Made by a program: the position numbers and the translations under genes. Positions 1 through 64,000 of a stretch of 64,000 bases of DNA are shown here, in pieces; the first letter of the stretch is position 1; every line of letters begins with the position of its first letter. The DNA comes from Deltaproteobacteria bacterium. Its GTDB lineage: Bacteria > Desulfobacterota > BSN033 > UBA1163. The stretch lies in the NCBI GenBank assembly GCA_020059605.1, contig JAGVBT010000049.1, forward strand, positions 45,120-109,119. Reading direction: 5' to 3'. The notes beneath the pieces were generated by a model, which was not told where the DNA came from, did no database searches, and worked only from the letters and a program-made list of their open reading frames with translations.

Positions 1-468
1 TTTCCGATCCTATCTCTATCGGGGAATTATGCCCGCTTTTCGGATGAGCCCGGTCTCATGGGCGATCTCCGGTTCGAAAGGTGGAACGTTCAAGCTCTGG
101 CCACCTTCACCATCGGGGATTGGGGAAAGACTGCCTATAAGATGGGAGAGAGCAAGGTGAAGGTGACGCAGGCCAATGATGCAAAATTACAATTGATCGA
201 AGGGATCACTCTGGAGGTGAAGAGCGATTATCAGGTGATGCTCGTGGCTGAAAAAAACATTAACGTGGCGGAGAAGGCGATTGAACAGGCCGAAGAAAAT
301 CTCAGAATGAATGAGGAACGATACAAACACCAGGTGGCCACGGCCACCGATGTCCTCGATGCGGTTACTCTCCTGGCCCAGGCAAGAGTCAATTATTATG
401 GAACGCTAAGCGATTTTAACATCGCCAAGGCAAGGCTGGAACGCGCCATGGGGAGAATGGTCCCGTAA
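1..468 (+). CDS. TolC-like outer membrane efflux factor, C-terminal part; 5' end lies upstream of the window
   Basis: Reading frame is open from position 1. The C-terminal alpha-helical repeat motifs are typical of outer membrane factor proteins. It lies directly upstream of the MFP and RND genes. Confidence 0.7.
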   Translation, partial: FPILSLSGNYARFSDEPGLMGDLRFERWNVQALATFTIGDWGKTAYKMGESKVKVTQANDAKLQLIEGITLEVKSDYQVMLVAEKNINVAEKAIEQAEENLRMNEERYKHQVATATDVLDAVTLLAQARVNYYGTLSDFNIAKARLERAMGRMVP

Positions 469-487
469 AGGCGTTAAGCGATAAACA

Positions 488-1633
488 ATGAACGATGAAC
501 AGAAAAACTTTAACAAAGAGAGAACCTTGATGCGACGATTTATTTTATGTGGACTATGTTTGGTGCCCCTTTTTCTGTGGGGATGCGGGTCGAAGGAATC
601 GGTGTCCACTGAAAAGCCTCCTAAAGCTTCATCCCAGATTTCAGAGGAAAGGCAGGTGGAGGTGATGGAGGTCTTTCCGAAGGCCATCTCTTATACCCTT
701 ACAGCGGTTGGGAGCTTGAAGACTCCGGAGCACGTGAAAATCAGCCCGAAGAAGGCCGGGATCATTGACAAGATTCTGGTCAGGGAAGGGGAGTCGGTTC
801 GCAAAGGACAGGTTCTGGTCCAGCTTGACAACATCGACGCCAGGCTCCAGGTGGAAAGAGCCGAAGCAAGGGTTCGGGAAGCCGAAGCTTCTCTCGATAC
901 GAATCGCAACACACTCGCCCGCTACCGGAACCTCTTTGAATCGAAGGTTATCGCCGAGCAAACCTTCGATGACATTAAATTGAAAGTTAAACTGGACGAA
1001 GCGCGGTTAGCCCTCGCCAAAACGGAACTCAATATGGCCAGGCAAAACCTGCTGGATCATCAAATTGTCTCTCCCATCGATGGGGTGATTAATCTCAAGA
1101 TCGCCTCCCTGGGGGAGCATGTCAATGTTGCGCCCAAAGATGAGATCATGACGATCGTCCAGATGGACCCGCTCGAACTGGAGTTTTACATTCCTGAAAA
1201 TTGGGCAGGGAGGGTCCGCCCGGGCAGCAGGATCCAGTTTTCCGTCCGGGCGTTTTCAGAAGAGACCTCCACTGCCGTCCTGAACTTTATCAGTCCGACG
1301 GCCGATCCTGCCACGAGAAATGTGAAGATGAAAGCCATAGCCCCTAATCCACATCACCGATTAAAACCCGGTTTTTTTGCCGAAGTGACGGTTCCTACGG
1401 GGAGCAGCCCCAATGGCATCGCCATCCCGGAATCGGCCATTATGAGCCAGGAGGGGAAACTCTTTGTTTTTGCCGTCCGCGAGGGAATGGCGCACCGCAG
1501 GGAGGTTGAGCCGGGGATCCGGTTTGACGGCAAGGTGGAGATCGTCAAGGGGGTCCAGAAAGGGGAAAAGATCGTCACCGTCGGACACGAACAATTAACC
1601 GAAGGCACCAAAGTCAAAATTCAACCGAAATAA
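488..1633 (+). CDS. efflux RND transporter periplasmic adaptor subunit (membrane fusion protein, HlyD family)
   Basis: 381 aa with an N-terminal signal/lipoprotein-like segment (LWGCGS). Coiled-coil hairpin and beta-barrel/biotinyl-like segments are typical of MFPs. It is followed by an RND permease. Confidence 0.8.
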   Translation: MNDEQKNFNKERTLMRRFILCGLCLVPLFLWGCGSKESVSTEKPPKASSQISEERQVEVMEVFPKAISYTLTAVGSLKTPEHVKISPKKAGIIDKILVREGESVRKGQVLVQLDNIDARLQVERAEARVREAEASLDTNRNTLARYRNLFESKVIAEQTFDDIKLKVKLDEARLALAKTELNMARQNLLDHQIVSPIDGVINLKIASLGEHVNVAPKDEIMTIVQMDPLELEFYIPENWAGRVRPGSRIQFSVRAFSEETSTAVLNFISPTADPATRNVKMKAIAPNPHHRLKPGFFAEVTVPTGSSPNGIAIPESAIMSQEGKLFVFAVREGMAHRREVEPGIRFDGKVEIVKGVQKGEKIVTVGHEQLTEGTKVKIQPK

Positions 1634-1647
1634 AGAGTGTTTTTAAA

Positions 1648-1684
1648 TTTTAGTCACTTTTAACTTTAGTTCACTTTAGGCACT
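1648..1684. repeat. tandem AAGTGACTA-type 9-bp units (TTTAGTCACTTTTAACTTTAGTTCACTTTAGGCAC) between MFP and RND genes
   Basis: Three to four 9-10-bp units identical in motif to those at 62651-62779. Confidence 0.55.
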
Positions 1685-1688
1685 TCTT

Positions 1689-4600
1689 ATGTTTCTTTCC
1701 GATACTTCCGTAAGACGCCCGGTTGTGGCGACAATGATCACCCTGGCCCTGGTCTTTTTTGGAATCCTCGGCTATCAACGGATCGGCATCGATCTATATC
1801 CCCAGGTCGATTTCCCGATGGTGACGATTACAACGACCCTCTTCGGCGCAGCGCCCGAGGTAATGGACACCGACGTGACGGACCCCATCGAAGAACAGGT
1901 CAACACCATCGAAGGGGTCAAACATATCACTTCTACAAGCGGATTTGGGTTCTCGCAAGTCGTGGTTGAATTCGAACTCTACCGCGACATCGATTCGGCG
2001 GTCCAGGACATCAGGGCGAAGGTCGATCTGGCCAGGCGGAAGCTCCCGACCGATATCGACCCCCCTATCATTGATAAACTCGACATCAATGCAAGACCCA
2101 TTCTCTGGCTATCAGTCGCCGGAACTCTTCCAATTCAGCAGTTGGGGATGCTGGCCGATGAGGTCCTGAGGCCCCAACTGGAGTCCATTAAAGGCGTGGG
2201 TTCGATTATGTTGGGCGGCTACGCGAAGAGGGAGATCAGGATCTGGCTCGATGGAAGGAGACTGGAGGCGCACCGGCTCACATCGACCGATATTTCACGG
2301 GCCCTTTTTGCCAAGAATATAGAACTGCCCGGGGGAATCATCGAAAGCATTGACCGCGAATTTACGGTCCGAAATCTGGGGGAGCTCCGGAACATAGAAG
2401 AGTTCAACCAATTAATCATCACCTACCAGAATGGCGCGCCGGTTCGCTTGAAGGATGTGGGATGGGCGGAGGATGGGACCGAGCCGATCCGGACCATTGC
2501 CCGCTCCGACAGGATGCCGGCCGTCGGGATGGGCGTTATTCCCAGGTCCGGAGCCAATGTCGTGGAGGTCGCGGGCGGGGTTAAAGCAAAGCTTGCTGAA
2601 ATCAAGAAGACCCTCCCGGCCGGAGCGGATATTTACGTCTCAACCGACGTCTCACAATTTATTGAGGAGGCAATTTCGGATGTCCGATATGATGTCTTTC
2701 TGGGAGGGCTCCTGGCCGCGGCGGTCATGTTCGTCTTTCTCCTGAGCATCCGGAGTACGATCATTACAGCCATTTCTATTCCCACTTCCCTGGTCACCAG
2801 TTTTGGTGTCATGCATTTTATGGGGTTTACCATGAACTACATGACCATGCTTGCGCTGTCGATGGTGGTCGGAGTGGTGATCGATGATGCGGTCATCGTC
2901 CTTGAAAATACCTACCGCCACATGGAAGAGGGGTCGGACCCGGTGACGGCGGCGAAGGAAGGGACGTCCGAGATTGCTTTTGCGGCCATGGCCGCCACTT
3001 TTTCTATTGCCGCGGTCTTTATTCCGGTTGCCTTTATGGGAGGCATCATCGGCCGGTTCTTCTACCAGTTCGGTGTGACAGTAGCTGCCTCGGTCATCGT
3101 CTCTCTTGTGATCGCCCTGGTTCTGGTTCCGATGCTGTGCTCCAGGTTCTTAAGGGTGGAGGTTCGGCATGGCGTGGTTTATCGTTTTTTCGACCGGTTT
3201 TATGAAAAACTTGAAAGCCGCTACAGGGGAGTTTTAACCTTCTGCCTGAAACATCGCTGGCTCATTATTCTGATTGCCACGTTTCTTTTCCTGGGAAGCA
3301 TCGCCATGCTCATGAATCTGAAGAGGGAATTCGTTCCTAAATCGGATGAAGGCCGATTCATCATTCGGCTGGAAACCCCGACGGGTTCAACCGTGCATTA
3401 TACGGACGACAGGGTGCAACAGGTTGAGAACCTGGTCCTCTCGCTCCATGAGACGGAAAGAGTTTTCGCGGCGATCGGGATCGGTGAACGCAAAGAGGTG
3501 AATAAGGGGTTTGTCGTAACGACCCTGAAAGCCAGAAATGAAAGGAAACGCTCACAGAAAGAAATTATGGAGGATATGCGGAAGCAATTGGGCCGCATGT
3601 CAGGGTTTAAGGCCTATGTGGAAGATATCTCCCCCGTCGCCGGGGGTGGGCGGAGAGGAACCCCTCTCGAATTTGTGGTTAAAGGGCCGGAGACGAAGAA
3701 ACTGGAGAAAATATCCAACCAGATTGTGGAAGAGATGATGAAGACCCCGGGGATCGTCGACGTGAGTTCCGACCTTGAATTGACGAAACCGGAGGTGAGA
3801 GTGCTGATCGACCGGAACAAGGCCGCAGATGTCGGGGTGGATGTTCGTGAAATATCATCCGCCGTACAACAATTGGTCGGAGGCCAGGAGGTTTCAAAGT
3901 TTAAGGACGTGGAGAGGGCCAAACGGTACGATGTGAGGGTCAGGCTGATCAAGGACCAGAGGATGAACCCGGATGATATCAGCCAGATCTCCATCCGGAC
4001 ACCGAAGGGCGGCCTGATCAAGCTGGCACAGGTGGTGAAGGTCGAAGAAGGGATTGGCCCGAACCTGGTCAATCGAAAGGACAGGCAGAGGAGCGCTACG
4101 ATTTATGCGGATACGGCCGGAGGCAAAGCCCTGGGAGAGGCCATTTCCGATGTGGAGGCGCTGGCAAGGAAATATATCCCATCGGGTTATTCTTATGCTT
4201 TTACCGGACAGGCAGAGGCTTTTAAAGAATCCTTTGAGAATCTGATCATGGCCCTCATCCAGGCGATCGTCATCATTTACATGGTTCTGGCGATGCAGTT
4301 TAACAGCTTTGTCCATCCCCTGACCGTCATGCTGGCCTTGCCTTTAAGCACGGTGGGTGCGTTCGGTGCCCTTTATGTGACAGGGGATACGATCTCCATT
4401 ATCAGCATGATCGGGCTTATTACGCTGGCCGCCTTAGTGGTCAAAAATTCCATTCTCCTGGTCGATTACACCAATAAATTGAGGGAGAGGGGGATGGAAA
4501 GAAATCAAGCCGTTCTTCAGGCCGCTCCAATTAGGCTCCGGCCCATCCTGATGACGGCCGTGACGACCATGCTGGGAGTCCTTCCGGTTGCCCTGGGGTA

Positions 4601-4775
4601 TAGTGCGGGAGGGGAGGCCAGGTCCGGGATGGGTAGGGCTACCTTCGGCGGGCTCTTTGCCTCGACCCTGCTCACCCTCTTTGTCATTCCGGTGGCCTAC
4701 ACCCTCTTGGATGATATCCTTCTGAAGGTGAAGAGGATTTTCGGGATAAAGAAGAGTGAAAAAAGTTCATCATAG
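1689..4775 (+). CDS. efflux RND transporter permease subunit (AcrB/HAE family)
   Basis: 1028 aa with 12-TM architecture and two large periplasmic loops. Conserved RND motifs are present (ALVFFGILGY, GAAPEVMDTDVTDPIEEQ). Confidence 0.85.
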   Translation: MFLSDTSVRRPVVATMITLALVFFGILGYQRIGIDLYPQVDFPMVTITTTLFGAAPEVMDTDVTDPIEEQVNTIEGVKHITSTSGFGFSQVVVEFELYRDIDSAVQDIRAKVDLARRKLPTDIDPPIIDKLDINARPILWLSVAGTLPIQQLGMLADEVLRPQLESIKGVGSIMLGGYAKREIRIWLDGRRLEAHRLTSTDISRALFAKNIELPGGIIESIDREFTVRNLGELRNIEEFNQLIITYQNGAPVRLKDVGWAEDGTEPIRTIARSDRMPAVGMGVIPRSGANVVEVAGGVKAKLAEIKKTLPAGADIYVSTDVSQFIEEAISDVRYDVFLGGLLAAAVMFVFLLSIRSTIITAISIPTSLVTSFGVMHFMGFTMNYMTMLALSMVVGVVIDDAVIVLENTYRHMEEGSDPVTAAKEGTSEIAFAAMAATFSIAAVFIPVAFMGGIIGRFFYQFGVTVAASVIVSLVIALVLVPMLCSRFLRVEVRHGVVYRFFDRFYEKLESRYRGVLTFCLKHRWLIILIATFLFLGSIAMLMNLKREFVPKSDEGRFIIRLETPTGSTVHYTDDRVQQVENLVLSLHETERVFAAIGIGERKEVNKGFVVTTLKARNERKRSQKEIMEDMRKQLGRMSGFKAYVEDISPVAGGGRRGTPLEFVVKGPETKKLEKISNQIVEEMMKTPGIVDVSSDLELTKPEVRVLIDRNKAADVGVDVREISSAVQQLVGGQEVSKFKDVERAKRYDVRVRLIKDQRMNPDDISQISIRTPKGGLIKLAQVVKVEEGIGPNLVNRKDRQRSATIYADTAGGKALGEAISDVEALARKYIPSGYSYAFTGQAEAFKESFENLIMALIQAIVIIYMVLAMQFNSFVHPLTVMLALPLSTVGAFGALYVTGDTISIISMIGLITLAALVVKNSILLVDYTNKLRERGMERNQAVLQAAPIRLRPILMTAVTTMLGVLPVALGYSAGGEARSGMGRATFGGLFASTLLTLFVIPVAYTLLDDILLKVKRIFGIKKSEKSSS

Positions 4776-4982
4776 GCCTCGATAAGGCATAAAGATTGCA
4801 TTGTTTTCCTGGAATAAATTGATAATATAGTACTTTAGGAATGACTTTACATCGTTGTCATTCCGGAAATAGTTCAGCCTGTCCTTGACTTGATAGATGG
4901 GAATAAAGTTATTTCAATGGGTTATAAGTTTTCTGAGCTTCTGTTTCCACAGGAGCGATGACCTTTATTCTGTCAATATTTA

Positions 4983-5645
4983 TTGACAATACAGGCAATT
5001 TCTGGTAAATTTTTAATCAATTTCCACCTTATCGGAGATCTGAATTTGGTAAAATTAATTATTGGGCCTGTTTTCTTGATTTATCTGGTTTTGCTTTCCG
5101 CTCATTCCCATGCGGGGATCTACCGCTGGGAGGATGAAAACGGAGTGGTTCATTTTACGAATTGTCCGAGGGACGTTCGGTTTAAACTCTACATCCGGGA
5201 GAGCAAGGACGATGCTGGAGAAGAAAAGCAGGACTCACCGGCTTCGCCCTTGGCGGATAAGAACCAATACGACCCGCTGATCCTCGAAGCTTCGAAAAAA
5301 TATGACGTCGATTTCGCCCTGATCAAGGCAATTATCCGGGCCGAGTCAGGATTCAACCCTTTTGCCGTCTCGAGAAAAGGGGCGAAGGGGCTGATGCAAT
5401 TGATGCCTGCGACCGCCCAGAGAATGAACGTTCAGAATATCTTCAATCCAAGGGAGAATATTGAGGGTGGAGTCCGCTATTTCAGATACCTCCTCTCTCT
5501 TTTCAACAACGACCTTCGTCTCTCGCTTGCCGCCTACAATGCGGGCGAAAATATCGTCTCTGAACTGCGCTCCATTCCGCCTTATCGGGAGACCGTAGAT
5601 TATGTGCGGAAAGTGATCCATTACTACCAGTCCTATCGTCTCTGA
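4983..5645 (+). CDS. lytic transglycosylase (SLT) domain protein with N-terminal DUF4124-like segment
   Basis: YRWEDENGVVHFTN motif (DUF4124-like). SLT catalytic region: IRAESGFNPFAVSRKGAKGLMQLMPATA. The true start is probably downstream of 4983, near the signal peptide VKLIIGPVFLIYLVLLSAHSHA. Confidence 0.7.
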   Translation: MTIQAISGKFLINFHLIGDLNLVKLIIGPVFLIYLVLLSAHSHAGIYRWEDENGVVHFTNCPRDVRFKLYIRESKDDAGEEKQDSPASPLADKNQYDPLILEASKKYDVDFALIKAIIRAESGFNPFAVSRKGAKGLMQLMPATAQRMNVQNIFNPRENIEGGVRYFRYLLSLFNNDLRLSLAAYNAGENIVSELRSIPPYRETVDYVRKVIHYYQSYRL

Positions 5646-5661
5646 TGTTTAGCCCGGTTCC

Positions 5662-6225
5662 ATGGAAAAACTGACTTACCAGCAGATATTAAGTCTTCCG
5701 AACGGACTGACTGTCATACGGATTCTGGCTATCCCTGTTATCCTTTTCCTGCTCTTTGCCGGCGGTAAAACCCTCCAGACGGTCACGGCCATGATCTTCC
5801 TTCTGGTGGCGCTGACCGATACGCTGGATGGTTATTTGGCAAGGCGACGAAAGATGGTGACTACCCTGGGCAAATTTCTGGATCCCCTTGCCGATAAACT
5901 GCTTATTGTCACGGCGCTGATCGCCCTCATCTCTGCAAGGGGTATCCCCCTCTGGATGGTGATTGTCATCGTGGGAAGAGAGATCGCCGTGACCGGACTG
6001 AGGGGGATCGCCATGTCCGGGGGGATGGTTATTTCATCCAGCCTGATGGGGAAGTACAAGACGGCCTTTGAGATGGCCTCTATCTTCTTTCTGATTTTAG
6101 GAGGGTCCTACCTGTCGATTGATTTCCACCAGGTCGGCCTGGTCCTCCTCTGGGTGGCCCTGGCGCTGGCTGTCCTCTCAGGGATAGACTATTTTAAAAA
6201 ATTCCTTAAAACCATCATCATTTAG
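5662..6225 (+). CDS. pgsA: CDP-diacylglycerol--glycerol-3-phosphate 3-phosphatidyltransferase (CDP-alcohol phosphatidyltransferase)
   Basis: CDP-alcohol phosphatidyltransferase motif DTLDGYLAR...G...D..ADK. It is a 187-aa polytopic membrane protein. Confidence 0.8.
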   Translation: MEKLTYQQILSLPNGLTVIRILAIPVILFLLFAGGKTLQTVTAMIFLLVALTDTLDGYLARRRKMVTTLGKFLDPLADKLLIVTALIALISARGIPLWMVIVIVGREIAVTGLRGIAMSGGMVISSSLMGKYKTAFEMASIFFLILGGSYLSIDFHQVGLVLLWVALALAVLSGIDYFKKFLKTIII

Positions 6226-6250
6226 ATTTGATTTCGGTTTTTCACGCCGG

Positions 6251-6274
6251 ACTCCGAACCCCGAACTCCGAACT
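6251..6274. repeat. ACTCCGAAC-type short tandem/dispersed repeat (ACTCCGAACCCCGAACTCCGAACT)
   Basis: The same unit occurs inverted at 7701-7759 and as CTCCGAACT copies at about 13671-13700. Related ACTCCG/CCGAATTCCGCAAT units occur at 39161-39185 and 48741-48780. Confidence 0.55.
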
Positions 6275-6335
6275 ATCTTCACATTCCTCCTCTTGACATT
6301 GCCTCTCCAAACTTGTTATTTTTTAGGTGGCAAAC

Positions 6336-6410
<75 letters not shown>

Positions 6411-6412
6411 GG

Positions 6413-6487
6413 GGCGGCATAGCCAAGTGGTAAGGCGACGGTCTGCAAAACCGTTATTCACCGGTTCAAATCCGGTTGCCGCCTCCA
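6413..6487 (+). tRNA. tRNA-Cys (anticodon GCA)
   Basis: Acceptor GGCGGCA/TGCCGCC, anticodon loop CTGCAAA, T-arm ACCGG-TTCAAAT-CCGGT, CCA encoded. It lies 2 nt after tRNA-Gly. Confidence 0.85.
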
Positions 6488-6570
6488 AAAAAAACAGAAG
6501 GGATAAGGCGATCGCCTTATCCCTTTCTTCCAAGATTTCAACATTTCATTATTCCATGATGTTTTGCATG

Positions 6571-6647
6571 GGGCGATTAGCTCAGATGGATAGAGCGTTG
6601 GTCTCCGGAACCAAAGGCCGTGGGTTCAACTCCCGCATCGCCCACCA
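6571..6647 (+). tRNA. tRNA-Arg (anticodon CCG)
   Basis: Acceptor GGGCGAT/ATCGCCC, D-arm GCTC-AGATGGATA-GAGC, anticodon loop CTCCGGA, CCA encoded. Confidence 0.85.
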
Positions 6648-6680
6648 TCTTTCCTTATTTCTGCATCGGAGGAGGGCTTT

Positions 6681-7049
6681 ATGAGAGGGAAAATCCGCCG
6701 TCTATCTCCGTTTCTTTTTATTCTCCTGTTTGGTTTGATTTTAAATCCCCTTCTTTTTGTCGACCGGTTAACCCCTGAAAAAACGGAGGGAATCGGAAGC
6801 GGAATTGCGCATGCCCAGTTGATTGAAGGGGAAGGGAAAGGCGAACGGGATTCACACTACATCGAATTGATGAAGCAGTTGCGCACCAAGGTGGATGGAT
6901 GGCTGAAGGACCTCAACGACCGGATCGAGAGCGGGGATGTCACACGTTTTGAAATCCGTTTTTTAGAGATTTTAAGAAGCGTCCTGGAATGGTTGAGGGA
7001 GAAAATCGACGGCCAGATCGGGCCGGAGCAGAAACAAAAGGATACCTGA
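6681..7049 (+). CDS. hypothetical secreted protein
   Basis: 122-aa ORF with an N-terminal hydrophobic signal-like segment (LSPFLFILLFGLILNPLLF). No recognisable motif. Coding potential is moderate. Confidence 0.35.
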   Translation: MRGKIRRLSPFLFILLFGLILNPLLFVDRLTPEKTEGIGSGIAHAQLIEGEGKGERDSHYIELMKQLRTKVDGWLKDLNDRIESGDVTRFEIRFLEILRSVLEWLREKIDGQIGPEQKQKDT

Positions 7050-7076
7050 GAGGAGAAGAAATTTAACCGAAACAGG

Positions 7077-7730
7077 ATGAAAGAAGAGAAGGTTTATTTT
7101 CCGTCCGGAGGGATTCGTCTGGAGGGCCTCCTGAGTATTCAGGAGGCTTTTTCGAATAAAGGGGGGATAGTCCTTTGCCATCCCCACCCGCAATACGGCG
7201 GGGAGATGCGTAACCGGGTCATCGCTGCGGCCCTCGAAGCGGCCCGACAGGTTGGGTTCGCCACGCTTCGCTTCAACTTCAGGGGAGTCGGGGCAAGCGA
7301 AGGGGCATACGGCGAAGGAATCGGGGAGAAAGATGATGTCCGAGCCGCCATCGAATATCTCGAATCGAAACTGAATCATTCAAGCGCTCCGATCCTGGTT
7401 CTTGGTTACTCGTTTGGGGCGTGGGTGGGCATGCCGGTAGCCACGGAAGAGGAGAGGGTGAAGGGGATGGTGGCGGTTTCACCTCCCCTGGGGATGTTTG
7501 ATTTTGAGTTCTTAAAAAAATGCGGAAAGGAAAAACTGATCATCGGAGGGGACATGGATGTTTTTTCTCCGGTTTCACTTCTTAAGGAGTGGTTTAAACA
7601 ACTCAAGGAGCCCAAATCATTGGCGGTCATTCAGGGAGCCGACCACTTCTATTCCACTCAAGCCAACCTTGTCGTCCAACCCCTGCAGGAATTCTTAAAA
7701 AAGTTCGGAGTTCGGGGTTCGGAGTACTGA
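7077..7730 (+). CDS. alpha/beta-fold hydrolase
   Basis: Nucleophile elbow GYSFGAW (G-x-S-x-G). Upstream HPHPQYGG and downstream GADHF are consistent with a Ser-Asp-His triad. The last 9 codons are encoded by a dispersed repeat. Confidence 0.6.
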   Translation: MKEEKVYFPSGGIRLEGLLSIQEAFSNKGGIVLCHPHPQYGGEMRNRVIAAALEAARQVGFATLRFNFRGVGASEGAYGEGIGEKDDVRAAIEYLESKLNHSSAPILVLGYSFGAWVGMPVATEEERVKGMVAVSPPLGMFDFEFLKKCGKEKLIIGGDMDVFSPVSLLKEWFKQLKEPKSLAVIQGADHFYSTQANLVVQPLQEFLKKFGVRGSEY

Positions 7731-7759
7731 TTTAAGAATTTTACTCCGAACTACGAACT
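7701..7759. terminator. inverted repeat (AGTTCGGAGTTCGGGGTTCGGAGT ... ACTCCGAACTACGAACT) between convergent genes; candidate bidirectional terminator
   Basis: Stem of about 17 bp with a ~20-nt loop followed by a T-run (ttttttctc). It is located between the stop of the + strand hydrolase and the stop of the - strand kinase-like gene. Confidence 0.4.
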
Positions 7760-8646
7760 TTTTTCTCAATCTTCCATCCAATCCGGTGAAGGAAAAGGCC
7801 GATGGAATAATTCCTGAGGGCTTTTTTCAGTTCTTTCACGATTTCCTCATTCTCCCCGGCATATGCCGTCAAAAACCGCCAGCGGTCCGTTCTTGTGACG
7901 GGCAGGCCGGAGCGCTTCCATTTCTCCACGGACCGGTTGAGCCGGAGAAGGTTTCTGATCCTATCCCTGGGAGTAAGGTTTGCTTTTCGGCAGGACCGAT
8001 CAAAATCGATCAGGAGAACCCTGTCCTCGACGACAAGTAGATTTTTAACCTGGAGGTCGGCGTGATAAAAACCTGCCCGGTGAAATTCCCTGAGAAGAAG
8101 TCCCGCTTTCCTGATGAATTCTCGTTTGAGATTGATTCTCTCCCGTGTAGAAAGAGATGCGATATGCCGGAAATATTGAGTGAGATTGAAGGCGTTGGGG
8201 ATTTCCAGCGTGAAAAGATAGGCGCGATAAAAAGGAGGAAAGAGGGCATGATGAACGGCGCCAATAGGCTGGACGGTGGGTATGCCGCAGGACCTGATCT
8301 CCTCCGTTAAGACCAGCTCTCGAAACGATCTTGCCCCTGAGAGATAGAGATTTTTAGTAAACGCCTTCAGCAAACCTCCGTGGGAATACTGGCGAACCAC
8401 CATTCTCTTTCCGCCTTCGATCGGTACCGAGGGGTGGGGCGTTCTTCCTTCCAGATGGCGGGTTTCCTGGAGATGTTTCGTAAGAAATGTCTTAACCTCT
8501 TCGATCCCCTGCCGGAGGAGAAAGCCTTTATATTCTTCCTTGAGAAGCAGAGAAACTTTCCCTTTTTTAATCTGTGAAAAGGAGGGGGGAATGGGAATAT
8601 TTTTAAGCATTGGTTTTAACGTAAAGGAATCCCCTATTTTTGTCAA
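7741..8646 (-). CDS. lipopolysaccharide kinase (Kdo/WaaP/InaA) family protein
   Basis: Protein-kinase-like catalytic motifs FYHADLQVKNLLV and LIDFDRS, typical of the Kdo/LPS kinase family. 301 aa. Confidence 0.55.
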   Translation of the reverse strand: MTKIGDSFTLKPMLKNIPIPPSFSQIKKGKVSLLLKEEYKGFLLRQGIEEVKTFLTKHLQETRHLEGRTPHPSVPIEGGKRMVVRQYSHGGLLKAFTKNLYLSGARSFRELVLTEEIRSCGIPTVQPIGAVHHALFPPFYRAYLFTLEIPNAFNLTQYFRHIASLSTRERINLKREFIRKAGLLLREFHRAGFYHADLQVKNLLVVEDRVLLIDFDRSCRKANLTPRDRIRNLLRLNRSVEKWKRSGLPVTRTDRWRFLTAYAGENEEIVKELKKALRNYSIGLFLHRIGWKIEKKVRSSE

Positions 8647-8713
8647 TTCTAAAATTTGACAAGAGGAGGGGATTATTATAATTTTAGGGAAAAATCAAGG
8701 ATAGGAGATTCCT

Positions 8714-10159
8714 GTGGATTATGAACCTGTCATCGGGCTGGAGGTCCATGCCCAGCTCCTGACCCGATCAAAAATCTTTTGCGGATGTTCCACCGCCTTC
8801 GGGGAGCCGCCCAACACCCAGACCTGCCCGGTCTGCACCGGCCAGCCGGGGTCGCTTCCGGTCATCAACCGAAAGGCCGTGGAATTTGCCATTAAGTTAG
8901 GTCTGGCTACACACTGCACAATCGCTCCCTATAGCGTTTTTGCCCGGAAGAACTATTTCTATCCCGACCTTCCGAAAGGTTACCAGATTTCGATGTATGA
9001 ATATCCCCTGGCGGAGTATGGTTTCATTGAGATTATAGACCAGGGAAAAAAGAAACGGATTGGGTTAATACGGATCCATATGGAGGAAGACGCCGGGAAA
9101 TTGAAACATGGCGAGACACCGGAAACGGCGCCATTCAGTTATGTCGATTTCAACCGCACCGGGGTTCCGCTGGTTGAGATTGTGAGCGGACCGGATATCC
9201 GGTCACCCCAGGAGGCGGGAGAGTATTTGAGAAGGCTTCGGGCCATCCTCCAGTACCTGGAGGTCTGCACCGGGGACATGGAGAAAGGGACATTTCGTTG
9301 CGATGCCAATATCTCTGTCCGGCCCGAAGGCCAGGATAGATTCGGAACGAGGACGGAATTGAAGAATATGAACTCCTTCCGACATGTAGAGAAGGCCCTG
9401 GAATATGAAATCAAGCGGCAGATCGCCCTTTTAAAAGACGGGGGAAAGGTCGTTCAGGAGACAAGGCTCTGGGATGCCGGCGCGAACATAACCGCATCGA
9501 TGAGAGGGAAAGAGGAGGCTCACGATTACCGGTATTTTCCCGATCCGGACCTTGTCCCTCTGAAGATCGATGAAAACTGGATCGAAACTATCCGGCAGAG
9601 CCTTCCCGAGCTCCCTAACCAGAAAAAGGAGAGATTCATCAGGGAATTTAAGATACCCGAATACGACGCCGAGATCCTGACCTCCACCAGGGCCATGGCC
9701 GATTATTTTGAAGAGTCTGTCCGTCTCTTTCCGGAACCAAAGACGGTGAGCAACTGGATGATGGGAGAGCTTCTCAGGGAGTTGAAGCGGGACGACAGGG
9801 AAGTTGATCAATGTTCTGTCACCCCCAACCACCTGGCTGAAATGCTTTCGATGGTGAAGGACGGGACGATCAGCGGTAAGATTGCGAAGGATGTTTTTGA
9901 GGAGATGTATCGGACAGGAAACCCTCCGGGCAGGATCGTCCGGGAGAAGGGGTGGGTCCAGATTGTTGACACCGGGGAGATCGAGGGGGCGGTCGAAAGC
10001 GTGATTCAATCGAATCCGAAACTGGCGGAGGACTACAGAAATGGAAAGGAGAAGGTCTTCGGGTTCCTCGTGGGCGAGGTGATGAAAGCGACCAGAGGTA
10101 AGGCCAACCCCAAGCTGGTGAATGAACTGTTGAGGAAAAAGTTGAAGGGCCAGAAATAA
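8714..10159 (+). CDS. gatB: Asp-tRNA(Asn)/Glu-tRNA(Gln) amidotransferase subunit B
   Basis: N-terminus (M)[14 protein letters not shown], Zn-binding FCGCSTAFG and a C-terminal YqeY-like tail. 481 aa. GTG start. Confidence 0.9.
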
Positions 10160-10278
10160 GGATTGAAGGATTCGAGGGGTCAAGGGGGCGAGTGAAATGT
10201 TTAAGCATCAAAAGAACAAACCCTACATCTTCAACTCCTTGAACCCATGAACCCTGGAACCCGTGACCTCTGGATTCT

Positions 10279-11325
10279 ATGAAATTCAAAACCATCGAAT
10301 GGAAAGGCGACCGCGTGAGGATCCTCGACCAGAGGAGACTCCCTGGCTTGGTCCGGCATATTGACTGCAACACCGCTTCCTCCGTAGCAAAAGCGATCCG
10401 GGAAATGGCCATCCGGGGCGCGCCTGCAATCGGAGTGGCAGCGGCCATGGGAATTGCACTGGCAGGACAAAAGATTCGGACGGATCGCCCGGCTCTGTTT
10501 TTAAAGGAGGTAGACAAGGTCTGCCGCCAGATGGGACAGACCAGACCCACCGCCGTCAACCTTTTCTGGGCCATCCGGCGGATGCGGAGCGTATTGGGCA
10601 GGTCTGCCCAGGGTATTAAAGAATTGAGAGCAGAATTAATAAAAGAGGCCCTCGCCATCTACCGGGAGGACATAGAAGTAAACCGAAGCATTGGGGAGAA
10701 AGGTCAGAATCTCATCAAGGACGGAGCAGGCATCCTTACCCACTGCAATGCGGGAGCCTTGGCCACCGCAGGATACGGGACGGCGCTTGGCGTGATGTAT
10801 GCGGCGAGAGACCAGGGAAAGCGATTCCATGTCTTTGTGGATGAGACCCGGCCACTGCTTCAGGGTTGCCGGCTGACGGCCTGGGAGCTGGTCCAGGAGA
10901 AGATTCCGGCGACGGTAATTACGGACAATATGGCCGGAGTTTTGATGGCCAGTGGAAAGATCGATCTTGTCATCGTCGGAGCGGACAGGATCGCCCGAAA
11001 CGGCGATACGGCCAATAAGATCGGAACTTACGGTCTTGCCGTTCTCTCGAAATGGCACGGCATTCCATTGTATGTGGCTGCGCCCATCTCGACGATTGAT
11101 TTCGGTCTCGATTCCGGAACCGAAATTCCCATTGAAGAGAGGGGAGGGGATGAGGTCACCCATATTGGCGGCAAACGAATCGCTCCAACAGGGATTAAGG
11201 TATTTAATCCCGCTTTTGATGTCACCCCCCATTCACTGATAGCGGGGATCATTACCGAGAAGGGGATTATTCGGCCCCCCTTCAATAAGAGCATAATACG
11301 GGACGTTGGTTCTAAAGCAACTTAA
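10279..11325 (+). CDS. mtnA: S-methyl-5-thioribose-1-phosphate isomerase (eIF-2B alpha/beta/delta family)
   Basis: MKFKTIEWKGDRVRILDQRRLP N-terminus and a GADRIARNGDTANKIGTY core, typical of MtnA. Confidence 0.85.
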   Translation: MKFKTIEWKGDRVRILDQRRLPGLVRHIDCNTASSVAKAIREMAIRGAPAIGVAAAMGIALAGQKIRTDRPALFLKEVDKVCRQMGQTRPTAVNLFWAIRRMRSVLGRSAQGIKELRAELIKEALAIYREDIEVNRSIGEKGQNLIKDGAGILTHCNAGALATAGYGTALGVMYAARDQGKRFHVFVDETRPLLQGCRLTAWELVQEKIPATVITDNMAGVLMASGKIDLVIVGADRIARNGDTANKIGTYGLAVLSKWHGIPLYVAAPISTIDFGLDSGTEIPIEERGGDEVTHIGGKRIAPTGIKVFNPAFDVTPHSLIAGIITEKGIIRPPFNKSIIRDVGSKAT

Positions 11326-11445
11326 GAAAATGTATTACCCCAATTGAGTGAAAAAAAATTCCTTTATTTTTTTCACTGATGGTTGGGCCACTATCGAGTT
11401 TTTGGAATCACATTTTAAAATTCCCCTCATTTATCGGGAGTAAAA

Positions 11446-12384
11446 ATGGTGGGGTTGAAAAAGTCTTCAAAGATTAATCCAGAGAAGAAAACAAAAAAAA
11501 TGATGGAATGGAGGACGCATCCCCTGAGCGCAGCGGAAGGGAGGGGGAAAAAAGAGTTATTCAACTTAGTCAACAACGTCCCCACCTGCGTACGGATTGT
11601 TACACTGCTTACCGATTTCGGGGCAAAAGACCACTATGTGGCCTCGATCAAGGGGGCGATCCTTTGCGTGAATCCACGATGTACCATCGTGGACATTTCC
11701 AACGAAGTGAAACCACAGGACATCCGGGAGGGGGCTTTCATTCTTGCCGGCGCCTTTCATTTTTTTCCCGAAAGAACGATACATCTTGGCGTGGTGGATC
11801 CGGGAGTCGGAGGCCCGAGAAGGCCGATCCTTATTGAAACAGAGAATTACTTCTTTGTGGGGCCAGACAATGGCCTTTTGAGCGTTGCTTCCAGGCAGGA
11901 TGGGATCAAGGAGATTTTTACCCTCACGGAATCACGTTTCTTCAGGCCAGAGGTTAGCCAGACTTTTCACGGAAGGGATCTCTTTGGGCCGGTGGCAGGC
12001 CACCTGGCCCTCGGAGTCCGGCCTAAAGCTTTTGGGAAAAGGATCGATTCCCTCATTGAGATTGATTCGAAGAAACCGGAGGTAAAAGGGGGAACGATGA
12101 CCGGTGAGGTTCTTCACATCGACCGGTTTGGGAACCTCATTACGAATATTATCGAAAAAGAGTTTTATCATTTTGTGGGGAACCGGGCCTTTCAAGTTTG
12201 GGCAGGAAATAGAACCATAAATGGTTTAAAAAAAGGATACTGGGAGGGCAAAAGAGGCGAAGTAATCGCCCTCATAGGAAGCGGAGGTTTTTTGGAAATT
12301 GCTGTTAGGGAAGGGAGCGCCGGGAAGAGGCTGAAGTTGAAGAGGGGAGATCAAATCAGTATATCAGTAACCAGTGGTCAGTAA
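11446..12384 (+). CDS. SAM hydroxide adenosyltransferase (DUF62, SalL/FlA-like fold)
   Basis: Conserved core IVTLLTDFGAKDHYVASIKG ... VVDPGVGG ... HGRDLFGPVAG. The N-terminal ~50 aa look like an extension; the true start is possibly the ATG pair at about 11499. Confidence 0.7.
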   Translation: MVGLKKSSKINPEKKTKKMMEWRTHPLSAAEGRGKKELFNLVNNVPTCVRIVTLLTDFGAKDHYVASIKGAILCVNPRCTIVDISNEVKPQDIREGAFILAGAFHFFPERTIHLGVVDPGVGGPRRPILIETENYFFVGPDNGLLSVASRQDGIKEIFTLTESRFFRPEVSQTFHGRDLFGPVAGHLALGVRPKAFGKRIDSLIEIDSKKPEVKGGTMTGEVLHIDRFGNLITNIIEKEFYHFVGNRAFQVWAGNRTINGLKKGYWEGKRGEVIALIGSGGFLEIAVREGSAGKRLKLKRGDQISISVTSGQ

Positions 12385-12416
12385 TCAGTGACCAGTTAAC
12401 GTCTTGGGGTGATCAA

Positions 12417-13559
12417 TTGATTTCAAAAAAAGCACGGGAGATTCCACCGTTTATTGTGATGGATGTTCTGGAAAGGGCGCAGGAACTGGAGAGAAAAGGC
12501 GAACAGATCATCCATCTCGAAGTGGGGGAACCGGATTTTGATACCCCGGAATGCATCAACGAGGCAGGCTACCGGGCGATCTGCGACGGCAAGACCCATT
12601 ACACCCACAGCATGGGACTGATCGAGTTGAGAGAGGCGATTGCGGAGGATTACTGGAATAAGTATCGTGTCAGGATTTCGCCGGACCAGATCCTTGTGGC
12701 CTCGGGAACCTCACCGGCCATGCTTCTCCTTTTTTCCACCTTGCTCGATGAAGGAGACCGGGTCATTCTCTCCAACCCCTATTACCCGTGCTATCCCAAT
12801 ATCATCCGCTTTGTGGGCGGGACGCCCGTGTTTGTGGAGGTTTTAGAGAAGGAGGGTTTTCAGTATCTTCCCGAGATGATCGAGGAGAAGTTGAGTCCGG
12901 AGGTCAAAGCGATCATGATCAATTCTCCCGCCAACCCCACCGGCAACATCATGTCCAGGGTGAGGATGGAGAGGATCGCCCAGTTTTCCCCGTATATCGT
13001 TTCCGACGAAATCTACCACGGCCTGGTCTACGAGGGAAAAGAACACTCGATCCTTGAATTCACGGACCGGGCGTTTGTCATCAATGGTTTCTCTAAACTC
13101 TATGCGATGACCGGTTGGAGGCTGGGATACCTGATTGCCCCCAAGGAATTTATCCGGCCCATGCAGAAGATTCAGCAGAACCTCTTCATCTCCGCGAGTT
13201 CATTTTCCCAATGGGCGGCACTGGCCGGTCTCCGGCAGGGGGAGAAGGAGGTTCGGAAGATGGTTGAGACCTATGACCGGAGGCGGCGATACCTGATTCC
13301 GAGGTTGAGAGAATTGGGGTTCGGAATAACGGTGGAACCCACAGGGGCCTTCTACGTGCTGGCCAACGCCAGGCGATTTTCAACGGACTCCTACCGGCTG
13401 GCCTTCGATATTCTGCAGGAGGCAAAGGTCGGTGTTGCACCGGGCATCGATTTCGGCTCAAACGCCGAGGGATACCTCCGGTTCTGTTACGCCAATTCCA
13501 TGGAAAATATCATGGAAGGGATGAACCGCCTGGAACGGTATCTGAAACGTTCTAAGTAA
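12417..13559 (+). CDS. pyridoxal-phosphate-dependent aminotransferase, class I/II (aspartate/aromatic aminotransferase family)
   Basis: GEPDFDTP ... NPANPTG ... SKLYAMTGWRLGY (PLP-lysine region). 380 aa. TTG start. Confidence 0.8.
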   Translation: MISKKAREIPPFIVMDVLERAQELERKGEQIIHLEVGEPDFDTPECINEAGYRAICDGKTHYTHSMGLIELREAIAEDYWNKYRVRISPDQILVASGTSPAMLLLFSTLLDEGDRVILSNPYYPCYPNIIRFVGGTPVFVEVLEKEGFQYLPEMIEEKLSPEVKAIMINSPANPTGNIMSRVRMERIAQFSPYIVSDEIYHGLVYEGKEHSILEFTDRAFVINGFSKLYAMTGWRLGYLIAPKEFIRPMQKIQQNLFISASSFSQWAALAGLRQGEKEVRKMVETYDRRRRYLIPRLRELGFGITVEPTGAFYVLANARRFSTDSYRLAFDILQEAKVGVAPGIDFGSNAEGYLRFCYANSMENIMEGMNRLERYLKRSK

Positions 13560-13703
13560 ATGAATCAGGCAAAGGGCAGGGGTGCCTAAAGTCCAAAATA
13601 AGAAATCCCGATTTCCAAATTCAACTTGAGCAAATAACGGCATGGGTTTTCTAACGAGGTCAATCAAAAAGCTCCGAACTAAAAACTCCAAACTCCGAAC
13701 TTA

Positions 13704-15458
13704 TCAGGGTGCGAAATGTTCGATCCGGCCGTTTTTGACTCTCAGGATGGAGAGGATCCGAATGGCTTTTCCGTCCTCTCCGAATCCCTTTAACCCTGAG
13801 ACTCCCTGATAGGGATGGAACTTCCGCAGTTCGTTCTTCAACCCGCTGGGAGAGGCGGGCGCCCGGGATTGAAGGACTTCCTTCAAGAATTTTGCTCCAT
13901 CGTATGCGATGGCTTCGAGGGTCTCGGGCGGACGCGTGAACTCTTTCTGAAACTCGTCGACGAAATGCTTTACGGAAGGATTTTTTGAAAAGGCGTCCAC
14001 AAAAATGGCGCCTTCCGCTCCCTTTCCACCAAGGGCGAGGAGTCCGGGGCCATTCCAGGCATTTGCGCCGAGAAAGGTCGTTCCCCTGATATCGTAATAA
14101 GCGATCTGGGAAAGAATCGCTCCCACACGGTCATGGGAATCCGGGATAAAGAGCCCGTCCACAGAGAGACCCTGTATGAACTCTTCCTCCTGTTTCTTTG
14201 CTCCAGCTGGTTTCGAGAGGCTTTCCACTTTAAAGAACCCTTTGATCTCCTGGCGGAAATCGGTCTGTTCTTCCTGGTAGACAACGGTGCCCAGCACTCT
14301 GCCGCCCGCCCGGGCAACCTCTTGATTAAAAAGTGTCCTGAACTGATATCCATAGGGGGAAGCGGGATGAAAAACGGCAAACGTGCGAAGCTCCAACTCC
14401 CTGACGGCAAAGGACACCAGCGTCCGAACCTGCTCCTGCGGGGTAAGGGAATTCTGAAAGAAAAACTCTCCCCTTCCGGAAGAGGGCTCTTTCTGAGAGA
14501 GGCTAAGGAGGGGAACGTTGAGTTGCTGGGCTTTTTTTGAGGCCCTGTCCACGGTGTGGCTGAGAAGAGGACCGATGATCGCAATCACTTTCTCTCCTTT
14601 TACCAGTTCATCCATCACCTTTTCAATCTCGGAAGGGCTTCCCTTCGAGTCTCGAACCACCAGGGAGATTATCTGGCCTCTGTCCTTTGATTGCCCATCT
14701 TTGATGGCCAGCCGGATCCCCTGAAGCGCCTTTTCTCCGAAGGGGGCATAGATTCCGCTCAAAGGAAGGATCACTCCCACCGAATATTTTGCTTTCGAGG
14801 GAAGGGGACTCAATTCAGGCAACTCTTTTAATAAAGGCCCGTAATCTATTCCCCGGTACTCTTTTTCCAGCTCGTCTAACAGGCTCCTTGCAAGGAGATC
14901 CTGCCCGCGGTTTTTTGCCATCCGGGCCAATCTTAGTTTCGCATAACCCCCGGCATAGGCGCCCCGGTGAAGGGATTCGATCCGTTTCAATTCCTCTTCC
15001 GTCTCGACCGCATCGATGACGGACCGGATCTTCTTTTTCAATTCTTCCTGGGGTTGCCCCCTGACGAGGAGGCTTTTCCCGTACCATAGCAAGGCATTTG
15101 CAGGATCCTTCAATTCGAGGTGGTTGTCTCCGAGGAGGGTAAAGAGTTGAAACATTCGGGGAGGGGCGGGCAGAGAGGAAAGCAGGTCATTGAGAATCCG
15201 TACCGCATCCCTGGGCCTTTTGAGTTCCGTATAGCAGAGGGCCATTCTGAAGCGGGCCTCATGGAAGAGAGGGCTCCGGGGATATTCGTCCGTCAGCTTC
15301 TTGAACCGCCATAGTGCCTTCTGTATCTCTCCCTTGGAGAATAAGGTTTCGGCCTCCCGGAAGAGAAGCGAATCCTCCGAAGTTGAAGGTTTGGGCTGGG
15401 ATAGAACCGTGCAATGAATGGAAAAGGAGAGGAAAAGGAGACAGAGAATGATTTTCAT
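13704..15458 (-). CDS. LpoA-like lipoprotein: N-terminal TPR region fused to a periplasmic type-1 (Leu/Ile/Val-binding-like) ligand-binding domain
   Basis: Signal peptide MKIILCLLFLSFSIHC. TPR-like helices are followed by a VGVILPLSGIYAPFGEKALQGIRLA PBP1 fold. The ORF track starts at 15542, but the internal Met at 15458 gives a clean signal peptide and avoids overlap with hpt. Confidence 0.5.
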   Translation of the reverse strand: MKIILCLLFLSFSIHCTVLSQPKPSTSEDSLLFREAETLFSKGEIQKALWRFKKLTDEYPRSPLFHEARFRMALCYTELKRPRDAVRILNDLLSSLPAPPRMFQLFTLLGDNHLELKDPANALLWYGKSLLVRGQPQEELKKKIRSVIDAVETEEELKRIESLHRGAYAGGYAKLRLARMAKNRGQDLLARSLLDELEKEYRGIDYGPLLKELPELSPLPSKAKYSVGVILPLSGIYAPFGEKALQGIRLAIKDGQSKDRGQIISLVVRDSKGSPSEIEKVMDELVKGEKVIAIIGPLLSHTVDRASKKAQQLNVPLLSLSQKEPSSGRGEFFFQNSLTPQEQVRTLVSFAVRELELRTFAVFHPASPYGYQFRTLFNQEVARAGGRVLGTVVYQEEQTDFRQEIKGFFKVESLSKPAGAKKQEEEFIQGLSVDGLFIPDSHDRVGAILSQIAYYDIRGTTFLGANAWNGPGLLALGGKGAEGAIFVDAFSKNPSVKHFVDEFQKEFTRPPETLEAIAYDGAKFLKEVLQSRAPASPSGLKNELRKFHPYQGVSGLKGFGEDGKAIRILSILRVKNGRIEHFAP

Positions 15459-15471
15459 CCCCCCGTCTCTC

Positions 15472-16005
15472 TTACTGCGCGTCGGGTGTGACATAATAGA
15501 TTTCCGGGAGGTGACGGTAGCCCTCATTGAAGTCGATTCCATAACCTACGATAAAGACATCCTCGATCTCTTTCCCGAGATAGTCGGCTTCAATTTCGAC
15601 TTCCCGACGGGCTTTCTTATCAAGGAGGGCGCAGATTTTGATAGAATGGGGATTCGAAAGAGCCAGCCGTTCTTTCAGAAACTGGAGCGTCCGGCCGCTA
15701 TCGACGATATCTTCCACGATGAGCACATCTTTCCCCTCGACGGGAGTTTCGATATCCTTGGTAATCTCCACCAGGCCGGAACTCTTCATGCCGGCGCCAT
15801 AACTAGCCAGCCTGACGAAATCGACCTTAACCGGGATCCGGAGACGGCGGATCAGGTCTGAGAGAAACATGAAGGCGCCTTTCAGAATACAGACCAAGAC
15901 AAGTTCCTTTCCCGTATAGTCCCGGGAAATTTGGTCCGCCAGTTTTTCTACGATCGAAGCAATTTCCTCCGAGGTCATCAAACGATTCAAGCGGGGTTTG
16001 TCCAT
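15472..16005 (-). CDS. hpt: hypoxanthine phosphoribosyltransferase
   Basis: PRPP-binding motif VLIVEDIVDSGRTL and the KELVLVCILKGAFMF hood region. 177 aa. Confidence 0.85.
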   Translation of the reverse strand: MDKPRLNRLMTSEEIASIVEKLADQISRDYTGKELVLVCILKGAFMFLSDLIRRLRIPVKVDFVRLASYGAGMKSSGLVEITKDIETPVEGKDVLIVEDIVDSGRTLQFLKERLALSNPHSIKICALLDKKARREVEIEADYLGKEIEDVFIVGYGIDFNEGYRHLPEIYYVTPDAQ

Positions 16006-16047
16006 AGGATTGAATTATAAAAGATTTCGTTTCATGCTAACGGTAAC

Positions 16048-16084
16048 GATGCCCGTATCGTTAATAGAAGGTCACGTTTTTCGT
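16048..16084. repeat. dispersed intergenic repeat, copy 1 (GATGCCCGTATCGTTAATAGAAGGTCACGTTTTTCG)
   Basis: About 32/36 identical to a second copy at 37595-37630. It lies in the hpt-MBL spacer together with related GTAACCGTAACCG / GCTTCGTAACCGTAG motifs. Confidence 0.6.
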
Positions 16085-16221
16085 GTTTAATTCTTTGAAT
16101 CGTAACCGTAACCGATAACCAAATGCCTGCCTGCGCGAAGCCGCTTCGGCGAAGGAAGGGGCTTCGTAACCGTAGATTTAGCCCAAGCAGCCGAAGTATT
16201 TTATGGCTTGGACATCGACCC

Positions 16222-16878
16222 TTACAGCGCATGTTCCAGGACGACGATCTCCGCCTTTCCGGGAAGCGAGGTTTTATCGAAGACTGTCTCGCTGGCGCCG
16301 GCCTTTTTTACAATGGTTTTTCCGGAGAGGAACTCTTCCACCGGTGCAATCGGAAATCCGCATTTATTTGTTTTAAAATGCATGGGGATGACCACTTTGG
16401 GTTTGATCTGATCCAGGACACGGGTCGCCTCTTTGGCATCGATCGTAAAATATCCGCCGACAGGGATGAGCAGGATGTCGACGGGCCCGATCTCGTTTAC
16501 CTCCTTTTCGCTCAGAACATGCCCCAGGTCTCCCAGATGGCAAAGCTGCATCCCATCTACGGAGAGCACGAAAATCGTATTTTCTCCCCGTTCACTTCCT
16601 TTAGATGGATCGTGGTAGGTGGGGACCCCCTTGATGGAAATGCCTTTCACGGTCTTAGAACCGCTTCCTCTAACCACCTGGGGCGATCCGGGCAAGCTCT
16701 TCGTATCGTTATGATCCGCATGATCGTGACTGGTAAGCGCCAGATCGACCTGGTCCTTGATCTTTCCATAGGCGAGCTGGCCTCCATAGGCACCGGACTC
16801 ATAGGGATCGAGAATGATCTTTACCCCCTGATCGGTCGTGACCAGGAAGGCCGCATGACCGTACCATTTAATCTTCAT
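16222..16878 (-). CDS. MBL-fold metallo-hydrolase
   Basis: HxHxDH zinc motif (SHDHADHND) with downstream His/Asp ligands. 218 aa. Confidence 0.7.
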   Translation of the reverse strand: MKIKWYGHAAFLVTTDQGVKIILDPYESGAYGGQLAYGKIKDQVDLALTSHDHADHNDTKSLPGSPQVVRGSGSKTVKGISIKGVPTYHDPSKGSERGENTIFVLSVDGMQLCHLGDLGHVLSEKEVNEIGPVDILLIPVGGYFTIDAKEATRVLDQIKPKVVIPMHFKTNKCGFPIAPVEEFLSGKTIVKKAGASETVFDKTSLPGKAEIVVLEHAL

Positions 16879-16929
16879 CGTTGCCTCCTTATGATTAGAC
16901 GTTGAACAATGAACGATGGACGATGAACC

Positions 16930-17238
16930 TTATTTTTTCTTTAGTTTGACCTCAACCGCCTTCTTTTTGCCCACCATCGTCCCTTTCTTGTCCCGCCGGT
17001 CGTCAATCCGGATGGTGGTCAGAACCCGGTTGACCCCTTTTTTGAAGGGGGTCTCGTGCATCTTCATGACTACGCGCAAAAGATCCTTCAGGTCACCTTC
17101 AAGATTCGAACCCATCGAGGTAAGCTCATGCTTGATCTTCTTCTCTTTCTGTAAAATTCTTACGCACTCGGCCACATAAGCGCTGAGGCTTGTCCCCGGT
17201 GTTCCGATCGGGACCACGCTGACATCCAGAATCGCCAT
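16930..17238 (-). CDS. MTH1187/YkoF-family (DUF77) thiamine-binding-like protein
   Basis: MAILDVSVVPIGTPGTSLSAYVAECVRIL ... MGSNLEGDL ... RVLTTIRIDDRRDK matches the family pattern. The internal Met at 17238 was chosen over the ORF-track start at 17286. Confidence 0.65.
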   Translation of the reverse strand: MAILDVSVVPIGTPGTSLSAYVAECVRILQKEKKIKHELTSMGSNLEGDLKDLLRVVMKMHETPFKKGVNRVLTTIRIDDRRDKKGTMVGKKKAVEVKLKKK

Positions 17239-17430
17239 AATGTTCCTCCCTTTTCTGAAATTTCGTTTTCTCCATTCCCCCCTCACCTTTTTCCTCTCCC
17301 CCTTTTTTGAGGGAGAGGATAGGGGAAGGGGTGTGATTAATTTTTACCACCGGGTGGCTTTGTTGTCAACGGCAATGAACAAAAAGACTTCCTTTTTTCT
17401 GCAGGATGTTGTATAAAGAAATTAAATGAC

Positions 17431-18159
17431 ATGAATCCTTCACAGGAGATTTCAATCTTCATCGCATTTACTGCAGGGATTCTCTCTTTTGTCTCGCCCT
17501 GTGTACTCCCCCTTGTTCCCTCCTATATCACCTATATCACAGGAGTTTCTTTCAAAGAGTTCACCGACGCCAACATAAGGCCCCGAATCAGGTGGGCCAC
17601 AATGCTGCATTCCACTCTTTTTATCTCGGGGTTTTCAACGGTCTTTATCCTGATGGGCGCATCGGCCTCTTATCTGGGACAGGTATTGATCGAATATCAA
17701 TCCTGGATTATGAAGGGAGGGGGGGTGCTCATTATCATCCTGGGAATTCATTTCACCGGGATCATCAACCTCCCATTCTTGCAGATGGAGAAACGCTTTG
17801 AATTGAGAAAGAAACCCCTGGGCTATCTGGGGTCTTTTCTCGTGGGGGTCGTCTTTGCAGCCGGGTGGACCCCCTGTATCGGTCCCATCCTTTCGACGAT
17901 CCTCATCTATGCCAGCACATCAAAAGATTCCACGACCGGCGTCTATCTGTTAACGGTCTACTCCATGGGACTTGGAATTCCCTTCTTTCTTTCCTCCCTG
18001 GCCTTGAGCACTTTTCTTTCAGCCTTCGAAAGAATAAAGCGGCATATGAGGTGGATTACTTTGATCAGCGGGATTTTTTTGATCCTGATCGGGATCCTCT
18101 TTTTGACCGATACCTTCCGCGAAGTCAACGCCTTTTTCAACCGGCTCGCCAATCCCTGA
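17431..18159 (+). CDS. ccdA: cytochrome c biogenesis thiol-disulfide transporter CcdA (DsbD-family transmembrane core)
   Basis: Paired Cys in TM1 (FVSPCVLPLVPSYI) and a later TPCIGP. Six TM helices. 242 aa. Confidence 0.8.
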   Translation: MNPSQEISIFIAFTAGILSFVSPCVLPLVPSYITYITGVSFKEFTDANIRPRIRWATMLHSTLFISGFSTVFILMGASASYLGQVLIEYQSWIMKGGGVLIIILGIHFTGIINLPFLQMEKRFELRKKPLGYLGSFLVGVVFAAGWTPCIGPILSTILIYASTSKDSTTGVYLLTVYSMGLGIPFFLSSLALSTFLSAFERIKRHMRWITLISGIFLILIGILFLTDTFREVNAFFNRLANP

Positions 18160-18173
18160 AAAAATCGAAGAGC

Positions 18174-18205
18174 ATCGTTAAACTAACGCTTTTTATTGCG
18201 CTTGG
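18174..18205 (+). terminator. weak stem-loop plus T-run after ccdA
   Basis: CGTTAaacTAACG followed by CTTTTTATT. The stem is short and AT-rich. Confidence 0.25.
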
Positions 18206-18385
18206 AAGATGAGCGGCGGAAATTAATTTATGACTGATGTTACGTGGAAGAAATATTCCTTTTGACGAGGGAATAAAAAGGAATTCATTTGGGACTTTTA
18301 AGAAAATCCTTTCCGCTTTTTATTTGATTGATCATCATAAAAAACCGCGGGAGGTTTACTTGAATTGTCTCTAACCAATAAGCCG

Positions 18386-18414
18386 TTTACGTCAATTTAT
18401 ATTAACGGTATAAT
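18386..18414 (+). promoter_or_regulatory. candidate sigma70-type promoter (TTTACG-N17-TATAAT) in the 606-bp leader of the cytochrome operon
   Basis: Perfect -10 hexamer TATAAT at 18409-18414 with a 4/6 -35 at 17-nt spacing. A second weaker candidate is TTGACA at 18603. Confidence 0.25.
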
Positions 18415-18765
18415 GGACACAATTTGGTATTAATTTTGCTAATAAATATAAAGATAGGTCCTTAACGAGGGTATACTTCGACGGGCCCGGCACGAAGGGC
18501 CGCAAAATTCAGTTTCGATATCCATAGAATTGCAGACTTTAGTAAATTAATAAAGAATGGGAGGAAGGGTTGAGAGGATTTTGATTTTTTTTCTTTTTTT
18601 TGTTGACATTTATATAGTTTATTTTAAGATAGGCATGAATTCAAGCCAGGACCGCTGGAGTTTTTTGAGTCATAAAAACGAAATCGTAACCTATTTGGGC
18701 AAAAAAGATTAAGGTCTTGTCATTCCCGTGTCGACCGGGGAAAATTAAAAACAGGGGGGAATAAA

Positions 18766-19407
18766 ATGAAAGGTGTAAAACTGTTATGGATTGGATTTGT
18801 TTTTTTTCTGGCCACAGGCCTCATGGTTTCATCCCACCTCAACGGAGTATATGCGGGGTCTATTGTCGGCACAAAACACGATTTAAGCATAAGATCATGG
18901 GGAGCAGGGAGTGGTTCAAATCAAATTTGTATTTTCTGCCATACGCCTCATAATGCCAGGACTGATTTACCCGAAGTGCCCCTGTGGAATCATGGCACAA
19001 CCACAACGAATTTTAATCTCTACACAAGCCCCACACTTGATGCAACAGTAGGTCAACCAAACGGTGCGTCAAAAGCCTGTCTTTCCTGCCATGACGGAAC
19101 CGTTGGATTGGATGTTTTTGGGGAAAAAGCTTCCAGCCCGCATACGATCGGAGCAGGACGGTTTAATTTGGGGACAGACCTTTCAAACGACCATCCCATT
19201 TCTTTTACGTATGATGCCGCCCTGGCCGCCAAAGACAAAGGTTTATATGCACCAGTGGGAGCGGATAAGGTTGTAGAGGGTATTCCCCTCTATTACGGCA
19301 AAATGGAGTGTTCTTCCTGCCACAGCGTTCATGATAATACCAATCAACCTTTCCTTCGCCATACAAATGTTGGGAGCGCACTCTGCTTGAAGTGCCATAT
19401 AAAATAG
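18766..19407 (+). CDS. tetraheme c-type cytochrome (secreted)
   Basis: Signal peptide, then 4 CxxCH motifs (CIFCH, CLSCH, CSSCH, CLKCH) plus 8 further His. Homologous to the N-terminal ~190 aa of the 566-aa cytochrome at 24426. Confidence 0.8.
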   Translation: MKGVKLLWIGFVFFLATGLMVSSHLNGVYAGSIVGTKHDLSIRSWGAGSGSNQICIFCHTPHNARTDLPEVPLWNHGTTTTNFNLYTSPTLDATVGQPNGASKACLSCHDGTVGLDVFGEKASSPHTIGAGRFNLGTDLSNDHPISFTYDAALAAKDKGLYAPVGADKVVEGIPLYYGKMECSSCHSVHDNTNQPFLRHTNVGSALCLKCHIK

Positions 19408-19547
19408 GCTGCGGCAATCTGAATTATAGAGAATTCCCTTCAAACCGGTTCGACGATTTATTCAAATTCTTGGGTGCTTCAAATCCCCCCTCGCCTCTTG
19501 TCACAAGAGAGGGGAGGGGGGATTATTCATTTCGTATCATTTAACAT

Positions 19548-20702
19548 ATGCCATGCTTTTCCCTTAAGAAGCTTGCCGAAAGAATGCCGATGAGCCGATT
19601 TTTTAGGGAATTTCTGTCGGTTCTATTTTTGCTGACTGCATTCTGGGGGTGTGCGACCGCTCCGCATAAACAGGATGTCCGGCCGGCGGTTTTTTATCCT
19701 CCGTTGCCCAACCCGCCCCGTATCCAATACCTGTCAAGCTTCTCGTCGGCAAGAGATGTCAGTGCGCCTCAAAGCAAGCTGGCCGAATTCATCGTGGGGA
19801 AAGACCCTAAGGAAGAGTACGCCCTTAAGAAGCCTTATGGCCTTTCCATATTCGACGGGAAGATTTACGTGGTGGATACCCAGGGGCCCGGTTATGCCGT
19901 GTTTGACCTGAAGAATAAGCTGTTGAAAGGAGTTCCGGGGGCCGGGGCGGGGAGGATGAGGAAACCCATCAATCTCACCATTGACAGGGACGGGACCAAG
20001 TATGTTACGGACACCGGATTGAACCAGGTCCTTGCTTTCGATAAAGACGACAATTTTCTTCGGGCCTACGGGGTAAAGGACCAATTCAAACCCGGGGACG
20101 CAGCCGTATCAGGGGACCGCCTCTATGTCTCCGACCTGAAGAATCATGAAATCCAGGTCCTTGACAAGGTCTCGGGAACACTGCTTTTCAAATTCGCAAA
20201 AGCCGGGGCTAAGGAAGGAGAGCTCTATTATCCGACGAATATGGCGGTCGGGCCGAACGGCCACCTCTATGTTTCAGAAACGGGAAATTTCAGGGTCCAG
20301 AAGTTTACTCTTGAAGGAAAGCCTGTCCGGACATACGGCCAGGTTGGGAACAGGCCAGGGCAGTTTTCAAGGCCCAGGGGCATTGCATTGGACCGCCAGG
20401 GTAACATCTATATTGTGGATGCGGCCTTTGAAAATATCCAGATCATCGACCAGGAAGGCAGGGTCCTTCTCTTTTTCGGCCAGCCCGGGAACAACCGGGA
20501 GGATATCAATCTCCCCGCAGGCATTGTGATTGACTATGAAAATGTCCCTCTCTTTCAGCAATACGCCGATTCGAAGTTCAAACTGGAGTATCTCATCCTG
20601 GTAGCCAGCCAGTTCGGTGTGAGCAAGGTGAATGTGTTTGGGTTCGGAAGGATGGAAGGGATGGATTACACCGTTCCGGGACCGGTTCGCCAGAAGAAAT
20701 AA
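19548..20702 (+). CDS. NHL-repeat (six-bladed beta-propeller) lipoprotein
   Basis: Signal with Cys (LTAFWGC). Repeated NHL-type blades (YYPTNMAVGPNGHLYVSETGNFRVQKF, PRGIALDRQGNIYIVDAAFENIQII). Paralog of 23349-24425. Confidence 0.7.
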   Translation: MPCFSLKKLAERMPMSRFFREFLSVLFLLTAFWGCATAPHKQDVRPAVFYPPLPNPPRIQYLSSFSSARDVSAPQSKLAEFIVGKDPKEEYALKKPYGLSIFDGKIYVVDTQGPGYAVFDLKNKLLKGVPGAGAGRMRKPINLTIDRDGTKYVTDTGLNQVLAFDKDDNFLRAYGVKDQFKPGDAAVSGDRLYVSDLKNHEIQVLDKVSGTLLFKFAKAGAKEGELYYPTNMAVGPNGHLYVSETGNFRVQKFTLEGKPVRTYGQVGNRPGQFSRPRGIALDRQGNIYIVDAAFENIQIIDQEGRVLLFFGQPGNNREDINLPAGIVIDYENVPLFQQYADSKFKLEYLILVASQFGVSKVNVFGFGRMEGMDYTVPGPVRQKK

Positions 20703-20734
20703 CCATCCTTGATCCCCGGGTAGCGCCAACTCCA

Positions 20735-21313
20735 ATGGGTCTCAGGATTAGAAAACGTCCATTTGCCGCCCTTTTCCTCTTTTTCGCTGTCCTCTTCACT
20801 TTGGCAGGTTGTGATCCGGAGACCCGGTACCGGGCGCTCAATTTTTTCTTTGACGGAGTCCCCCGGCCAGACGAACCGCCGAAGAAAGAGGAGATCCCTG
20901 CGGCCAAAATCGCCACCGTAAAACAGGAGGCTCAAGCGGAGACACCTTCAGAAATAGTTTATTACAGGCACCCGCCCGCAGAGGGAAAAGACGATTGTTC
21001 CTTCTGCCACGGGCCTGTCAGCCAAATTGTGATTCCTCCCAAGGACATGTGCCTGAAATGCCATGAACACCTGAAGGAAAACCGTCCCTTTCTCCATGGC
21101 CCGGCTGTCGTGGATTGCGTTTTTTGCCACAATGTCCACCGGAGCCAGACGAAAACCCTGCTGAGAAAAACCGGTAACCCCCTCTGTTTTGAATGCCATG
21201 ATCAACAGAGCGTGATTCAGGGAGAATCACATCGGGAGCTGAAGGAAGAGGAATTCGTTTGCCTTTCCTGCCATGACCCCCACGGCGGGAAAGACCGATT
21301 TTTCCTGCGATAA
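20735..21313 (+). CDS. pentaheme c-type cytochrome lipoprotein
   Basis: Canonical lipobox LAGC, then 5 CxxCH (CSFCH, CLKCH, CVFCH, CFECH, CLSCH) in 192 aa. Confidence 0.75.
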   Translation: MGLRIRKRPFAALFLFFAVLFTLAGCDPETRYRALNFFFDGVPRPDEPPKKEEIPAAKIATVKQEAQAETPSEIVYYRHPPAEGKDDCSFCHGPVSQIVIPPKDMCLKCHEHLKENRPFLHGPAVVDCVFCHNVHRSQTKTLLRKTGNPLCFECHDQQSVIQGESHRELKEEEFVCLSCHDPHGGKDRFFLR

Positions 21314-21321
21314 GAAAGAAT

Positions 21322-23313
21322 ATGTTCGTCCTAAACAGGGTGGAGATGCCCAGAAATTCCGACCTTATATTCATCTGCCTGACGATCCTGGTGGTTTCCG
21401 CCCTATTTGCGGGCGATTGCGCGGAAGCCCAGCGGGTCTACGGACGCGAAGAAGAGGAAATCCGTCTTTTTACGCTTCGGGAATTGGGCGGGGCGCTGGA
21501 GTTCAGGTTTGAGTATGAAGACGACCGGGAAGAGGGGGGAGGGAGGCCTTTTGAGAGAAAGGAGACCCGGTTCGAGGAGCTGTTACAGCTTAAGACCCGG
21601 GGGTCTCTTTATCACCCGAACCTTCTGGATTTCCGGATTGATACCACCTTTGGATTAAGGCAGCAAGTGTTCAGCGGAGACCTGGATGACCGCAAGCAAA
21701 CCTTTCCGTATGAATATCATGTCCATCTCAATTTTTTACGGGAGAAGCCTTACGGGTTCAACCTCTTTGCCCTTCGGTCCTCCAACCCGGTCGGGAGAAC
21801 CTTTTTTGAAACGATCGACATCGAGTCCGATTCCTACGGAGGGGCTTTCCGGTACCAAAATAAACTTTTCCCCATGACGCTGCTTCTTTTGAACCAGAGC
21901 ACAAAGGAGGATTCCCGGGATTATAAAAGAGACCGGAACGAACGGACCGCCGATTTCAGGGTTTCCAATAAGCTGAAGGATATCCTGGAGAGCGATTTCA
22001 AATATGTCTTGAAAGACCTCGTCGAGGAGATCCCGTTCAAACAGGAGATCACCACTCACGATATCAGCCTCAACAGCAGGCTGAGTTATGGCAAAATACG
22101 GGGGTTTTCCAACCTCTCCTACCTGAAGACATCGGGGGGTTTTAAAACGGATCAGCTGCGGATCATTGAAAATTTTCATGTCGATCATTCGAAGTCATTG
22201 ACCACCCTCTATCAGTATTATTTCTCCCATTTTGCGACTGAAGATTTCAGGTCCAATTTGAACCAGGGAAACATCGGGTTTCGGCACGCCCTTTACGAGA
22301 GCCTCGTCACCGAAGTCAGGGGGGAAGTCAGCCTGACGGATGCCACCGAGTTCGAGGAGCTCTATTACGGTTCCAATCTATCTCTTTCCTATCGAAAAAA
22401 AATCCCGGGCGGAGTCCTCTCTGCTGGATATCATTTTCTTTACAGAAGAACCGACCGGGAGGCGGAGGAAGGTGTCGTCAAGATCTTTGGAGAGCGGATC
22501 GTCCTCTCCGACAGTCAACGAACCTTTCTTGCTAACCCCAATGTGATTCGCGATTCGGTCATCGTCCGGGATTCGTTCGGCATCCTGTTGACGTTAAATG
22601 TCGATTACCGGCTCATCGTAAGCGGGAACCTGACCGAAATTCAACGTGTGGGCCTCCCGGACAACACCCCTGTCCTGGTCGATTATGAATTTTTATCTCC
22701 ACGGTCTCTCAAGTTTGATACCCTCAGCCATGGAGTGAACTTGCGTTACGACCTCGGGAGATTAATTTCATTGTACTACAATTATCTCAATGCCAGGCAA
22801 AAGGAGATTTCCGTCCGGCGCCGGGCAGAGTCCACCGCGGCCCTGTATGATACGGAGAGGAGTCTCTACGGGGCAGAATTGAAATGGCGCTGGTTTCAAA
22901 TTGCAGGCGAATACGAGGACGACAACTCCGAACTGATTCCCTTCACAGCTTACAGGGTGCGCGGCTATTTCAGCATCTCTCCCATCGAGCACACCTCCCT
23001 CAGCCTGAGCGCCATCCGCAGCCGGACCATGTATGAAAGGGACAGGAGAACAATGGTCACGAACCGGGCGGATGGACTCTTCCGTCTTCGCATCAATTCC
23101 TCTCTTGAAGCGTTGCTCGGGGCGGGATATTTAAGGGAGAAGGGAAGGGATATTGACACCCGGGCATGGAAATGGAAAGGTGATTTAATAGGAAAATTCC
23201 GCTCCATCGAATTGAGGCTCCAGTCGGAGTATCTGAAGAGGCGCGAGATCGCCCAGGACCGGGATGAAATCATCGTAAAACTAAAATTGATCCGGCACTT
23301 CCATATTCGCTAA
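21322..23313 (+). CDS. putative outer-membrane beta-barrel protein (porin-like partner of the cytochromes)
   Basis: Signal peptide. 663 aa, rich in Tyr/Arg/Ser/Asn with long runs of alternating hydrophobic residues typical of amphipathic beta-strands. No cysteine-rich or enzymatic motif. The start lies 8 bp after the pentaheme cytochrome stop. The C-terminus (HFHIR) is not a classical aromatic OMP terminus. Confidence 0.4.
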   Translation: MFVLNRVEMPRNSDLIFICLTILVVSALFAGDCAEAQRVYGREEEEIRLFTLRELGGALEFRFEYEDDREEGGGRPFERKETRFEELLQLKTRGSLYHPNLLDFRIDTTFGLRQQVFSGDLDDRKQTFPYEYHVHLNFLREKPYGFNLFALRSSNPVGRTFFETIDIESDSYGGAFRYQNKLFPMTLLLLNQSTKEDSRDYKRDRNERTADFRVSNKLKDILESDFKYVLKDLVEEIPFKQEITTHDISLNSRLSYGKIRGFSNLSYLKTSGGFKTDQLRIIENFHVDHSKSLTTLYQYYFSHFATEDFRSNLNQGNIGFRHALYESLVTEVRGEVSLTDATEFEELYYGSNLSLSYRKKIPGGVLSAGYHFLYRRTDREAEEGVVKIFGERIVLSDSQRTFLANPNVIRDSVIVRDSFGILLTLNVDYRLIVSGNLTEIQRVGLPDNTPVLVDYEFLSPRSLKFDTLSHGVNLRYDLGRLISLYYNYLNARQKEISVRRRAESTAALYDTERSLYGAELKWRWFQIAGEYEDDNSELIPFTAYRVRGYFSISPIEHTSLSLSAIRSRTMYERDRRTMVTNRADGLFRLRINSSLEALLGAGYLREKGRDIDTRAWKWKGDLIGKFRSIELRLQSEYLKRREIAQDRDEIIVKLKLIRHFHIR

Positions 23314-23348
23314 GAACGGGATAGAATTTTTTAAAATAAGGAGAAAAA

Positions 23349-24425
23349 ATGGTGCCTCCCCACCGGTTCTTTCCGGGCCGATTCGGTCGGTTCCCTGTCC
23401 TGTTTTCCTTGCTGCTCCTGGCATGGACGCTGGCCTTGAATGCGGGATGCGGAAAACCGTCTCCTCCCCCGGCCGGGGTTTCCACCCCATCTCTTGTGTG
23501 GCCGCTTCCCCCTGAAAAACCTCGGATCCAGTATCTCTATTCCATCGCGGTTCCCGAAGATATCGGCATCTCCGCCTCGGTTTATGAAAAGGTCGTGGGG
23601 CTTTTGGCGGGGAAGAAGCCGTCGCGGCAGATGGTGAGACCCTACGGAATCCATTTAAGCGGGGGCGGGATACTCTCTGTCACCGACCCTGGGATGGGAA
23701 CCGTGCATCAGTTCGATATGAGGAATTTGAGATACCATCAGATCAAGAGGTTTGGGCGAAAGAACCTCGTTTCACCGATCGGAGTGACCATGGATGAATC
23801 AGGGCTCCTTTATGTGTCCGACTCCATATTAAGAAAGATCTTTGTATTCGGTCAAAAGGGGGAGCCCGTGAGGGAACTCGGAGGTGAGGATCGGTTCATC
23901 CGGCCGACAGGAATGGCCTTTCATCCATCGTTGAATAGACTCTATGTCGCGGACACCCTGGGACAGTCCATTCAGGCCTTCGATCTCGGCGGGAATCTCC
24001 TCTTCGGTTTTGGAGGAAGGGGAAACAACGAGGGAGAGTTTAACTTTCCCACTTCTCTATCGATCGATCGGAACGGAAATTTATATGTGAACGATTCATT
24101 AAATTATCGAATTCAAATCTTCAAACCCGACGGGAAGTTCCTTGCCATGTTCGGAAGGCACGGGGATGGGATGGGTGAATTTTCAAACCCGAAGGGAGTT
24201 GCCCTCGATACGGAAGGGCATATCTACGTGGCGGACGCTCTTTTCGATTCGGTTCAAATCTTCAGTCCGAAAGGGGAGCTTCTCCTTTTTTTTGGCGAGG
24301 CCGGGAGGAAGGCGGGAGAATTCTGGATGCCTGCTTCCCTCTTCATCGATCCTACCAATCGGATTTTTGTCGCCGATTCCTACAATCAGAGAATTCAGGT
24401 GTTTCAATTTCTCGGGGGGCATTAG
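23349..24425 (+). CDS. NHL-repeat (beta-propeller) lipoprotein, paralog of 19548-20702
   Basis: Signal with Cys (LALNAGCGK). NHL blades (GEFNFPTSLSIDRNGNLYVNDSLNYRIQIF, GEFSNPKGVALDTEGHIYVADALFDSVQIF). Shares the N-terminal P-x-P-R-I-Q-Y-L motif with the first NHL protein. Confidence 0.7.
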   Translation: MVPPHRFFPGRFGRFPVLFSLLLLAWTLALNAGCGKPSPPPAGVSTPSLVWPLPPEKPRIQYLYSIAVPEDIGISASVYEKVVGLLAGKKPSRQMVRPYGIHLSGGGILSVTDPGMGTVHQFDMRNLRYHQIKRFGRKNLVSPIGVTMDESGLLYVSDSILRKIFVFGQKGEPVRELGGEDRFIRPTGMAFHPSLNRLYVADTLGQSIQAFDLGGNLLFGFGGRGNNEGEFNFPTSLSIDRNGNLYVNDSLNYRIQIFKPDGKFLAMFGRHGDGMGEFSNPKGVALDTEGHIYVADALFDSVQIFSPKGELLLFFGEAGRKAGEFWMPASLFIDPTNRIFVADSYNQRIQVFQFLGGH

Positions 24426-26126
24426 ATGATAAGACGAAGAACGACCGGAACGCTGATCCTCTTCCTGCTCCTTCTTTTTCATAGCCGTGCGGAGGGAAGA
24501 AGCATTATTTTCACAAAGCATAACCTGTCCGTCTCCGGCCCCGGGCCTGTCAAGGCAACGGTTGAGAGACCTGTCTGCCAATTCTGCCATACCCCTCATC
24601 ATGCGGGACAGGCCAAGCCGCTGTGGAACAAGGATATCCCCGAGATTCTTTATACCACTTACCGGAGTTCGTCGCTCAAAGCGGGTCCCGGGCAACCGAA
24701 CGGGGCCTCCAAGCTTTGTCTCTCGTGCCATGACGGAACCATTGCCCTGGGGTTGCTTCGAAGCGAAAGCCAGATTCTCCCCTTTGCGGGGGGCGTGTTG
24801 ACCATGCCCCCCGGAAGAACAAACTTGGGCCTTGATCTCTCCGACGACCACCCGATTTCATTTCCGTATGACAGCGCCCTGGCGTTCCGGAACGGCCAGT
24901 TGGAGGATCCGGCAAATTTGAGAAGGCCGGTGAAATTGGATTCCTATGGCCAGCTCCAGTGCACGAGCTGCCATAATCCTCATGACGACCATTTTGGGAA
25001 ATTCCTGGTGATGGAGAATCGTTATTCGGCCCTCTGTATCACCTGCCACAAGAAGACAGGGTGGATGATTACCTCGCATCGAAGCTCGTGCCGGACCTGG
25101 AACGGGGGACCTCCGAATCCATGGCCCCATACTTCCTATGCGACCGTTTCCGAAAACGGATGCGAAAATTGCCATCGTCCCCATGCAGCCGGAGGAAGAG
25201 AGAGGCTGCTGAATTACGATGTGGAAGAGGAAAATTGTTATCCCTGCCATAATGGAAACGTGGCCTCCAGGAATCTGAAGAACGAATTCATGAAGCCCTA
25301 TCGCCACCCCGTGGAGGGCAGCAAGGGAATCCATTTTCCGGACGAAGATCCCCTCTGGGCGACTCGCCACGTGGAATGCGCCGATTGCCATAATCCCCAT
25401 TCCGCCAACGCCGCTACTGCAAACCCGCCGATGGCCTCGGGGAGGATATCAAATGTCGCGGGGATTTCTTCTTCCGGGACGGTCGTTTTTCCCCTTACTT
25501 ACGAGTATGAATTATGTTACCGTTGCCACGCGGACAACCCTGGGACAAAGCCCCTTCTTGTGACCCGTTATCTCTTCGAGCCCAATCTTCGATACAGATT
25601 CAAACCCTCCAATGCCTCTTATCATCCGGTTGAGGCGGTCGGGAAAAATGCGGACTGCCCAAGCCTTCTCATTCCTTACACCACCTCCAGCCTCATTTAC
25701 TGCACCGATTGTCACAACAACGATTCGGGTCAAAAGGCAGGAGGGGTCGGGCCCAGCGGACCCCACGGATCGATCTGGAGGCCCCTTTTGGAAAGGCAGA
25801 TGGTTACAGCGGATTACACGATCGAAAGCGCCCAGGCCTACGCTCTTTGTTACAAATGTCATGACCGGAATTCGATCCTGTCCGGTCAAAGTTTTACAAA
25901 ACACCGGAAACATATCGTGGATGAGAGGACTCCCTGCACCGCCTGTCATGACCCCCACGGGGTGGCGACGAATCCGCACCTCATTAACTTTGATAAAATG
26001 ATTGTTTTTCCCAATGATCAGGGGATCCTTCAGTTTGAGGACCGGGGGCGGTCTGCGGGGGCCTGCTCTTTGAGATGTCATGGAATCAACCACAAGGGGA
26101 GGAATTATCAGCGGGATATCCCGTAG
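24426..26126 (+). CDS. multiheme c-type cytochrome (11 CxxCH plus one CxxxCH)
   Basis: Signal peptide, 11 canonical CxxCH and a C-terminal CSLRCH (CX3CH). The N-terminal 190 aa are homologous to the tetraheme cytochrome at 18766. The start codon abuts the stop of the NHL gene (TAGATG). Confidence 0.8.
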   Translation: MIRRRTTGTLILFLLLLFHSRAEGRSIIFTKHNLSVSGPGPVKATVERPVCQFCHTPHHAGQAKPLWNKDIPEILYTTYRSSSLKAGPGQPNGASKLCLSCHDGTIALGLLRSESQILPFAGGVLTMPPGRTNLGLDLSDDHPISFPYDSALAFRNGQLEDPANLRRPVKLDSYGQLQCTSCHNPHDDHFGKFLVMENRYSALCITCHKKTGWMITSHRSSCRTWNGGPPNPWPHTSYATVSENGCENCHRPHAAGGRERLLNYDVEEENCYPCHNGNVASRNLKNEFMKPYRHPVEGSKGIHFPDEDPLWATRHVECADCHNPHSANAATANPPMASGRISNVAGISSSGTVVFPLTYEYELCYRCHADNPGTKPLLVTRYLFEPNLRYRFKPSNASYHPVEAVGKNADCPSLLIPYTTSSLIYCTDCHNNDSGQKAGGVGPSGPHGSIWRPLLERQMVTADYTIESAQAYALCYKCHDRNSILSGQSFTKHRKHIVDERTPCTACHDPHGVATNPHLINFDKMIVFPNDQGILQFEDRGRSAGACSLRCHGINHKGRNYQRDIP

Positions 26127-26189
26127 TCTGGCCGGTGCGAAAGGAGATCCCGGGGAGAAGATATCCTTTTGGGAACGGCCCAAAGGCAA

Positions 26190-27179
26190 TCAATCGGTCT
26201 TAAAAAAGGATTGAAGCGCCTTTTTATATTCCAATAAAGCGCGTTCTTTCTGTCCTTCCTTTTCATAGAGCCTTCCGAGATGGTAATGGACCTCGGGAGT
26301 CTCGTGCCGGTCTTGCAGCAGATCTTCCAGCCTTTTGATGGCTTTTGTATTCTCCCCCATCAATTCCAAAGAGAGCGCGATCCCGACGGACCCCTGTCTT
26401 AAATTGGGATTCAGGCCGATTCCCCTCTCAAAGAATTCAATGGCCTCTTTTGGGTTCTTCTCTTTGAGATGGATCATCCCCAGCCCTACGTATGCATCGG
26501 CATGGCCGGGATCCAGCTGGATGGCTTTCAACCATTCTTCCCTGGCCCTCTCTTGAGAACCTTTTTCAAAAAGATTCTTCCCGAGATTGAAATGGGCCTG
26601 GGCCTTCTTTTTGTTTTCCGGTTGGGGATCGCCCCTGGGTTGACGCTCTTTTTCCCATTCCTCGGCTGTTTTCTTCCCCATGGCCACCAGGACTTCTCCT
26701 TCCACGATCTCGTCAAGCGAGTGGGTGTAAGGAAAGGCCTTGAGAAGCCTCCTTTCCTCATCCAGGATGCCTGCAGTCGGAATCACATGAACTCCATAGG
26801 CGCCGTACACTTCCCTTTTATCATCAAGGAGCATAGGATGGGACCAGTCATGGGCGCGCCTTAACTTTTTGACCTTCTCTTTGGCATCGGGATCCGAAAT
26901 AATGGAGATCAAATAAAGGCCATCACCCTTGAGCCGGCGGTAAAGGCCCTCCAGCCGATTCATAACGCTCAAAGACCTTTTCTCCTTGACAGGGGTGTCG
27001 ATGCCCCAGAAAAGAAGCACCACCTTGCCCCCCTTGATCGATGGGAGGACAATGTCGTTGCCGTCAAGGTCCTTCAATTGAATCTCGGGGGCTTTCTCCC
27101 CGATCTCGAGGTTGCGAAACGCAGAGACACCCGTAGGAGAAAGCATTCCGGCAAGAATAACTGGGAAGAGGAGAGACAT
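26190..27179 (-). CDS. periplasmic thioredoxin-fold (TlpA/AhpC-like, lacking CxxC) + TPR-repeat protein
   Basis: Signal peptide. N-terminal Trx-like fold with FWGIDTP in place of the WCxxC active site. C-terminal TPR repeats (AHFNLGKNLFEKG ... AYVGLGMIHLKEKNPKEA ...). Confidence 0.55.
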   Translation of the reverse strand: MSLLFPVILAGMLSPTGVSAFRNLEIGEKAPEIQLKDLDGNDIVLPSIKGGKVVLLFWGIDTPVKEKRSLSVMNRLEGLYRRLKGDGLYLISIISDPDAKEKVKKLRRAHDWSHPMLLDDKREVYGAYGVHVIPTAGILDEERRLLKAFPYTHSLDEIVEGEVLVAMGKKTAEEWEKERQPRGDPQPENKKKAQAHFNLGKNLFEKGSQERAREEWLKAIQLDPGHADAYVGLGMIHLKEKNPKEAIEFFERGIGLNPNLRQGSVGIALSLELMGENTKAIKRLEDLLQDRHETPEVHYHLGRLYEKEGQKERALLEYKKALQSFFKTD

Positions 27180-27266
27180 GAATCTGGGGAATCCGATTTT
27201 CTTATTGATAAGATATCTCCTCTATCGCCGGCCTCGGAAAGTCGATGGGTAAAGAGAAAAACCCTA

Positions 27267-28946
27267 TCAGTATTTTACCGGTTTTGCCCGGTCATAGGTG
27301 AAGGGTTTGTGGCAACCGACCACGCAGGTGCCTCCCGTGGGGGTCTTCGTAAAATGAATGGGATAGCTCCACATCTTTCCGTAAGGCACTTCTTTCCTGA
27401 TGTGTTTCGGCTGGTTCCCGGCATGGACTTCGTGGCATGCCTTGCAGCTTCTTCCTTTTCTTTCCTTATTCACATGGACAAAATGAAGATTGCGGTCTCC
27501 GTTTCGAAAGCTCGTCAGCTCCAGCGTCTTGGGGTGGAGGGCGATATCCTTGTTGTGGCAGTCGAAACAGATGGCATAGTTCTCCGTCTTGTAGGAGATA
27601 TAAAATTCGACCGGGAAATAGTTTTTTAAGATCCTCGGAAAAAGCGATCCATGGGTTTGATGGCAGGCGGCGCAGTCATTCTGCTCCACAGGACCATGAA
27701 AATATTTGCTTGTTCTGGTTTTTTCTCCCAGGTCCTGATGGCAGGTAAAACAAATTTCCTTGAGCGGAGCCTTCAGTAGTTTTTCAAAATCGGTGAAATG
27801 AACGCCGTGGCACGCCGAACACTCCCCTTTTTGAACTGGCTGGTGAGGGAACTTGGCCTGGGCAATGGATTGGGTGGTTTTCGGATGGATGGTTTGATGG
27901 CACTCAATGCACAGTTGATTCTGCACTTTTCGCAGCAAGGCCTTCTGTGAGGAGGCGTGAGGATCATGGCATTCCTGGCAATTCTCTTTGATGATGGGGT
28001 GGACGTATTTTTTATTTAAACCTTTCTCGATGTCTTGATGGCAGGAGTAGCAGAGCTTTTCCGAAGGCAGGGTCAATAATTTCTTATTGGGCGAAGCGTG
28101 CGCATGGTGGCAGGCAATGCAATCCCCGCCTTTGAGCGGTTCATGGAGGTTGGCCTGCTTAACGAGCTTAGCGTCATGGCAATTAAAGCAGAATTCCTGT
28201 CGGGAGGAGCTTTTCAATTGGTAGCGGAGAGGAGATTGATGTGGGTCATGGCAATCGCTGCACCCGCCTTCTGATACGGGTGCATGGACCGACTTCCCCT
28301 TAAATTCTTCCGCTTCCGTTTCATGGCAGATGTAGCAACCTTCCGCCCCCGGCCTGGTCATCATGTTTTTGAAAGGCGTGCCATGGGGATTGTGGCAGGC
28401 GATGCATGTTCCCGAACCAACCGGCCCATGGACAAAATTTGCCTTTCCCATCTGGGAGTGGCACTGGGGGGAGACGCAGGTCGCGCTGGGAATCATTTTC
28501 TTATAAGAGAAAGGTTCTCCCTTTAAGGCATGACAATCCTGGCATTGGTCTTCTCTCTCTATCGGGAAATGGATGGTATAAGGCCGGAAGCCTTCAGGAG
28601 GCCTGGCATCCTCTGTTGAAAAGTGGATCGAGAGCGGTTGTGTCATCCTGCCGGCCTGGTCCTGAACCGATATTTCATTCAGTCCCTTCTTGAGGCGAAT
28701 TGCAACGGTGAAGGCCCCCTTGAGGACAGGAACGGTTGTTGTTCCCAGGACCTCCCCTCCCTTCACCTGGCACGTAACATTCTTGACGGATGGATCCGTG
28801 GCCACCCCGATGATCCTGATTCTCTCCCATTTAACGACGCTGCGGTCGGCAGGATAAACGATACGAAACCCTTCTTTTGCAGCCCCCGTGTGAATCGGCA
28901 GCAGAAGGCAACACATGCATATCCCAACCAGAATAACATTCCTCAT
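27267..28946 (-). CDS. large multiheme c-type cytochrome (14 CxxCH + CX4CH + CX3CH) with N-terminal Ig-like beta domain
   Basis: Signal peptide and ~110-aa beta-rich domain. This is followed by c3/c7-like repeat units (…HGPV..G.CxxCH.PH…) containing 14 canonical CxxCH plus CVSPQCH and CVVGCH. Confidence 0.8.
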   Translation of the reverse strand: MRNVILVGICMCCLLLPIHTGAAKEGFRIVYPADRSVVKWERIRIIGVATDPSVKNVTCQVKGGEVLGTTTVPVLKGAFTVAIRLKKGLNEISVQDQAGRMTQPLSIHFSTEDARPPEGFRPYTIHFPIEREDQCQDCHALKGEPFSYKKMIPSATCVSPQCHSQMGKANFVHGPVGSGTCIACHNPHGTPFKNMMTRPGAEGCYICHETEAEEFKGKSVHAPVSEGGCSDCHDPHQSPLRYQLKSSSRQEFCFNCHDAKLVKQANLHEPLKGGDCIACHHAHASPNKKLLTLPSEKLCYSCHQDIEKGLNKKYVHPIIKENCQECHDPHASSQKALLRKVQNQLCIECHQTIHPKTTQSIAQAKFPHQPVQKGECSACHGVHFTDFEKLLKAPLKEICFTCHQDLGEKTRTSKYFHGPVEQNDCAACHQTHGSLFPRILKNYFPVEFYISYKTENYAICFDCHNKDIALHPKTLELTSFRNGDRNLHFVHVNKERKGRSCKACHEVHAGNQPKHIRKEVPYGKMWSYPIHFTKTPTGGTCVVGCHKPFTYDRAKPVKY

Positions 28947-29815
28947 TGCTCAGTCCCCCCTGTTTCTCAGATTCAATCAAGGAATTTGTTGAAATCAGCC
29001 CGAAACTTTTTTCTTTTAAAATTTAACGGAACAGTATCGAAAGCATAGAACGGATCAGCGCCGTCCATGGGAAACCTATAGCAGATACGGATTAAAAACA
29101 CAATAGTTTTCGGGTAAAAATATTCAGTAAAAACTATCCGGGGCACATGTATTTTGGTTTCCTGCAGATGAAGGCAAATAACCTTACATTTTTGTGCATA
29201 ACCTTTCCAATTTGTTCTTCAGGACGTTTTCTTTTTCAAAAACCTCGCAGAAATCCTAATCATTTATCCTCTCCTTTTTTCCATTTGCTTCCATTTTCAT
29301 TTTATTTATATTATGAATCTGGCATAAATCATGCTGATATCTTAAAAGTCAGAAATCTAAAAAAGGAAAGGGGGGGAATGGTTTGAAAAAGCTGATCGTT
29401 ATTCTATTGACCCTGGTTTTTAGCGCAGGCATGGTTTTTGCCTCGGGAGGCAAAAATCATGGGACCAAGGGTGCAGGAAACACATCAACAGGGAGCACTG
29501 CGAAAGGGACTGCCTCCCAGCCCCGAACTGGGCGATAATGATCTTGACCCACTTTGTATTATCAAAACGATAGGGACGGGAGGGATCCTGTCCCTATCGC
29601 CGTTTTCCGCTTTTCCTCTTCCTATCTTAGGTGTTTCTCTCCGTCCGGGAAACTGGAGAAGAAATGAACCCTCCGACAGACCTTGTGAATCGGGGCCGGG
29701 CCGATTATGTTTGCATAACCTTTTTGAGAATGATATAAGAAAATCATGGCTTGTCCGTTGTCACCAGGATTTTAAGTTCAAAAGGAAAAATGCTAAGAAT
29801 ATAGACCTGGCCCCA

Positions 29816-30829
29816 ATGAGAATTTTGGCGATTGAGACGTCGTGCGATGATACGGGAGCGGCGGTCCTGCTGAACGGGAGAAAGATCCTCTCCAATGTGG
29901 TTTCCTCGCAGGTTTCTGTCCATCAGAAATACGGCGGGGTCGTACCGGAGCTGGCTTCGAGAAAACATATCGAAATGATCGTTCCCATTGTGAACGAGGC
30001 ACTGGAGAGGGCAAGGGTCACGTTCAAACAGATCGATGGGATCGCAGTCACTCAGGGGCCAGGGCTGGTGGGATCCCTGCTCATAGGTCTCTCTTTTGCG
30101 AAATCACTGGCTTTTGCTGCAAGAGTCCCTTTCGTTGGAGTCAATCATATCGAAGCGCACCTCTCGGCCGCTTTCCTTGAAGAGAAACCTCCAAAGTTCC
30201 CCTTCATCGGCCTGGTGGTTTCCGGAGGACACACCTCTGTCTTTCGCGTGGACGGGTTTGGAACATTTAAAAGGGTAGGCCAGACGAGGGATGATGCGGC
30301 AGGTGAGGCTTTTGATAAAGTTGCAAAACTTCTGGGACTGGGATATCCGGGCGGGCCGATCATCGATGAACTCTCCATGGAGGGAAATCCAAAGGCGATC
30401 CGGTTTCCAAGGGCCTCCCTCGGGAAAGATTCGTTTGATTTCAGTTTCAGCGGGGTGAAGACAGCGGTGGTTCATTTCGTGAGGGCCCATTCCGAACCGC
30501 CCGGAGGGATTACGGAAGAGATGATCCGGGATATCGTTTCAAGTTTTCAGGAGGCGGTCGTCGATGTCCTTGTGAAAAAGACTTTTCGGGCAGCTCAACA
30601 CGAGGGTTTGAAGAGGGTGGTCATCTCCGGAGGGGTGGCGGCCAACCGGCTTTTACGACAAAGAATGGGAGAGGAAGCACTCAGGCAGAGGATGCGAGTT
30701 TATATTCCTTCCCCAATCTTCTGCACGGACAATGCGGCCATGGTGGGCGTGGTCGGATATGAATATTTGAAGAAGGGGGTAAGGTCACCATTATCACTCA
30801 ATGCTTTTTCAAATTTACCCCTCCGATGA
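29816..30829 (+). CDS. tsaD: tRNA N6-adenosine threonylcarbamoyltransferase
   Basis: MRILAIETSCDDTGAAVL N-terminus. Kae1/YgjD motifs VNHIEAH and GVSGGVAAN. Start moved to the internal ATG at 29816; the ORF-track start at 29438 adds a non-conserved extension. Confidence 0.85.
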   Translation: MRILAIETSCDDTGAAVLLNGRKILSNVVSSQVSVHQKYGGVVPELASRKHIEMIVPIVNEALERARVTFKQIDGIAVTQGPGLVGSLLIGLSFAKSLAFAARVPFVGVNHIEAHLSAAFLEEKPPKFPFIGLVVSGGHTSVFRVDGFGTFKRVGQTRDDAAGEAFDKVAKLLGLGYPGGPIIDELSMEGNPKAIRFPRASLGKDSFDFSFSGVKTAVVHFVRAHSEPPGGITEEMIRDIVSSFQEAVVDVLVKKTFRAAQHEGLKRVVISGGVAANRLLRQRMGEEALRQRMRVYIPSPIFCTDNAAMVGVVGYEYLKKGVRSPLSLNAFSNLPLR

Positions 30830-30952
30830 ATTTAAAATTCGAAGCGCGAAATCCGGGCGAAGCGTCCAGCAGGACCCATTCGAAACAAGCACGAATCTCA
30901 AAAATCAAATGTCCCAAACAAATTGAATGTTTTGAATTTTGAGATTTGAATT

Positions 30953-31837
30953 TTGGATTTGTTTCGGGCTTCGATATTCGAATTTCGTATTTTCCGAGGT
31001 CAGTCATCTTTGGTATCCATACGAAAAGAATTGGCAGAATATGGTTTATCTCCAAGAAAGAAACTTGGACAGCATTTTCTTATTGATCGAAACATATTAG
31101 CCAAAGTGATCCGTGCGGCAGAGGTTCAGAGGGAAGATGCGGTTCTCGAAGTCGGTCCGGGACTGGGGGAGATGACGCTGGCCCTGGCACAAAAGGCCGC
31201 CAGGGTGATTGCCGTTGAAATCGATTCACCGCTGGTTGAACGATTAAGACAGAAGGTGTCGGACATCCCCAACATAAAGATCATTTTGGCAGATATCTTA
31301 AGAGTTGATTTCAGTTCATTCTTCCATCAAGCGGGAAAACCTCTTAAAGTTGTAGCCAATCTGCCCTACCAGATTTCCACACCACTTCTCTTTCGTTTCA
31401 TCGAATCGAGAAAGCTCTTTTCCAACCTGACGTTGATGTTGCAAAGGGAGGTGGTTGAAAGGATGATTGCCCGTCCCGGCGGGAAAGAGTATGGCGCTTT
31501 ATCCGTCTTGATCCAGATGGTTTCCCATCCATCCGTCCAATTTTTTATCAAACCTTCCGCCTTCTTTCCTCCTCCCAAGGTTGAATCCGCCGTTGTCCGA
31601 ATCGCCTGGAGAGATGATTTGATGATGAAAGCGGAGGATGAGGATTGGCTTAGGCAGGTGGCGAAGGCAAGCTTCAGCCACCGGAGAAAGACTCTGGCCA
31701 ATTCGTTAAAACACTCCGGTATTTCCCTCCCTCCATTGCCTGAGAAGAGGATTGAGAAGGCAGGGATCGACCCCGGAAGAAGGCCCGAGACACTCACCAT
31801 CCAGGAATTCATCCGCTTAGCAGAAGTCTTAAAATAA
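30953..31837 (+). CDS. rsmA: 16S rRNA (adenine1518/1519-N6)-dimethyltransferase
   Basis: KKLGQHFLIDRNIL ... LEVGPGLGEMT SAM-binding motif and the ANLPYQISTP catalytic motif. The true start may lie a little downstream of 30953. Confidence 0.8.
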   Translation: MDLFRASIFEFRIFRGQSSLVSIRKELAEYGLSPRKKLGQHFLIDRNILAKVIRAAEVQREDAVLEVGPGLGEMTLALAQKAARVIAVEIDSPLVERLRQKVSDIPNIKIILADILRVDFSSFFHQAGKPLKVVANLPYQISTPLLFRFIESRKLFSNLTLMLQREVVERMIARPGGKEYGALSVLIQMVSHPSVQFFIKPSAFFPPPKVESAVVRIAWRDDLMMKAEDEDWLRQVAKASFSHRRKTLANSLKHSGISLPPLPEKRIEKAGIDPGRRPETLTIQEFIRLAEVLK

Positions 31838-31910
31838 TTGGAAAGATCTGTTTGCAAAATCCCCGGTGGATGATTATTTTATTCGTTGAATAGCCAACAG
31901 GGGGTAACAG

Positions 31911-34504
31911 GAATGAATATAGATAAATTCACATTAAAAGCCCAGGAGGCCTTGCAGGGCGCGAAAGGTGTTGCCGAGCAGAGGAACCATCAACAAATCG
32001 ATGTAGAGCATCTTTTAACCGCCCTTCTTACACAGAAAGAGGGGATTGTGATTCCCATCATCCAGAAACTCGGAGCCAATCCGACCGTCCTCGCCTCCCA
32101 ACTCGAGGGGGAGTTGAATCGTATTCCAAAGGTGACCGGAGGAGGGGTGGGGCAGGTCTACCTTTCGAGCCGGCTGAACGAGATTCTGAATGCGGCATGG
32201 AAAGAGGCGGAGAGGCTGACGGATGAGTATCTCTCCACGGAGCACCTGTTAATCGCGATTACGGATGAAAAAGGAGGCGCTGCTTCTCAGATCCTGCAGA
32301 GAAATGGGGTGACAAAGGACGCCATTTTTAGGGTGTTGCAGGAGATCAGGGGATCTCACCGGATAACGGACCAGAACCCGGAGGAAAAATACCAGGCGTT
32401 GAAGCGATACAGCCGGGACCTTACGGAGGAGGCAAGGAAGGGAAAACTCGATCCCGTGATCGGAAGGGATGATGAAATCCGCAGGGTCATCCAGGTTCTC
32501 TCAAGGAGGACCAAGAATAATCCTGTGCTCATCGGTGAGCCGGGGGTGGGGAAGACGGCGATTGTCGAAGGGCTGGCCCAGCGAATCGTCAAGGGCGATG
32601 TTCCCGAGACCCTGAAGAACAAGAGACTGGTGGCCCTCGACCTGGGAGCCCTGATCGCCGGCGCAAAATTCCGAGGAGAGTTCGAAGAGAGGTTAAAGGC
32701 CGTCTTGAAAGAAATCACGGCCGCCGCGGGAAACATCATCCTCTTCATCGATGAGCTCCACACCCTGGTGGGAGCCGGCGCCGCGGAAGGCGCGATCGAT
32801 GCCTCCAACATGCTCAAGCCCGCCCTGGCCAGGGGAGAACTGCGGTGTGTGGGCGCCACCACGCTCAACGAATATCGCAAATATGTCGAGAAAGACGCGG
32901 CCCTTGAGAGGAGGTTTCAACCGATCTTTGTGGCCCAGCCTTCAGTAGAGGATACGATTGCAATCCTGAGGGGATTGAAGGAGAGATACGAGGTTCACCA
33001 CGGCGTAAAGATCAAGGACTCGGCGATCCTCGCCGCTGCCATGCTTTCCCACCGTTACATCTCCGACCGTTTCCTTCCGGATAAAGCGGTCGATCTGATC
33101 GATGAGGCTGCCTCCCGATTAAGAATCGAGATTGACAGCGTGCCCATGGAGCTGGACGAAGTTCAGCGAAAAGTGATGCAATTGGAGATTGAGCGGCAAG
33201 CCCTGAAGAAGGAGAAGGATAAAGCCTCAGTTGAGAGATTGAAGAAGCTTGAGGAGGAACTTGCGGATCTGAAGAACGAAGTCCAGGAGAAGAAACTGAG
33301 GTGGGAGAACGAGAAGAAGGCCATTTTGCGAATCCAGCAGATTAAGGAACAGATGGAGAAGACAAAACAGATGATGAAGGAGGCAGAACGCGAGGCCGAC
33401 TACTCGAAACTGGCCGAATTGCAGTATGGAGAGATGTCCCATCTCGAGGGGGAGATGAAAAAGGAAGAAGAGAAACTTTCCGACCTTCAGAAAGAGGGTA
33501 AGATGCTCAAGGAGGAAGTGGATGAAGAGGATGTAGCCGAGGTCGTTTCCAAATGGACGGGCATACCGGTCTCAAGGATGCTGGAAGGGGAGGTCGAAAA
33601 GCTCATCCGTATGGAGGAGAGGCTGCGTCAGAGAGTGGTCGGGCAGGAGGATGCGATCGTTGCGGTTTCAAATGCGGTGAGAAGGGCGAGGGCCGGGTTG
33701 CAGGATCCGAACCGGCCCATCGGTTCGTTCATTTTCATGGGGCCAACCGGCGTGGGAAAAACGGAGTTAGCCCGGGCCCTGGCCGAATTTCTGTTTGATG
33801 ACGAGCAGGCCATGGTGAGGATCGATATGTCCGAATTCATGGAAAAACACTCCGTGGCACGGCTGATCGGAGCGCCTCCCGGATACGTGGGCTACGAGGA
33901 AGGCGGGTTCCTCACGGAGGCGGTTCGGAGAAGGCCTTACTCGATTGTCCTGATGGACGAAATTGAGAAAGCCCATGCCGAGGTATTTAACCTTCTTTTG
34001 CAGATTCTCGATGACGGGCGGTTAACCGATGGCCATGGAAGGACGGTCGATTTTAAGAATACGGTGGTGATCATGACCTCCAACATCGGGAGCCAGTGGA
34101 TCGTGGATCTGGGGGAGAGCGATTACGAGGAGATGAAGCGACGGGTGATGGAGGCGGTGAAGGCCCAGTTCAAACCGGAATTTTTAAACCGGGTCGATGA
34201 GTTGATCATCTTCCATGGCCTCGGAATGGAAGAGATTAAGGCAATCGTTGAGATCCAGGCCAAAAAACTTGAAAAGAGGTTGCTCGAAAGACGGATAGCC
34301 CTGAAAATCACTGAAAAAGCAAAGGAATTTCTGGCTAAGGAAGGGTTCGATCCAGCATACGGCGCCCGTCCCCTTAAGCGGGTGATTCAAAGGGAAATCC
34401 AGGATAAATTAGCAATGAAGATACTGGAAGGAAAATTTAAGGAGGGAGATACGGTCAACGTCGACATGGACACCAGAAAAGGGGGACTGGTTTTCAAGGC
34501 ATAG
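31911..34504 (+). CDS. clpB: ATP-dependent chaperone ClpB
   Basis: Clp N-domain, two AAA+ modules ([16 protein letters not shown]), long coiled-coil M-domain and ClpB signature. Start at the ATG after RBS GGGGGTAACAGGA. Confidence 0.9.
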
Positions 34505-34614
34505 TTTTCAGGGTATAGAAGGATAACCTGATAATTTTCTTGACAATAATGAAAAAGGGGGCTATACATACAAGGAATTATGATAACCTGCAAGGATGCA
34601 GGAAGGAGGTTTGT

Positions 34615-34689
34615 AGGCACGTAGCTCAGGGGGAGAGCGCTACCTTGACGCGGTAGAAGTCTGGGGTTCAAATCCCCACGTGCCTACCA
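34615..34689 (+). tRNA. tRNA-Val (anticodon GAC)
   Basis: Acceptor AGGCACG/CGTGCCT, anticodon loop TTGACGC, T-arm TGGGG-TTCAAAT-CCCCA, CCA encoded. Confidence 0.8.
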
Positions 34690-34781
34690 TTTGAATCGAT
34701 TTATAAAGAAGTGGAAGATAACTTATTGAAAAAAAATACATTTTAGAAAAAAATCATGGAGAGGCATCATTCATTTTTCCG

Positions 34782-36704
34782 ATGGATGATGCCTCTTCCA
34801 TTTCGATTCAGGTAGAAATGGAAGAGCAAATCGCCATAACTTTTCCCGATGGTTCAAAGAGACTGTTTGCAAAAGGTGCGAAACCATTTGAATTCGCTGA
34901 CGAAGGGGCTGTAGCCGCGCAGGTGGACGGCGCCTTGGTTGATCTTTCGAAACCGCTGGAAAGGGATGCATCGGTCTCTTTTATCTCCATCCATTCGAGA
35001 AAAGGCCTTGATATCTTGCGTCATTCCTCTGCCCATGTCATGGCCCAGGCAGTGAAAGAGCTCTATCCTTCCGTCAAGCTCACCTTTGGTCCGTCCACGG
35101 ATACCGGGTTCTATTACGATTTCGATTATGACCGGACCTTCTCGCCACAGGACCTTGAGGCCATCGAAAAGAGAATGGCGGAGATCATCGAAAAGAACGA
35201 ACCCTTTTTCAGAAAGGAAGTATCGAAAGGGGAGGCCACCGAAGTTTTTGAGAGAATGGGAGAATCCTATAAGGTTGAGCATCTTGAAGATCTTCCCGAC
35301 CGCGTCTCGCTTTACCGTAACGGGAGTTTCACGGACCTTTGCGAGGGGCCTCATCTTCCTTCGACGGGAAAGATCAAGGCATTTAAACTCCTTAATGTTT
35401 CAGGAACCTATTGGAGAGGGGATGCCCGGAATCAGGTACTCCAGCGGATTTACGGGACGGCCTTTCCGGACCCGCAGGGGCTGAAAGATTATCTCCATAT
35501 GCTTGAGGAGGCCCGGAAACGGGATCACCGGAAATTGGGGAGAGAACTGGACCTGTTCAGCATCAGTGAGGAAGCCGGGCCGGGCCTGGTGATCTATCAT
35601 CCGAAAGGCGCCCTCCTGAGGACCGTTCTCGAGGATTTTGAGAGAAAAGAGCACCTGAAGCGGGGCTACCAGATCGTCATCGGCCCCCAGCTTCTCAGGT
35701 TGGACCTGTGGAAGCGGTCCGGACATTTCGAGAACTACCGCGACAAGATGTATTTTACCAAGGTGGAGGATACCGAATACGGGATCAAACCGATGAACTG
35801 CCTGGCCCACATGCTGATCTACAGATCGCAGATTCGGAGTTATCGGGATCTTCCGCTTCGTTACTTTGAACTGGGTACGGTTCACCGCCATGAAAAGTCG
35901 GGTGAACTCCATGGCCTCCTCCGGGTGAGGGGGTTTACGCAGGATGACGCCCATATCCTCTGCCGCCCCGACCAGTTGAACGACGAAATCTATGCGATCA
36001 TCGAATTCGTTGATGATGTGATGAAGGTTTTCGGTTTCGAATATGAGATGGAGTTGTCCACCCGGCCCGAGAAGTCGATCGGAACCGACGAGGACTGGGA
36101 GAAGGCAACCGAGGCCCTGCTCAACACCCTGGAGGGAAAGAACCTGCCTTTTGAAATCAATGAAGGGGATGGGGCCTTTTATGGCCCCAAGATCGATGTG
36201 AAGCTCAAAGACGCTCTGAATCGCAAATGGCAGTGCGCCACCATTCAGGTTGACTTTGCCATGCCCGAGAGGTTCGATCTCACCTATGTGGGAAGCGACG
36301 GAGAGCGTCATCGGCCCGTCATGCTTCACCGCGTGATTCTCGGAGCCATGGAAAGATTCATCGGGGTGCTCATCGAGCACTATGCAGGAGGTTTCCCGGT
36401 CTGGCTTGCCCCTGTTCAAGCCACGGTGTTAACGGTGACGGAGCGGCAAAACGTTTACGCCGAGCAGGTTTATCGCCGGTTGATCGTCAAAGGGATCCGT
36501 GCCGAAAAGGATCTCAGGAATGAGAAGCTTGGATTCAAGGTGAGGGAGGCTCAGGTTCAGAAGATTCCCTATATGCTGATCATAGGGGAAAAAGAGGAGA
36601 AGGAAGGGACCGTTTCTCCACGCAAACGAAACGGCGAGACAATGGGTCCGATGGGCGTTGAAGAATTCATCCAGACGGTTGAATCAGATTATCCAAAATT
36701 ATAA
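34782..36704 (+). CDS. thrS: threonine--tRNA ligase
   Basis: TGS and second-additional domains followed by a class II core ([25 protein letters not shown]) and an anticodon-binding domain. 640 aa. Confidence 0.9.
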
Positions 36705-36763
36705 CCCCCCATCCCCCTTGTTTGATAAAGGGGGGGTAGGGGGGATTTAAGAAGGAGGTGGGA

Positions 36764-37291
36764 ATTATCGCCAGGGATGTGCGGGTGAATCGGGAAATTC
36801 GGGCAAGGGAACTCAGGGTCATCGACCCTGAAGGGAGACAGTTGGGGGTCTTACCTCTGGTAGAGGCGCTTCGGGCAGCGGCCGACGCCGATTTGGACCT
36901 GGTCGAGGTTTCACCGAAGTCGGAACCGCCGGTCTGCCGCATCATGGACTACGGGAAGTTCAAGTATCAGCAGAGCAAAAAAGCCCATGACGCCAAGAAG
37001 AAACAGGCCGTGATCCATCTCAAGGAAGTGAAACTGAGATCAAAGACGGAGGAACATGATTTACAGTTTAAGCTCCGGCATATTGAGCGGTTTTTAAAAG
37101 AGGGCAATAAGACCAAGATCACCATCATCTTCAGGGGAAGGGAGATCGCTCATGCCGACTTAGGCAGGCAGATGATGGAGCGGGTCATGGAACAAGCGAA
37201 AGAATGGGGGAAGATTGAGCAACCCCCAAAGTTTGAAGGCAGGAATTATGTGATGATTCTGGCTCCCCTGCAAAGCCAGAAGCCAGCATAA
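36764..37291 (+). CDS. infC: translation initiation factor IF-3
   Basis: I(I)ARDVRVNREIRARELRVIDPEGRQLG N-domain. Probable non-canonical ATT start 5 nt after the AAGGAGG RBS, as is classical for infC. The ORF track begins at the GTG at 36758. Confidence 0.8.
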   Translation: MIARDVRVNREIRARELRVIDPEGRQLGVLPLVEALRAAADADLDLVEVSPKSEPPVCRIMDYGKFKYQQSKKAHDAKKKQAVIHLKEVKLRSKTEEHDLQFKLRHIERFLKEGNKTKITIIFRGREIAHADLGRQMMERVMEQAKEWGKIEQPPKFEGRNYVMILAPLQSQKPA

Positions 37292-37367
37292 TCTATATTT
37301 TATAAGAAAACCGGAATAGGGAAAGGTTTGAAACCGTTCCCTACCTGCTCAAGAAAAGGAGGACAGT

Positions 37368-37565
37368 GTGCCTAAATTAAAAACGAATCGTGGGGCGGCC
37401 AAACGATTCAAAAAAACCGGGACCGGGAAAGTGAAGGCGAAGAAGGTGTTTTCCCGACATATCCTGACAAAGAAATCGGCAAACCGGAAACGGGGTCTCA
37501 GGAGACCCAAAATGGTCGAGGAAGCAAATATCAAGGGAATTGAAAGATTAATTCCTTATGTTTAA
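37368..37565 (+). CDS. rpmI: 50S ribosomal protein L35
   Basis: MPKLKTNRGAAKRFKKTGTGK, 65 aa. Confidence 0.9.
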   Translation: MPKLKTNRGAAKRFKKTGTGKVKAKKVFSRHILTKKSANRKRGLRRPKMVEEANIKGIERLIPYV

Positions 37566-37594
37566 AAACCAAATGGGAAACCGGGAACGGGAAG

Positions 37595-37630
37595 GATGCC
37601 CGTATCGTTCATAGAAGGCTACGTTTATCG
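37595..37630. repeat. dispersed intergenic repeat, copy 2 (GATGCCCGTATCGTTCATAGAAGGCTACGTTTATCG)
   Basis: About 32/36 identical to 16048-16084. It lies in the rpmI-rplT spacer. Confidence 0.6.
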
Positions 37631-37692
37631 TCTCTTCCTTCTTTACACCGTTACCCGGTAAAATTGATTAACCTAAGGAAGGAGCATGTTCC

Positions 37693-38067
37693 ATGCCGAG
37701 AGTAAAAGGTGGACCGAAGACCAGGACAAGAAGAAAGAAGGTTCTTAAGATGGCCAAGGGCTATGTGGGAGGACGAAGCCGACTCTATCGAACGGCTGTG
37801 GACGCCGTCCACCGCGCTTTAGCTTACGCCTACAGGGACCGCCGGACAAGAAAGAGGGATTTCCGGAGATTGTGGATCACCCGGATCAATGCAGCCGCGA
37901 GGATTCACGGCATGACCTATAGCGTCTTGATGGATGCCTTGAAGAAAGCTCATATCGAGTTAGACCGGAAGATATTGGCCGAACTGGCAGTGAGCGATCC
38001 CTCGGCTTTCCTGAAGATTGTAGAGCTGGCTAAGGCCGGTACAGAAGTTGAAAAAACAAAAGCCTAA
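37693..38067 (+). CDS. rplT: 50S ribosomal protein L20
   Basis: [24 protein letters not shown] ... ; 124 aa. Confidence 0.9.
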
Positions 38068-38117
38068 CCCGGTTTCATTCATAAGGGACTCAAGGGAATC
38101 CTTTAGGGAAAAGAGCG

Positions 38118-39134
38118 TTGAAAGAGGAGCTTGAAAAGATTCGCGAGGAATGCCAGGCCTCCCTCTCCGAGGCAAAGACAGAGATGGATGTTGCCGAGAT
38201 CCGTGTCAGGATATTGGGAAGGAAGGGTAGCCTCACACAACTTCTCAAACGGCTGGGATCCCTTCCCGAGGCAGAAAGAAAACAGATAGGCCGGAGGGCA
38301 AATGAGATCAAGGAGAAGCTTGAGGCAAGGATTGAGCAAGCCCTCGAGGACATCCGGGAGCGTGAAAGAAGAGAGTCGCTGGCCAAAGAGAGAATTGATG
38401 TAACGCTTCCGGGCAGAAGGATGGACTTCGGGAGAAGGCATCCCCTGACCCAGACCCTGGATGAGATCGTACACATCTTCTCCCTGTTGGGCTTTGAAGT
38501 GGTCGAAGGGCCGGAGGTGGAACTGGACTATTATAACTTCGAAGCCCTCAACATCCCCAAGGGACATCCCGCCAGGGAGATGCAGGCCACCTTCTTCATC
38601 TCGGAGGATGTGGTCTTGAGAACGCATACCTCTCCCGTCCAGGTGAGGACGATGGAGAAGAGAAGACCGCCTGTGCGCGTGATCTGTCCCGGGGTGGTTT
38701 ACCGATGCGATTCCGACCCGACGCACTCTCCCATGTTTCATCAAGTCGAAGGCCTCCTGGTGGATCGGGGGATCACTTTTTCGGACCTCAAAGGGGTCTT
38801 GACCGTCTTCGTCCACCGAATGTTCGGAAAAGAGACTAACCTGAGGTTCCGCCCCAGTTTTTTCCCCTTTACCGAACCGAGTGCGGAGATCGACATCGAA
38901 TGCTTCATCTGTGGAGGCAGGGGATGCAGCGTTTGTTCGAACACGGGATGGCTCGAAATTTTAGGCTCCGGCATGGTCGATCCCGCCGTCTATCGTTTCG
39001 TCGATTACAATCCGGAGGAGGTGACCGGTTTTGCATTCGGAATGGGAATTGAGCGGATCGCCATGTTGAAGTTTGGCATCCATGACATTCGCCTATTCTA
39101 TACGAATGATCTGAGGTTTCTTAGGCAATTCTAA
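38118..39134 (+). CDS. pheS: phenylalanine--tRNA ligase alpha subunit
   Basis: Class II motifs (FRPSFFPFTEPSAEIDI, GMGIERIAML). 338 aa. Confidence 0.9.
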   Translation: MKEELEKIREECQASLSEAKTEMDVAEIRVRILGRKGSLTQLLKRLGSLPEAERKQIGRRANEIKEKLEARIEQALEDIRERERRESLAKERIDVTLPGRRMDFGRRHPLTQTLDEIVHIFSLLGFEVVEGPEVELDYYNFEALNIPKGHPAREMQATFFISEDVVLRTHTSPVQVRTMEKRRPPVRVICPGVVYRCDSDPTHSPMFHQVEGLLVDRGITFSDLKGVLTVFVHRMFGKETNLRFRPSFFPFTEPSAEIDIECFICGGRGCSVCSNTGWLEILGSGMVDPAVYRFVDYNPEEVTGFAFGMGIERIAMLKFGIHDIRLFYTNDLRFLRQF

Positions 39135-39142
39135 AATGCGGA

Positions 39143-39180
39143 ATGCTGAATGTGGATTGCGTAGTGAAGATTCCGAATTC
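39143..39180 (+). promoter_or_regulatory. stem-loop in the pheS-pheT spacer (GGATTGCG ... CGCAATCC), containing a CCGAATTCCGCAAT repeat unit
   Basis: Perfect 8-bp inverted repeat with a ~22-nt loop. The motif recurs at 48761-48780. Confidence 0.35.
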
Positions 39181-39209
39181 CGCAATCCGAAATCCCCAAT
39201 TGGAGTATT

Positions 39210-41618
39210 ATGAAGATCAGTCTCAACTGGCTCAGGGATTATGTGGACATCCGGATGGAGGTGAAGGATCTGGTCAACCTTCTGACCATGGGAGGGTTAG
39301 AGGTTGAAGCGGCCATACCGACGGGCCAGGGATTTGAGAAAATCATTGTCGCTGAGATCGCATCGATCCGGCGGCACCCCAATGCGGACCGTCTTGTCTT
39401 GGTCGAAGCCAAGACCGGCGAGGAGAGGTTTTCGGTTGTCTGCGGGGCCACGAATATCCGGGAAGGGCACAGGGTTCCCCTGGCCCGGGTCGGAGCAAAA
39501 CTGCCCATCGGAGTTGAGATCAAGAGGTCAAAGATCAGGGGAGAGGTCTCGGAGGGGATGCTCTGCTCCGAGATTGAACTGGGTATGGGACAGGACGCCT
39601 CCGGGATTATGATTTTAAATCCTGATGCCCCTCTCGGAGCGGATTTTGGGGATGTGATCGGACTGAAGGATACAATCCTTGAGGTAAGCATCACGCCCAA
39701 CCGCCCGGACTGCCTCTGCGTCATCGGCGTGGCAAGAGAGATTGCGGCCCTCACTCAGCAACGGGTGAAGTATCCCCCCGTTACACTCTCCAGCCAGGGG
39801 GGTGAGATTGACGAGAAAACCTCAGTTACGATCCTGGATCCGGATCTCTGTCCCCGTTATGTGGCGCGCATGATTGAAGGAGTGAAGATCGGCCCTTCTC
39901 CGCATTGGCTGAGGAATCGGTTGGAAAAGATAGGCATTCGTTCCATCAATAACGTCGTCGATGTGACGAACTATGCGATGATCGAATATGGGCAGCCCCT
40001 CCACGCCTTCGATTTCGAGCTGCTGGAGGAGAGGCGAATTGTGGTTCGAAGGGCCCGACGGGGCGAGGCGTTTACCACGCTGGACGGAGTCAAACGGAGT
40101 CTCGATGAAGAGATGCTCATGATCTGCGATGGTGTCAAGCCGGTGGCTCTTGCCGGCATCATGGGGGGCCTCAACTCGGAGATCAGGGCTGAAACCAGGA
40201 CTGTCCTTCTGGAAAGCGCTTACTTTCAGCCCGCGAACAACCGGAGGACTTCCAAAAAGCTCGGTTTTGAGACGGAAGCCTCTTACCGGTTCGGAAGAGG
40301 AGTGGATTACGGGGGAGCGCTCACTGCGGCCAACCGGGCCGCTTCATTGATTCAGGAAATCGCAGGAGCAAGGGGGGTGGAAGGGGTTATAGATGCTTAT
40401 CCGAAACCGATCCGTCCCAACCCGATTCTTTTGGATGTTCGAAACGTGAACCGGATTCTGGGGACCTCGATTCCGATCGGGCAGGTTAGAACTTATCTTG
40501 AGCATCTGGAACTGGATGTACGGGAGGAGGCCGAGGGAAGATTGAGTGTGACGCCTCCGTCCTTCCGCGGCGATCTCGAAAGGGAGATCGATCTGGTGGA
40601 AGAGGTGGCCCGCCTAAGCGGGTATGAGAATATTCCGCTCACCCTTCCTCAGGGCCCCCCTTCTTCCGAGGAAAAGGGCAGGGAACTGATCCTTGAACAA
40701 AAGGTAAAAGACCTCCTCGTCCGGCATGGTTACCACGAGGTGATCACTTACAGCTTTACCGCTCCCCATTCCATGAATGCCCTCCGCCTTTCGCCGGGGG
40801 ACCCGAGGATGAAATGCCTTCCGATCCTGAACCCCTTGACGGAGGACTCTTCCGTCATGAGAACCTCGCTGATCCCGGGCCTGATCGAGACCGCACGATA
40901 CAATCTCTCTCACAAGAATGTCAACCTCATGATTTTTGAGTTGAAGAAAGTCTATCTGAACATCGCAGGGGAAAGGCTCCCCCGGGAAACCAAATACCTC
41001 ACAGGGCTGGCCATGGGAATGGATGGAGATCCCCATTGGGCCTGTCCGCGAAGGGCGGTCGATTTCTACGACGTCAAAGGATTCCTCGAAGATCTCTTCG
41101 AATATCTTCGGATCAAAGGGGTCGCCTTCGGCAGGGCCGCGGATGTCCCCTATCTCCATCCCGGAACGTCATCGAGAGTCCTCCTCGGAAAAGAAGAGAT
41201 TGGGCTTCTGGGCGAGATCCATCCCCAGGTATCGAGCGATTATGGAATTCCGGGGAAGATTTTTCTCTTTGAAGTCGATTTTGAACGGATGGGGAAATAT
41301 GCGGGGGAGGAAAGTAAATTTCGCCCCCTCCCGAAATTTCCGGCGATCCATCGGGATCTCTCCGTCGTGGTCGAAGATCACCTCGAAGCGGAAAGAGTGG
41401 AAGAGGCGATTCATTTGCTCCGGCAACCCCTGATCGACGAAGTCAAGCTTTTTGATGTCTATCGGGGGCATCAGGTCCCTCAGGGGAAGAAAAGCTTCTC
41501 TTATCGGATCCGGTATCAGGCCGGCGACCGGACCCTGACGGACGATGAAGTAAACCAGTATCACGAGAAGGTCATCTCTCGGTTGAGGGAAATCTTTGGG
41601 GCGGAATTGAGAGGGTAA
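39210..41618 (+). CDS. pheT: phenylalanine--tRNA ligase beta subunit
   Basis: N-terminal tRNA-binding (EMAP-like) domain, B3/B4, B5, catalytic-like core and C-terminal FDX-ACB domain. 802 aa. Confidence 0.9.
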   Translation: MKISLNWLRDYVDIRMEVKDLVNLLTMGGLEVEAAIPTGQGFEKIIVAEIASIRRHPNADRLVLVEAKTGEERFSVVCGATNIREGHRVPLARVGAKLPIGVEIKRSKIRGEVSEGMLCSEIELGMGQDASGIMILNPDAPLGADFGDVIGLKDTILEVSITPNRPDCLCVIGVAREIAALTQQRVKYPPVTLSSQGGEIDEKTSVTILDPDLCPRYVARMIEGVKIGPSPHWLRNRLEKIGIRSINNVVDVTNYAMIEYGQPLHAFDFELLEERRIVVRRARRGEAFTTLDGVKRSLDEEMLMICDGVKPVALAGIMGGLNSEIRAETRTVLLESAYFQPANNRRTSKKLGFETEASYRFGRGVDYGGALTAANRAASLIQEIAGARGVEGVIDAYPKPIRPNPILLDVRNVNRILGTSIPIGQVRTYLEHLELDVREEAEGRLSVTPPSFRGDLEREIDLVEEVARLSGYENIPLTLPQGPPSSEEKGRELILEQKVKDLLVRHGYHEVITYSFTAPHSMNALRLSPGDPRMKCLPILNPLTEDSSVMRTSLIPGLIETARYNLSHKNVNLMIFELKKVYLNIAGERLPRETKYLTGLAMGMDGDPHWACPRRAVDFYDVKGFLEDLFEYLRIKGVAFGRAADVPYLHPGTSSRVLLGKEEIGLLGEIHPQVSSDYGIPGKIFLFEVDFERMGKYAGEESKFRPLPKFPAIHRDLSVVVEDHLEAERVEEAIHLLRQPLIDEVKLFDVYRGHQVPQGKKSFSYRIRYQAGDRTLTDDEVNQYHEKVISRLREIFGAELRG

Positions 41619-41763
41619 ATCCCGTTAGGAATTAGGAAGCCATGAAAGCAGGAAACAATTCAAAGAAAAAATTTATGATTTTTCCTGAGTTCCTGGTCTC
41701 CTTATTAGGAAGGACGGGGCTTTCTTACGGGGTAAAGATTTCGGAGAAAGGAGGAGGCAGGCC

Positions 41764-42057
41764 ATGACAAAGGTCGATATTGTAGAGGCCATTTATGAGA
41801 AGGTCGGATTTTCTAAAAAAGAGGTGGCCAAAATCGTGGAGTCCATCTTTGATATCATCAAAGAGCACCTCCGGCATGAGGACAAGATCAAGATCTCGGG
41901 TTTCGGGAACTTTGTCGTCCGGAACAAGAGGTCAAGAAGAGGCCGTAACCCTCAGACAGGAGATGATATCGAAATTACTCCGAGGCGGATTTTGACTTTC
42001 AAACCGAGCCAGGTGTTGAAGGGTGGTCTCAACCGGAAAGAAACGCCAACTGAATAG
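41764..42057 (+). CDS. ihfA: integration host factor alpha subunit / HU-family DNA-binding protein
   Basis: GFGNFVVRNKRSRRGRNPQTGDDIEITPRRILTFKPSQVLK DNA-binding arm. 97 aa. Confidence 0.75.
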   Translation: MTKVDIVEAIYEKVGFSKKEVAKIVESIFDIIKEHLRHEDKIKISGFGNFVVRNKRSRRGRNPQTGDDIEITPRRILTFKPSQVLKGGLNRKETPTE

Positions 42058-42152
42058 CCAAACTCTCCGGAGTTAGCTGACCTGGGCATAAGAGTCAGGG
42101 ACGGTCTATTCCCATCCCCGGAAGAGGATGGTCAACGGCGCGAGGTGGACCT

Positions 42153-42548
42153 ATGAACAGACTGCTGAGAAAGCGAGAAATGGAAAATCCCGTCTCTCTG
42201 GAGAGACTCTATTACCGGATCGGAGAGGTGAGTCGGATCACGGGGATCAAACCCCATGTACTCCGTTATTGGGAGTCGGAGTTTAAGATCATCAAGCCGC
42301 ACAAGGGAGGGTCACTCCAGCGACTCTACCGCAGGAAAGATCTGGACCTTATCCTGAAAATTAAAAAACTCCTTTATGAAGAGGGGTTTACCATCTCCGG
42401 GGCAAAGAAAAGAATACGGGATCTTGAGCGTTCGGAGAACAACAAGGTGAGGCTGAGACTGGTTGAAAAGAGACCCGGTGGAAAAGATCGCGACCTTCTG
42501 GTGGCCATCCGGGAGGAACTGAAGGGGATTAGAGGAATGCTGGAATAG
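42153..42548 (+). CDS. MerR-family transcriptional regulator
   Basis: HTH YRIGEVSRITGIKPHVLRYWESEF at the N-terminus. 131 aa. Located downstream of pheT-ihfA. Confidence 0.7.
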   Translation: MNRLLRKREMENPVSLERLYYRIGEVSRITGIKPHVLRYWESEFKIIKPHKGGSLQRLYRRKDLDLILKIKKLLYEEGFTISGAKKRIRDLERSENNKVRLRLVEKRPGGKDRDLLVAIREELKGIRGMLE

Positions 42549-42854
42549 GCGAATTGAAGATGAGGCCGTTGAGATGGGAGGAAATACCGTCATCGGGGTG
42601 GAGCTGGGCTATCGGATTGTGGGGACGCATCATGATATGGTCATGTGGCTGGTGACCGCCCAAGGAACGGCCGTGGTGGTCGATTGGTCTGGACTTTTTT
42701 GATGAAATTGAATATACTGAAGATATAAGAATTTGGAATCATGGAATACTGGAACAATGGATTCATGGGTTTTAAAAGGATTGAATCAATTCCTTTTCTT
42801 TTTCTTCACCCAATATTCCAGTTTTCCATTATTCCATCGATCCGTTTTTTCCGT

Positions 42855-42931
<77 letters not shown>

Positions 42932-42951
42932 TCTTCCCCTCTCTATGGAAT

Positions 42952-43707
42952 ATGGCCAAGCCGTTCCGCATTTTAGTTACCAATGACGATGGAATCCATT
43001 CGCAAGGCATTCTGGTCTTAGCAAAGGCTCTCCAGGAAATCGGGGAAGTTTTTGTCGTTGCCCCGGACAGGGAAAAGAGCGCCATCGCTCACTCCCTCAC
43101 CCTGCACCGTCCCCTTCGAGTGGAAAGAATCAAGAAGAATGTCTACGCCGTGGACGGGACCCCGGCCGATTGTGTTTATCTCGGGGTCAATGCCATTCTG
43201 CCCGGGTGGCCGCAGCTTGTCGTGTCAGGCATCAACAAGGGAGGAAACCTGGGGGACGATGTCACCTATTCCGGAACGGTTTCAGCCGCCTTTGAGGGGA
43301 CTCTGCTGGGGATCCCTTCCTTTGCCATCTCCCTGGTTTCAAGGAGCCATTTTAAGTTCAACCCGGCTGCCCAGTTTGCCCGAAGGGTGGCGCGCCATAT
43401 CCTTAAAAAAGGCCTTCCTAAAGGCACATTGCTCAACATCAATGTCCCCAATCTTGATGAAAGAGAGATCAAGTCCTATAAGATCACTCAACAGGGGAGA
43501 TGGACCCATAATGGAAGTGCGGTCGTGGAGAAGACGGACCCCCGTGGTAAAAAGTACTATTGGATCGGTGAGGGACCGCTTACCTTTGATCGAAGGGAGG
43601 ATACGGACTTCGAGGCGATATCCAATTCCTACGTTTCCATTACTCCGCTCCACCTTGATTTAACCGACTATTCATCCATCCATGTGCTGAAAAAGTGGAA
43701 ATTGTAA
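42952..43707 (+). CDS. surE: 5'/3'-nucleotidase SurE
   Basis: [17 protein letters not shown]-terminal motif. Start moved to ATG 42952, because the ORF-track start at 42892 overlaps tRNA-Pro. Confidence 0.85.
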
Positions 43708-43737
43708 AATAAAAGTCCAGCAACAAAGGAGGGGGAT

Positions 43738-44838
43738 ATGACCACAACACTCAGCATCATCAAAGCGGACATCGGAAGCATCGGCGGCCACATCCGGCCC
43801 AGTGAGAAGCTTATCCAGGCTGTCAGAAGTTTTGTGGCTGAAAAGGGAAAGGGAGCCGTAACCGATTTTTTTGTCAGCCACACGGGGGATGACATTGCGA
43901 TTCTCTTCTCCCATTTCCTGGGGAAAGGGAATGAGAAGATTCACCGGTTGGCCTGGGACGCCTTTGTGGCCGGGACCAACGTGGCAAAGGAACAGGGACT
44001 CTACGGGGCGGGCCAGGACCTTTTGAAAGACTCCTTCTCGGGTAATGTGAAGGGAATGGGACCGGCCGTGGCGGAGATGGAGTTTGAGGAGAGACCGAAC
44101 GAGCCCTTTCTCTTTTTTGCCGCGGACAAAACCGATCCCGGGGCCTATAATCTACCGCTGTATCTGGCCTTTGCCGATCCAATGTATAATGCCGGGCTCA
44201 TCCTCAGCCCATCGATGAACAAAGGGTTCAAGTTCGTCATCATGGATGTCAACCATACCGAGGGAGACCGGCTCATCGAACTCCATGCCCCTGAAGAGAT
44301 CTATGATATCGCCGCTCTTTTAAGAGACAATCAACGATTCGTGGTCGAGGCTATCTATTCGAGAAACAATGGCGATATCGGCGCGGCAGCGAGCACGACG
44401 CGCCTGCATAACATCGCCGGAAAATATACCGGGAAAGATGATCCGGTCATGCTCGTGAGGGTCCAGGGAGCCTTTCCGGCCACGGGTGAGGTTCTCGCTC
44501 CTTTCAACATTGGCCATTACGTGGCTGGCTTTATGAGGGGTAGTCACACGGGCCCGCTCATGCCCGTAAAGATGAACTCGTCCATCTCCTATTTCGATGG
44601 GCCGCCTGTGGTCTGTTGTCTGGCCTTCTGCGTCCATAATGGAAAGCTGACCGAACCGGCGGATGCCTTTGACCACCCCTACTGGGATTGGGTGAGAAAC
44701 AAAGTTTCCCGGAAGGCCACAGACATCCGGCAGCAGGGGTTCTCAGGCGCCGCCATGCTTCCATACAATGAACTGGAATACGGGGGGATCGTCGAAAAGA
44801 TGGGAGTCCTGGATCAACGGTTTATCGTGAAAAAATAA
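43738..44838 (+). CDS. fbp: bifunctional fructose-1,6-bisphosphate aldolase/phosphatase (class V FBPase, archaeal type)
   Basis: N-terminus MTTTLSIIKADIGSIGGH and a ~366-aa length typical of FBP aldolase/phosphatase. Conserved Asp/His-rich catalytic segments. Confidence 0.7.
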   Translation: MTTTLSIIKADIGSIGGHIRPSEKLIQAVRSFVAEKGKGAVTDFFVSHTGDDIAILFSHFLGKGNEKIHRLAWDAFVAGTNVAKEQGLYGAGQDLLKDSFSGNVKGMGPAVAEMEFEERPNEPFLFFAADKTDPGAYNLPLYLAFADPMYNAGLILSPSMNKGFKFVIMDVNHTEGDRLIELHAPEEIYDIAALLRDNQRFVVEAIYSRNNGDIGAAASTTRLHNIAGKYTGKDDPVMLVRVQGAFPATGEVLAPFNIGHYVAGFMRGSHTGPLMPVKMNSSISYFDGPPVVCCLAFCVHNGKLTEPADAFDHPYWDWVRNKVSRKATDIRQQGFSGAAMLPYNELEYGGIVEKMGVLDQRFIVKK

Positions 44839-44920
44839 GAAAGCCCAAAAGGAATCTTTTCAATATCTAACTCCATGGGGCATCGGGCGCGGTGAAAGGC
44901 TCTATGCCCCCGATTCATTT

Positions 44921-46339
44921 ATGCAGAGACTTGTTTACATCGAAACCTATGGCTGCCAGATGAACGAGCACGACTCGGAGCAGATCCTCCGGGTCCTCGA
45001 GGGGGCCAACTATCTTGAGACAAAAGAGGCGCAGCAGGCCGACCTCATCCTTGTCAATACCTGCAGCGTCAGGGAGAAACCGGAGCAGAAGGTCTACAGC
45101 GCCCTTGGAAGATTTAAAAGGTTGAAGGAAGAGAAGGGAACAATCCTCGGGGTGACCGGCTGCGTCGCCCAGCAGGAGGGCGAGAAATTATTGGACCGGA
45201 TCCCCTATCTCGACATGGTCGTCGGAACTCAAGCCATTCTCCTGATACCGCAAATGTTGAAAAGGGTGGAGGTCATAGGAGAGAAGGTTTGTGAAACGGG
45301 GTTTGATGAGAAGGGAACCCATTTAAAAACGCCCCTGCCTTCCGGTTCGCTTCCCAACGTGAAATCCTTTGTGACCATCATGCAGGGGTGCGACCATTTC
45401 TGTTCCTACTGTATTGTCCCCTACGTGAGGGGAAGGGAGAAAAGCCGGGCCAGCGCGGAGATCCTTGAGGAAGTCAAGCATCTGGCAGAAAGGGGAGTGA
45501 AGGAGGTTTGCCTGCTCGGGCAGAATGTGAATGGTTATGGGAAAGGCCTGGAAGGAGAGATGAGCTTCCCGGAACTTCTCCGGGCCATCGACGGAATAGA
45601 GGGAATCGAGCGCATCCGGTTTACCACGTCCCATCCGGCAGATTTATCCCTGGGGTTGATCCGGGCTTTTTCAGAACTGGGAAAGCTCTGTGAGCACATC
45701 CACCTGCCATTCCAATCGGGTTCAAACAGAATCTTAAAGGCCATGCACCGGGGTTATACCAGGGAATCGTATCTCGAAAAGATCGATCGCCTCAAAGAGG
45801 TTTGCTCCTCCATTGCCATTACTGCCGATGTCATGGTTGGTTTTCCCGGAGAAGAGGAGAACGATTTTGAAGAGACTCTCGACCTGATGGAGAAGGTCCG
45901 TTTCGATGACCTCTACTCTTTTAAATACTCTCCGCGAAAAGGGACGAAGGCCTCCCGGCATGAGCATCAGGTGGAGGAAAAGAGAAAGCAGGAACGGCTT
46001 GCCCTTCTCCAAAAGATTCAAAAAGAAACCACCCTTCAAAGGAACATGGCTTTCTTAGGCCGTATCGAAGAGGTCCTGGTGGAAGGTTATAGCAAACAGA
46101 GCCGCCGGGATATGGGGGGCAGGACCCGCACCAATAAAACTGTCAATTTTAAAGGCGATTTGACCTTGCTGGGAAGACGGATCCCGGTTAGAATAACGAA
46201 TGCTTACGCTCACTCGCTCAGAGGCGAAAGGGGAAGCTCTGATGAGAAGGCGAGGGCGGGAGGCATTGAAAGGAGATCCCATGATCCAATTGGAACAGAC
46301 CTTCATGAATTTTCTCCTTCACCACCAGGAGAAACATAA
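44921..46339 (+). CDS. miaB: tRNA-2-methylthio-N6-dimethylallyladenosine synthase (radical-SAM methylthiotransferase)
   Basis: UPF0004 N-domain (YIETYGCQMNEHDSE), radical-SAM CDHFCSYC and a TRAM domain. The 3' end overlaps the next gene by about 59 nt. Confidence 0.85.
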   Translation: MQRLVYIETYGCQMNEHDSEQILRVLEGANYLETKEAQQADLILVNTCSVREKPEQKVYSALGRFKRLKEEKGTILGVTGCVAQQEGEKLLDRIPYLDMVVGTQAILLIPQMLKRVEVIGEKVCETGFDEKGTHLKTPLPSGSLPNVKSFVTIMQGCDHFCSYCIVPYVRGREKSRASAEILEEVKHLAERGVKEVCLLGQNVNGYGKGLEGEMSFPELLRAIDGIEGIERIRFTTSHPADLSLGLIRAFSELGKLCEHIHLPFQSGSNRILKAMHRGYTRESYLEKIDRLKEVCSSIAITADVMVGFPGEEENDFEETLDLMEKVRFDDLYSFKYSPRKGTKASRHEHQVEEKRKQERLALLQKIQKETTLQRNMAFLGRIEEVLVEGYSKQSRRDMGGRTRTNKTVNFKGDLTLLGRRIPVRITNAYAHSLRGERGSSDEKARAGGIERRSHDPIGTDLHEFSPSPPGET

Positions 46340-47267
46340 CCGCACTTACCATTTTTTGGTCCTGATGGATGCCGTGGTCAGTGCGGCAAAACATATCCAG
46401 CATTACTACCTCACAGGCGCTTTAAGAGGGAATCTCGGCCTGGCAGGTGATGTCAACGTGCAGGGAGAGGATGTGATGCGCATGGACCAGATTGCCCAGG
46501 AGATCACGATCCAATATCTGAAGGCTTCGGAACGGGTCATTCATGCGGTCAGCGAAGAATCGGAAGGAATCATCCCGATCAATCCGGATGGCCGTTATTT
46601 CTTCTACTTCGATCCCCTCGACGGCTCATCGAATATCCCCCACGGATTGCCAATCGGGTTTCTTTTCGGAATCGCGAAACGAAATCTCGAAGGCCCTGAA
46701 GACGGCCACCTCAGGGCAGGTAAAGATTACATCGCCGCAGGGATGTTTGTGATTCCGACCGGGATGTTCACACTCGGACTGAGAGGAGCGGGGACCTGGC
46801 AATTCCACATCGACGAAACGATGAATTTCGTCAAGCCTACCCGGATGAATCTTCCCGATGAGGCAAAGACCTGGGAGTTGTCATTTAACGAATCCAACCG
46901 CTATACCTATTCGGAGCGGGTTCAGAAATGGATCATGGAGAATGAGAGCAAGTATGCCTTCCGGTACCTCGGCGCATTGGCCGGAGATTTCCACCGGGTT
47001 CTGGCCAACGGCGGAATGTTCATGTATCCGGCCATCGTCAATCATCCCAACCCCAAGAAGAACCGTCCTGAAGGGAAATTGCGTCTCATGTACGAGGGGG
47101 CGGTCGTGGCTTTCATGTGCCGTGAGGCGGGGGGGACGGCGGTCAATGAGGAGGGAACCCCGATTCTGGATATCCAGCCGGCAAAACATCACCAGAGGAC
47201 AGCGCTCTATGTCGGTTCAAAGAAATTAGTGGAAGATATCGCGAGGGTTTTAAGAAACACGGGTTAG
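46281..47267 (+). CDS. fbp: class 1 fructose-1,6-bisphosphatase
   Basis: DPLDGSSN metal-binding motif and a GSSSNIPHG-like region. Start chosen at the ATG after AAGGAGA; the ORF track starts at 46200. Confidence 0.75.
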   Translation: MIQLEQTFMNFLLHHQEKHNRTYHFLVLMDAVVSAAKHIQHYYLTGALRGNLGLAGDVNVQGEDVMRMDQIAQEITIQYLKASERVIHAVSEESEGIIPINPDGRYFFYFDPLDGSSNIPHGLPIGFLFGIAKRNLEGPEDGHLRAGKDYIAAGMFVIPTGMFTLGLRGAGTWQFHIDETMNFVKPTRMNLPDEAKTWELSFNESNRYTYSERVQKWIMENESKYAFRYLGALAGDFHRVLANGGMFMYPAIVNHPNPKKNRPEGKLRLMYEGAVVAFMCREAGGTAVNEEGTPILDIQPAKHHQRTALYVGSKKLVEDIARVLRNTG

Positions 47268-47427
47268 GGTTACGGCTACGAAGCCCGTTTCGTAATACGG
47301 CAACGGTTACGGAAAAAGAATTAAAAGACGATCAACGTAGCCTTTTATGAACGATACGGGCCTCGTTACCCTTACCGTCAGACATATATTTTCTAAGCAA
47401 TCCTACAACCCAAAAGGAGAGAAAGTC

Positions 47428-48720
47428 ATGGCCAAAAAGAAAGTGTCCAAAGCCGATTTTAAGAAAGCCCTTGAACAGGGACGGCCGCCTAACATCAGGA
47501 GGCTTTTCCCCAACTCAAGAGCCTTGATCGTGAGCGGAAAAGTGGTCGATCGAGCCATGATCGCCAAAGGAAGGGCAATCGCAATGGCGGCAAACGGCCG
47601 GAATCAGTTTGTCATCCGGGGAGTCCTTCAGGCCGCCCAACGAGCCAACACGCCTGTCATCATCGAGATCGCAAAATCGGAAGGGGGCGCAAAAGCCTAT
47701 TGTGCGGTAAACTACTGGAATATGGCGATGCTGGTCGATACGATCTGCAACGAACTTGGCATTACCATCCCGGTGGCGATCCATGCCGACCATTATGGAA
47801 TTAAGAACGCGAGGGACCTCGCCGCGGCTAAAATTGAGATTCCTACCTTCTTTGAAGCAGGAATGACCTCGATTGCCATTGATGCGTCTCATCTTCCTGA
47901 TGACCAGAACCTATTAGCCAATATTTCCATCAACCCCTATATCCCTAAATGGGCGGGGCTTGAAACAGAGGTGGGTGAAATCAAAGGTGACGAAGGGCTC
48001 TCCACGGTAGAAGAGGCGCTCTTTCTCATCCGGGGGCTGAACGCCCATGACATCTTCCCGGATTGGATCGCCCTGAACAATGGCACGACCCATGGCATCG
48101 AAGAGAAGGACTCAGGGATTCAGGTCCAATTGACAGAAGGTATTCACACAGCCCTTGAGAAATATAAGATCTCCGGCGCCCAGCACGGCACTTCCGGAAA
48201 CAGCTCCGAGAGACTTCGTCAAATTCTTGCTAAAACCCATACCACAAAAGCGAATGTTGCCACAGCCCTCCAGATGATCTCCTGGGGGGTTCAGGTCAAT
48301 GATTACGGAAACGCCATTCTCGATGCGGAGGGAAATTTCAACAAAGTCAAAGAGGAGGGTATTTCCGAGGAGCTCTGGACAGAGATGGTGGCCTATGCCC
48401 AATCGAAAAACTGGAAAAAGGGAGACTATAAGAATCTTAACCTTCCGTTTGAAAATAAACTGCTTGCCCAGCCCAAAGAGATTCGGGATCGGATCGTCAA
48501 GCAGGTGGAGGCGTTCGCTTATAAGATGATGACAGAGGTCTTCAATTCGAAGGATACGGCTCCCTTGGCTATCGAAGCTATTTTGAAAACAGGCTCCTAT
48601 GATCTTGGGCCTAAAGTCGGCCGGATCGAAAACCCTGATGATTGGACAGAGGATAAAATTAGCGAAAAAGCCTCCAGCCTCGGCGGCAGCAAGGGGCCTG
48701 CCGGCAAATTCGACGACTGA
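47428..48720 (+). CDS. class II (metal-dependent) ketose/fructose-bisphosphate aldolase family protein, long form
   Basis: VAIHADHYG zinc-binding His motif and a TIM-barrel-like pattern. Start at the ATG after the AAGGAGA RBS. Exact substrate specificity is not determinable. Confidence 0.55.
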   Translation: MAKKKVSKADFKKALEQGRPPNIRRLFPNSRALIVSGKVVDRAMIAKGRAIAMAANGRNQFVIRGVLQAAQRANTPVIIEIAKSEGGAKAYCAVNYWNMAMLVDTICNELGITIPVAIHADHYGIKNARDLAAAKIEIPTFFEAGMTSIAIDASHLPDDQNLLANISINPYIPKWAGLETEVGEIKGDEGLSTVEEALFLIRGLNAHDIFPDWIALNNGTTHGIEEKDSGIQVQLTEGIHTALEKYKISGAQHGTSGNSSERLRQILAKTHTTKANVATALQMISWGVQVNDYGNAILDAEGNFNKVKEEGISEELWTEMVAYAQSKNWKKGDYKNLNLPFENKLLAQPKEIRDRIVKQVEAFAYKMMTEVFNSKDTAPLAIEAILKTGSYDLGPKVGRIENPDDWTEDKISEKASSLGGSKGPAGKFDD

Positions 48721-48781
48721 AGGCCAGGGAGCCGGCAAATCTCAACACTCCGCACTCCGTAATCCGAATTCCGCAATTGAA

Positions 48782-49411
48782 TCAGGAATGTTTCATCACG
48801 ATGCTGGAGATGATGTTGGCGGCTTCATCTCCGCGGTCGGCCGCATTGCTGAGGTGACGGTAGATCTCGCGCATCTTGAGCATGTAGACCGTATCCTTCC
48901 CCTTGAACAGGTCTGCCAGCGCCATGTGATAGGCCTTCTCCATCTGATTCTCATACGCCTTGGCCTTGACGGCATGCTCCGAGGCGATCTTGGGGTAATC
49001 TTTCAGGATTTTGACCGCATCGTGTAACTCCCTGGCGGCTTTCCGGAGGATGTTGACCATCTCTTTGATATGGTGGTCTCCCGTCACCTCGTAAATCTCC
49101 ATTTCATCCACGGTCGTATTCGCATAGTCCACCACGTCGTCAATCGCACGGGATAGGTCATAGATATCCTCCCGGTCTAAAGGCGTGATAAAGGTCTGGT
49201 CCAGTTCCTGGATCAAAATCCGCCTCATTTCATCCGCCTCCCGTTCAATATTACGGACAAGATGGGCATTCTCCTTGCTCCCGGTTTCAGCAAAGTTCCA
49301 GAGAGCATCCAGCCCCTCGATGCTCTTCGAGGATTGACGGGAGAGCAGGTCGAAAAAACGGTTCTCGCTTCCTGAAAAGGGTTTCTTTCTTTTGATGAAA
49401 TCGAATACCAT
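48782..49411 (-). CDS. DUF47-family (PhoU-like) phosphate transport regulator
   Basis: 209-aa helical protein with the DUF47 pattern (READEMRRIL ... YRHLSNAADRGDEAAN). Adjacent to pit. Confidence 0.75.
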   Translation of the reverse strand: MVFDFIKRKKPFSGSENRFFDLLSRQSSKSIEGLDALWNFAETGSKENAHLVRNIEREADEMRRILIQELDQTFITPLDREDIYDLSRAIDDVVDYANTTVDEMEIYEVTGDHHIKEMVNILRKAARELHDAVKILKDYPKIASEHAVKAKAYENQMEKAYHMALADLFKGKDTVYMLKMREIYRHLSNAADRGDEAANIISSIVMKHS

Positions 49412-49427
49412 AATGTCGCTCCTTTGT

Positions 49428-50495
49428 TTAGAAACCGGGATGGGCTAGACGGATTATATAAAAACTGAATCCGGCCATCACGGCAGACGCCGGGATAGTG
49501 ATAAACCATGCAATGATGATACTTTTGGCCACGCCCCATCGGACGGCAGACACCCTGTGTCCCGCTCCCACGCCCATGATGCTGGATGACACGACATGGG
49601 TTGTTGAAACAGGCCCTCCCAAGAGGGCCGCTACGAAGATGACAATGGCCGAACCGGTCTGGGCGCAGAAAGCATGGACCGACCTCAGGCGGTAGATCTT
49701 GGAACCCAGGGTTTTAATGATTCGCCATCCGCCGCTGGCCGTCCCCAGGGAAATTGCGCCGGCGCAGCTCGCAATGACCCAGAAGGGGATATGAAAATCC
49801 GGAAAGACACCGAGAATGACCAGGGACATGGTGATGATACCCATGGATTTCTGCGCATCGTTGGCGCCGTGGCTAAGGGAAAGGGCAATGGAAGAGAGGA
49901 TCTGCACCCGGTTGAAAAAATGAGAGATCTGGGGCGTTGCCTTCCGGGAAAGGCGGAATGTGACTTTCAGGGCTAAAGCGCCGAAGACCAGGCTCAACAC
50001 CGGGGTGAGGATCAAAAATGAGACCACATAGAGAAGCCCCTTCCAGAGGACCTTGTCGGGTCCGTAAGCAATTAAGACCGCCCCGATCATCCCCCCCACC
50101 AGGGCGTGGGACGAACTGGACGGAAGCCCCCATGCCCAGGTGATGAGATTCCAGGCGATGGCGCCAATCAGGGCAGCGATGACCAGGGAGATAGAGACCC
50201 CTGTCAGGCCCGGGTCAAAGGCGGAGATATCGATGATCCCTGTCCCGATGGTTTGAGCCACGGCCGTCCCCAGGAGAAACGGGCCGACAAAATGAGCAAA
50301 AGCGGCAAGACCCAGAGCGCTCCGCGGCGTCATGGCGCCTGTGGCGATAATGGTTGCCACCACGTTAGCCGCGTCGTGAAAACCGTTGGAATAATCAAAG
50401 AAGAGGGCCAGCCCCACGACGATGACGGCGAATAAAAGAAGGGTCCCTTCGATGGTGAAACCTCCTGTCCCAGGCCGTTTCCGCCGCCGGAGCAA
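49428..50495 (-). CDS. pit: inorganic phosphate transporter, PiT family
   Basis: Duplicated PHO4 motifs (GANDVANA-like GFHDAANVVAT and HGANDAQKSMG). Polytopic, 355 aa. Confidence 0.85.
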   Translation of the reverse strand: MLRRRKRPGTGGFTIEGTLLLFAVIVVGLALFFDYSNGFHDAANVVATIIATGAMTPRSALGLAAFAHFVGPFLLGTAVAQTIGTGIIDISAFDPGLTGVSISLVIAALIGAIAWNLITWAWGLPSSSSHALVGGMIGAVLIAYGPDKVLWKGLLYVVSFLILTPVLSLVFGALALKVTFRLSRKATPQISHFFNRVQILSSIALSLSHGANDAQKSMGIITMSLVILGVFPDFHIPFWVIASCAGAISLGTASGGWRIIKTLGSKIYRLRSVHAFCAQTGSAIVIFVAALLGGPVSTTHVVSSSIMGVGAGHRVSAVRWGVAKSIIIAWFITIPASAVMAGFSFYIIRLAHPGF

Positions 50496-50588
50496 TATGC
50501 TGCTCGAGTTGCAACGGCCGGACTTTCCGACGGTGTTTACCTGTATAGACAGGTTATAAAGGAAATGAGGAGGCTTGTCAAGTCATGA

Positions 50589-51095
50589 TCAGGGATGCCC
50601 TCCGGGCATGGGGCATGAGCGGGTTTTTTTTAATTCTCTTATCTTTTCGAGTGTGTCCCTGTAAATCCGGTCCTTTGCAGGATTGAGTTCCAGCGCTTTC
50701 AGAACAAGGCCCTCCGCCTCTTGAAGATTTACTCCCCTGGTACAGTAGAGCCAGGCAAGATTATTGTAAGCATCCGACACTGCGGGATCTTTCCGGATCA
50801 TCTTTTTATACCAGGCCTCCGCTTCTTTCCATTCGTTTTTCAGGAAATGGGCGTTTCCGAGATAGAGATAGGCAATCGGGAGTTTTTTGGCCGCTAGCGA
50901 ATATTCCTTGACCGCTAAATCCAACTCCCCCTTTTTTTCATAAGCTAATCCAAGGTTTAAATGTTCTTCCGGGGTGAGCGAATCCTTCAGGGCAGTTATC
51001 TTCGGAAAAGAACAGCCCACCGAAAGCATCAACGAACAAATTGCAATGAGAAGGGGGAAGAAACGTCTCTTTTTGGCCGTAAATTGATTGTTCAT
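50589..51095 (-). CDS. TPR-repeat lipoprotein
   Basis: Lipobox SVGC. TPR repeats (AYEKKGELDLAVKEY, YLGNAHFLKNEWKEAEAWYKK, AYNNLAWLY). Confidence 0.5.
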   Translation of the reverse strand: MNNQFTAKKRRFFPLLIAICSLMLSVGCSFPKITALKDSLTPEEHLNLGLAYEKKGELDLAVKEYSLAAKKLPIAYLYLGNAHFLKNEWKEAEAWYKKMIRKDPAVSDAYNNLAWLYCTRGVNLQEAEGLVLKALELNPAKDRIYRDTLEKIRELKKTRSCPMPGGHP

Positions 51096-51661
51096 CGCTG
51101 AGGGGTGATCAGGAGAGTCCAGAACTTTGTCTTCTCCCAGGACTTAACAAAAGTCTTCAGGGGGATTCGCTTTAACCGTTCCCTGCCCGAATGGGCGATG
51201 ATATTCTTTTCGTCATAGCCCAAAACAACCATAAAATGGTGCTGTCGAACCCTCCATATCCCCTCATCAACCAGGACAATCACGGGATGCCCTGAGTCCA
51301 TTTTGTTCCGGATGTCTTCCATCGACCCTTGATAGGATTTGGACTTGAGGCCTTTTTTCTCCGGGTAGAAGACCATATCCAAATTCAGAGTGCCTTTTGC
51401 CGACGGACTGTATATTTCTTCGGCGATCTCTTCCGCGGTCACCCCGACTCCCCAGTAATTTAAAACCGCTGCAAGGGAGGCTGGACCGCACTGGTAGGCT
51501 TCCTGCGGAAAGAACGGGACGTTTTCCACAAGATGGTAGGACCCGGGTTCATTGAGGGGAACGGTTCCTGCACATGAGAAAAAAGAGGGAAGAATGAAAA
51601 ACAAGATAATGAAGGGGCGCCTCCGCAGGGAGGCGCCCGTTATCAAACAATCGTTTTGCAA
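51092..51661 (-). CDS. C39-like (papain-fold) cysteine peptidase domain protein
   Basis: Signal peptide. Catalytic Cys context QEAYQCGPASLAAVLNYWG, with a downstream His (HHFMVVLGYD) and Asp. Overlaps the start of the TPR gene by 4 nt. Confidence 0.5.
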   Translation of the reverse strand: MQNDCLITGASLRRRPFIILFFILPSFFSCAGTVPLNEPGSYHLVENVPFFPQEAYQCGPASLAAVLNYWGVGVTAEEIAEEIYSPSAKGTLNLDMVFYPEKKGLKSKSYQGSMEDIRNKMDSGHPVIVLVDEGIWRVRQHHFMVVLGYDEKNIIAHSGRERLKRIPLKTFVKSWEKTKFWTLLITPQR

Positions 51662-51781
51662 AATCTTTTCCTGACCGACAAGTGCTCCCTCCTGCCTATA
51701 GCGGCACAGGCGGGGTCAATGGGCACAACATGAATGATCATACCTCACCCGGAAGCCCCACCCTTTAAGCGGGGAGCTTCA

Positions 51782-52192
51782 CTATTTTTCCTTTTCAAGA
51801 ACGACCCGGTGCCCGGATACATAAATAATGATGCCAACCGCTACGATGATCAACAGGACGATGATCACCACAGCCCAGCCGCTTGCCCCTCCCACCTGCA
51901 ATTCATCCAGCTGGAGAGCCAACTCTTGGATCTGATGGTCGCTCAGCTGGGTTACTCTTTTCTCGATTTCATCGGGCGTGAAACCCAGCGCGGCGAGTCT
52001 TTCCCTGACCATCTTCATCTCAAGCGTTTTCCGGATCTTGTCAAGATCGGAAGATCGGTCAGAGGAGAGCCCCGAGATGGCCTCGGAAGGGGAAAACCCC
52101 GCATAGACTCTCGGGGTGATCCCGATGACAAACATGGCTACCACCAAATAACATGCGACGCCTTTCATCCATGATCGTTTCATAATCCTCAC
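51782..52192 (-). CDS. small exported protein with C-terminal membrane anchor
   Basis: Signal peptide, ~80-aa helical region and a C-terminal hydrophobic helix (WAVVIIVLLIIVAVGIIIYV). Located upstream of the peptidase/TPR pair. Confidence 0.35.
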   Translation of the reverse strand: MRIMKRSWMKGVACYLVVAMFVIGITPRVYAGFSPSEAISGLSSDRSSDLDKIRKTLEMKMVRERLAALGFTPDEIEKRVTQLSDHQIQELALQLDELQVGGASGWAVVIIVLLIIVAVGIIIYVSGHRVVLEKEK

Positions 52193-52266
52193 CTCCTTTT
52201 GATTGAATCCGCATTTGATTAAATCATATGAAAATCAGGGGGGAGTGTCAAGAGGAAATTGTGGAA

Positions 52267-53325
52267 TCAGGGTGTTAGGCGCAGGAGTTCATCGGGGTTT
52301 TCGATCAGCAGGTCGGCGCCGGCCGCAAGGAGCGACTTTTTCCTTTCCCCGCGATTGATCCGGCCGATCAAAAAACCGATGGCCATAATGTTGACCACCT
52401 TCCTGGCAGATCGGGTTGCCGCCATATCATCCACGGTGTCGCCGATATATCCACACCGGGGATTCAGGAGGCCGATCTCTTCGATTGCCCTCAGAATGGA
52501 GTAGGGGTGAGGCTTGGTGAGTTTCATCCTTTTTTTCGAAACCGAAAGAAGGCGACCCTCTTCCGTTTCACATTCGTCAAGAGTCGCAAGGCTGTCGAAG
52601 TACTCCCTGAGATTAAACCGCTTCAGGGCGAGCTCTGCCTCAAACCTCGGTCGGCCGCTGGCAATTCCCAGTCGTACCTTTTTCCGAAGTGAAAGGAGGA
52701 TTTCCTTCCCGACAAGAAGCTTTTCTCGCAGGAATAATCCCTTCCACCTGTAAAAGAGGGGTTGAAGATGGTATTGGGATGCAAACTGCTCACCCAGGTA
52801 AATCTCCTGAAAGATTCGTTTGACAAGATTCTCTCGACCAAGATCGCCGGACCGGTAGACCCATCCGTTCCACCTGTTTCCCAGGACGGCCCCGACCCCT
52901 TTCAAGCCTCCTCCCCGGGCCCTGACATTTTCCAGGAATGAGGACAAGCGAGTTTTATTGATCGCAAGGGGTCTTTTCTGACGAAAATTGGACAGATGCT
53001 CCCGAAGATATAGGACAATGGTATCCGGAGAAGAAAGTTTCTTCTGCCCCGGAAGTGGAGGGATCCCTGAAACGGAGAGAAGGTAGAGAAGAAATCCTGT
53101 GGTCAAATCCCAATCGTTATTGAACCCCCCCGCCGCTTTAAAGAGAGAGATTTCTTCCGGGGAAACCCTATTTGCCCTCAACCCTAAGCAATGGTCAAGA
53201 TAGATACGAATGGTCTGCTGAATGGCCTTGCGGTAAGATTGCGACACATCGATCAGGACTCCATCCATATCGAAGATGAGAATATCCATTTTTTCCATCT
53301 CTACGAATCTTTTCACCATGTTCAT
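52267..53325 (-). CDS. HAD-superfamily hydrolase (two-domain, 352 aa)
   Basis: Motif I ILIFDMDGVLID and motif IV GDTVDDMAA. Large cap insertion. Confidence 0.55.
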   Translation of the reverse strand: MNMVKRFVEMEKMDILIFDMDGVLIDVSQSYRKAIQQTIRIYLDHCLGLRANRVSPEEISLFKAAGGFNNDWDLTTGFLLYLLSVSGIPPLPGQKKLSSPDTIVLYLREHLSNFRQKRPLAINKTRLSSFLENVRARGGGLKGVGAVLGNRWNGWVYRSGDLGRENLVKRIFQEIYLGEQFASQYHLQPLFYRWKGLFLREKLLVGKEILLSLRKKVRLGIASGRPRFEAELALKRFNLREYFDSLATLDECETEEGRLLSVSKKRMKLTKPHPYSILRAIEEIGLLNPRCGYIGDTVDDMAATRSARKVVNIMAIGFLIGRINRGERKKSLLAAGADLLIENPDELLRLTP

Positions 53326-53342
53326 TTACTTTATAATATTGA

Positions 53343-54161
53343 TTGAATTCGATGCAAGCCTCTTTTATGATAGATTGGGTCAAAAGAGGGCCTCTCGAAA
53401 TGACAGGGATTGAATATCAACATAGGCGGGTTCCATGCCGCCTGATTATTTTCGATAAAGATGGAACGCTGATCGATTTTACGGCAACCTGGGTTCCTCT
53501 GATTCGAAAGAGAGTTGCCTTCCTTTTAAAAAGATTAGAATGGAATAGAGAGTTAGAGGCCTTTTTGTTGAAATCCTGGGGAATTGACCCTGTGAGCGGA
53601 AAAGTCGATCCGCGGGGGCCCTGTCCTGTTTCACCCCGGTCGGATGAAATCGTCATTGGAACGATGGCCCTCTATCAGCATGGGTTTCCATGGGATGAAT
53701 CGAAACAGTGGGTAACCCAGGCATTTGATGAAGCGGACGGAGATGCGGATTGGCGAAAGCATGTTGTCCCGGTTGAGGGCATTCAGACTTTTCTCTCCCG
53801 ATTGAAAAGGGACGGGTTCATGACCGCCCTGGCAACCAATGATGAGCGAAAAGATACGGAAGCCATCCTCAATCATCTCGGCGTGGACAGTCTGTTTGAT
53901 ATGATCCTCTGCTGGGGAGAGGTGAGTCCACCCAAGCCCCACCCCGAAACCATCCTGACCATCTGCCGGAAGCTCTCCATACCTCCTCATGAGACTGTCA
54001 TGGTGGGGGATTCGGTGACAGACATGATGATGGGAAAGAGGGCCGGGGTGGGGTTGACAGTCGGAATCCTGGAAGGAGGAGTCACCCCGAGAGAAGAATT
54101 GGAGAAGCTGGCCGACTTCGTGGTCCATTCCATCCGTGATTTAACGTTCTACGAAATTTAG
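53343..54161 (+). CDS. HAD-superfamily hydrolase (subfamily IA, phosphoglycolate-phosphatase-like)
   Basis: Motif I LIIFDKDGTLID and motif IV VGDSVTDMMMGKRAG. The true start may be an internal Met downstream. Confidence 0.6.
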   Translation: MNSMQASFMIDWVKRGPLEMTGIEYQHRRVPCRLIIFDKDGTLIDFTATWVPLIRKRVAFLLKRLEWNRELEAFLLKSWGIDPVSGKVDPRGPCPVSPRSDEIVIGTMALYQHGFPWDESKQWVTQAFDEADGDADWRKHVVPVEGIQTFLSRLKRDGFMTALATNDERKDTEAILNHLGVDSLFDMILCWGEVSPPKPHPETILTICRKLSIPPHETVMVGDSVTDMMMGKRAGVGLTVGILEGGVTPREELEKLADFVVHSIRDLTFYEI

Positions 54162-55018
54162 CGCCCCACTTGTATTTTCTCCAAGAAAGAAAGCAACATA
54201 GTGGAAGTGAATTGGGAAAAAAAGGAAAACGATTTCCCTCCCATTAAAAGGGTCCAATAAATTTGAATAAAATCCCATTAAAAAGAGTAAAATCAGACCA
54301 AAATCTGTCCCTGGCATAAAACTTGTATAATTTAAGCATCGGGAGAGGGTTTTGATGCATTCGTAAAAAGTCGTCACACCGGTGAAAACCGGTGTCCAGA
54401 GAAATCGTAAGGTATTGAAAGGACTGGATTCCGGTCGTTGCGGCTCGAAACCGAGCTGGAGTTTATCCCGATACAAATCGGGGCCGGAATGACGAAAAAG
54501 CGTTAATTGAGACTTTTTACGAGACTATCATGATTGGCTTAAAAATGAATTGGGAAGAGAAGCCACCCCTTATTCCAATCGAAACGGGGAAGCCGAGCAA
54601 TGATCAATTGAATGAGCATCTCATTCTCATGGAGATATGCAGATATGGCAGATTATGAATTTTACTGGCGTGACCCAATAAAAGGATATCAATGCATCGG
54701 AAAGCTTCCGGAGAGGAGAAAGAACCGTGGAAGAATAACCGAGGAATCGGTGTTTCATTGGGGAGAAAAATATTTTTGTAAAGACCTAAACGTCAGCGAT
54801 ATTTTTTTCCTTGAAGTGGATATAAATGGGAAGGCAATCTATACCTTATGACTCGGAAGAAAACTCTATGAGAAGTTTGAGGAGGGAGAAGGCAGGGTCT
54901 AATCGACACTGCCTTTTTTGTTCATTTTGCAGGTCGGACATCCGAAGGAAATGACTACCGACTCCTATGCGGAAATCATTTCCTGACATCTGAAGATGTG
55001 ACCCCGGAGCCTTTTGCA

Positions 55019-57436
55019 TTATCCCTTCACTTTTTTATTCTCCGGGTCGTAGAGCGGGTCTTTTTCACCTGTCGCTTCGTATCTTGTAGCTGCGACTTCG
55101 ATTTGCAACCGCGTTCCGGGTTTTGAATATTCAATCGGGAGATATCCATAAGCGATGGGTTTCTTGATCGTGTGTCCATATCCTCCGGTGGTGACCAAAC
55201 CGATGACCTTTTCCCCATCGAGGATGGCTTCCTTGCCGACAGGCATCAACGGGCCAGAGTCAATGGTCAGGCAGCAGAGCTTTCTTGCCAGGCCCCTCTC
55301 TTTCTGGCCGATGAGGGCCTGCCGGCCTATAAAATCGCCCTTGTCCAACTTCACACAAAAATCAAGGCCTGCCTCAAACGGCGTATATTCGGGAGAGATA
55401 TCCCCGCTCCAGTAACGGTATCCCTTCTCCAGTCGCAAGGAATCGATGCAGCGGTAACCTGCATTGATTAACCCAAACGGTTTCCCTGCCTCCCACAGGG
55501 CATCGTAGAGATGGAGGGCATATTCCGTCGGCGTATGCAATTCCCATCCCAGTTCGCCCACGTAGGTAATCCGGATCGCAAGAACAGGAGCATTTCCCAT
55601 GACGATCTCCTTCCAGGTCATGTAAGGGAATCCAACATTCGAAATATCGTCTTTTGTCAGTTGTTTCAAAATAGTTCGGGACTCCGGCCCGCAGAGGGTG
55701 ATACAGGCCCTGGAAGAGGTGACATCCCTGACCGAAACAGAACCGTCTTCGGGCAGGTATTTTCCTATCCAGTGAAGGTCATGCTTGATGAATGCGGTGC
55801 CGGTGACCAGGTAAAAATGATCATCATTGATTCGGTTCACTGTGAGATCACACTCAATGCCTCCCTTTTCGTTCAGCATCTGGGTGTAAATGGTTGAGCC
55901 CACCGGTTTGTCCATTTGGTTATCGGTGATCTTCTGAAGGAACCGGAGCGCTCCCGGGCCTTTAATCTCGATCTTTCCGAAGGAGGTCTGGTCGATCAGG
56001 ACTGCTTTTGTCCTGACCATTTCGTGTTCTATTCCTACCTGCTTAAACCAATTCGGAAGTCCCCATGCCAATCTGTCTTTCGGAGCGACCTCTTTCGGGG
56101 CAAACCAATTGGGACGCTCCCACCCATATTTCTCTCCGAAGACCCCTCCCATCTTTTTCAGGCGCAGGTAGAGAGGGCTTGTTCGGAGGGGGCGTGATGA
56201 AACCATCTCCTCGTAGGGCCAGCTTATGGAATAGTGATGGGCATAGACTTCGGTCGCCCTGTGGATGGTGTAGGTCCGGCTTCGATGATGAGGCCCGAGG
56301 CGCCGGATGTCGAGACGCCACAGGTCAAGACTGGGTTCGCCCTCGATGATCCATTCGGCCATCATTTTGCCCACCCCCCCGGCTGCGGCAATTCCATGGG
56401 CGCAAAACCCTGCGGCAACAAAGAAGTTCTTAACCTCCGGGGCCTCGCCCATGATGAAATCCCCATCCGAAGTGAATGCCTCAGGGCCATTAAGCAAGGT
56501 AATAATTTCAGCATGGCCGATCGATGGGACCCTTCTCATTGCAAGAAGGGAAAGGGGTTCAAAATGTTCAAAGTTCGATTTGAGCAGTTTTTTTGTGAAG
56601 TCTCGCGGAATTCCATCCAGCGCCCATGGGACGGGGTTGTGTTCATAGCCTCCCATGATAAGCCCTCCGACTTCTTCTCTGAAATAGACCAGGAGATCGG
56701 GATCCCTCATCGTGGGCATTCCTTTCTTTACCCCGGTTATGGGTTTCGTGATGATATATTGATGCTCCATGGGGATGAGAGGAATGGCGACTCCCACCAT
56801 CTTCCCTATTTCAGAGGCCCAAATTCCCGCCGCATTGACGACGATTTCGGTCCGGATGGTTCCTTTCTCCGTGACGGCCTCGTAGATGGCCCCGTTTTTC
56901 AATCGGATCCCTGTGACATGGGTATCGGTATAAATGGTCGCCCCCCCCCTCCGTGCTCCCTGGGCAAGGGCATACGTGACGTCACTGGGGTCGATCTGTC
57001 CATCCGTTGGAAGAAAGGCGGCTCCGACGATCCCCTTTTTTGCCATCACCGGAAAGAGGTCACATGCCTCTTTCGGACTGATCAGGTCCATGGGGAGTCC
57101 GAAGGTTTTGGCCATGGCCGCCGAACGCCGCAACTCCTCCATCCGGTCTTTTGAGGAAGCGATGCGAAGCCCTCCCACCGGACTCCAGGCCGTATGCTGT
57201 CCGGTCTCTTCTTCAAGCCGGGAATAGAGCTCGACGCTGTATTTCAGCATCTTGGTGATATTGACCGATGCCCGTAATTGACCTACCAACCCAGCCGCAT
57301 GAAAGGTGGCTCCGCTGGTGAGTTCCCCTTTGTCAACGACGACCACATCGCTCCATCCCATTTTTGTAAGATGGTAGGCAATACTGCAACCCGTTATTCC
57401 ACCCCCGATAATGACCACCCGCGCCTGATCTTTCAT
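55019..57436 (-). CDS. FAD-dependent oxidoreductase fused to aminomethyltransferase (GcvT) folate-binding domains (dimethylglycine/sarcosine dehydrogenase-like)
   Basis: N-terminal DAO fold VVIIGGGITGCSIAYHL. C-terminal GCV_T domains. 805 aa. Confidence 0.8.
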   Translation of the reverse strand: MKDQARVVIIGGGITGCSIAYHLTKMGWSDVVVVDKGELTSGATFHAAGLVGQLRASVNITKMLKYSVELYSRLEEETGQHTAWSPVGGLRIASSKDRMEELRRSAAMAKTFGLPMDLISPKEACDLFPVMAKKGIVGAAFLPTDGQIDPSDVTYALAQGARRGGATIYTDTHVTGIRLKNGAIYEAVTEKGTIRTEIVVNAAGIWASEIGKMVGVAIPLIPMEHQYIITKPITGVKKGMPTMRDPDLLVYFREEVGGLIMGGYEHNPVPWALDGIPRDFTKKLLKSNFEHFEPLSLLAMRRVPSIGHAEIITLLNGPEAFTSDGDFIMGEAPEVKNFFVAAGFCAHGIAAAGGVGKMMAEWIIEGEPSLDLWRLDIRRLGPHHRSRTYTIHRATEVYAHHYSISWPYEEMVSSRPLRTSPLYLRLKKMGGVFGEKYGWERPNWFAPKEVAPKDRLAWGLPNWFKQVGIEHEMVRTKAVLIDQTSFGKIEIKGPGALRFLQKITDNQMDKPVGSTIYTQMLNEKGGIECDLTVNRINDDHFYLVTGTAFIKHDLHWIGKYLPEDGSVSVRDVTSSRACITLCGPESRTILKQLTKDDISNVGFPYMTWKEIVMGNAPVLAIRITYVGELGWELHTPTEYALHLYDALWEAGKPFGLINAGYRCIDSLRLEKGYRYWSGDISPEYTPFEAGLDFCVKLDKGDFIGRQALIGQKERGLARKLCCLTIDSGPLMPVGKEAILDGEKVIGLVTTGGYGHTIKKPIAYGYLPIEYSKPGTRLQIEVAATRYEATGEKDPLYDPENKKVKG

Positions 57437-57736
57437 GGGTTATTCTCTTTCCATAAAATTTTTTCAGATTAAACCAACTCCCTATCTCCGTCTCTCCCCA
57501 TCTCCCTATCTTCTCCTTACTACCTATGTAGACAGGACTAATTGAAAAATAAAATTTTGTCAAATATTTTCGAATTAAAAAAGATTGACAAAATATTCTG
57601 GTTTCGATATAAGAAGGAGTCGCATTAATTGAATGGTCGAAAAGAAACCGGACAGGAGAGGGGAGGTGAGGATTCCTAAAATTTTTCATGGCGTAGTCCA
57701 ACGTAATCATTCAAAAATCAGAAGGAGGTCAAGCGT

Positions 57737-58747
57737 ATGAAGAGAAGATGGGCGTTCTGGATGATCGGTGTCTTAACGGTTGTTTTTCTTTCAGGGGTTG
57801 CCCTGGCTCAGGAGAAGGTGGTCGTTTATACCTCGCTGGAGACGGACGAGGTGACGGAGTACCTCAAACTGGCCCGGAAAGAGCTCCCGACTCTTGATAT
57901 CCACATCATCCGGCTTTCCACGGGAGAACTGGGTGCCAGGATGCTGGCTGAAAAGGCCAACCCTCAGGCAGACCTGATCTGGGGATGGGCTGTGACGAAT
58001 TTGGAAGATTTTGTCACGAAAGGGATGCTGGAGCCCTATAAGCCAAAGGGGGTCGAGAAATTAGAGAAGAGATTCGTCCACCCCGATTTTCAATATGTCG
58101 GAATCGATATGTATATCGCCGCGTTCTGTGTGAATACCAAAGTGATGAAGGAGAAGGGGCTTCCGATGCCCAAGGGATGGAACGACTTGCTCGATCCCAA
58201 GTTCAAGGGATTGATCGCCATGCCGAACCCGGTGGCATCCGGGACGGGGTTTCTGCAGGTGTCGAGCATCCTCCAGATGTACGGGGCAAAGGATGGAAAG
58301 GAGGATGGTTGGGAGTTCTTAAAAAAACTGGATAAAAACATGGGCCAGTATATTAAGAGCGGGTCAAGACCGGCTAAAATGACTGCCGCGGGGGAATTCG
58401 CCGTGGGGGCTTCCTTCGACTTTGTGGTGGCGGAACAGAAAAAGCAGGGATTCCCGGTCGAATTTGTCTTCCCGGTCGAGGGGGCCGGCTATGAGGTGGA
58501 GGCCAACGCCCTCCTGAAAGGGGGAAAAAATGTGGGGGCGGCCAAGAAGTTCCTGGATTGGGCGATCAGCGACAACGCGATGAAGGAATATTCCAAGTTT
58601 AAATACGGGGTGACTTTACCCGGCATTCCCACACGGCCGGATCTGCCCAAATTATCTGAAATTAAGCTTTATCCGATGGACTTTGCCTGGCAGGCAAAGA
58701 ATAGGGATGATATCCTGAAAAAATGGGAGACCCTTTTCCTGAAATGA
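57737..58747 (+). CDS. ABC transporter periplasmic substrate-binding protein (Fe3+/2-aminoethylphosphonate/polyamine SBP family 1)
   Basis: Signal peptide. Cluster-D SBP pattern (KVVVYTSLETDE ... NPVASGTGF). 336 aa. Confidence 0.7.
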   Translation: MKRRWAFWMIGVLTVVFLSGVALAQEKVVVYTSLETDEVTEYLKLARKELPTLDIHIIRLSTGELGARMLAEKANPQADLIWGWAVTNLEDFVTKGMLEPYKPKGVEKLEKRFVHPDFQYVGIDMYIAAFCVNTKVMKEKGLPMPKGWNDLLDPKFKGLIAMPNPVASGTGFLQVSSILQMYGAKDGKEDGWEFLKKLDKNMGQYIKSGSRPAKMTAAGEFAVGASFDFVVAEQKKQGFPVEFVFPVEGAGYEVEANALLKGGKNVGAAKKFLDWAISDNAMKEYSKFKYGVTLPGIPTRPDLPKLSEIKLYPMDFAWQAKNRDDILKKWETLFLK

Positions 58748-58919
58748 AATAGGGATGATCCGGGGGCATCCTGCCGGTGCGGGGTGCCCTTTTTTGTTGA
58801 CAATATTTTTGAATTTGGATAGAAAGCCTATATAGAAAGGTAAACAGCTCCCCCTCACCCCATCCCTCTCCCCAGCGGGGAGAGGGATGGGGTGAGGAGG
58901 AAACGATGAGGAAAGAATT

Positions 58920-60005
58920 ATGGGAAGAAACCTCACATTGGAGAATCTCACCAAGCGCTATGGAACGCTGACCGCCGTGGACCGGGTCAACCTCGAGATC
59001 AAGGAGGGGGAGTTTATCTGTTTCCTCGGGCCCAGCGGGTGCGGCAAGACGACCATCCTCAGGATGATCACCGGGTTTGAGACCGTGACCGACGGAAAGG
59101 TCATTTTCGAAGGAAAGGTGATCAACCATCTCATCCCGCAAAAAAGGGAATTCGGGATCGTCTTCCAGTCTTACGCCCTCTTTCCGAATATGACGGTGGA
59201 GGAGAACATCGCCTTCGGCCTCAAGATGAGAAAGATGAATCCGAAGGCCATCTCCAAAAGGGTCGACCAGATGCTCGATCTCGTCGGGCTTCGGGACTGG
59301 AGAACCCTTTTCCCGGCCCAGTTAAGCGGCGGCCAGCAGCAGAGGGTGGCTCTGGTCCGGGCCCTGGCGCCAGATCCGCAGGTTCTCCTTCTGGACGAAC
59401 CGTTGAGCGCTCTCGATGCAAAGATCCGGGTCCGACTCCGGGCAGAGGTGAAGCGGCTCCAGCAGGAATTGAAAAAGACGATGATCTACGTCACCCATGA
59501 CCAGGAGGAGGCGCTTTCGATTGCCGATCGCGTGGTGGTGATGGAGAAAGGGCAGTTCCGCCAGGTGGGAAAGCCGATCGATATCTATAAATGTCCAAGC
59601 TCCGATTTTGTGGCGGACTTTGTGGGAACCTCAAATTTTTTTAAAGGACTGCGGACCCATGATCGGGTCCAGACGGGGCCATGGGAATTTGAGATTGCCC
59701 AGGCAGGTCCGTCGCAACAGGGCAAAGTGGTCCTGGCCATTCGACCCGAAAAGATCGAAGTCTTCCGACCCGGAGAGCCTGCGAATCACCTAAGGGTCTC
59801 GAACCTGGTCCCGGGCAAGATCGATGTGGTTACCTTCCTGGGCGCGGCCGTTCGACTGGTCGTCAATATTAACGGAGAGGAAGTGATTTCCGATGTGATC
59901 GAGAAGGAGTTTGAGCAGAGGGGACTCAAGCAGGGGGAAGACATTTTACTCTATTTTCCGCCCGAAGCCTTTCTGGTCTACCCGGAAGGAGAGGTTGCGG
60001 CATGA
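58920..60005 (+). CDS. ABC transporter ATP-binding protein with C-terminal TOBE domain (FbpC/PotA-like)
   Basis: Walker A GPSGCGKTT, signature LSGGQQQRVALVRAL, Walker B LLLDEPLSALD. C-terminal transport-associated OB fold. Confidence 0.85.
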   Translation: MGRNLTLENLTKRYGTLTAVDRVNLEIKEGEFICFLGPSGCGKTTILRMITGFETVTDGKVIFEGKVINHLIPQKREFGIVFQSYALFPNMTVEENIAFGLKMRKMNPKAISKRVDQMLDLVGLRDWRTLFPAQLSGGQQQRVALVRALAPDPQVLLLDEPLSALDAKIRVRLRAEVKRLQQELKKTMIYVTHDQEEALSIADRVVVMEKGQFRQVGKPIDIYKCPSSDFVADFVGTSNFFKGLRTHDRVQTGPWEFEIAQAGPSQQGKVVLAIRPEKIEVFRPGEPANHLRVSNLVPGKIDVVTFLGAAVRLVVNINGEEVISDVIEKEFEQRGLKQGEDILLYFPPEAFLVYPEGEVAA

Positions 60006-61747
60006 ATCCACCCTCCTCTTCCTCGCTTCCCTTTAGCCGGGACAAAATGATAACCGGTATCGCCATGGTCCTTTTTCTGGCCATGCTCACCTTCTTCCTT
60101 CTCTATCCGGTGGTGGACATCTGCCGCCTGAGCTTCTTAAAAGAGGGTAAACTGACCTTTGAAAACTATTTAACCTATTTTACCAGCCCGAGGATCTTCC
60201 GTTCTTTTACCAACAGTCTTTACGTCTCTCTCCTGACGATGATCATCACCACGGTCACAGCCTTCTTTTTCGCCTATGGGTTGACCCGGACGACCATGCC
60301 GGGAAAGGGGGTGTTCTATACCATTTCAACCTTGCCCCTGATCGCTCCGACGATCATTCAGGCCCTGGCCCTCATCCTCCTTTTCGGCAGGAACGGCTTG
60401 ATCACCAGGTACCTGTTGGGCACGGACTGGAATATCTACGGAGCGACAGGAATCATCATCGGAGAATGCCTCTATTGCTTCCCGAACGCCCTCTTCATCC
60501 TCTATACGACCCTCTCCGCCGTGGATACACGGTTGGACGAAGCCGCCCAGAGCCTGGGGGCCTCGGCTTTAAAGACCTTCTGGAAGGTGACGCTTCCCTC
60601 GGCGAAGTACGGCATTGCAAGTGCCGCCGCGCTCACCTTCAACCTGACCATCACCGACTTCGGGATCCCCGTGGTGATCGGAGGGAATTATTCCGTGCTT
60701 GCCACCGAGATCGTTTCACAGGTCTTCGGGCTTCAGCGTTTCGACCTGGGGGCGACGATCAGCGTCATTCTCCTCATTCCTTCCATCAGCGCTTTTGTCA
60801 TCAACTATTACCTGACGCGAAAGAGCTATGCCCTAATCAGCGGACAGGCGAGGCCATTCCTTCAGCCTTCGAGACCTCTTAAGAAATGGGGATTCACCGT
60901 CTATTGCGGTCTGATCTGCTCCTGCATCCTCATCGTCTTTGCCACCGTCTTCTTGGGAGCCTTCGTGAAGACCTGGCCTTACGATTTCTCCCTGACCCTC
61001 AAGCATTTCGATTTTCCATCCCTTGGGGCCCATGCCCCGCTCTGGACCAGTTTCTGGATTTCGGTATTGCCCGAGGGGACATTTCGGACAATGATCGCTT
61101 ACAAGTATGCTCCGATCTGGACCAGTCTTCTGGTCTCCATCGTCGTGGCCATTGTCGGAGCCTCCCTGACCCTTCTCGCAGGGTATATCATCGAGAAGAA
61201 GAAACCGAAGGGCGAACAGATTCTTTACACGCTGAGCGTTTTGCCGGCAGCCATTCCAGGGGTGGTGATGGGACTCGGATATGTCCTGGCTTTTAACAAG
61301 CCTTATTTTTTCATCTACGGGACGATCTGGATCATCATCATCAACATCGTCATCAGCAATTTCACACTGGGAGTGCTGACCAGCATTGCCAATTTGAAAC
61401 AGATCGACAAATCGATCGAAGAGGCGGCGGTTAGCCTCGGCTCCGGTCCTGTTTCCACTTTTACAAAGGTGGTTTTTCCGCTTTCCAGGGTGGCGTTTTT
61501 CTCCACCGCTACCTTTTTCTTCATGAGGGCCATGACAACGATCAGCGCAGTCATCTTTCTGATCTCCGCAACCATCAAGCTGGCCGCGATTGAAATTATC
61601 TTTCTCGATGTGGATGGACGGACCGCAAGCGCCAACGCCATGTGCACGGTGGTGGTCGCCATTGTGGTCGGGGCGCTCCTGGTGATGCGCCTGGCCACCG
61701 GGAGGTCCGCGTTGGGCGGAATGGTTTCATCAAAACAACCCGGTTAG
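60002..61747 (+). CDS. ABC transporter permease, fused two-domain (FbpB/AfuB-like)
   Basis: 581 aa with two tandem MetI-like TM domains, each with an EAA-like loop (LDEAAQSLGAS ... IEEAAVSLGSG). Start overlaps the ATPase stop. Confidence 0.8.
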   Translation: MNPPSSSSLPFSRDKMITGIAMVLFLAMLTFFLLYPVVDICRLSFLKEGKLTFENYLTYFTSPRIFRSFTNSLYVSLLTMIITTVTAFFFAYGLTRTTMPGKGVFYTISTLPLIAPTIIQALALILLFGRNGLITRYLLGTDWNIYGATGIIIGECLYCFPNALFILYTTLSAVDTRLDEAAQSLGASALKTFWKVTLPSAKYGIASAAALTFNLTITDFGIPVVIGGNYSVLATEIVSQVFGLQRFDLGATISVILLIPSISAFVINYYLTRKSYALISGQARPFLQPSRPLKKWGFTVYCGLICSCILIVFATVFLGAFVKTWPYDFSLTLKHFDFPSLGAHAPLWTSFWISVLPEGTFRTMIAYKYAPIWTSLLVSIVVAIVGASLTLLAGYIIEKKKPKGEQILYTLSVLPAAIPGVVMGLGYVLAFNKPYFFIYGTIWIIIINIVISNFTLGVLTSIANLKQIDKSIEEAAVSLGSGPVSTFTKVVFPLSRVAFFSTATFFFMRAMTTISAVIFLISATIKLAAIEIIFLDVDGRTASANAMCTVVVAIVVGALLVMRLATGRSALGGMVSSKQPG

Positions 61748-61767
61748 ACAGGTGAAGGGAAAGAATC

Positions 61768-62529
61768 GTGGCAGAGACATTCCATCTTGATCGGGGAGTT
61801 CCAAAATATTTGCAGATCAGCCTCTGGCTCACGGGGATGATCCAGAAGGGTCGCTATTCGATCAACGACAAACTGCCGTCGGAGTCGAAACTGGCCGAAC
61901 TCTTCCAGGTCAACCGGAATACGGTCCGGCAGGCCATCTCCGATCTGGTGAACAAAGGGCTTGTCCTGAAGAAGAACGGAGTCGGAACCTTTGTGATCGG
62001 GCGGACCTCCCAGCCCGTCAAATATACCCTCCAGCACATTTCCAGCTTTACGGATGATATGATCCGGATGGGGGTTTCTCCCCGGACCAGGCTGTTAAGC
62101 AAATCCGTGATCGAAGCGCCCGCCGATGTCGCGGAAAAATTGATGCTGGGAAAGGAGAAACTGGTCATCCTGACGGAGCGACTCCGGCTGGGAAACCGCA
62201 TTCCTCTGGTCATTGAGCGCAGTTACCTTCCCCATAAGGAGTACAAAGCCATTTTAAAGATGCGTCTGACCGGTTCCCTCTATCATCTCCTGACCAGGAA
62301 GTTCCATGTGGAGCTCCACCGTTCGATCCAGACCTTTCGCGCCGTCCTTCTCTCTGCCGAAGACGCCAGGTTCCTGGGGGTTCCTTCCCGTTCTCCCGGG
62401 ATTTTTCTCGAGAGCGTCATCTATGACTCGAAGAACATTCCCGTGGAGGCCCTTCACGCCTTCCATCGTGGAGACAAGTATATCTTCGAAGTGGAATCGG
62501 GGCGGTATCGTTACGATCTGAAGGGGTAG
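61768..62529 (+). CDS. GntR-family transcriptional regulator with UTRA effector domain (HutC/PhnF subfamily)
   Basis: N-terminal wHTH (LPSESKLAELFQVNRNTVRQAISDLVNKG) and a C-terminal UTRA fold. GTG start. Confidence 0.75.
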   Translation: MAETFHLDRGVPKYLQISLWLTGMIQKGRYSINDKLPSESKLAELFQVNRNTVRQAISDLVNKGLVLKKNGVGTFVIGRTSQPVKYTLQHISSFTDDMIRMGVSPRTRLLSKSVIEAPADVAEKLMLGKEKLVILTERLRLGNRIPLVIERSYLPHKEYKAILKMRLTGSLYHLLTRKFHVELHRSIQTFRAVLLSAEDARFLGVPSRSPGIFLESVIYDSKNIPVEALHAFHRGDKYIFEVESGRYRYDLKG

Positions 62530-62650
62530 GGGGCAAGAGATGAGGCGCCGTTCACCCTGGAGCTCCTTTAAAAAAAACTTGACAAATCATTTTTTCATTG
62601 TTACCTGTATAGATAGGTAGTTAGGTAAAGAATTCAAAGGGAGTGTCTAA

Positions 62651-62779
62651 GGTGACAAGTGACCTAAAGTGACTAAAGTGCTGGAGGGTGTGGAAGACAA
62701 CCGGGGCATTTCCCATTTGAGCCACTTCTCATTCTGGTCTTTGTTAGGGCACTTTAGGCAATTTAGTCACTTTAGTCAC
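62651..62779. repeat. imperfect inverted repeat built from tandem ~9-bp AAGTGACTA units (left arm 62651-62681, right arm 62749-62779)
   Basis: Left arm GGTGACAAGTGACCTAAAGTGACTAAAGTGC. The right arm is its near reverse complement (GCACTTTAGGCAATTTAGTCACTTTAGTCAC). The same unit recurs at 1648-1684. Confidence 0.6.
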
Positions 62780-62802
62780 TCGATTTTTAAGGAGGAGGAT
62801 GT

Positions 62803-63915
62803 ATGAACGATTTGAAGCGTTATTTGGTGCCCTGGATTGACCAGGTCAAACCCTATGATACCGAAGACCTGGTCGTGGCCTGGTCGAGGCCGGAACTGAA
62901 ACGGATGATGATCAACGAAAATCCCCTTCCGCCTTCGGAGAAGGTTCTCCAGGCGGTTTTGGAGGCGGCCAGGATGGGGAACCGGTATCCTGACAATGGG
63001 CCGCGCCTCCGGACCAAGATTGCCAAGCAGTATGACCTCGGGCCGGAGAATGTCTATCTCAGCCACGGCTCCTCGGAGATCATCGACATGATCATGAGGC
63101 TATTTGTTACGCCCGGGGACGAAGTCCTCCTTCCCAACCCCACATTCTCCCTCTATGGCATCCGGGCCAGAGCCCTCGGAGGAAGCGTCGTGGCCGTGGA
63201 CCTGACCCCTGACCTTCAATACGATGTTCCCGCCATGCTCCGGGCCGTCACCCCCCGGACGAAGTTGATCATTGTCTGCACCCCGAACAATCCAACGGGA
63301 GATTTCATCCCGGACGACGACCTGATGAAGATTGTTGAACTCGGCATTCCCACGATGATCGACGAGGCCTATCTCGAGTATCATCCCGAACATGAGTCAA
63401 AGGCTCCCCTCATCAGGAAATATAACCATGTTATCGTTGCCCACACTTTCTCCAAAGCCTACGGGATGGCGGGAATTCGATTCGGATATGCCCTGGCCGA
63501 CGAGGCCTTGATCGGTTACTTCCGCAAGATGCAGATCCCCTGGAATACGAGCCTTCTCTCGCTGGCAGCGGCGGAGGCCGCCCTTGAAGAGGAGGAAGAA
63601 TTGAAACGGAAGGCCGCTTATAACAATGCCGGCGTGGAGTATGTGTGCAAAGAGCTCGGGAAGATTCCCGGGGTCAAGCCATACTTCTCCCATGGCAATT
63701 ACGTGCTCATCGATGCAACGGACGCAGGCGTCACGGGCAAAGAAGTGGTCGATTATGTTTTTGAAAAGGCGGGGGCCATGCTCAAGCACTTTGCTCCTTT
63801 CCGGGGACGGAGCGGCTTCTTTCGTATCAGTTTGGGCACGCACGAAGAGAATTCCATCTGTGTCCAGGCCATCAAGCGGTTCTTTGAGAACAGGAAGAAG
63901 GAGAAACGGATATGA
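62803..63915 (+). CDS. pyridoxal-phosphate-dependent aminotransferase, class I/II (histidinol-phosphate aminotransferase family)
   Basis: NPNNPTG ... SKAYGMAGIRFGYA (PLP-lysine motif). 370 aa. Confidence 0.75.
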   Translation: MNDLKRYLVPWIDQVKPYDTEDLVVAWSRPELKRMMINENPLPPSEKVLQAVLEAARMGNRYPDNGPRLRTKIAKQYDLGPENVYLSHGSSEIIDMIMRLFVTPGDEVLLPNPTFSLYGIRARALGGSVVAVDLTPDLQYDVPAMLRAVTPRTKLIIVCTPNNPTGDFIPDDDLMKIVELGIPTMIDEAYLEYHPEHESKAPLIRKYNHVIVAHTFSKAYGMAGIRFGYALADEALIGYFRKMQIPWNTSLLSLAAAEAALEEEEELKRKAAYNNAGVEYVCKELGKIPGVKPYFSHGNYVLIDATDAGVTGKEVVDYVFEKAGAMLKHFAPFRGRSGFFRISLGTHEENSICVQAIKRFFENRKKEKRI

Positions 63916-64000
63916 AGAAGAGCCCCCTTGAAAGATTGATGGAGACCCATCCGGGACTTGAGATCTGGTGGGATTCTTCCCCTCTGATCTATTCTTCATG
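63912..64000 (+). CDS. 5' end of an unidentified ORF (MKKSPLERLMETHPGLEIWWDSSPL...); continues beyond the window
   Basis: Open frame begins with an ATG overlapping the upstream stop. Too short to assign. Confidence 0.3.
   Translation, partial: MKKSPLERLMETHPGLEIWWDSSPLIYSS

Follow-up and report, generated by a model that had tools for sequence, protein, structure and literature searches.

What does a tight cluster of multiheme cytochromes, NHL propellers and a putative barrel do in a bacterium of this kind, and has such a cluster been seen before? The cluster lies in a 64,000-nucleotide stretch of DNA (the window; coordinates below are positions within it) from an uncultured Desulfobacterota bacterium whose closest named relative is a Syntrophaceae MAG. 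A preliminary description took it for a candidate undescribed electron-transfer conduit. Our analysis instead points to a locus that encodes an OmcE-type extracellular cytochrome nanowire together with an outer-membrane conduit, a reading to which we assign a probability of about 60%, with polymerisation predicted from homology.

Organization of the locus

All the genes in the preliminary description were found where it had placed them. Its four secreted multiheme cytochromes also stand, with 4, 5, 11 + 1 and 14 + 2 heme motifs by motif count. On the + strand, cyt213, NHL384, cyt192, p663, NHL358 and cyt566 follow one another with intergenic gaps of 140, 32, 8, 35 and 0 bp; the spacing of 0–35 bp claimed for this strand holds for the last four gaps but not for the first. 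The 140-bp gap between cyt213 and NHL384 contains a GC-rich hairpin of 17 bp (19482–19524, + strand) that resembles a terminator or attenuator (RNA fold of 19405–19550: −44.2 kcal/mol, z −2.56). Similar hairpins occur 3′ of the OmcE-like gene in four related loci (L001, L004, L005 and L013), and likewise 3′ of Geobacter sulfurreducens omcE (L011). This layout of subunit gene and hairpin suggests that cyt213 is made in excess.

Upstream, ccdA (17431–18159, + strand) encodes a DsbD-type transmembrane reductant carrier of cytochrome c maturation (Pfam DsbD_TM, E 1e-18) and ends 606 bp 5′ of cyt213. Searching eight related loci (L001–L008) with ccdA gave no match, and the gene adjoins the cassette only in the near-identical contigs L015–L017; it is context, outside the conserved cassette. 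The 606-bp leader or promoter region 5′ of the OmcE-like gene (18160–18765, + strand) contains no convincing ORF and no Rfam family (sole match E 0.55), and its promoter-like sites at 18386–18414 and 18603–18630 are not enriched over shuffled sequence. Neither the family searches with the cluster genes nor the other large ORFs listed for the window point to an inner-membrane quinol oxidase or quinone reductase.

An OmcE-family cytochrome

In Geobacter, OmcE builds conductive cytochrome nanowires. The first gene of the cluster, cyt213 (18766–19407, + strand), encodes a secreted cytochrome of 213 aa with a Sec-type signal peptide and four CxxCH motifs, which fits the ∼200–240 aa tetraheme profile of the OmcE family; its orthologs are 200–221 aa long and have four CxxCH each. 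Two solved structures served as references, PDB 7TFS (G. sulfurreducens OmcE) and PDB 9YUQ (Desulfuromonas soudanensis OmcE). The 7TFS sequence is 98% identical to the G. sulfurreducens protein encoded in the purHDE-resB-ccsB locus. Residues 17–213 of cyt213 match 7tfs_A over the full length with an E value of 1.5e-38, and cyt213 also matches 9yuq_N (E 2.9e-27; both phmmer). Identity to G. sulfurreducens OmcE is 41% (E 4e-45), and the match to an OmcE-family HMM reaches E 2.4e-53.

The published criterion for OmcE is the presence of four further conserved histidines as distal heme ligands (bioRxiv 10.1101/2025.10.22.684050). When cyt213 is aligned with the G. sulfurreducens and D. soudanensis proteins, its H38, H62, H143 and H189 are invariant, as are the four CxxCH. 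In OmcS and OmcE filaments, heme is ligated by a histidine of the adjacent subunit (PMC9473688). Judged by these alignments, cyt213 is an OmcE-family tetraheme cytochrome closely related to OmcE and a candidate nanowire subunit, its polymerisation being putative. The preliminary description had counted the four hemes correctly; it missed this family identity, and with it the OmcE-like start of cyt566.

A large barrel and two propellers

The product of p663 (21322–23313, + strand) had been proposed to be an outer-membrane beta-barrel on compositional grounds. AlphaFold2 bears this out, with ∼28 strands at pLDDT 88, and p663 is a large outer-membrane barrel with a conserved extra domain at residues ∼385–460. 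The model resembles MtrB and barrels of the usher and LptD classes. Searches of Pfam and NCBIfam gave no match, so the protein belongs to no curated porin family (MtrB/PioB, OmbB); its own family comprises ∼3,300 cluster representatives. Comparison with the 752-aa barrel of the Geobacter omcE cluster revealed no detectable homology (hhalign probability 0.7%; broad HMM E 0.026), which indicates that the cassette represents a different lineage from the experimentally studied cluster.

The cluster also encodes two six-bladed NHL beta-propeller lipoproteins, each with a lipobox cysteine: A, encoded by NHL384 (19548–20702, + strand; Pfam NHL, E 2.4e-22), and B, encoded by NHL358 (23349–24425, + strand; Pfam NHL, E 8.7e-29). 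They are paralogous, as described earlier (34% identity, E 7e-53). The NCBI annotation starts NHL384 at 19584, giving 372 aa. Orthologs of NHL384 keep the lipobox cysteine followed by the motif YPPLPxPPRIQYL. NHL358 shares 35% identity (E 2e-56) with the NHL protein encoded in the omcE cluster of G. sulfurreducens, and its stop codon directly abuts the start of cyt566 (gap 0 bp).

The preliminary description held that NHL propellers form no part of any described conduit. This does not agree with the literature: NHL proteins are reported in the Uet cluster of Ca. Tenderia electrophaga (UetH and UetI; bioRxiv 10.1101/2022.05.06.490989), in the DFE_0448-0451 and DFE_0461-0465 clusters of Desulfovibrio ferrophilus (PMC5815863, PMC9769857), in the Occ cluster of Ca. 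Dechloromonas occultata (bioRxiv 10.1101/695007) and in omcE clusters.

The remaining cytochromes and the thioredoxin-fold protein

The secreted 12-heme cytochrome cyt566 (24426–26126, + strand) contains 11 CxxCH and one CxxxCH (CSLRCH). Residues 10–210 match 7tfs_A (E 4.7e-26) and the OmcE HMM (E 1.3e-38), and all eight OmcE heme ligands (four CxxCH and four distal histidines) are invariant in the cyt566-type head across 49 family members. Among the matches listed, full-length relatives with 53–86% identity come from many phyla. The AlphaFold2 model, a monomer without hemes, is poor (pLDDT 61), so the architecture is known from sequence alone: cyt566 consists of an OmcE-like tetraheme head (residues ∼10–210) and an 8-heme extension. 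This fusion is possibly a new feature, and it makes cyt566 a candidate filament anchor, or an adapter between barrel and filament.

Both other cytochromes are predicted MtrA-like heme rods. The pentaheme lipoprotein cyt192 (20735–21313, + strand; five CxxCH, lipobox LAGC) matches Paired_CXXCH_1 (E 4e-19) and, in part, the DmsE family (E 5e-23); its best PDB match is 6r2q_A (E 2e-11). The 16-heme cyt559 (27267–28946, − strand; 14 CxxCH, one CxxxCH and one CxxxxCH) is a predicted periplasmic MtrA/DmsE-like cytochrome with an N-terminal beta-sandwich domain. It matches Paired_CXXCH_1 (E 1e-75) and MtrA (6r2q_A, E 4.6e-14), scores 160 bits against a cutoff of 192 with the DmsE-family model TIGR03508 (16 hemes versus 10), and shares 40% identity over 310 aa (E 8e-76) with the 370-aa cytochrome encoded in the omcE cluster of G. 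sulfurreducens.

Beside cyt559, trx/TPR (26190–27179, − strand) encodes a secreted protein with a thioredoxin fold of the AhpC/TSA, ResA-like type (Pfam AhpC-TSA, E 9e-15) and TPRs (TPR_2, E 5e-22). The fold and the repeats assigned to it earlier are therefore present. The protein has zero cysteines, however, and cannot act as a thiol-disulfide oxidoreductase. It is probably a chaperone or scaffold rather than a redox enzyme. A trx/TPR homolog pairs with a cyt559 homolog in L001, L002, L004 and L005, and cyt559 is a lineage-specific accessory to the cassette.

Conservation of the cassette

The gene neighbourhood is conserved: eight genome loci have the same order, as do loci of Azoarcus, Verrucomicrobiales and Nitrospirae. 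Synteny covers all six genes of the cassette in genomes of Desulfobacterota, Nitrospirae and Verrucomicrobiales. Five of its genes are found in Azoarcus, where the locus contains no ortholog of cyt192; such orthologs are present in L001–L005, L007, L008, L013 and L014. An OmcE-like gene accompanies the cyt566-type gene in L001–L005, L007–L009, L013 and L014, that is, in every locus that reaches far enough upstream. On re-analysis, signal peptides and lipoboxes were present and kept in orthologs. The arrangement is well beyond chance, and the tight spacing together with strict synteny across phyla argues for one physical complex. The earlier view of a cytochrome and beta-barrel cluster for outer-membrane electron transfer is upheld.

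Proposed function and alternatives

The cluster most likely encodes an outer-membrane complex that would secrete, anchor and charge an OmcE-like filament. Cytochromes would leave the cytoplasm through Sec and acquire their hemes in the periplasm. The barrel, clamped by both propeller lipoproteins (putatively on its periplasmic or surface side), would form an outer-membrane portal that OmcE-like subunits traverse or on which they assemble, polymerising through inter-subunit His-heme ligation as in OmcE. The hairpin after cyt213 would leave the subunit in excess over the machinery. Seated in the barrel as its putative lumen occupant, cyt566 would dock the proximal end of the filament with its head and extend its heme tail into the periplasm, where cyt192, cyt559 and soluble carriers could supply or withdraw electrons. 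Physiologically, the system would serve to exchange electrons over long distances with minerals, humics or partner cells.

A search of OmcE operons for a “stopper” or tip protein found none encoded in those examined (bioRxiv 10.1101/2025.10.22.684050). We tentatively conjecture that cyt566-type cytochromes may be the missing cluster-encoded anchor of OmcE-like nanowires, either terminator or initiator. The head, which mimics a filament subunit, would close off the polymer at its proximal end through the same His-heme exchange, and the 8-heme tail would cross the 28-strand barrel, wiring the filament to the periplasm, much as a PapH-type protein terminates and anchors chaperone-usher pili, though here the anchor would be conductive. 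If true, the widespread six-gene cassette would encode a self-contained machine that assembles and anchors nanowires, distributed over many phyla, syntrophs included.

The same hardware might instead work mainly inward, taking up electrons for electrotrophy, for Fe(II) oxidation or as the acceptor in DIET, in line with proposals made for Uet in Tenderiales and Gallionella and for the D. ferrophilus clusters. This alternative concerns direction rather than anatomy, and we regard it as a possible but minority reading. Uet genes respond to cathode potential and their cluster is found in iron oxidisers; the NHL-cytochrome clusters of D. ferrophilus are induced on electron-donor starvation and have been linked to electron uptake; and the cassette is present in organisms that do not reduce metals, such as Azoarcus. 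The host, however, is Syntrophaceae-like, and such organisms need electron sinks, not donors, while Geobacter OmcE serves outward transfer (PMC10597711). Multiheme chains are reversible, so that direction is not decidable from sequence.

Somewhat doubtful, in our view, is a non-filamentous porin-cytochrome conduit of the Uet type, with no nanowire. Here cyt566, cyt559 or both would thread the barrel as MtrA does MtrB, cyt213 would be a monomeric extracellular or periplasmic partner, as proposed for UetA, and the NHL proteins would only stabilise the complex. The parallel in composition (tetraheme, 28-strand barrel, two NHL proteins, undecaheme), the resemblance of cyt559 and cyt192 to MtrA, and a barrel lineage other than that of the proven Geobacter nanowire cluster are all consistent with this view. 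Yet cyt213 carries the full OmcE ligand set and is similar over its full length to the subunits of two solved filaments, the hairpin layout speaks for a protein made in excess, and polymerisation is a possibility that the authors of the Uet study bring up themselves.

Finally, a periplasmic or outer-membrane redox enzyme system, with catalytic or substrate-binding propellers to which the cytochromes only shuttle electrons, is very improbable. In its favour, certain NHL or six-bladed propellers have enzymatic activity, Pfam gives weak matches to SGL, arylesterase and Vgb lyase and the PDB one to peptidylglycine amidating lyase (E 3e-9), and the propellers are well conserved between the window and Azoarcus (53% identity for NHL384, 44% for NHL358), but the best NHL matches in the PDB, those of NHL358, are the protein-interaction domains of TRIM71, Thin and Brat (E 1e-63 to 1e-50), no cofactor or metal motif was identified in the propellers, a structural role would suit their strict association with an OmcE homolog and a giant barrel, and the published interpretations (Uet, D. 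ferrophilus) all invoke scaffolding.

Comparison with known systems

The preferred reading, an OmcE-type nanowire and conduit locus, can be set against four kinds of described cluster. MtrCAB and related porin-cytochrome conduits (Shewanella Mtr, PDB 6R2Q; Geobacter OmaB-OmbB-OmcB and Ext) differ in their porins, since p663 belongs to none of the curated families and its model has ∼28 strands versus the 26 reported for MtrB. They also lack the two NHL propellers and the OmcE-family subunit. Conversely, the window cassette lacks a full-length surface decaheme of the MtrC/OmcA type; cyt566 and cyt559 have no more than local matches to the MtrC/MtrF domain II/IV model (54.6 and 52.3 bits, cutoff 30).

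The clusters of D. ferrophilus IS5 and Occ resemble the window cassette by description, in that genes for multiheme cytochromes lie together and are co-expressed with genes for NHL beta-propeller proteins, which have been proposed to stabilise an outer-membrane cytochrome complex (PMC5815863, PMC9769857, bioRxiv 10.1101/695007). In contrast to the window, no barrel is reported for the D. ferrophilus clusters, and Occ spans 19 genes, among them one for a 922-aa undecaheme.

Uet comprises the tetraheme UetA, the 28-strand barrel UetC, the NHL proteins UetH and UetI and the undecaheme UetJ (bioRxiv 10.1101/2022.05.06.490989). The likeness is one of composition and extends to a TPR protein and nearby cytochrome-maturation genes. 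The Uet cluster is also reported in Gallionella and Leptothrix, and the betaproteobacterial cassette of Azoarcus sp. DN11 is orthologous to that of the window. Uet differs in gene order and in having the peptidyl-prolyl isomerase UetB, the c7 trihemes UetD, UetE and UetG and the cupredoxin UetF; none of these families was matched by the nine cluster proteins (17431–28946) in Pfam or NCBIfam. No pentaheme lipoprotein or 16-heme partner is described for Uet.

Closest are the omcE clusters, whose minimal form consists of OmcE, two multiheme cytochromes, two beta-propeller lipoproteins and a large beta-barrel (bioRxiv 10.1101/2025.10.22.684050). The window has the same set: cyt213, cyt192 and cyt566 (also cyt559), NHL384 and NHL358, and p663. 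Differences from the Geobacter cluster lie in gene order, in the barrel (752 versus 663 aa, not detectably related) and in its lack of a 12-heme OmcE-headed cytochrome, so that cyt566 has no full-length counterpart there; the glycosylation gene block of the Desulfuromonadia clusters is absent from the window cassette. Filaments of Desulfuromonadia OmcE have been seen, whereas the window subfamily is known here from genes alone. The window cassette and the G. sulfurreducens locus (L011) have in common OmcE (E 4e-45), an NHL protein (E 2e-56) and a cyt559-type cytochrome (E 8e-76), each pair homologous, as well as a hairpin 3′ of the subunit gene, and cytochrome-maturation genes nearby (ccdA in the window, resB and ccsB in Geobacter). 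With a gene set that matches the published minimal omcE cluster and a cyt213 homologous to solved OmcE, the label “undescribed” finds no support; the cluster is real and widely conserved, and its kind, NHL propellers included, has already been described.

Gene content and transcription-unit layout

The cluster consists of two convergent units, and its proteins are named here by length in amino acids (aa). The plus-strand unit, or cassette, encodes the tetraheme cytochrome cyt213 (18766–19407, four CxxCH motifs), the NHL-repeat protein NHL384 (19548–20702), the cytochrome cyt192 (20735–21313, five CxxCH motifs and an LAGC lipobox), p663 (21322–23313, without family assignment), a second NHL-repeat protein, NHL358 (23349–24425), and the cytochrome cyt566 (24426–26126, 11 CxxCH motifs and one CxxxCH), with gaps of 140, 32, 8, 35 and 0 bp. 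The minus strand encodes a thioredoxin-fold/TPR protein (Trx/TPR; 26190–27179, AhpC-TSA and TPR) and the cytochrome cyt559 (27267–28946, 14 CxxCH motifs, one CxxxCH and one CxxxxCH). The ORF listing and motif counts agree with the inventory in the preliminary description, and Pfam and NCBIfam searches support the NHL repeats, the multiheme domains, and AhpC-TSA and TPR. Signal peptides, also part of that description, are present on every cytochrome, p663 and both NHL proteins, and the lipobox Cys of NHL384, cyt192 and NHL358 is kept in orthologs. NHL384 has two possible starts: its longest ORF begins at 19548 (384 aa), whereas NCBI and Logan gene calls use an internal Met at 19584 (372 aa), and the signal peptide of the shorter form is more typical.

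The cluster had been described as a neighbor of ccdA. This gene (17431–18159, plus strand; a DsbD_TM match in Pfam/NCBIfam) does lie upstream, though at a distance of 606 bp, and in related loci a ccdA query gave no match. We reject a functional tie between ccdA and the cassette, as the adjacency was not found there. The 606-bp leader has no Rfam match, so a riboswitch or other RNA element is unsupported, and scans for sigma-70 promoter and terminator consensus sequences across the region gave no enrichment over shuffles.

Conservation of the cassette

We searched for related loci with a query alignment of 17 closer sequences and examined eight genome loci, from the Syntrophaceae UBA2208, the Desulfarculales UBA702 and UBA696, and several Thermodesulfobacteriota MAGs. 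These loci encode a tetraheme cytochrome, an NHL protein, a pentaheme lipoprotein, a barrel, a second NHL protein and an 11-heme cytochrome in essentially the same order, with rearrangement in the two Desulfarculales loci. In Syntrophaceae UBA2208, identity is 72–80% for every protein except the tetraheme (57%). A 13–16-heme cytochrome and a Trx/TPR gene are usually near the cassette in these loci. The six plus-strand genes thus form the core, to which cyt559 and Trx/TPR add an accessory pair specific to certain lineages. The cytochrome–NHL–barrel synteny of the preliminary description also recurs further afield, in the three contexts of cyt566 relatives that were examined: one Verrucomicrobiales MAG and one Nitrospirae MAG contain the six-gene cassette, and the cultured Azoarcus sp. 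DN11 (CP021731, 718596–740320) has five of the genes, lacking that for the pentaheme lipoprotein. The compact cassette is therefore conserved in Desulfobacterota, Nitrospirae and Verrucomicrobiales, and in five-gene form in Betaproteobacteria.

Cytochrome c maturation genes adjoin the cassette in several lineages: ccm in the Nitrospirae locus (L014:14079–17725), resB and ccsB in the Geobacter sulfurreducens locus (L011:3911–6148), ccdA in the window and, from the literature, ccsAB in Tenderia. The maturation system differs per lineage, which suggests that such genes were recruited several times and do not descend from one ancestral arrangement.

cyt213 as an OmcE-family subunit

Over its whole length, cyt213 matches two solved cytochrome filaments, 7tfs_A (E 1.5e-38) and 9yuq_N (E 2.9e-27). 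Entry 9YUQ shows the nanowire bundle of D. soudanensis OmcE, and the 7tfs sequence shares 98% identity with one G. sulfurreducens protein, whose locus runs purHDE, a PpcA-like triheme cytochrome, resB, ccsB, two cytochromes, an NHL protein, the 7tfs gene, a 752-aa protein and glycosyltransferases. This layout is exactly the one published for the omcE region (bioRxiv 10.1101/2025.10.22.684050). When both solved OmcE proteins are aligned with cyt213 and its orthologs, all share four CxxCH motifs and four invariant histidines (H38, H62, H143 and H189), and these eight heme ligands define the OmcE family in the same preprint. The identity of cyt213 as an OmcE-family tetraheme subunit is the decisive result.

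Directly 3′ of cyt213, a strong GC-rich hairpin of 17 pairs (19482–19524, plus strand; the fragment folds with z −2.56) separates this gene from those downstream. It was found by folding and missed by the consensus terminator scan. Similar terminator-like hairpins follow the OmcE-like gene in three related loci (L001:7955–8010, L004:5525–5585 and L005:7920–8040) and in locus L013, and the hairpin after G. sulfurreducens omcE (L011:10715–10745) is a classic stem and U-run. The cyt213 hairpin suggests a terminator or attenuator setting an excess of subunit over machinery. It supports a role for cyt213 as the putative ‘major subunit’. The layout resembles that of pilin operons.

Upstream of the four-heme gene, OmcE-like paralogs that have five CxxCH motifs stand in tandem arrays in the two Desulfarculales loci (L003:3648–6467 and L008:3037–6101), and L005 carries a single such paralog (6085–6738). 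These match the 5-heme OmcE-like proteins described as a possible new nanowire family (bioRxiv 10.1101/2025.10.22.684050).

The p663 barrel

A sequence search found 36 relatives of p663. With 28 of these as input, AlphaFold2 gives a confident model (pLDDT 88.1, pTM 0.76). The predicted fold is all-beta, with ∼28 long strands and mostly short connections, bearing out the earlier suggestion of a beta-barrel. A p663-family profile run against 1.84 billion cluster representatives retrieved 3,342 at E≤1e-3 and 1,763 at E≤1e-30; among the 150 matches listed, nearly all are full length (∼650–690 aa). p663 itself has no Pfam or NCBIfam match in the copies searched, and its family is a large one that lacks a curated model in them. 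The precomputed annotation of one member, P0026, includes the Pfam tag PF27730.1, which the local Pfam copy does not reproduce; a newer Pfam release may thus already model the family. In the model, residues ∼385–460 (window 22474–22701) form a small extra beta domain between barrel strands. This is the best-conserved segment of the family (motif GERIVLSD..RTFLANPNVI..VDYRLI..VLVDY) and may be a docking site for a cytochrome or propeller.

cyt566 combines an OmcE-like head with a heme-rich tail

The first 210 residues of cyt566 form an OmcE-like module (7tfs, E 4.7e-26; OmcE HMM, E 1.3e-38), and the eight OmcE heme ligands are invariant in 49 members of its family. The protein is strongly conserved: full-length relatives listed share 53–86% identity and come from Verrucomicrobia, Nitrospirae, Kiritimatiellia, Lentisphaerae, Betaproteobacteria and others. 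An AlphaFold2 model from the 49-sequence alignment (pLDDT 61, pTM 0.44) was too poor for a fold search. Three tandem OmcE modules (12 = 3 × 4 hemes) are unsupported; in residues 211–566 the OmcE HMM gives collinear, motif-level hits that are insignificant (3–6 bits).

An OmcE-like head on a 12-heme cytochrome is the only aspect of the cluster that we did not find described. By what route nanowires are secreted, and how they are anchored and wired to the cell, is discussed as an open question in bioRxiv 10.1101/2025.10.22.684050, whose authors sought a stopper-type protein and reported none in the operons examined there. Judging from its sequence, cyt566 could be a cluster-encoded filament anchor or stopper, to which we assign a probability of about 0.3. 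It is a concrete candidate for a filament-to-barrel adapter, and the cassette in cultured Azoarcus sp. DN11 makes a test of such an adapter feasible.

Propeller and accessory proteins

Just after the lipobox, both NHL proteins contain the motif (Y/W)P(P/S)xPxxPRI(Q/E)(Y/W)L (window 19680–19730 and 23490–23540). It is also seen in NHL orthologs from other phyla and in the NHL protein of the Geobacter omcE cluster (L011:8338–9423), and is possibly a signature of cytochrome-associated NHL lipoproteins.

Trx/TPR is a secreted, AhpC/TSA-ResA-like protein; its best NCBIfam match, far below cutoff, is to the selenoprotein family ‘ResA-like WAxxUGC’. In L001, L002, L004 and L005 the Trx/TPR gene accompanies that of the 13–16-heme cytochrome. 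The protein has zero cysteines and has lost the CxxC site; a catalytic thioredoxin role is therefore rejected, and a chaperone or scaffold is more likely than a redox enzyme.

The best PDB match of cyt559 is the MtrA chain 6r2q_A. The PDB table labels this chain ‘Cystathionine beta-synthase’, whereas entry 6r2q is ‘Structure of the Mtr complex’; by sequence, the chain is presumably the MtrA cytochrome.

In E. coli lipoproteins, Asp at position +2 is an inner-membrane retention signal. cyt192 has Asp after its lipidated Cys (Cys26-Asp27, window 20810–20815), as do its orthologs in L001, L002 and L005; the residue is Asn in L004, Glu in L003, and Gly or Ser in the Verrucomicrobiales and Nitrospirae loci. 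The localization of cyt192 is thus uncertain.

Proposed mechanism

The cluster stands up as real and makes biological sense. What is shown is the family to which each part belongs, the fold of the barrel, signals for secretion and lipid attachment, close coupling of the genes and synteny that is conserved; from these a scheme can be drawn. The barrel and two propeller lipoproteins would form an outer-membrane portal, which MtrA-like heme rods (the cyt192 lipoprotein and cyt559) would connect with the periplasm. OmcE-like subunits would polymerize outside through inter-subunit His-heme ligation, documented for OmcE and OmcS (PMC9473688), and cyt566 would bridge barrel and filament.

Alternatively, the cassette may encode a conduit of Uet or Mtr type that forms no filament. 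This reading is a fair possibility: filaments are not known for the subfamily, and the barrel lineage of the cassette differs from that of Geobacter. That the NHL propellers are catalytic is highly improbable, as their best matches are protein-interaction NHL domains.

For the OmcE-type filament and portal, electron-flow direction is not readable from sequence. A Syntrophaceae-like host points to outward transfer, with minerals, humics or a syntrophic partner as acceptor; the Uet and D. ferrophilus literature suggests electron uptake. The presence of an OmcE-type cluster in a Syntrophaceae-like lineage bears on direct interspecies electron transfer in methanogenic consortia.

Comparison with known cytochrome clusters

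NHL propellers had been taken as absent from all described conduits. This central novelty claim fails, as published clusters contain them. OmcE homologs occur with a barrel and a propeller lipoprotein in five phyla (bioRxiv 10.1101/2025.10.22.684050), a Geoalkalibacter locus encodes an OmcE homolog and two NHL proteins, and NHL propellers are named in the Occ and D. ferrophilus clusters and in Uet, which in Ca. Tenderia electrophaga comprises tetraheme UetA (ALP54622), the 28-strand barrel UetC (ALP54624), the NHL proteins UetH and UetI (ALP54629 and ALP54908), and undecaheme UetJ. No new kind of system is revealed; the locus is of a known kind.

The Geobacter omcE locus shares OmcE itself (41% to cyt213, E 4e-45), an NHL lipoprotein (35%, E 2e-56) and a 370-aa nine-heme cytochrome resembling cyt559 (40%, E 8e-76), but in the locus comparison it has no cyt566-type protein. 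BLASTP found nothing between p663 and the 752-aa Geobacter barrel, and with an hhalign probability of 0.7% and a 172-sequence HMM giving E 0.026 (8 bits), homology between the two is not demonstrated. In composition, the window cassette is closest to Uet. With homologous OmcE, NHL and cyt559 proteins, no demonstrated barrel homology and cyt566 as its own component, it forms a sister lineage of the studied Geobacter cluster.

Follow-up and report, generated by a model that had tools for sequence, protein, structure and literature searches.

The window analysed here is a stretch of 64,000 nucleotides from a Deltaproteobacteria bacterium (contig JAGVBT010000049.1), and it carries a cassette of six genes, here designated A, B, C, D, B′ and A′. 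All six open reading frames listed in a first-pass annotation of the same DNA were recovered at their reported coordinates, all on the + strand. The features of the cassette and its flanks are as follows:

17431–18159, + strand: CcdA-type thiol-reductant transporter on the cassette flank (Pfam DsbD_TM, E 1e-18)
18766–19407, + strand: A, 213 aa, OmcE-like tetrahaem cytochrome with a signal peptide
19482–19524, + strand: GC-rich hairpin 3′ of A, with 17-nt arms (94% complementary) and a 9-nt loop
19548–20702, + strand: B, 384 aa, NHL beta-propeller lipoprotein (Pfam NHL, E 2.4e-22; lipobox-like FWGC)
20735–21313, + strand: C, 192 aa, pentahaem lipoprotein cytochrome (lipobox LAGC; Paired_CXXCH_1, E 4e-19)
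21322–23313, + strand: D, 663 aa, predicted large outer-membrane beta-barrel
23349–24425, + strand: B′, 358 aa, NHL beta-propeller lipoprotein (Pfam NHL, E 8.7e-29; lipobox NAGC)
24426–26126, + strand: A′, 566 aa, OmcE-like domain fused to an 8-haem module
24426–25061, + strand: N-terminal part of A′, signal peptide and OmcE-like tetrahaem domain
25062–26126, + strand: C-terminal 8-haem module of A′, 7 CxxCH and 1 CxxxCH (MtrC/MtrF domain II/IV, E 1.3e-14)
26190–27179, − strand: thioredoxin-fold (AhpC/TSA, ResA-like) and TPR protein (Pfam AhpC-TSA, E 8.9e-15; TPR repeats)
27267–28946, − strand: 16-haem cytochrome with an Ig-like N-terminal domain (Paired_CXXCH_1, E 9.4e-76)

Haem motifs counted in the translations number four CxxCH in A, five CxxCH in C and 11 CxxCH plus one CxxxCH, or 12 sites, in A′. 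The NHL repeats of B and B′ score 78.2 and 98.5 bits, respectively, against a Pfam cut-off of 20. In the window B′ and A′ follow each other with no gap; in many other loci their ends overlap by 4 bp. The CcdA-type gene probably has an accessory part in cytochrome c maturation, and the thioredoxin-fold/TPR protein probably assists in the maturation of cytochromes or in assembly; the scores of the latter against the NCBIfam ResA-like models lie under their cut-offs.

The first-pass annotation had read this operon, ordered A-B-C-D-B′-A′, as a cytochrome/propeller pair that was duplicated long ago and elaborated in one copy. BLASTP aligns residues 32–213 of A with residues 26–210 of A′ (83 identities in 190, 44%; E 8e-43), and the alignment holds every block that had been named, KH(D/N)LS, C(I/Q)FCHTPH, PLWN, GQPNGASK(A/L)CLSCHDGT, DLS(N/D)DHPISF, YD(A/S)ALA and C(S/T)SCH, so that similarity reaches well past the CxxCH motifs and is not confined to them. 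The relation can be read even in the DNA, as matches of 62, 55 and 23 nt (at 74%, 78% and 91%, respectively), all displaced by the same distance of about 5.65 kb. As had been proposed, B and B′ share their architecture (104/308 identities, 34%; E 7e-53), both with NHL repeats and with a common P-x-PRIQYL strand. The extension of A′, estimated at about 370 aa with 7–8 haems, measures 354 aa and contains 8 haem sites. A′ is thus extended as described, and its elaboration can be specified as a domain fusion, the 8-haem module occurring elsewhere as a separate gene. The gene order holds in the window and in the eight loci sampled through A′, but its mirrored form is not universal, other lineages having the direct order B-A ... 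B′-A′ instead of A-B ... B′-A′. Orthologues of A, A′, B and B′ in other phyla outscore the window paralogues compared with each other which, together with the trees described below, supports an old duplication of the propeller-cytochrome unit. What the annotation missed is that A is a homologue of the OmcE nanowire subunit and that the whole operon is a known omcE-type cassette.

Homology identifies A as a tetrahaem cytochrome of the OmcE family. Residues 17–213 of A match residues 12–232 of the Geobacter sulfurreducens OmcE filament (PDB 7TFS, E 1.5e-38), and the D. soudanensis OmcE (PDB 9YUQ) is matched with E 2.9e-27. OmcE proteins have been defined by four CxxCH motifs and four further haem-ligand histidines, and the two filament-solved members share 41% identity (bioRxiv 10.1101/2025.10.22.684050). 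In A the CxxCH motifs lie at residues 55, 105, 182 and 207, and H38, H62, H143 and H189 align with histidines in both solved proteins; the homology is full-length. Large-barrel and propeller lipoprotein genes lie nearby, the feature that Petersen et al. used as a filter for nanowire-competent homologues. A is about as distant from the two solved proteins as these are from each other, and Desulfuromonadia OmcE proteins show about 30–41% identity to it by BLAST. In the OmcE polymer, one haem is ligated by a histidine of the neighbouring subunit, and stacked and T-shaped haem pairs alternate.

The 151-nt fold at the hairpin 3′ of A has a minimum free energy of −44.2 kcal/mol (z −2.84). Comparable hairpins were found 3′ of the OmcE-type gene in seven other loci (L081, L085, L001, L002, L028, L065 and L084), so that a strong hairpin in this position occurs also in Geobacter and other phyla. 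The hairpin is a candidate attenuator or terminator, which would set A at a higher level than the genes downstream of it. From the position of A at the head of the operon, with this strong hairpin behind it, we infer that it would be the major wire subunit, filaments having been demonstrated only for the OmcE proteins of Desulfuromonadia.

D is predicted to be a large outer-membrane barrel. Its AF2 model (mean pLDDT 86.9) is all-beta, with about 28 strands and an inserted strand-rich segment at about residues 385–460, and Foldseek matches it to the FimD usher, TonB-dependent receptors, MtrB (6R2Q_B) and LptD, the best TM-score (0.42, for MtrB) denoting a weak fold-level resemblance; searches of Pfam and NCBIfam with D gave no matches. 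An HMM of the D family finds the barrels in the same position in L083–L085 with E 1e-80 to 1e-127; in L025, L028 and L029 it finds the barrels encoded downstream of OmcE genes, with E 1e-16 to 1e-21. The relation to Geobacter-type barrels is weak (hhalign probability of 96.5% over the C-terminal 133 columns; a BLAST single linkage). Against the DmsE-family model TIGR03508, with its cut-off of 192.2 bits, C scores 81.8 bits and the 16-haem protein 160.4 bits. The latter, with 14 CxxCH and two longer-spaced motifs, is 64% identical to the cassette-adjoining gene in L081 and L082 and 34–44% identical to the first accessory cytochrome of Geobacter-type omcE clusters, and is probably a periplasmic feeder. 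B′ matches solved six-bladed NHL propellers in the PDB over its full length (E down to 8.6e-63), and the lipobox cysteine is kept in 78% of the cluster NHL proteins.

These similarities bear on an alternative in which the locus encodes a plain Mtr/Pcc-like porin-cytochrome conduit without a filament, A and A′ being monomeric surface or periplasmic cytochromes that share a fold through the old duplication, and the propellers acting as scaffolds of an outer-membrane complex. MtrB gives the best TM-score for D, C and the 16-haem protein match a DmsE/MtrA-family model (below cut-off) and the A′ module matches MtrC/MtrF domain II/IV; moreover, a cytochrome complex in the outer membrane of D. ferrophilus has been proposed to be stabilised by NHL propellers (Deng et al. 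2018, PMC5815863), and a 2026 preprint names an Acidobacteriota cluster a ‘porin-scaffold-cytochrome system’ (bioRxiv 10.64898/2026.05.27.727921). We nevertheless regard a conduit of this kind as rather unlikely. A keeps every sequence feature common to the two filament-solved OmcE proteins, the terminator-like hairpin 3′ of A suggests a high-copy product, and the scores against the MtrB/PioB and decahaem family models remain under the cut-offs.

A′, judged by homology, combines an OmcE-like domain and a conserved 8-haem module in one protein. It matches PDB 7TFS with E 4.7e-26 as a single sequence and E 1.6e-42 as a family profile. In the family alignment of 51 sequences the four CxxCH motifs of the OmcE domain and H32, H58, H142 and H186 are invariant, all eight haem ligands of the domain being kept; H218, ten residues past the domain, is likewise invariant, as are ten further non-motif histidines of the module. 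Exactly 11 CxxCH and one CxxxCH are present in 118 of 120 A′ homologues. OmcE proteins have some 200–300 aa and end directly past the fourth CxxCH; A′ continues for 354 aa with eight more haem sites, and is therefore an OmcE-domain fusion and not an OmcE orthologue. The module itself has 303 representatives (50% clustering) at E ≤ 1e-30, in fused and stand-alone forms, with about a dozen stand-alone among the 150 cluster representatives listed.

Retention of all OmcE-domain ligands would also suit a scenario in which A′ itself polymerises, alone or mixed with A, into a decorated, ‘leaky’ wire with OmcE-like heads as its core and 8-haem modules as side branches. A′ is highly conserved and widespread, with more than 7,900 matches in a homologue search, and OmcE-like proteins with an extra solvent-exposed haem have been described in a preprint that proposes an OmcE/OmcZ-like nanowire family (bioRxiv 10.1101/2025.10.22.684050). 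Where OmcE ends, at the fourth haem motif, A′ goes on with its 354-aa module and H218, which would make docking of the next subunit harder; A′ is also the last gene of the operon, which suggests a low copy number, and a stand-alone A gene is kept beside it in all loci sampled through A′. Polymerisation of A′ is thus improbable.

A further alternative is a redox enzyme system, in which the 8-haem module or the propellers would act catalytically on a soluble substrate, for instance a compound of sulfur or nitrogen, and not just pass electrons on. The module weakly matches PDB 6I5B, which we take to be the Thermincola surface cytochrome OcwA, a relative of multihaem reductases; the conserved CxxxCH site of A′ is unusual, and some NHL propellers are catalytic, a peptidylglycine amidating lyase being among the PDB matches. 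We consider such an enzyme very improbable, given that 16–17 conserved non-motif histidines for 12 haems allow all of them to be bis-His, with no open site implied, that no catalytic family model of Pfam or NCBIfam was matched, and that the conserved residues of the NHL alignment (screened for H, M, C, W, D, R, K, E and Y) are mostly Asp, Arg and Tyr in a repeat-like pattern.

The distribution of the cassette was assessed on eight comparison loci picked via A′, all of which carry the full cassette. The order A-B-(C)-D-B′-A′ is found in 8/8 of these, from several phyla (named in the record for five loci), and the window gene order recurs in the complete genome of Azoarcus sp. DN11. Identities to the window proteins across the sampled loci are 52–75% for A′, 39–55% for A, 38–67% for B, 38–68% for B′, 25–56% for C and 22–59% for D, making A′ the best-conserved protein of the cassette in this sample. 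B′ always lies directly upstream of A′-type genes in the sampled loci, and B orthologues (38–67% identity) adjoin stand-alone OmcE genes in other phyla. In a neighbour-joining tree, the OmcE-like domains with a C-terminal extension form one clade (bootstrap 85/100) comprising, by the taxa on record, Acidobacteriota, Nitrospirota, Myxococcota, beta- and gammaproteobacteria and the window lineage; the sister relation of A and the A′ N-domain has a low bootstrap of 41/100. The point-estimate NHL tree places every NHL gene directly upstream of an A′-type gene in one clade, and none of the NHL genes adjoining stand-alone OmcE genes falls within it. These results support the inheritance of propeller-cytochrome pairs as pairs, the B′-type clade having a weak bootstrap of 25–27/100.

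The minimal omcE cluster of Desulfuromonadia, as represented by G. sulfurreducens OmcE GSU0618 (7TFS) and D. soudanensis DSOUD_2954 (9YUQ), consists of OmcE, two multihaem cytochromes, two beta-propeller lipoproteins and a large beta-barrel (bioRxiv 10.1101/2025.10.22.684050). The cassette contains this inventory, and the two systems share the tetrahaem subunit, an adjoining NHL/propeller lipoprotein, a large barrel nearby, extra multihaem cytochromes, cytochrome-maturation genes in the vicinity and a terminator-like hairpin 3′ of the subunit gene. Orthology component by component was not found for the accessory cytochromes and the second propeller: the Geobacter-type accessory cytochromes are two 8–9-haem paired-CxxCH proteins without an OmcE-like domain, and the second Geobacter NHL protein groups with the first as a lineage-specific paralogue, not as a B′ orthologue. 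The barrels are related at the profile level only, and the Geobacter/Desulfuromonas-type clusters retrieved (L001–L038, L049 and similar) contain no A′-type protein or B′-A′ module. Among gene clusters for OmcE nanowires, the cassette is a variant with a wide distribution, and Geobacter is not the typical case: a second, fused OmcE paralogue stands beside the OmcE-type subunit in every locus sampled through A′.

Other electron-transfer clusters show more distant likenesses. As in the MtrCAB, Pcc and Ext conduits, the genes combine a large barrel with multihaem cytochromes of the lipoprotein and periplasmic kinds, and A′ has an MtrC-like domain. Family models do not place the cassette in the Mtr/Pcc systems, D having no MtrB/PioB model match and the decahaem model TIGR03508 staying under its cut-off. 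The cassette differs from them in its two NHL propellers and OmcE-type subunit, for which we know of no counterparts in Mtr/Pcc clusters. The osc (OmcS-companion) cluster of G. sulfurreducens includes the subunit-like paralogues omcT and oscC, a propeller-like OscD linked to wire morphology, OscEFG as proposed secretion proteins and a proposed folding factor, OscH (Shen et al. 2025, in PMC13194489). It resembles the cassette in joining a nanowire subunit gene with paralogous cytochromes and a propeller-like protein. No sequence relationship between the osc cluster and the cassette was found, OmcS and OmcE sharing haem geometry but not sequence, and no counterpart of OscH, which we take to contain a prolyl-isomerase, was seen in the cassette. 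D. ferrophilus IS5 encodes and expresses multihaem cytochromes together with NHL propellers (DFE_448-451 and DFE_461-465; PMC5815863), and models of the ‘EET1 porin-scaffold-cytochrome’ cluster of peat Acidobacteriota include OmcE-like multihaem cytochromes (bioRxiv 10.64898/2026.05.27.727921). Both resemble the cassette in combining multihaem cytochromes with NHL beta-propellers, with homologues widespread in anaerobes; they differ in that a duplicated cytochrome-propeller pair and an OmcE-domain fusion are absent from both descriptions.

We favour, with a probability of roughly 0.6, the reading of the locus as an OmcE-type extracellular-electron-transfer cassette in which A forms the wire, A′ is a low-copy end subunit and the propellers are dedicated partners. 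Electrons would pass from periplasmic multihaem cytochromes (the 16-haem protein and C) across the outer membrane, through or at barrel D, and A would be exported and polymerise into an insulated haem wire, as do the OmcE proteins of G. sulfurreducens and D. soudanensis. A′, which its place as last gene abutting B′, its conservation and its constant haem motifs suggest to be a constrained minor component, would join one wire end with its OmcE-like head through the normal subunit-subunit interface, its 8-haem module sitting in the place of the next subunit, and would couple the wire to the surface conduit, as anchor or nucleator, or to the substrate, as a tip. B would partner A, and B′ would partner A′, as scaffold, chaperone or docking factors, the two pairs deriving from one old duplication.

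The more specific proposal that A′, or its split halves, is the terminal subunit of OmcE-type nanowires is put forward tentatively and is, in our estimate, possible but doubtful. The head would join the last subunit via the His-haem interface, H218 of A′ would fill the open haem, the filament would thereby be wired to an outer-membrane conduit or mineral, and B′ would serve as dedicated assembly partner. The AF2 model of A′ (pLDDT 48) is unusable, and the docking idea follows from sequence logic alone. The Geobacter/Desulfuromonas-type clusters retrieved lack A′, yet at least G. sulfurreducens and D. soudanensis make OmcE wires, so an A′-like adaptor is not universally required. It is an acknowledged gap how nanowires start, are anchored, terminate and are electrically connected to the cell: the D. 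soudanensis OmcE preprint raises the question of the tip or stopper and reports no OmcE-like tip candidate in the OmcE operons examined there (bioRxiv 10.1101/2025.10.22.684050), whereas the cassette encodes such a candidate and a dedicated partner, in a widespread setting that makes the wire-end question testable. If the proposal is true, cytochrome nanowires would gain a defined base or tip, comparable to minor or tip pilins. Two Nitrospirota MAGs encode the 8-haem module separately, with a signal peptide of its own; in this two-gene form the N-terminal part ends right past the fourth CxxCH, like OmcE, and the 8-haem protein bears a histidine-containing N-terminal arm, features consistent with a module that docks like the next subunit.

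The six open reading frames of the cassette were recovered as the first-pass annotation had described them, all on the forward strand and separated, from A to A', by gaps of 140, 32, 8, 35 and 0 bp:

18766-19407, + strand: A, OmcE-like cytochrome, ORF of 213 aa
19548-20702, + strand: B, NHL protein, ORF of 384 aa
20735-21313, + strand: C, pentahaem cytochrome, ORF of 192 aa
21322-23313, + strand: D, barrel, ORF of 663 aa
23349-24425, + strand: B', NHL protein, ORF of 358 aa
24426-26126, + strand: A', fused cytochrome, ORF of 566 aa

The duplication within the cassette is real and lies far beyond chance. A aligns with residues 26-210 of A' at 44% identity (83/190, E 8e-43), and every block that the annotation had proposed as shared by the two cytochromes was found in this alignment, so their similarity is not restricted to CxxCH motifs. 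Between B and B', identity is 34% across 308 residues (E 7e-53), and the PRIQYL strand lies within this alignment. The likeness of A and A' is also visible in the DNA, where three blocks of 74-91% identity lie at a constant offset of ~5.65 kb, and the haem sites number 4 in A, 5 in C and 12 in A' (11 CxxCH and 1 CxxxCH).

OmcE, a tetrahaem nanowire cytochrome, is a full-length homologue of A, with matches to the G. sulfurreducens filament (PDB 7TFS, E 1.5e-38) and to PDB 9YUQ (E 2.9e-27), a 16-chain entry with a chain of 218 aa interpreted here as the OmcE bundle from D. soudanensis described in bioRxiv 10.1101/2025.10.22.684050 (hereafter, the preprint). A contains four CxxCH motifs together with H38, H62, H143 and H189, each aligned to a His in both solved OmcE proteins; four CxxCH and four further His make up the conserved core of OmcE homologues reported in the preprint. 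A' resembles OmcE over its first 210 residues as well, matching 7TFS at E 4.7e-26 as a single sequence and at E 1.6e-42 through a family profile. Both B and B' are lipobox-bearing NHL beta-propellers, and C is a pentahaem lipoprotein. Searches of D against Pfam and NCBIfam returned no match; its model is a large beta-barrel of ~28 strands plus an insert (mean pLDDT 86.9), with Foldseek matches to ushers, TonB-dependent receptors, MtrB (best TM 0.42) and LptD. Overall, the nearest named homologues come from Thermodesulfobacteriota MAGs, whose proteins are 58-62% identical. The gene inventory of the operon is the same as that of the minimal omcE cluster in the preprint, and we consider the cassette to be an OmcE-type EET cassette with a probability of about 0.9. 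An enzyme system is highly improbable, given the excess of His ligands and the lack of any match to a catalytic family.

The lipobox Cys of C is followed by Asp at +2 (LAGC-D), a residue that acts in this position as an inner-membrane retention signal in E. coli, and the placement of C in the inner or outer membrane, and on the periplasmic or surface face, is therefore uncertain. In the propellers, the PRIQYL strand is part of a broader signature, P[RK][IVL]x[YFW][ILVM], present near the N-terminus of 53 of the 114 cluster-associated NHL proteins in L001-L082 (homologous loci from other genomes) and the window, Geobacter-type proteins included (PRIEWL), and it may close the propeller. A role for the propellers as donor-His chaperones, briefly ligating an open haem, was considered and rejected: the sole conserved His column is 73% His, falls in the NHEIQ of B and is Gln in B'.

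The duplication within the cassette is ancient. When 122 OmcE-like domains were placed in an NJ tree, those bearing an extension formed one clade (bootstrap 85/100), which also takes in domains truncated at locus ends and two split genes; a sister relation of this clade to the window-type stand-alone A group has weak support (41/100). In the NHL tree, a single clade gathers all genes lying immediately 5' of an A'-type gene and none of the ~70 NHL genes adjoining a stand-alone OmcE. Because this clade was recovered exactly in only 25-27/100 bootstraps, the pairing of propellers with cytochromes leans instead on gene adjacency and on how orthologue scores compare with paralogue scores, the more robust evidence. 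Orthologues in other phyla outscore the in-genome paralogue, B scoring for example 399 bits against Azoarcus B and 158 against Azoarcus B'. Together with the A' clade, these scores uphold the annotation's suggestion that the duplication of the cytochrome/propeller pair is old.

Scanning genomes with OmcE of G. sulfurreducens as the query yielded 80 loci, in which ORFs were called and compared with the window proteins. Loci of the Geobacter/Desulfuromonadia type follow the order cytochrome (~335 aa), cytochrome (~330 aa), NHL, OmcE and barrel, sometimes with a second NHL gene after it, and an A'-type protein was absent from all such loci among those scanned. The idea that the accessory cytochromes of Geobacter contain an OmcE-like domain was discarded, the HMM matches being only repeats of the C-terminal paired-CxxCH segment. 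The second propeller downstream of OmcE in these loci (L005, L007, L011, L016, L020, L034, L049) groups with the first rather than with B', so the two propellers of the Geobacter type stem from a separate duplication. In loci assigned by record title to Acidobacteriota, Nitrospirota, Myxococcota and beta-/gammaproteobacteria, a stand-alone OmcE-like gene occurs with an NHL gene, and a second NHL gene lies immediately upstream of an A'-type fusion, often with a 4-bp overlap. The A' family comprises more than 7,900 matches, with full-length identities of 52-58% in Verrucomicrobia, Kiritimatiellia, Lentisphaerae, Nitrospirae, Nitrospinota and Proteobacteria (by source names), and 118 of 120 A' homologues have 11 CxxCH and 1 CxxxCH.

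Eight further loci (L081, L083-L089) were retrieved through A' instead of OmcE. Source records name the hosts of five of them, Azoarcus sp. DN11 (complete genome, CP021731.1, 718596-740320), Verrucomicrobiales, Lentisphaerae, Kiritimatiellia and Rhodospirillales, and one more locus comes from a Nitrospirae MAG. The order A-B-(C)-D-B'-A' of the window is present in all eight. The mirrored A-B...B'-A' arrangement pointed out by the annotation is hence conserved, but as one of at least two conserved arrangements, and, as a variant of the omcE-type cluster, the cassette is distinct and far more widespread.

Identity to the window protein in the eight A'-selected loci (in brackets, without the close relative L081)
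A': 52-75% (52-61%)
B: 38-67% (38-52%)
B': 38-68% (38-50%)
A: 39-55% (39-52%)
C: 25-56% (25-35%)
D: 22-59% (22-28%)

In L085, L087 and L089 the top BLAST match of window A is the head of the locus's A', above the stand-alone A (36% in L085), indicating that A has diverged faster than A'. For D, direct BLAST or phmmer comparison with the Geobacter-type barrels found nothing. A deeper D-family HMM matched the same-position barrels of L083-L085 (E 1e-80 to 1e-127) and those that follow OmcE in L025, L028 and L029 (E 1e-16 to 1e-21); the link between D and the Geobacter barrels is weak and at profile level only (an hhalign probability of 96.5% on the C-terminal 133 columns, and single linkage by BLAST). 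In the Nitrospirae locus (L088, 1690-4528), three OmcE-sized cytochrome genes (225, 212 and 215 aa) precede the cassette and may represent multiple subunit variants.

The proposal that one copy had been elaborated was borne out as the fusion, in A', of the OmcE-like domain to a mobile module, the 8-haem C-terminal extension. In two Nitrospirota MAGs A' is split (L039, 9569-11383; L046, 14070-15970): the OmcE-like gene stops after the fourth CxxCH, and the 8-haem part is encoded separately, with a signal peptide of its own and an N-terminal arm containing His (..KHSVHG..). In the NJ tree both split forms branch close to the base of the A' clade, and the unfused state may therefore be ancestral. 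A search of 1.84 billion representatives returned 303 relatives of the module at E<=1e-30; the best 150 of these 303 include 63 proteins of 500-700 aa with a fused OmcE domain, roughly a dozen complete stand-alone forms that carry signal peptides and a few much longer proteins in which the module is C-terminal. Given the split genes and the stand-alone and differently fused relatives, the extension is a separable module. It contains an MtrC/MtrF-like pentahaem domain. All eight OmcE-domain ligands of A' are invariant in the alignment, as are H218, ten residues past the OmcE end, and ten more non-motif His, with which all 12 haems of A' could be bis-His. The AF2 model of A' (51-sequence alignment) had a mean pLDDT of 48 and was unusable. 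Other loci (L057, L060, L066, L076 from Aromatoleum, L072 from Gallionellaceae and L063) encode A'-like proteins of 800-900 aa, often two in tandem, with an OmcE-like head and a longer extension that is 22-25% identical to the window 8-haem module; these are a further variant of the fusion.

A GC-rich hairpin with a 17-bp stem lies directly 3' of A (19482-19524, fold z -2.84), and hairpins also follow OmcE-type genes in Geobacter loci, as classic terminators, and in other phyla, which suggests conserved attenuation that would keep subunit levels above those of the accessory genes. The first position of A, the hairpin after it, its counterparts elsewhere and the faster divergence of A relative to A' point to an abundant polymerising subunit, and we judge it probable that A forms filaments; a porin-cytochrome conduit operating without a filament appears rather unlikely. 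As the last gene, with a 0-bp gap to B', retained ligands, an invariant His and an MtrC/MtrF-like domain, A' has the marks of a low-copy component under strong constraint. At the OmcE interface, one haem needs a His from the neighbouring subunit (bioRxiv 10.1101/2025.10.22.684050), and the simplest reading of this requirement is that the A' head would join one end of the A filament, the 8-haem module standing in for the next subunit. From its sequence, A' is tentatively proposed as a terminal adaptor of the wire, which might link it to the C/D conduit, as anchor or nucleator, or to a substrate, as tip. That A' instead self-polymerises into a decorated wire we regard as improbable. B would be the dedicated partner of A, and B' of A', a propeller role that would be analogous to published proposals: the propeller-like OscD is proposed to affect OmcS wire morphology (cited in PMC13194489), and a stabilising function for outer-membrane cytochrome complexes has been suggested for the NHL propellers of D. 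ferrophilus (PMC5815863).

The omcE nanowire cluster has been described previously (bioRxiv 10.1101/2025.10.22.684050), as have clusters of cytochromes and NHL propellers in sulfate reducers (PMC5815863) and peat Acidobacteriota (bioRxiv 10.64898/2026.05.27.727921); no description of the B'-A' module was found in the literature searched. The preprint explicitly seeks a wire end-piece and reports none in the omcE operons examined, and the main value of the duplication lies in providing a concrete candidate for this unknown end-piece of OmcE-type wires.

The genes flanking the cassette fit its cytochrome theme:

17431-18159, + strand: CcdA-type gene, upstream of the cassette
26190-27179, - strand: thioredoxin-fold and TPR protein, downstream
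27267-28946, - strand: 16-haem cytochrome of 559 aa, downstream, with an Ig-like N-terminal domain (weak Glucodextranase_B match)

CcdA-type and thioredoxin-fold proteins are linked to keeping apocytochrome cysteines reduced; among related loci, ResB/CcsA genes lie near the cassette in L081 and ccm genes in L088. The first accessory cytochrome of Geobacter-type clusters shares 34-44% identity with the 16-haem protein, whose gene is kept beside the cassette in L081/L082. A sigma-54 promoter for A was rejected: the lone -24/-12-like site (18425-18439, TGGTAT-N5-TTGC) lies ~330 bp upstream with 2 mismatches, and the frequency of matches of this kind in the window does not exceed chance. Sigma-54-dependent response regulators adjoin the cassette in L081 (462-3390), L085 (1-2347 and 13411-14790) and L088 (2-1207), and giant CotH/LTD-domain proteins are encoded just downstream of it in Verrucomicrobiales (L084, 14075-17965) and Kiritimatiellia (L086, 10239-19459).

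Follow-up and report, generated by a model that had tools for sequence, protein, structure and literature searches.

Porin-cytochrome conduits serve mineral and electrode respiration in Gram-negative bacteria, steel corrosion and electron exchange with partner organisms. To our knowledge, the Mtr complex is the only such conduit with a solved structure. The locus analyzed here raises the question of whether a small pentahaem lipoprotein and the large secreted protein encoded immediately downstream constitute a further porin-cytochrome pair, and what such a pair would be for. The two genes lie within a 64,000-nucleotide stretch of a Deltaproteobacteria contig (hereafter the window; Table 1). 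The original prediction, made from the DNA alone, proposed such a pair and left the barrel assignment of the larger protein uncertain.

Table 1. Features at the locus, with positions in the window.
Feature	Position	Strand	Details
CcdA/DsbD-type membrane protein	17431..18159	+	Pfam DsbD_TM, E=1e-18
Secreted tetrahaem cytochrome, OmcE homologue by sequence	18766..19407	+	213 aa, 4 CxxCH
NHL-repeat beta-propeller lipoprotein 1	19548..20702	+	Pfam NHL, E=2.4e-22
Pentahaem lipoprotein cytochrome (predicted lipidation), half-size MtrA/DmsE relative	20735..21313	+	192 aa, 5 CxxCH, lipobox
Predicted outer-membrane beta-barrel, ~28 strands, unannotated family	21322..23313	+	663 aa, signal peptide residues 1-36
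Conserved globular insert in the barrel, residues ~382-461	22465..22704	+	Conservation; dyad pattern missing
NHL-repeat beta-propeller lipoprotein 2	23349..24425	+	...NAGC/GKPSPPP (lipobox Cys, then GKPSPPP); Pfam NHL, E=8.7e-29
Secreted 566-aa cytochrome	24426..26126	+	11 CxxCH + 1 CxxxCH, OmcE-like N-terminus
Thioredoxin-like (AhpC/TSA, ResA-like) + TPR protein	26190..27179	-	Pfam/NCBIfam
559-aa cytochrome	27267..28946	-	14 CxxCH + 1 CxxxCH, seven paired-CxxCH repeats; Pfam Paired_CXXCH_1, E=9.6e-76

The smaller protein is as first described, a five-haem cytochrome with an LAGC lipobox and about 170 mature residues. The lipobox (L-A-G-C26) leaves 167 mature residues, and the CxxCH motifs of the translated reading frame start at residues 88, 106, 128, 151 and 176. 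The lipobox is followed by a conserved RYRALNFFFDGVP motif, a flexible linker of ~30 aa and a five-haem domain of ~117 aa. All five CxxCH motifs and the candidate distal histidines H79, H121, H135 and H166 are invariant in 51 orthologues, in which H183 (the fifth candidate) and the lipobox Cys are each kept in at least 90%. LTGC, LAGC and FSGC are the common lipobox forms. Such conservation marks the haem count and the lipoprotein status as selected features rather than chance, and the lipobox predicts a lipidated bacterial lipoprotein. Sequence comparison points to clear homology with MtrA. A profile search of PDB sequences retrieved MtrA (6r2q_A, E=6e-27) with matches to both of its halves, and Foldseek with the AF2 model (pLDDT 78) found MtrA as the sole significant match (E=2.3e-4, TM 0.43), making it the only significant PDB relative by structure as well as by sequence. 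Farther relatives are DmsE/MtrA decahaems. The pentahaem falls outside the DmsE/MtrA decahaem family of NCBIfam (TIGR03508), scoring 81.8 bits against a curated cutoff of 192 (192.2) and carrying five CxxCH motifs instead of ten.

The larger protein is predicted to be an outer-membrane barrel. The N-terminal signal peptide ends in an A-x-A site followed by a conserved mature start, QRVYGxEEEE. The only two Cys (19 and 33) are both within the signal peptide, consistent with the absence of Cys clusters reported initially. Leu, Arg, Glu, Ser, Tyr and Phe are abundant in the mature protein. The strand pattern described in the original prediction is found in a 149-sequence family profile as the dyad (alternating) hydrophobic pattern of membrane strands, recurring in 28 strands. 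Single strands are unusually polar in this 663-aa sequence. Structure prediction gave an all-beta barrel rather than a non-barrel fold (AF2 pLDDT 87, pTM 0.72), with ~28 strands (28-30 by DSSP and family profile). Foldseek against the PDB returned 309 matches at E<=0.001, and the best 50 of the 309 are all large outer-membrane barrels, including ushers, TonB-dependent receptors, LptD, OprD-type porins and MtrB. Among the matches listed, the highest TM-score is to MtrB (6r2q_B, 0.44/0.45), which for this predicted model indicates the same fold class and not the same family. The barrel call had been doubted because of a non-aromatic C-terminus, which is atypical of BAM substrates. The protein does end in ...IRHFHIR, and the doubt is eased by the family. 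Of 174 members, 127 terminate in Phe, 27 in Leu and 9 in Trp, and the consensus terminus is ...R-x-F. The window protein carries this R-x-F followed by three extra residues (R658-H-F660-H-I-R), and its close relatives end in ...RYFNIL or ...RYFNIF. F660 would correspond to the terminal Phe of the family, and a three-residue tail in this clade would account for the atypical C-terminus.

The suggested affinity to MtrB/PioB-type barrels was not borne out by family models. Neither Pfam nor NCBIfam scans of the window barrel identified a family at E<=0.1, MtrB_PioB and TIGR03509 included, and ten other family members had no match at E<=1. In scans of the barrel and 20 family members, neither MtrB_PioB nor TIGR03509 nor any other porin family came up, only weak matches at chance level. 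The family profile found no PDB chain at E<=10, MtrB included. By sequence, the barrel lies outside the MtrB/PioB family, and with no detectable sequence relation the analogy to MtrB rests on fold class and genomic context. The barrel family itself is large, with 1,540 clusters (50% identity) matching at E<=0.001. A word-index homologue search with the 149-sequence alignment returned the same 36 proteins as before and added nothing, and a scan of the genome collection with closer barrel sequences gave 8 close relatives. In the source records, members are labelled 'hypothetical protein' or 'predicted CXXCH cytochrome family protein' and all stem from MAGs; no cultured carrier and no source-given family name was found among these records.

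The most conserved part of the barrel family is a globular insert, where invariant and near-invariant columns cluster and the family profile lacks the dyad hydrophobic pattern. The insert occupies an odd-to-even strand junction, which is the extracellular face by convention. Weak matches to an Ig-like domain found in phage tail proteins suggest that the insert is probably a small Ig-like beta-sandwich; a profile of the domain had no significant match in the PDB. Descent from a prophage or mobile element, as the weak 'tail tube' matches might suggest, was rejected: the matches are confined to the ~80-residue Ig-like insert, and housekeeping genes surround the locus.

The genes are tightly linked. 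The reported 8-bp gap is an 8-nt spacer (GAAAGAAT) between the pentahaem stop, ending at 21313, and the barrel ATG at 21322. Of the 12 fetched loci reaching that far, 10 have the pentahaem gene directly upstream of the barrel gene, which makes 8 of 10 distinct arrangements (L001, L002/L003, L004, L005, L007, L008, L010, L012/L013 and L015, the upstream gene of L015 being identified by haem count only). Adjacency is kept from Thermodesulfobacteriota to Phycisphaerales. The Desulfarculales loci L006 and L011 carry the pentahaem gene a few kb from the barrel gene on the other strand. Three representatives are natural single-chain fusions running from a lipobox through the pentahaem and a Pro/Ala linker to the barrel, and P0113, the only fusion with its contig looked up, occupies the same cassette slot. 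The fusions join the cytochrome to the barrel N-terminus, which is periplasmic in known outer-membrane proteins, and this would place the pentahaem on the periplasmic side. Barrel fold, synteny, fusions and the MtrA-type cytochrome together support the reading as a porin-cytochrome pair. The pair is real, and it is only the core of a larger unit that the original prediction missed.

This unit is a six-gene cassette encoding, in order, an OmcE-like tetrahaem, an NHL lipoprotein, the pentahaem, the barrel, a second NHL lipoprotein and an 11-haem cytochrome. The order is conserved across several lineages, with one to four tandem OmcE-like genes at the cassette head, and no other locus in the window is haem-rich. 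Scans for sigma-70 promoters, terminators and a sigma-54 motif gave nothing above chance, and Rfam recovered only tRNAs. The tetrahaem is, judged by its four CxxCH motifs and conserved distal histidines, a full-length OmcE homologue. With phmmer, residues 17-213 match residues 12-232 of 7TFS_A (E=1.5e-38), which is Geobacter OmcE (PMC12954529), and a further match is to 9yuq_N (E=2.9e-27). The histidines of KHDLS, CHTPH, NDHP and CHxVHD are aligned between the tetrahaem and 7TFS_A. About a third of the 11-haem protein, the N-terminal ~200 aa, is likewise an OmcE-like tetrahaem module (7TFS_A, E=4.7e-26, residues 10-210), and the protein is 44% identical to the 213-aa tetrahaem over 190 aa. The remainder contains an MtrC/MtrF domain II/IV-like region (Pfam PF22113, 54.6 bits, cutoff 30). 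Both cytochromes have ordinary Sec signals and are non-lipoproteins. NHL lipoprotein 1, with its Cys after ...FWG (conserved in orthologues as ...WGC or ...SGC), has orthologues in every complete cassette. Orthologues of NHL lipoprotein 2 are directly downstream of the barrel in all fetched loci reaching past it, except in the rearranged L006 and L011, and in the window the 11-haem start codon directly abuts the NHL lipoprotein 2 stop codon with zero intergenic bases.

Three further genes lie beside the cassette. The CcdA/DsbD-type protein, of the thiol-reduction arm of cytochrome c maturation, is a probable accessory. The thioredoxin-like/TPR protein, with orthologues adjoining the cassette in L002, L004, L005, L007 and L012, is probably an accessory of cytochrome maturation or assembly. 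The 14-haem cytochrome scores 160 bits against the DmsE family, below the cutoff, and is a candidate periplasmic electron relay; orthologues co-occur with the cassette in the same five loci and in L015. The position of the pair in the middle of a cassette with an OmcE-like subunit, two NHL proteins and an 11-haem cytochrome changes the probable purpose of the conduit.

Based on the computed fold, homologies, synteny and fusions, we put the probability at roughly 60% that the 663-aa barrel and the pentahaem form the core of an MtrAB-like electron conduit across the outer membrane. The pair is most likely a new and widespread kind of outer-membrane 'electrical socket', and the cassette is best read as a conduit by which an extracellular cytochrome filament would be fed and perhaps also anchored. 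The ~28-strand barrel would sit in the outer membrane, with the pentahaem lipid-anchored in the inner leaflet beside it and reaching the barrel lumen from the periplasmic side via the ~30-residue flexible tether. Electrons would then cross the membrane along a compact row of five bis-His haems, in the direction of either export or uptake. Soluble periplasmic multihaem cytochromes, a candidate being the adjacent 14-haem protein, would charge the pentahaem, which would hand electrons to the 11-haem cytochrome outside. The OmcE-like N-terminal module of the 11-haem protein could join a polymer of the OmcE-like tetrahaem subunit, and the two NHL propeller lipoproteins might scaffold or assemble the complex. 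Dimensions speak against a conduit. The 10 haems of MtrA extend over about 80 Å, and five haems would cover ~35-40 Å by an estimate scaled from MtrA, which is barely membrane-spanning. Further points against a conduit are the Asp at position +2 after the lipobox Cys of the pentahaem and the non-adjacent pentahaem gene in the Desulfarculales loci.

For the two cytochromes presumed to be extracellular, which carry Sec signals, no route of export was recognised, and secretion may be the task of the barrel instead. In such a role, the barrel would mainly be a secretion or assembly channel (usher-like or OscEFG-analogous) that exports and anchors the OmcE-like subunit and the 11-haem protein, with the pentahaem only docking at the periplasmic mouth to charge the filament. 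The barrel is indeed the only outer-membrane channel available in the cassette for these two Sec-dependent non-lipoproteins. The FimD usher is the top Foldseek match by E-value, yet usher TM-scores are low (0.28) compared with 0.44 for MtrB. Ushers also carry a plug, as the barrel carries a conserved globular insert, but the usher plug is periplasmic whereas the insert is on the extracellular face by convention. The tandem OmcE-like copies at the cassette head would suit an exported subunit. In Geobacter, an NHL protein adjoins omcS (PMC9070056), and the omcS-companion operon was proposed to provide folding (OscH), secretion (OscEFG) and morphology (OscD) functions according to PMC13194489 (citing Shen 2025). 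However, the cassette lacks a peptidyl-prolyl isomerase and an ATPase, and the fusion of a haem wire to the barrel is more readily understood for a wire operating within or at the barrel. We consider a predominantly secretory role rather unlikely, and it would be compatible with the conduit model. A combination of both roles is a tentative proposal, which we regard as possible and short of probable: the cassette could be a self-contained, horizontally mobile 'nanowire socket', in which the barrel exports and anchors an OmcE-type filament, the 11-haem protein is the base subunit joining the polymer via its OmcE-like N-terminal module, and a lipid-tethered half-MtrA inside the barrel wires this base to the periplasm.

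The location of the pentahaem bears on a different alternative. Asp at +2 leads to inner-membrane retention of E. coli lipoproteins, and Asp is found at this position in the pentahaem and in 26 of the 49 orthologues keeping the Cys, against Ala or Gly in the two NHL lipoproteins. The pentahaem might thus be kept in the inner membrane as a periplasm-facing relay, for which the flexible linker could equally be the tether, and the barrel would house another protein, e.g., part of the 11-haem cytochrome. The +2 rule, however, comes from Enterobacteria, and other bacteria are known to deviate from it. The other 23 of the 49 orthologues have Asn, Ser or Ala. The fusions, with Ser or Gly at +2, tie the pentahaem domain covalently to the barrel, and the MtrA homology fits a barrel-inserted role, which makes an inner-membrane relay improbable. 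Least probable is an ordinary role of the 663-aa protein in solute passage, as a porin or transporter, or a wrong barrel prediction, with the cytochrome adjacent for no mechanistic reason. The missing sequence match to any characterised conduit barrel (Pfam, NCBIfam, PDB), the polar strands and the atypical C-terminus of the window protein would agree with this, but strict synteny across distant lineages, natural fusions with the cytochrome, the high-confidence AF2 model and the family-level dyad pattern and terminal Phe argue against it.

Among known systems, MtrAB(C) of Shewanella (PDB 6R2Q; related to PioAB and MtoAB) shares with the conduit proposed here a large barrel encoded beside a multihaem cytochrome of MtrA/DmsE lineage, the closest barrel fold by TM-score among the matches listed and a cytochrome with an MtrC domain II/IV-like region. 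Unlike MtrB/PioB, the cassette barrel has no sequence similarity to that family, ~28 instead of 26 strands and a conserved globular insert, and its neighbour is a five-haem MtrA homologue with a lipobox instead of an MtrA/PioA-type periplasmic decahaem. The inner cytochrome thus differs from MtrA in haem number (5 versus 10) and as a lipoprotein. The outer cytochrome is not a lipoprotein, and the unit includes two NHL propellers and an OmcE-like gene. The Uet cluster of 'Ca. Tenderia electrophaga' and Gallionella encodes a tetrahaem (UetA), a predicted 28-strand barrel (UetC), NHL proteins (UetH/UetI) and an undecahaem predicted to be extracellular (UetJ; 10.1101/2022.05.06.490989). By description, Uet resembles the cassette in the tetrahaem, the ~28-strand barrel, two NHL proteins, the 11(+1)-haem cytochrome and nearby maturation genes. 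Uet differs in a peptidyl-prolyl isomerase (UetB), three trihaem c7 cytochromes (UetD/E/G) and a cupredoxin (UetF), of which no counterparts are encoded at 17431-28946 of the window, and in gene order, and the published description includes no pentahaem lipoprotein.

The porin-cytochrome clusters of Geobacter sulfurreducens (ExtEFG, ExtABCD and OmaB/OmbB/OmcB; PMC6148476) are another point of comparison. By description, these clusters, too, have an outer-membrane integral protein gene next to genes for a small pentahaem lipoprotein (ExtF, ExtC) and larger multihaem partners. For the Ext barrels, however, 18-21 strands are predicted, the Ext pentahaem lipoproteins are assigned to the outer surface, and neither NHL proteins nor an OmcE-like gene are described there. 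Desulfovibrio ferrophilus groups multihaem cytochrome genes with NHL beta-propeller genes (DFE_0448-0451 and DFE_0461-0465), and the propellers were proposed to stabilise an outer-membrane cytochrome complex (PMC5815863, PMC9769857). These clusters were reported without a porin, whereas the barrel is the central gene of the cassette. The resemblance to the OmcE nanowire (PDB 7TFS) lies in the first gene of the cassette and is known here from sequence. OmcS also has known beta-propeller and channel-like gene companions (PMC9070056; PMC13194489). The literature searched describes no link of OmcE to a dedicated barrel and half-MtrA conduit, and the eLife paper on OmcZ does not treat gene context.

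The barrel family has no Pfam-A or NCBIfam match and its members are labelled 'hypothetical', hence surveys for homologues of MtrB, OmbB or Cyc2 probably miss it. The minimal five-haem wire domain of 117 residues and the natural single-chain fusions could be attractive engineering parts. The partnership of the barrel with an OmcE homologue provides a testable candidate for two open questions, namely how nanowires obtain their electrical link with the periplasm and by what route they exit the cell. If the 'nanowire socket' is true, the cassette would offer the first candidate for the link between cytochrome nanowires and the cell, and the solution would be common to several lineages, with named members including Thermodesulfobacteriota and Phycisphaerales MAGs.

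The pairing of a porin with a cytochrome, as originally predicted, is supported by the recurrence of the two genes together and by natural fusions between them. The pentahaem stop codon and the barrel ATG are separated by eight bases (GAAAGAAT), as previously counted, and the gene pair recurs down to 24-30% barrel identity. The pair is carried, among others, by MAGs labelled Syntrophaceae, Desulfarculales, Thermodesulfobacteriota and Phycisphaerales, and no isolate is among the identified carriers of the six-gene cassette. Three cluster representatives of 887-940 aa (P0111, P0113 and P0172) are pentahaem-barrel fusions, running from a lipobox through an …FFFDGVP… motif, five CxxCH and a Pro/Ala-rich linker of ~100-130 residues to the barrel. 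On the sole fusion contig examined, the P0113 fusion (locus L016, 3219-6041) fills the two-gene slot in the order cytochrome, NHL, fusion, NHL. Since the cytochrome is fused to the barrel N-terminus, the periplasmic side is the most likely place for the pentahaem.

The pentahaem gene encodes the five-haem lipobox cytochrome that had been described, whose CxxCH motifs begin at residues 88, 106, 128, 151 and 176. Across 51 aligned orthologues, the five CxxCH and four candidate distal His (H79, H121, H135, H166) never vary, at least 90% keep H183 and the lipobox Cys, and a near-invariant …LNFFFDGVP… motif stands shortly past the lipobox Cys. The protein falls outside the NCBIfam DmsE/MtrA decahaem family (81.8 bits against a cutoff of 192); its farther sequence relatives are DmsE-family decahaems of ~300 aa. 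Searched against the PDB, the orthologue profile matches 6r2q_A (E=6e-27), whose two halves (residues 98-222 and 230-324) each align with it. Chain A of 6R2Q, the Shewanella Mtr complex, is MtrA, and the differing molecule name in the match table is evidently a mislabel. In the AlphaFold2 model (pLDDT 78), a signal/anchor helix and a short conserved helix are followed by ~30 linker residues of low confidence and then by a ~117-residue haem domain; the single significant Foldseek match of the model is 6r2q_A (E=2.3e-4, TM 0.43). Because of these profile and structural matches, the pentahaem is, as judged from sequence and model, a half-size, lipid-tethered relative of MtrA. To our knowledge, no cytochrome other than MtrA has been seen inside a barrel in a solved structure.

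The large protein matches its earlier description as a secreted protein free of Cys clusters and ending in …HFHIR. Its signal peptide closes with A-x-A and is followed by a conserved mature N-terminus (QRVYGxEEEE), Cys residues are confined to the signal peptide, and the C-terminus reads …IRHFHIR. An exhaustive HMMER search of 1.84 billion cluster representatives returned 1,540 relatives at E<=0.001, of which 144 pass E<=1e-30; almost all are 600-700 aa long. The suggested comparison with MtrB/PioB gave no match at E<=0.1 in Pfam-A or NCBIfam, nor did any other model there, placing the barrel outside that family; the barrel family profile matched no chain among PDB sequences. Structure prediction nevertheless upheld the beta-barrel call. 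AlphaFold2 (29-sequence alignment; mean pLDDT 87, pTM 0.72) predicted beta-strand from residues 50 to 661, and Foldseek returned 309 PDB matches at E<=0.001. The best 50 of the 309 were all large outer-membrane barrels (FimD ushers, TonB-dependent receptors, LptD, OprD-type porins and MtrB), with the top TM-score among them going to MtrB, 6r2q_B (0.44 by query, 0.45 by target). Projecting a 149-sequence alignment on the predicted strands revealed an alternating hydrophobic membrane-strand pattern in 28 strands (possibly 30; strand count and lumen size are estimates), absent at residues about 385-442.

Two long connections, an insert (residues ~382-461) and a loop (496-510), both occur at odd-to-even strand junctions and therefore share one face. 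This face would be extracellular under the usual convention that the termini of outer-membrane barrels are periplasmic. The insert is globular and lacks the membrane-strand pattern, and no other part of the barrel is as conserved across the family. It weakly matches, below threshold, the Ig-like domain of phage major tail/tube proteins (NCBIfam NF052337, 25-37 bits in six of ten members scanned, 15 bits in a seventh; phrog_807, E=1.8e-5). G94, H98, P99 and H322, comprising a YHPN motif and a second His, are near-invariant in 149 diverse members; the barrel has no haem motifs.

The lack of a terminal aromatic residue had been raised against the barrel assignment, an objection now weakened, not removed. 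Of 174 family sequences no shorter than 580 aa, 127 terminate in Phe, 27 in Leu and nine in Trp, and the family consensus ends in …R-R-x-F. The window protein does end in a non-aromatic residue (…RHFHIR; clade relatives …RYFNIL or …RYFNIF). In its clade, three extra residues trail R-x-F (R658, F660), so a putative beta-signal-like Phe is present, though not terminal.

Features of the cassette and its surroundings in the window
Feature	Position	Strand	Description
CcdA/DsbD-type membrane protein	17431-18159		just upstream of cassette
Sigma-54-like -24/-12 element	18425-18440		TGGTAT-N5-TTGCT, ~325 nt upstream of operon
Cassette operon	18766-26126		six genes
Gene 1, tetrahaem	18766-19407		213 aa, OmcE homologue
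Gene 2, NHL1			NHL propeller lipoprotein
Gene 3, pentahaem	20735-21313	+	192 aa, lipobox LAGC26, five CxxCH
Cys26-Asp27 of pentahaem	20810-20815		lipidated Cys and next residue
Gene 4, barrel	21322-23313	+	663 aa, predicted outer-membrane beta-barrel
G94, H98, P99 of barrel	~21601-21618		YHPN motif
H322 of barrel	22285-22287		second His
Insert of barrel	22465-22704		residues ~382-461
Gene 5, NHL2			second NHL lipoprotein
Gene 6, 11-haem cytochrome			566 aa, 11 CxxCH and one CxxxCH
OmcE-like module of gene 6	24501-25055		residues ~26-210
Thioredoxin-like/TPR protein	26190-27179	minus	flanks cassette
559-aa cytochrome	27267-28946	minus	14 CxxCH and 1 CxxxCH; N-terminal glucodextranase-B-like (Ig-like) domain
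tRNA genes	6336-6644, 34615-34686, 42855-42928		five, three clustered

The cassette is tightly packed, with intergenic gaps of 140, 32, 8, 35 and 0 nt. Among fetched loci of relatives, its order is kept in L001, L002/3, L004, L005, L007, L008, L010, L012/13 and L015, and L006 and L011 carry the six genes in rearranged form. The tetrahaem is a full-length OmcE homologue, with every haem ligand aligned to 7TFS_A (E=1.5e-38), the Geobacter OmcE nanowire (PMC12954529), and matches also 9yuq, a 16-chain PDB entry named 'putative multiheme cytochrome c'. The 11-haem protein opens with a second OmcE-like tetrahaem module of ~200 residues (7TFS_A E=4.7e-26; 44% identity to the tetrahaem), and its later part matches an MtrC/MtrF domain II/IV model above threshold. 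The 11-haem cytochrome could serve a filament as its base or adaptor subunit. OmcE-like genes reach four tandem copies in some loci. In the Desulfarculales MAG loci L006 (1648-5756) and L011 (1037-5405), four such paralogues lie upstream of the barrel, with the pentahaem, NHL and 11-haem genes on the opposite strand a few kb off.

A Trx-like/TPR protein and a 13-14-haem cytochrome usually adjoin the cassette. The CcdA/DsbD-type and Trx-TPR proteins appear to form a thiol-reduction pair dedicated to cytochrome c maturation, and the Trx-TPR gene accompanies the cassette in other loci too. The 559-aa cytochrome is a candidate periplasmic relay; its 13-14-haem orthologues stand alongside the cassette in six other loci. 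Matches to the sigma-54-like element are no more frequent in the window than chance predicts, and sigma-54 activator and histidine-kinase genes adjoin the cassette in L001 (1909-4871), L002 (1-516) and L008 (12-3842). The surroundings are housekeeping ORFs (gatB-, clpB-, tsaD- and rsmA-like), and nothing around the cassette points to a mobile element.

In function, the Uet cluster of 'Ca. Tenderia' (bioRxiv 10.1101/2022.05.06.490989) is the nearest counterpart to the pair, which also resembles MtrAB and the Geobacter Ext and Pcc clusters. Uet likewise brings two NHL proteins together with a tetrahaem, an undecahaem and a barrel predicted to have 28 strands; its isomerase, trihaem and cupredoxin genes are absent from the cassette. 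The NHL-cytochrome clusters of D. ferrophilus (PMC5815863, PMC9769857) reportedly have no porin, whereas the barrel is central to the window cassette. These likenesses and distinctions, for Uet, Ext, Oet and D. ferrophilus, follow descriptions rather than sequence. Within an incomplete coverage of the literature, we came across no account of a dedicated barrel and a half-MtrA encoded alongside an OmcE homologue, an arrangement that may already be known for Geobacter omcE.

An MtrAB-like conduit is the best-supported reading of the pair, with a probability of about 0.6 on evidence that is computational throughout. The barrel might instead chiefly be an export and anchoring channel for extracellular cytochromes, a role compatible with a conduit. 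The cassette has no other outer-membrane channel, and a parallel exists in OscEFG, proposed as channel-like for OmcS nanowires (Shen 2025, as cited in PMC13194489); we consider export as the chief role rather unlikely. Still less probable is a pentahaem held in the inner membrane. Asp directly follows its lipidated Cys, as in 26 of 49 Cys-keeping orthologues, versus Ala or Gly in both NHL lipoproteins, and Asp at this position is an inner-membrane retention signal in E. coli. However, the rule is not universal among bacteria, and the fusions have Ser or Gly there.

We suggest, for both protein localisation and the direction of electron flow, the following arrangement of an MtrAB-like conduit. 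The lipid-tethered pentahaem would enter the barrel from the periplasm and pass electrons to the 11-haem protein outside, with the NHL propellers serving as scaffolds. The OmcE-like module of the 11-haem protein could couple that protein to an OmcE-like polymer.
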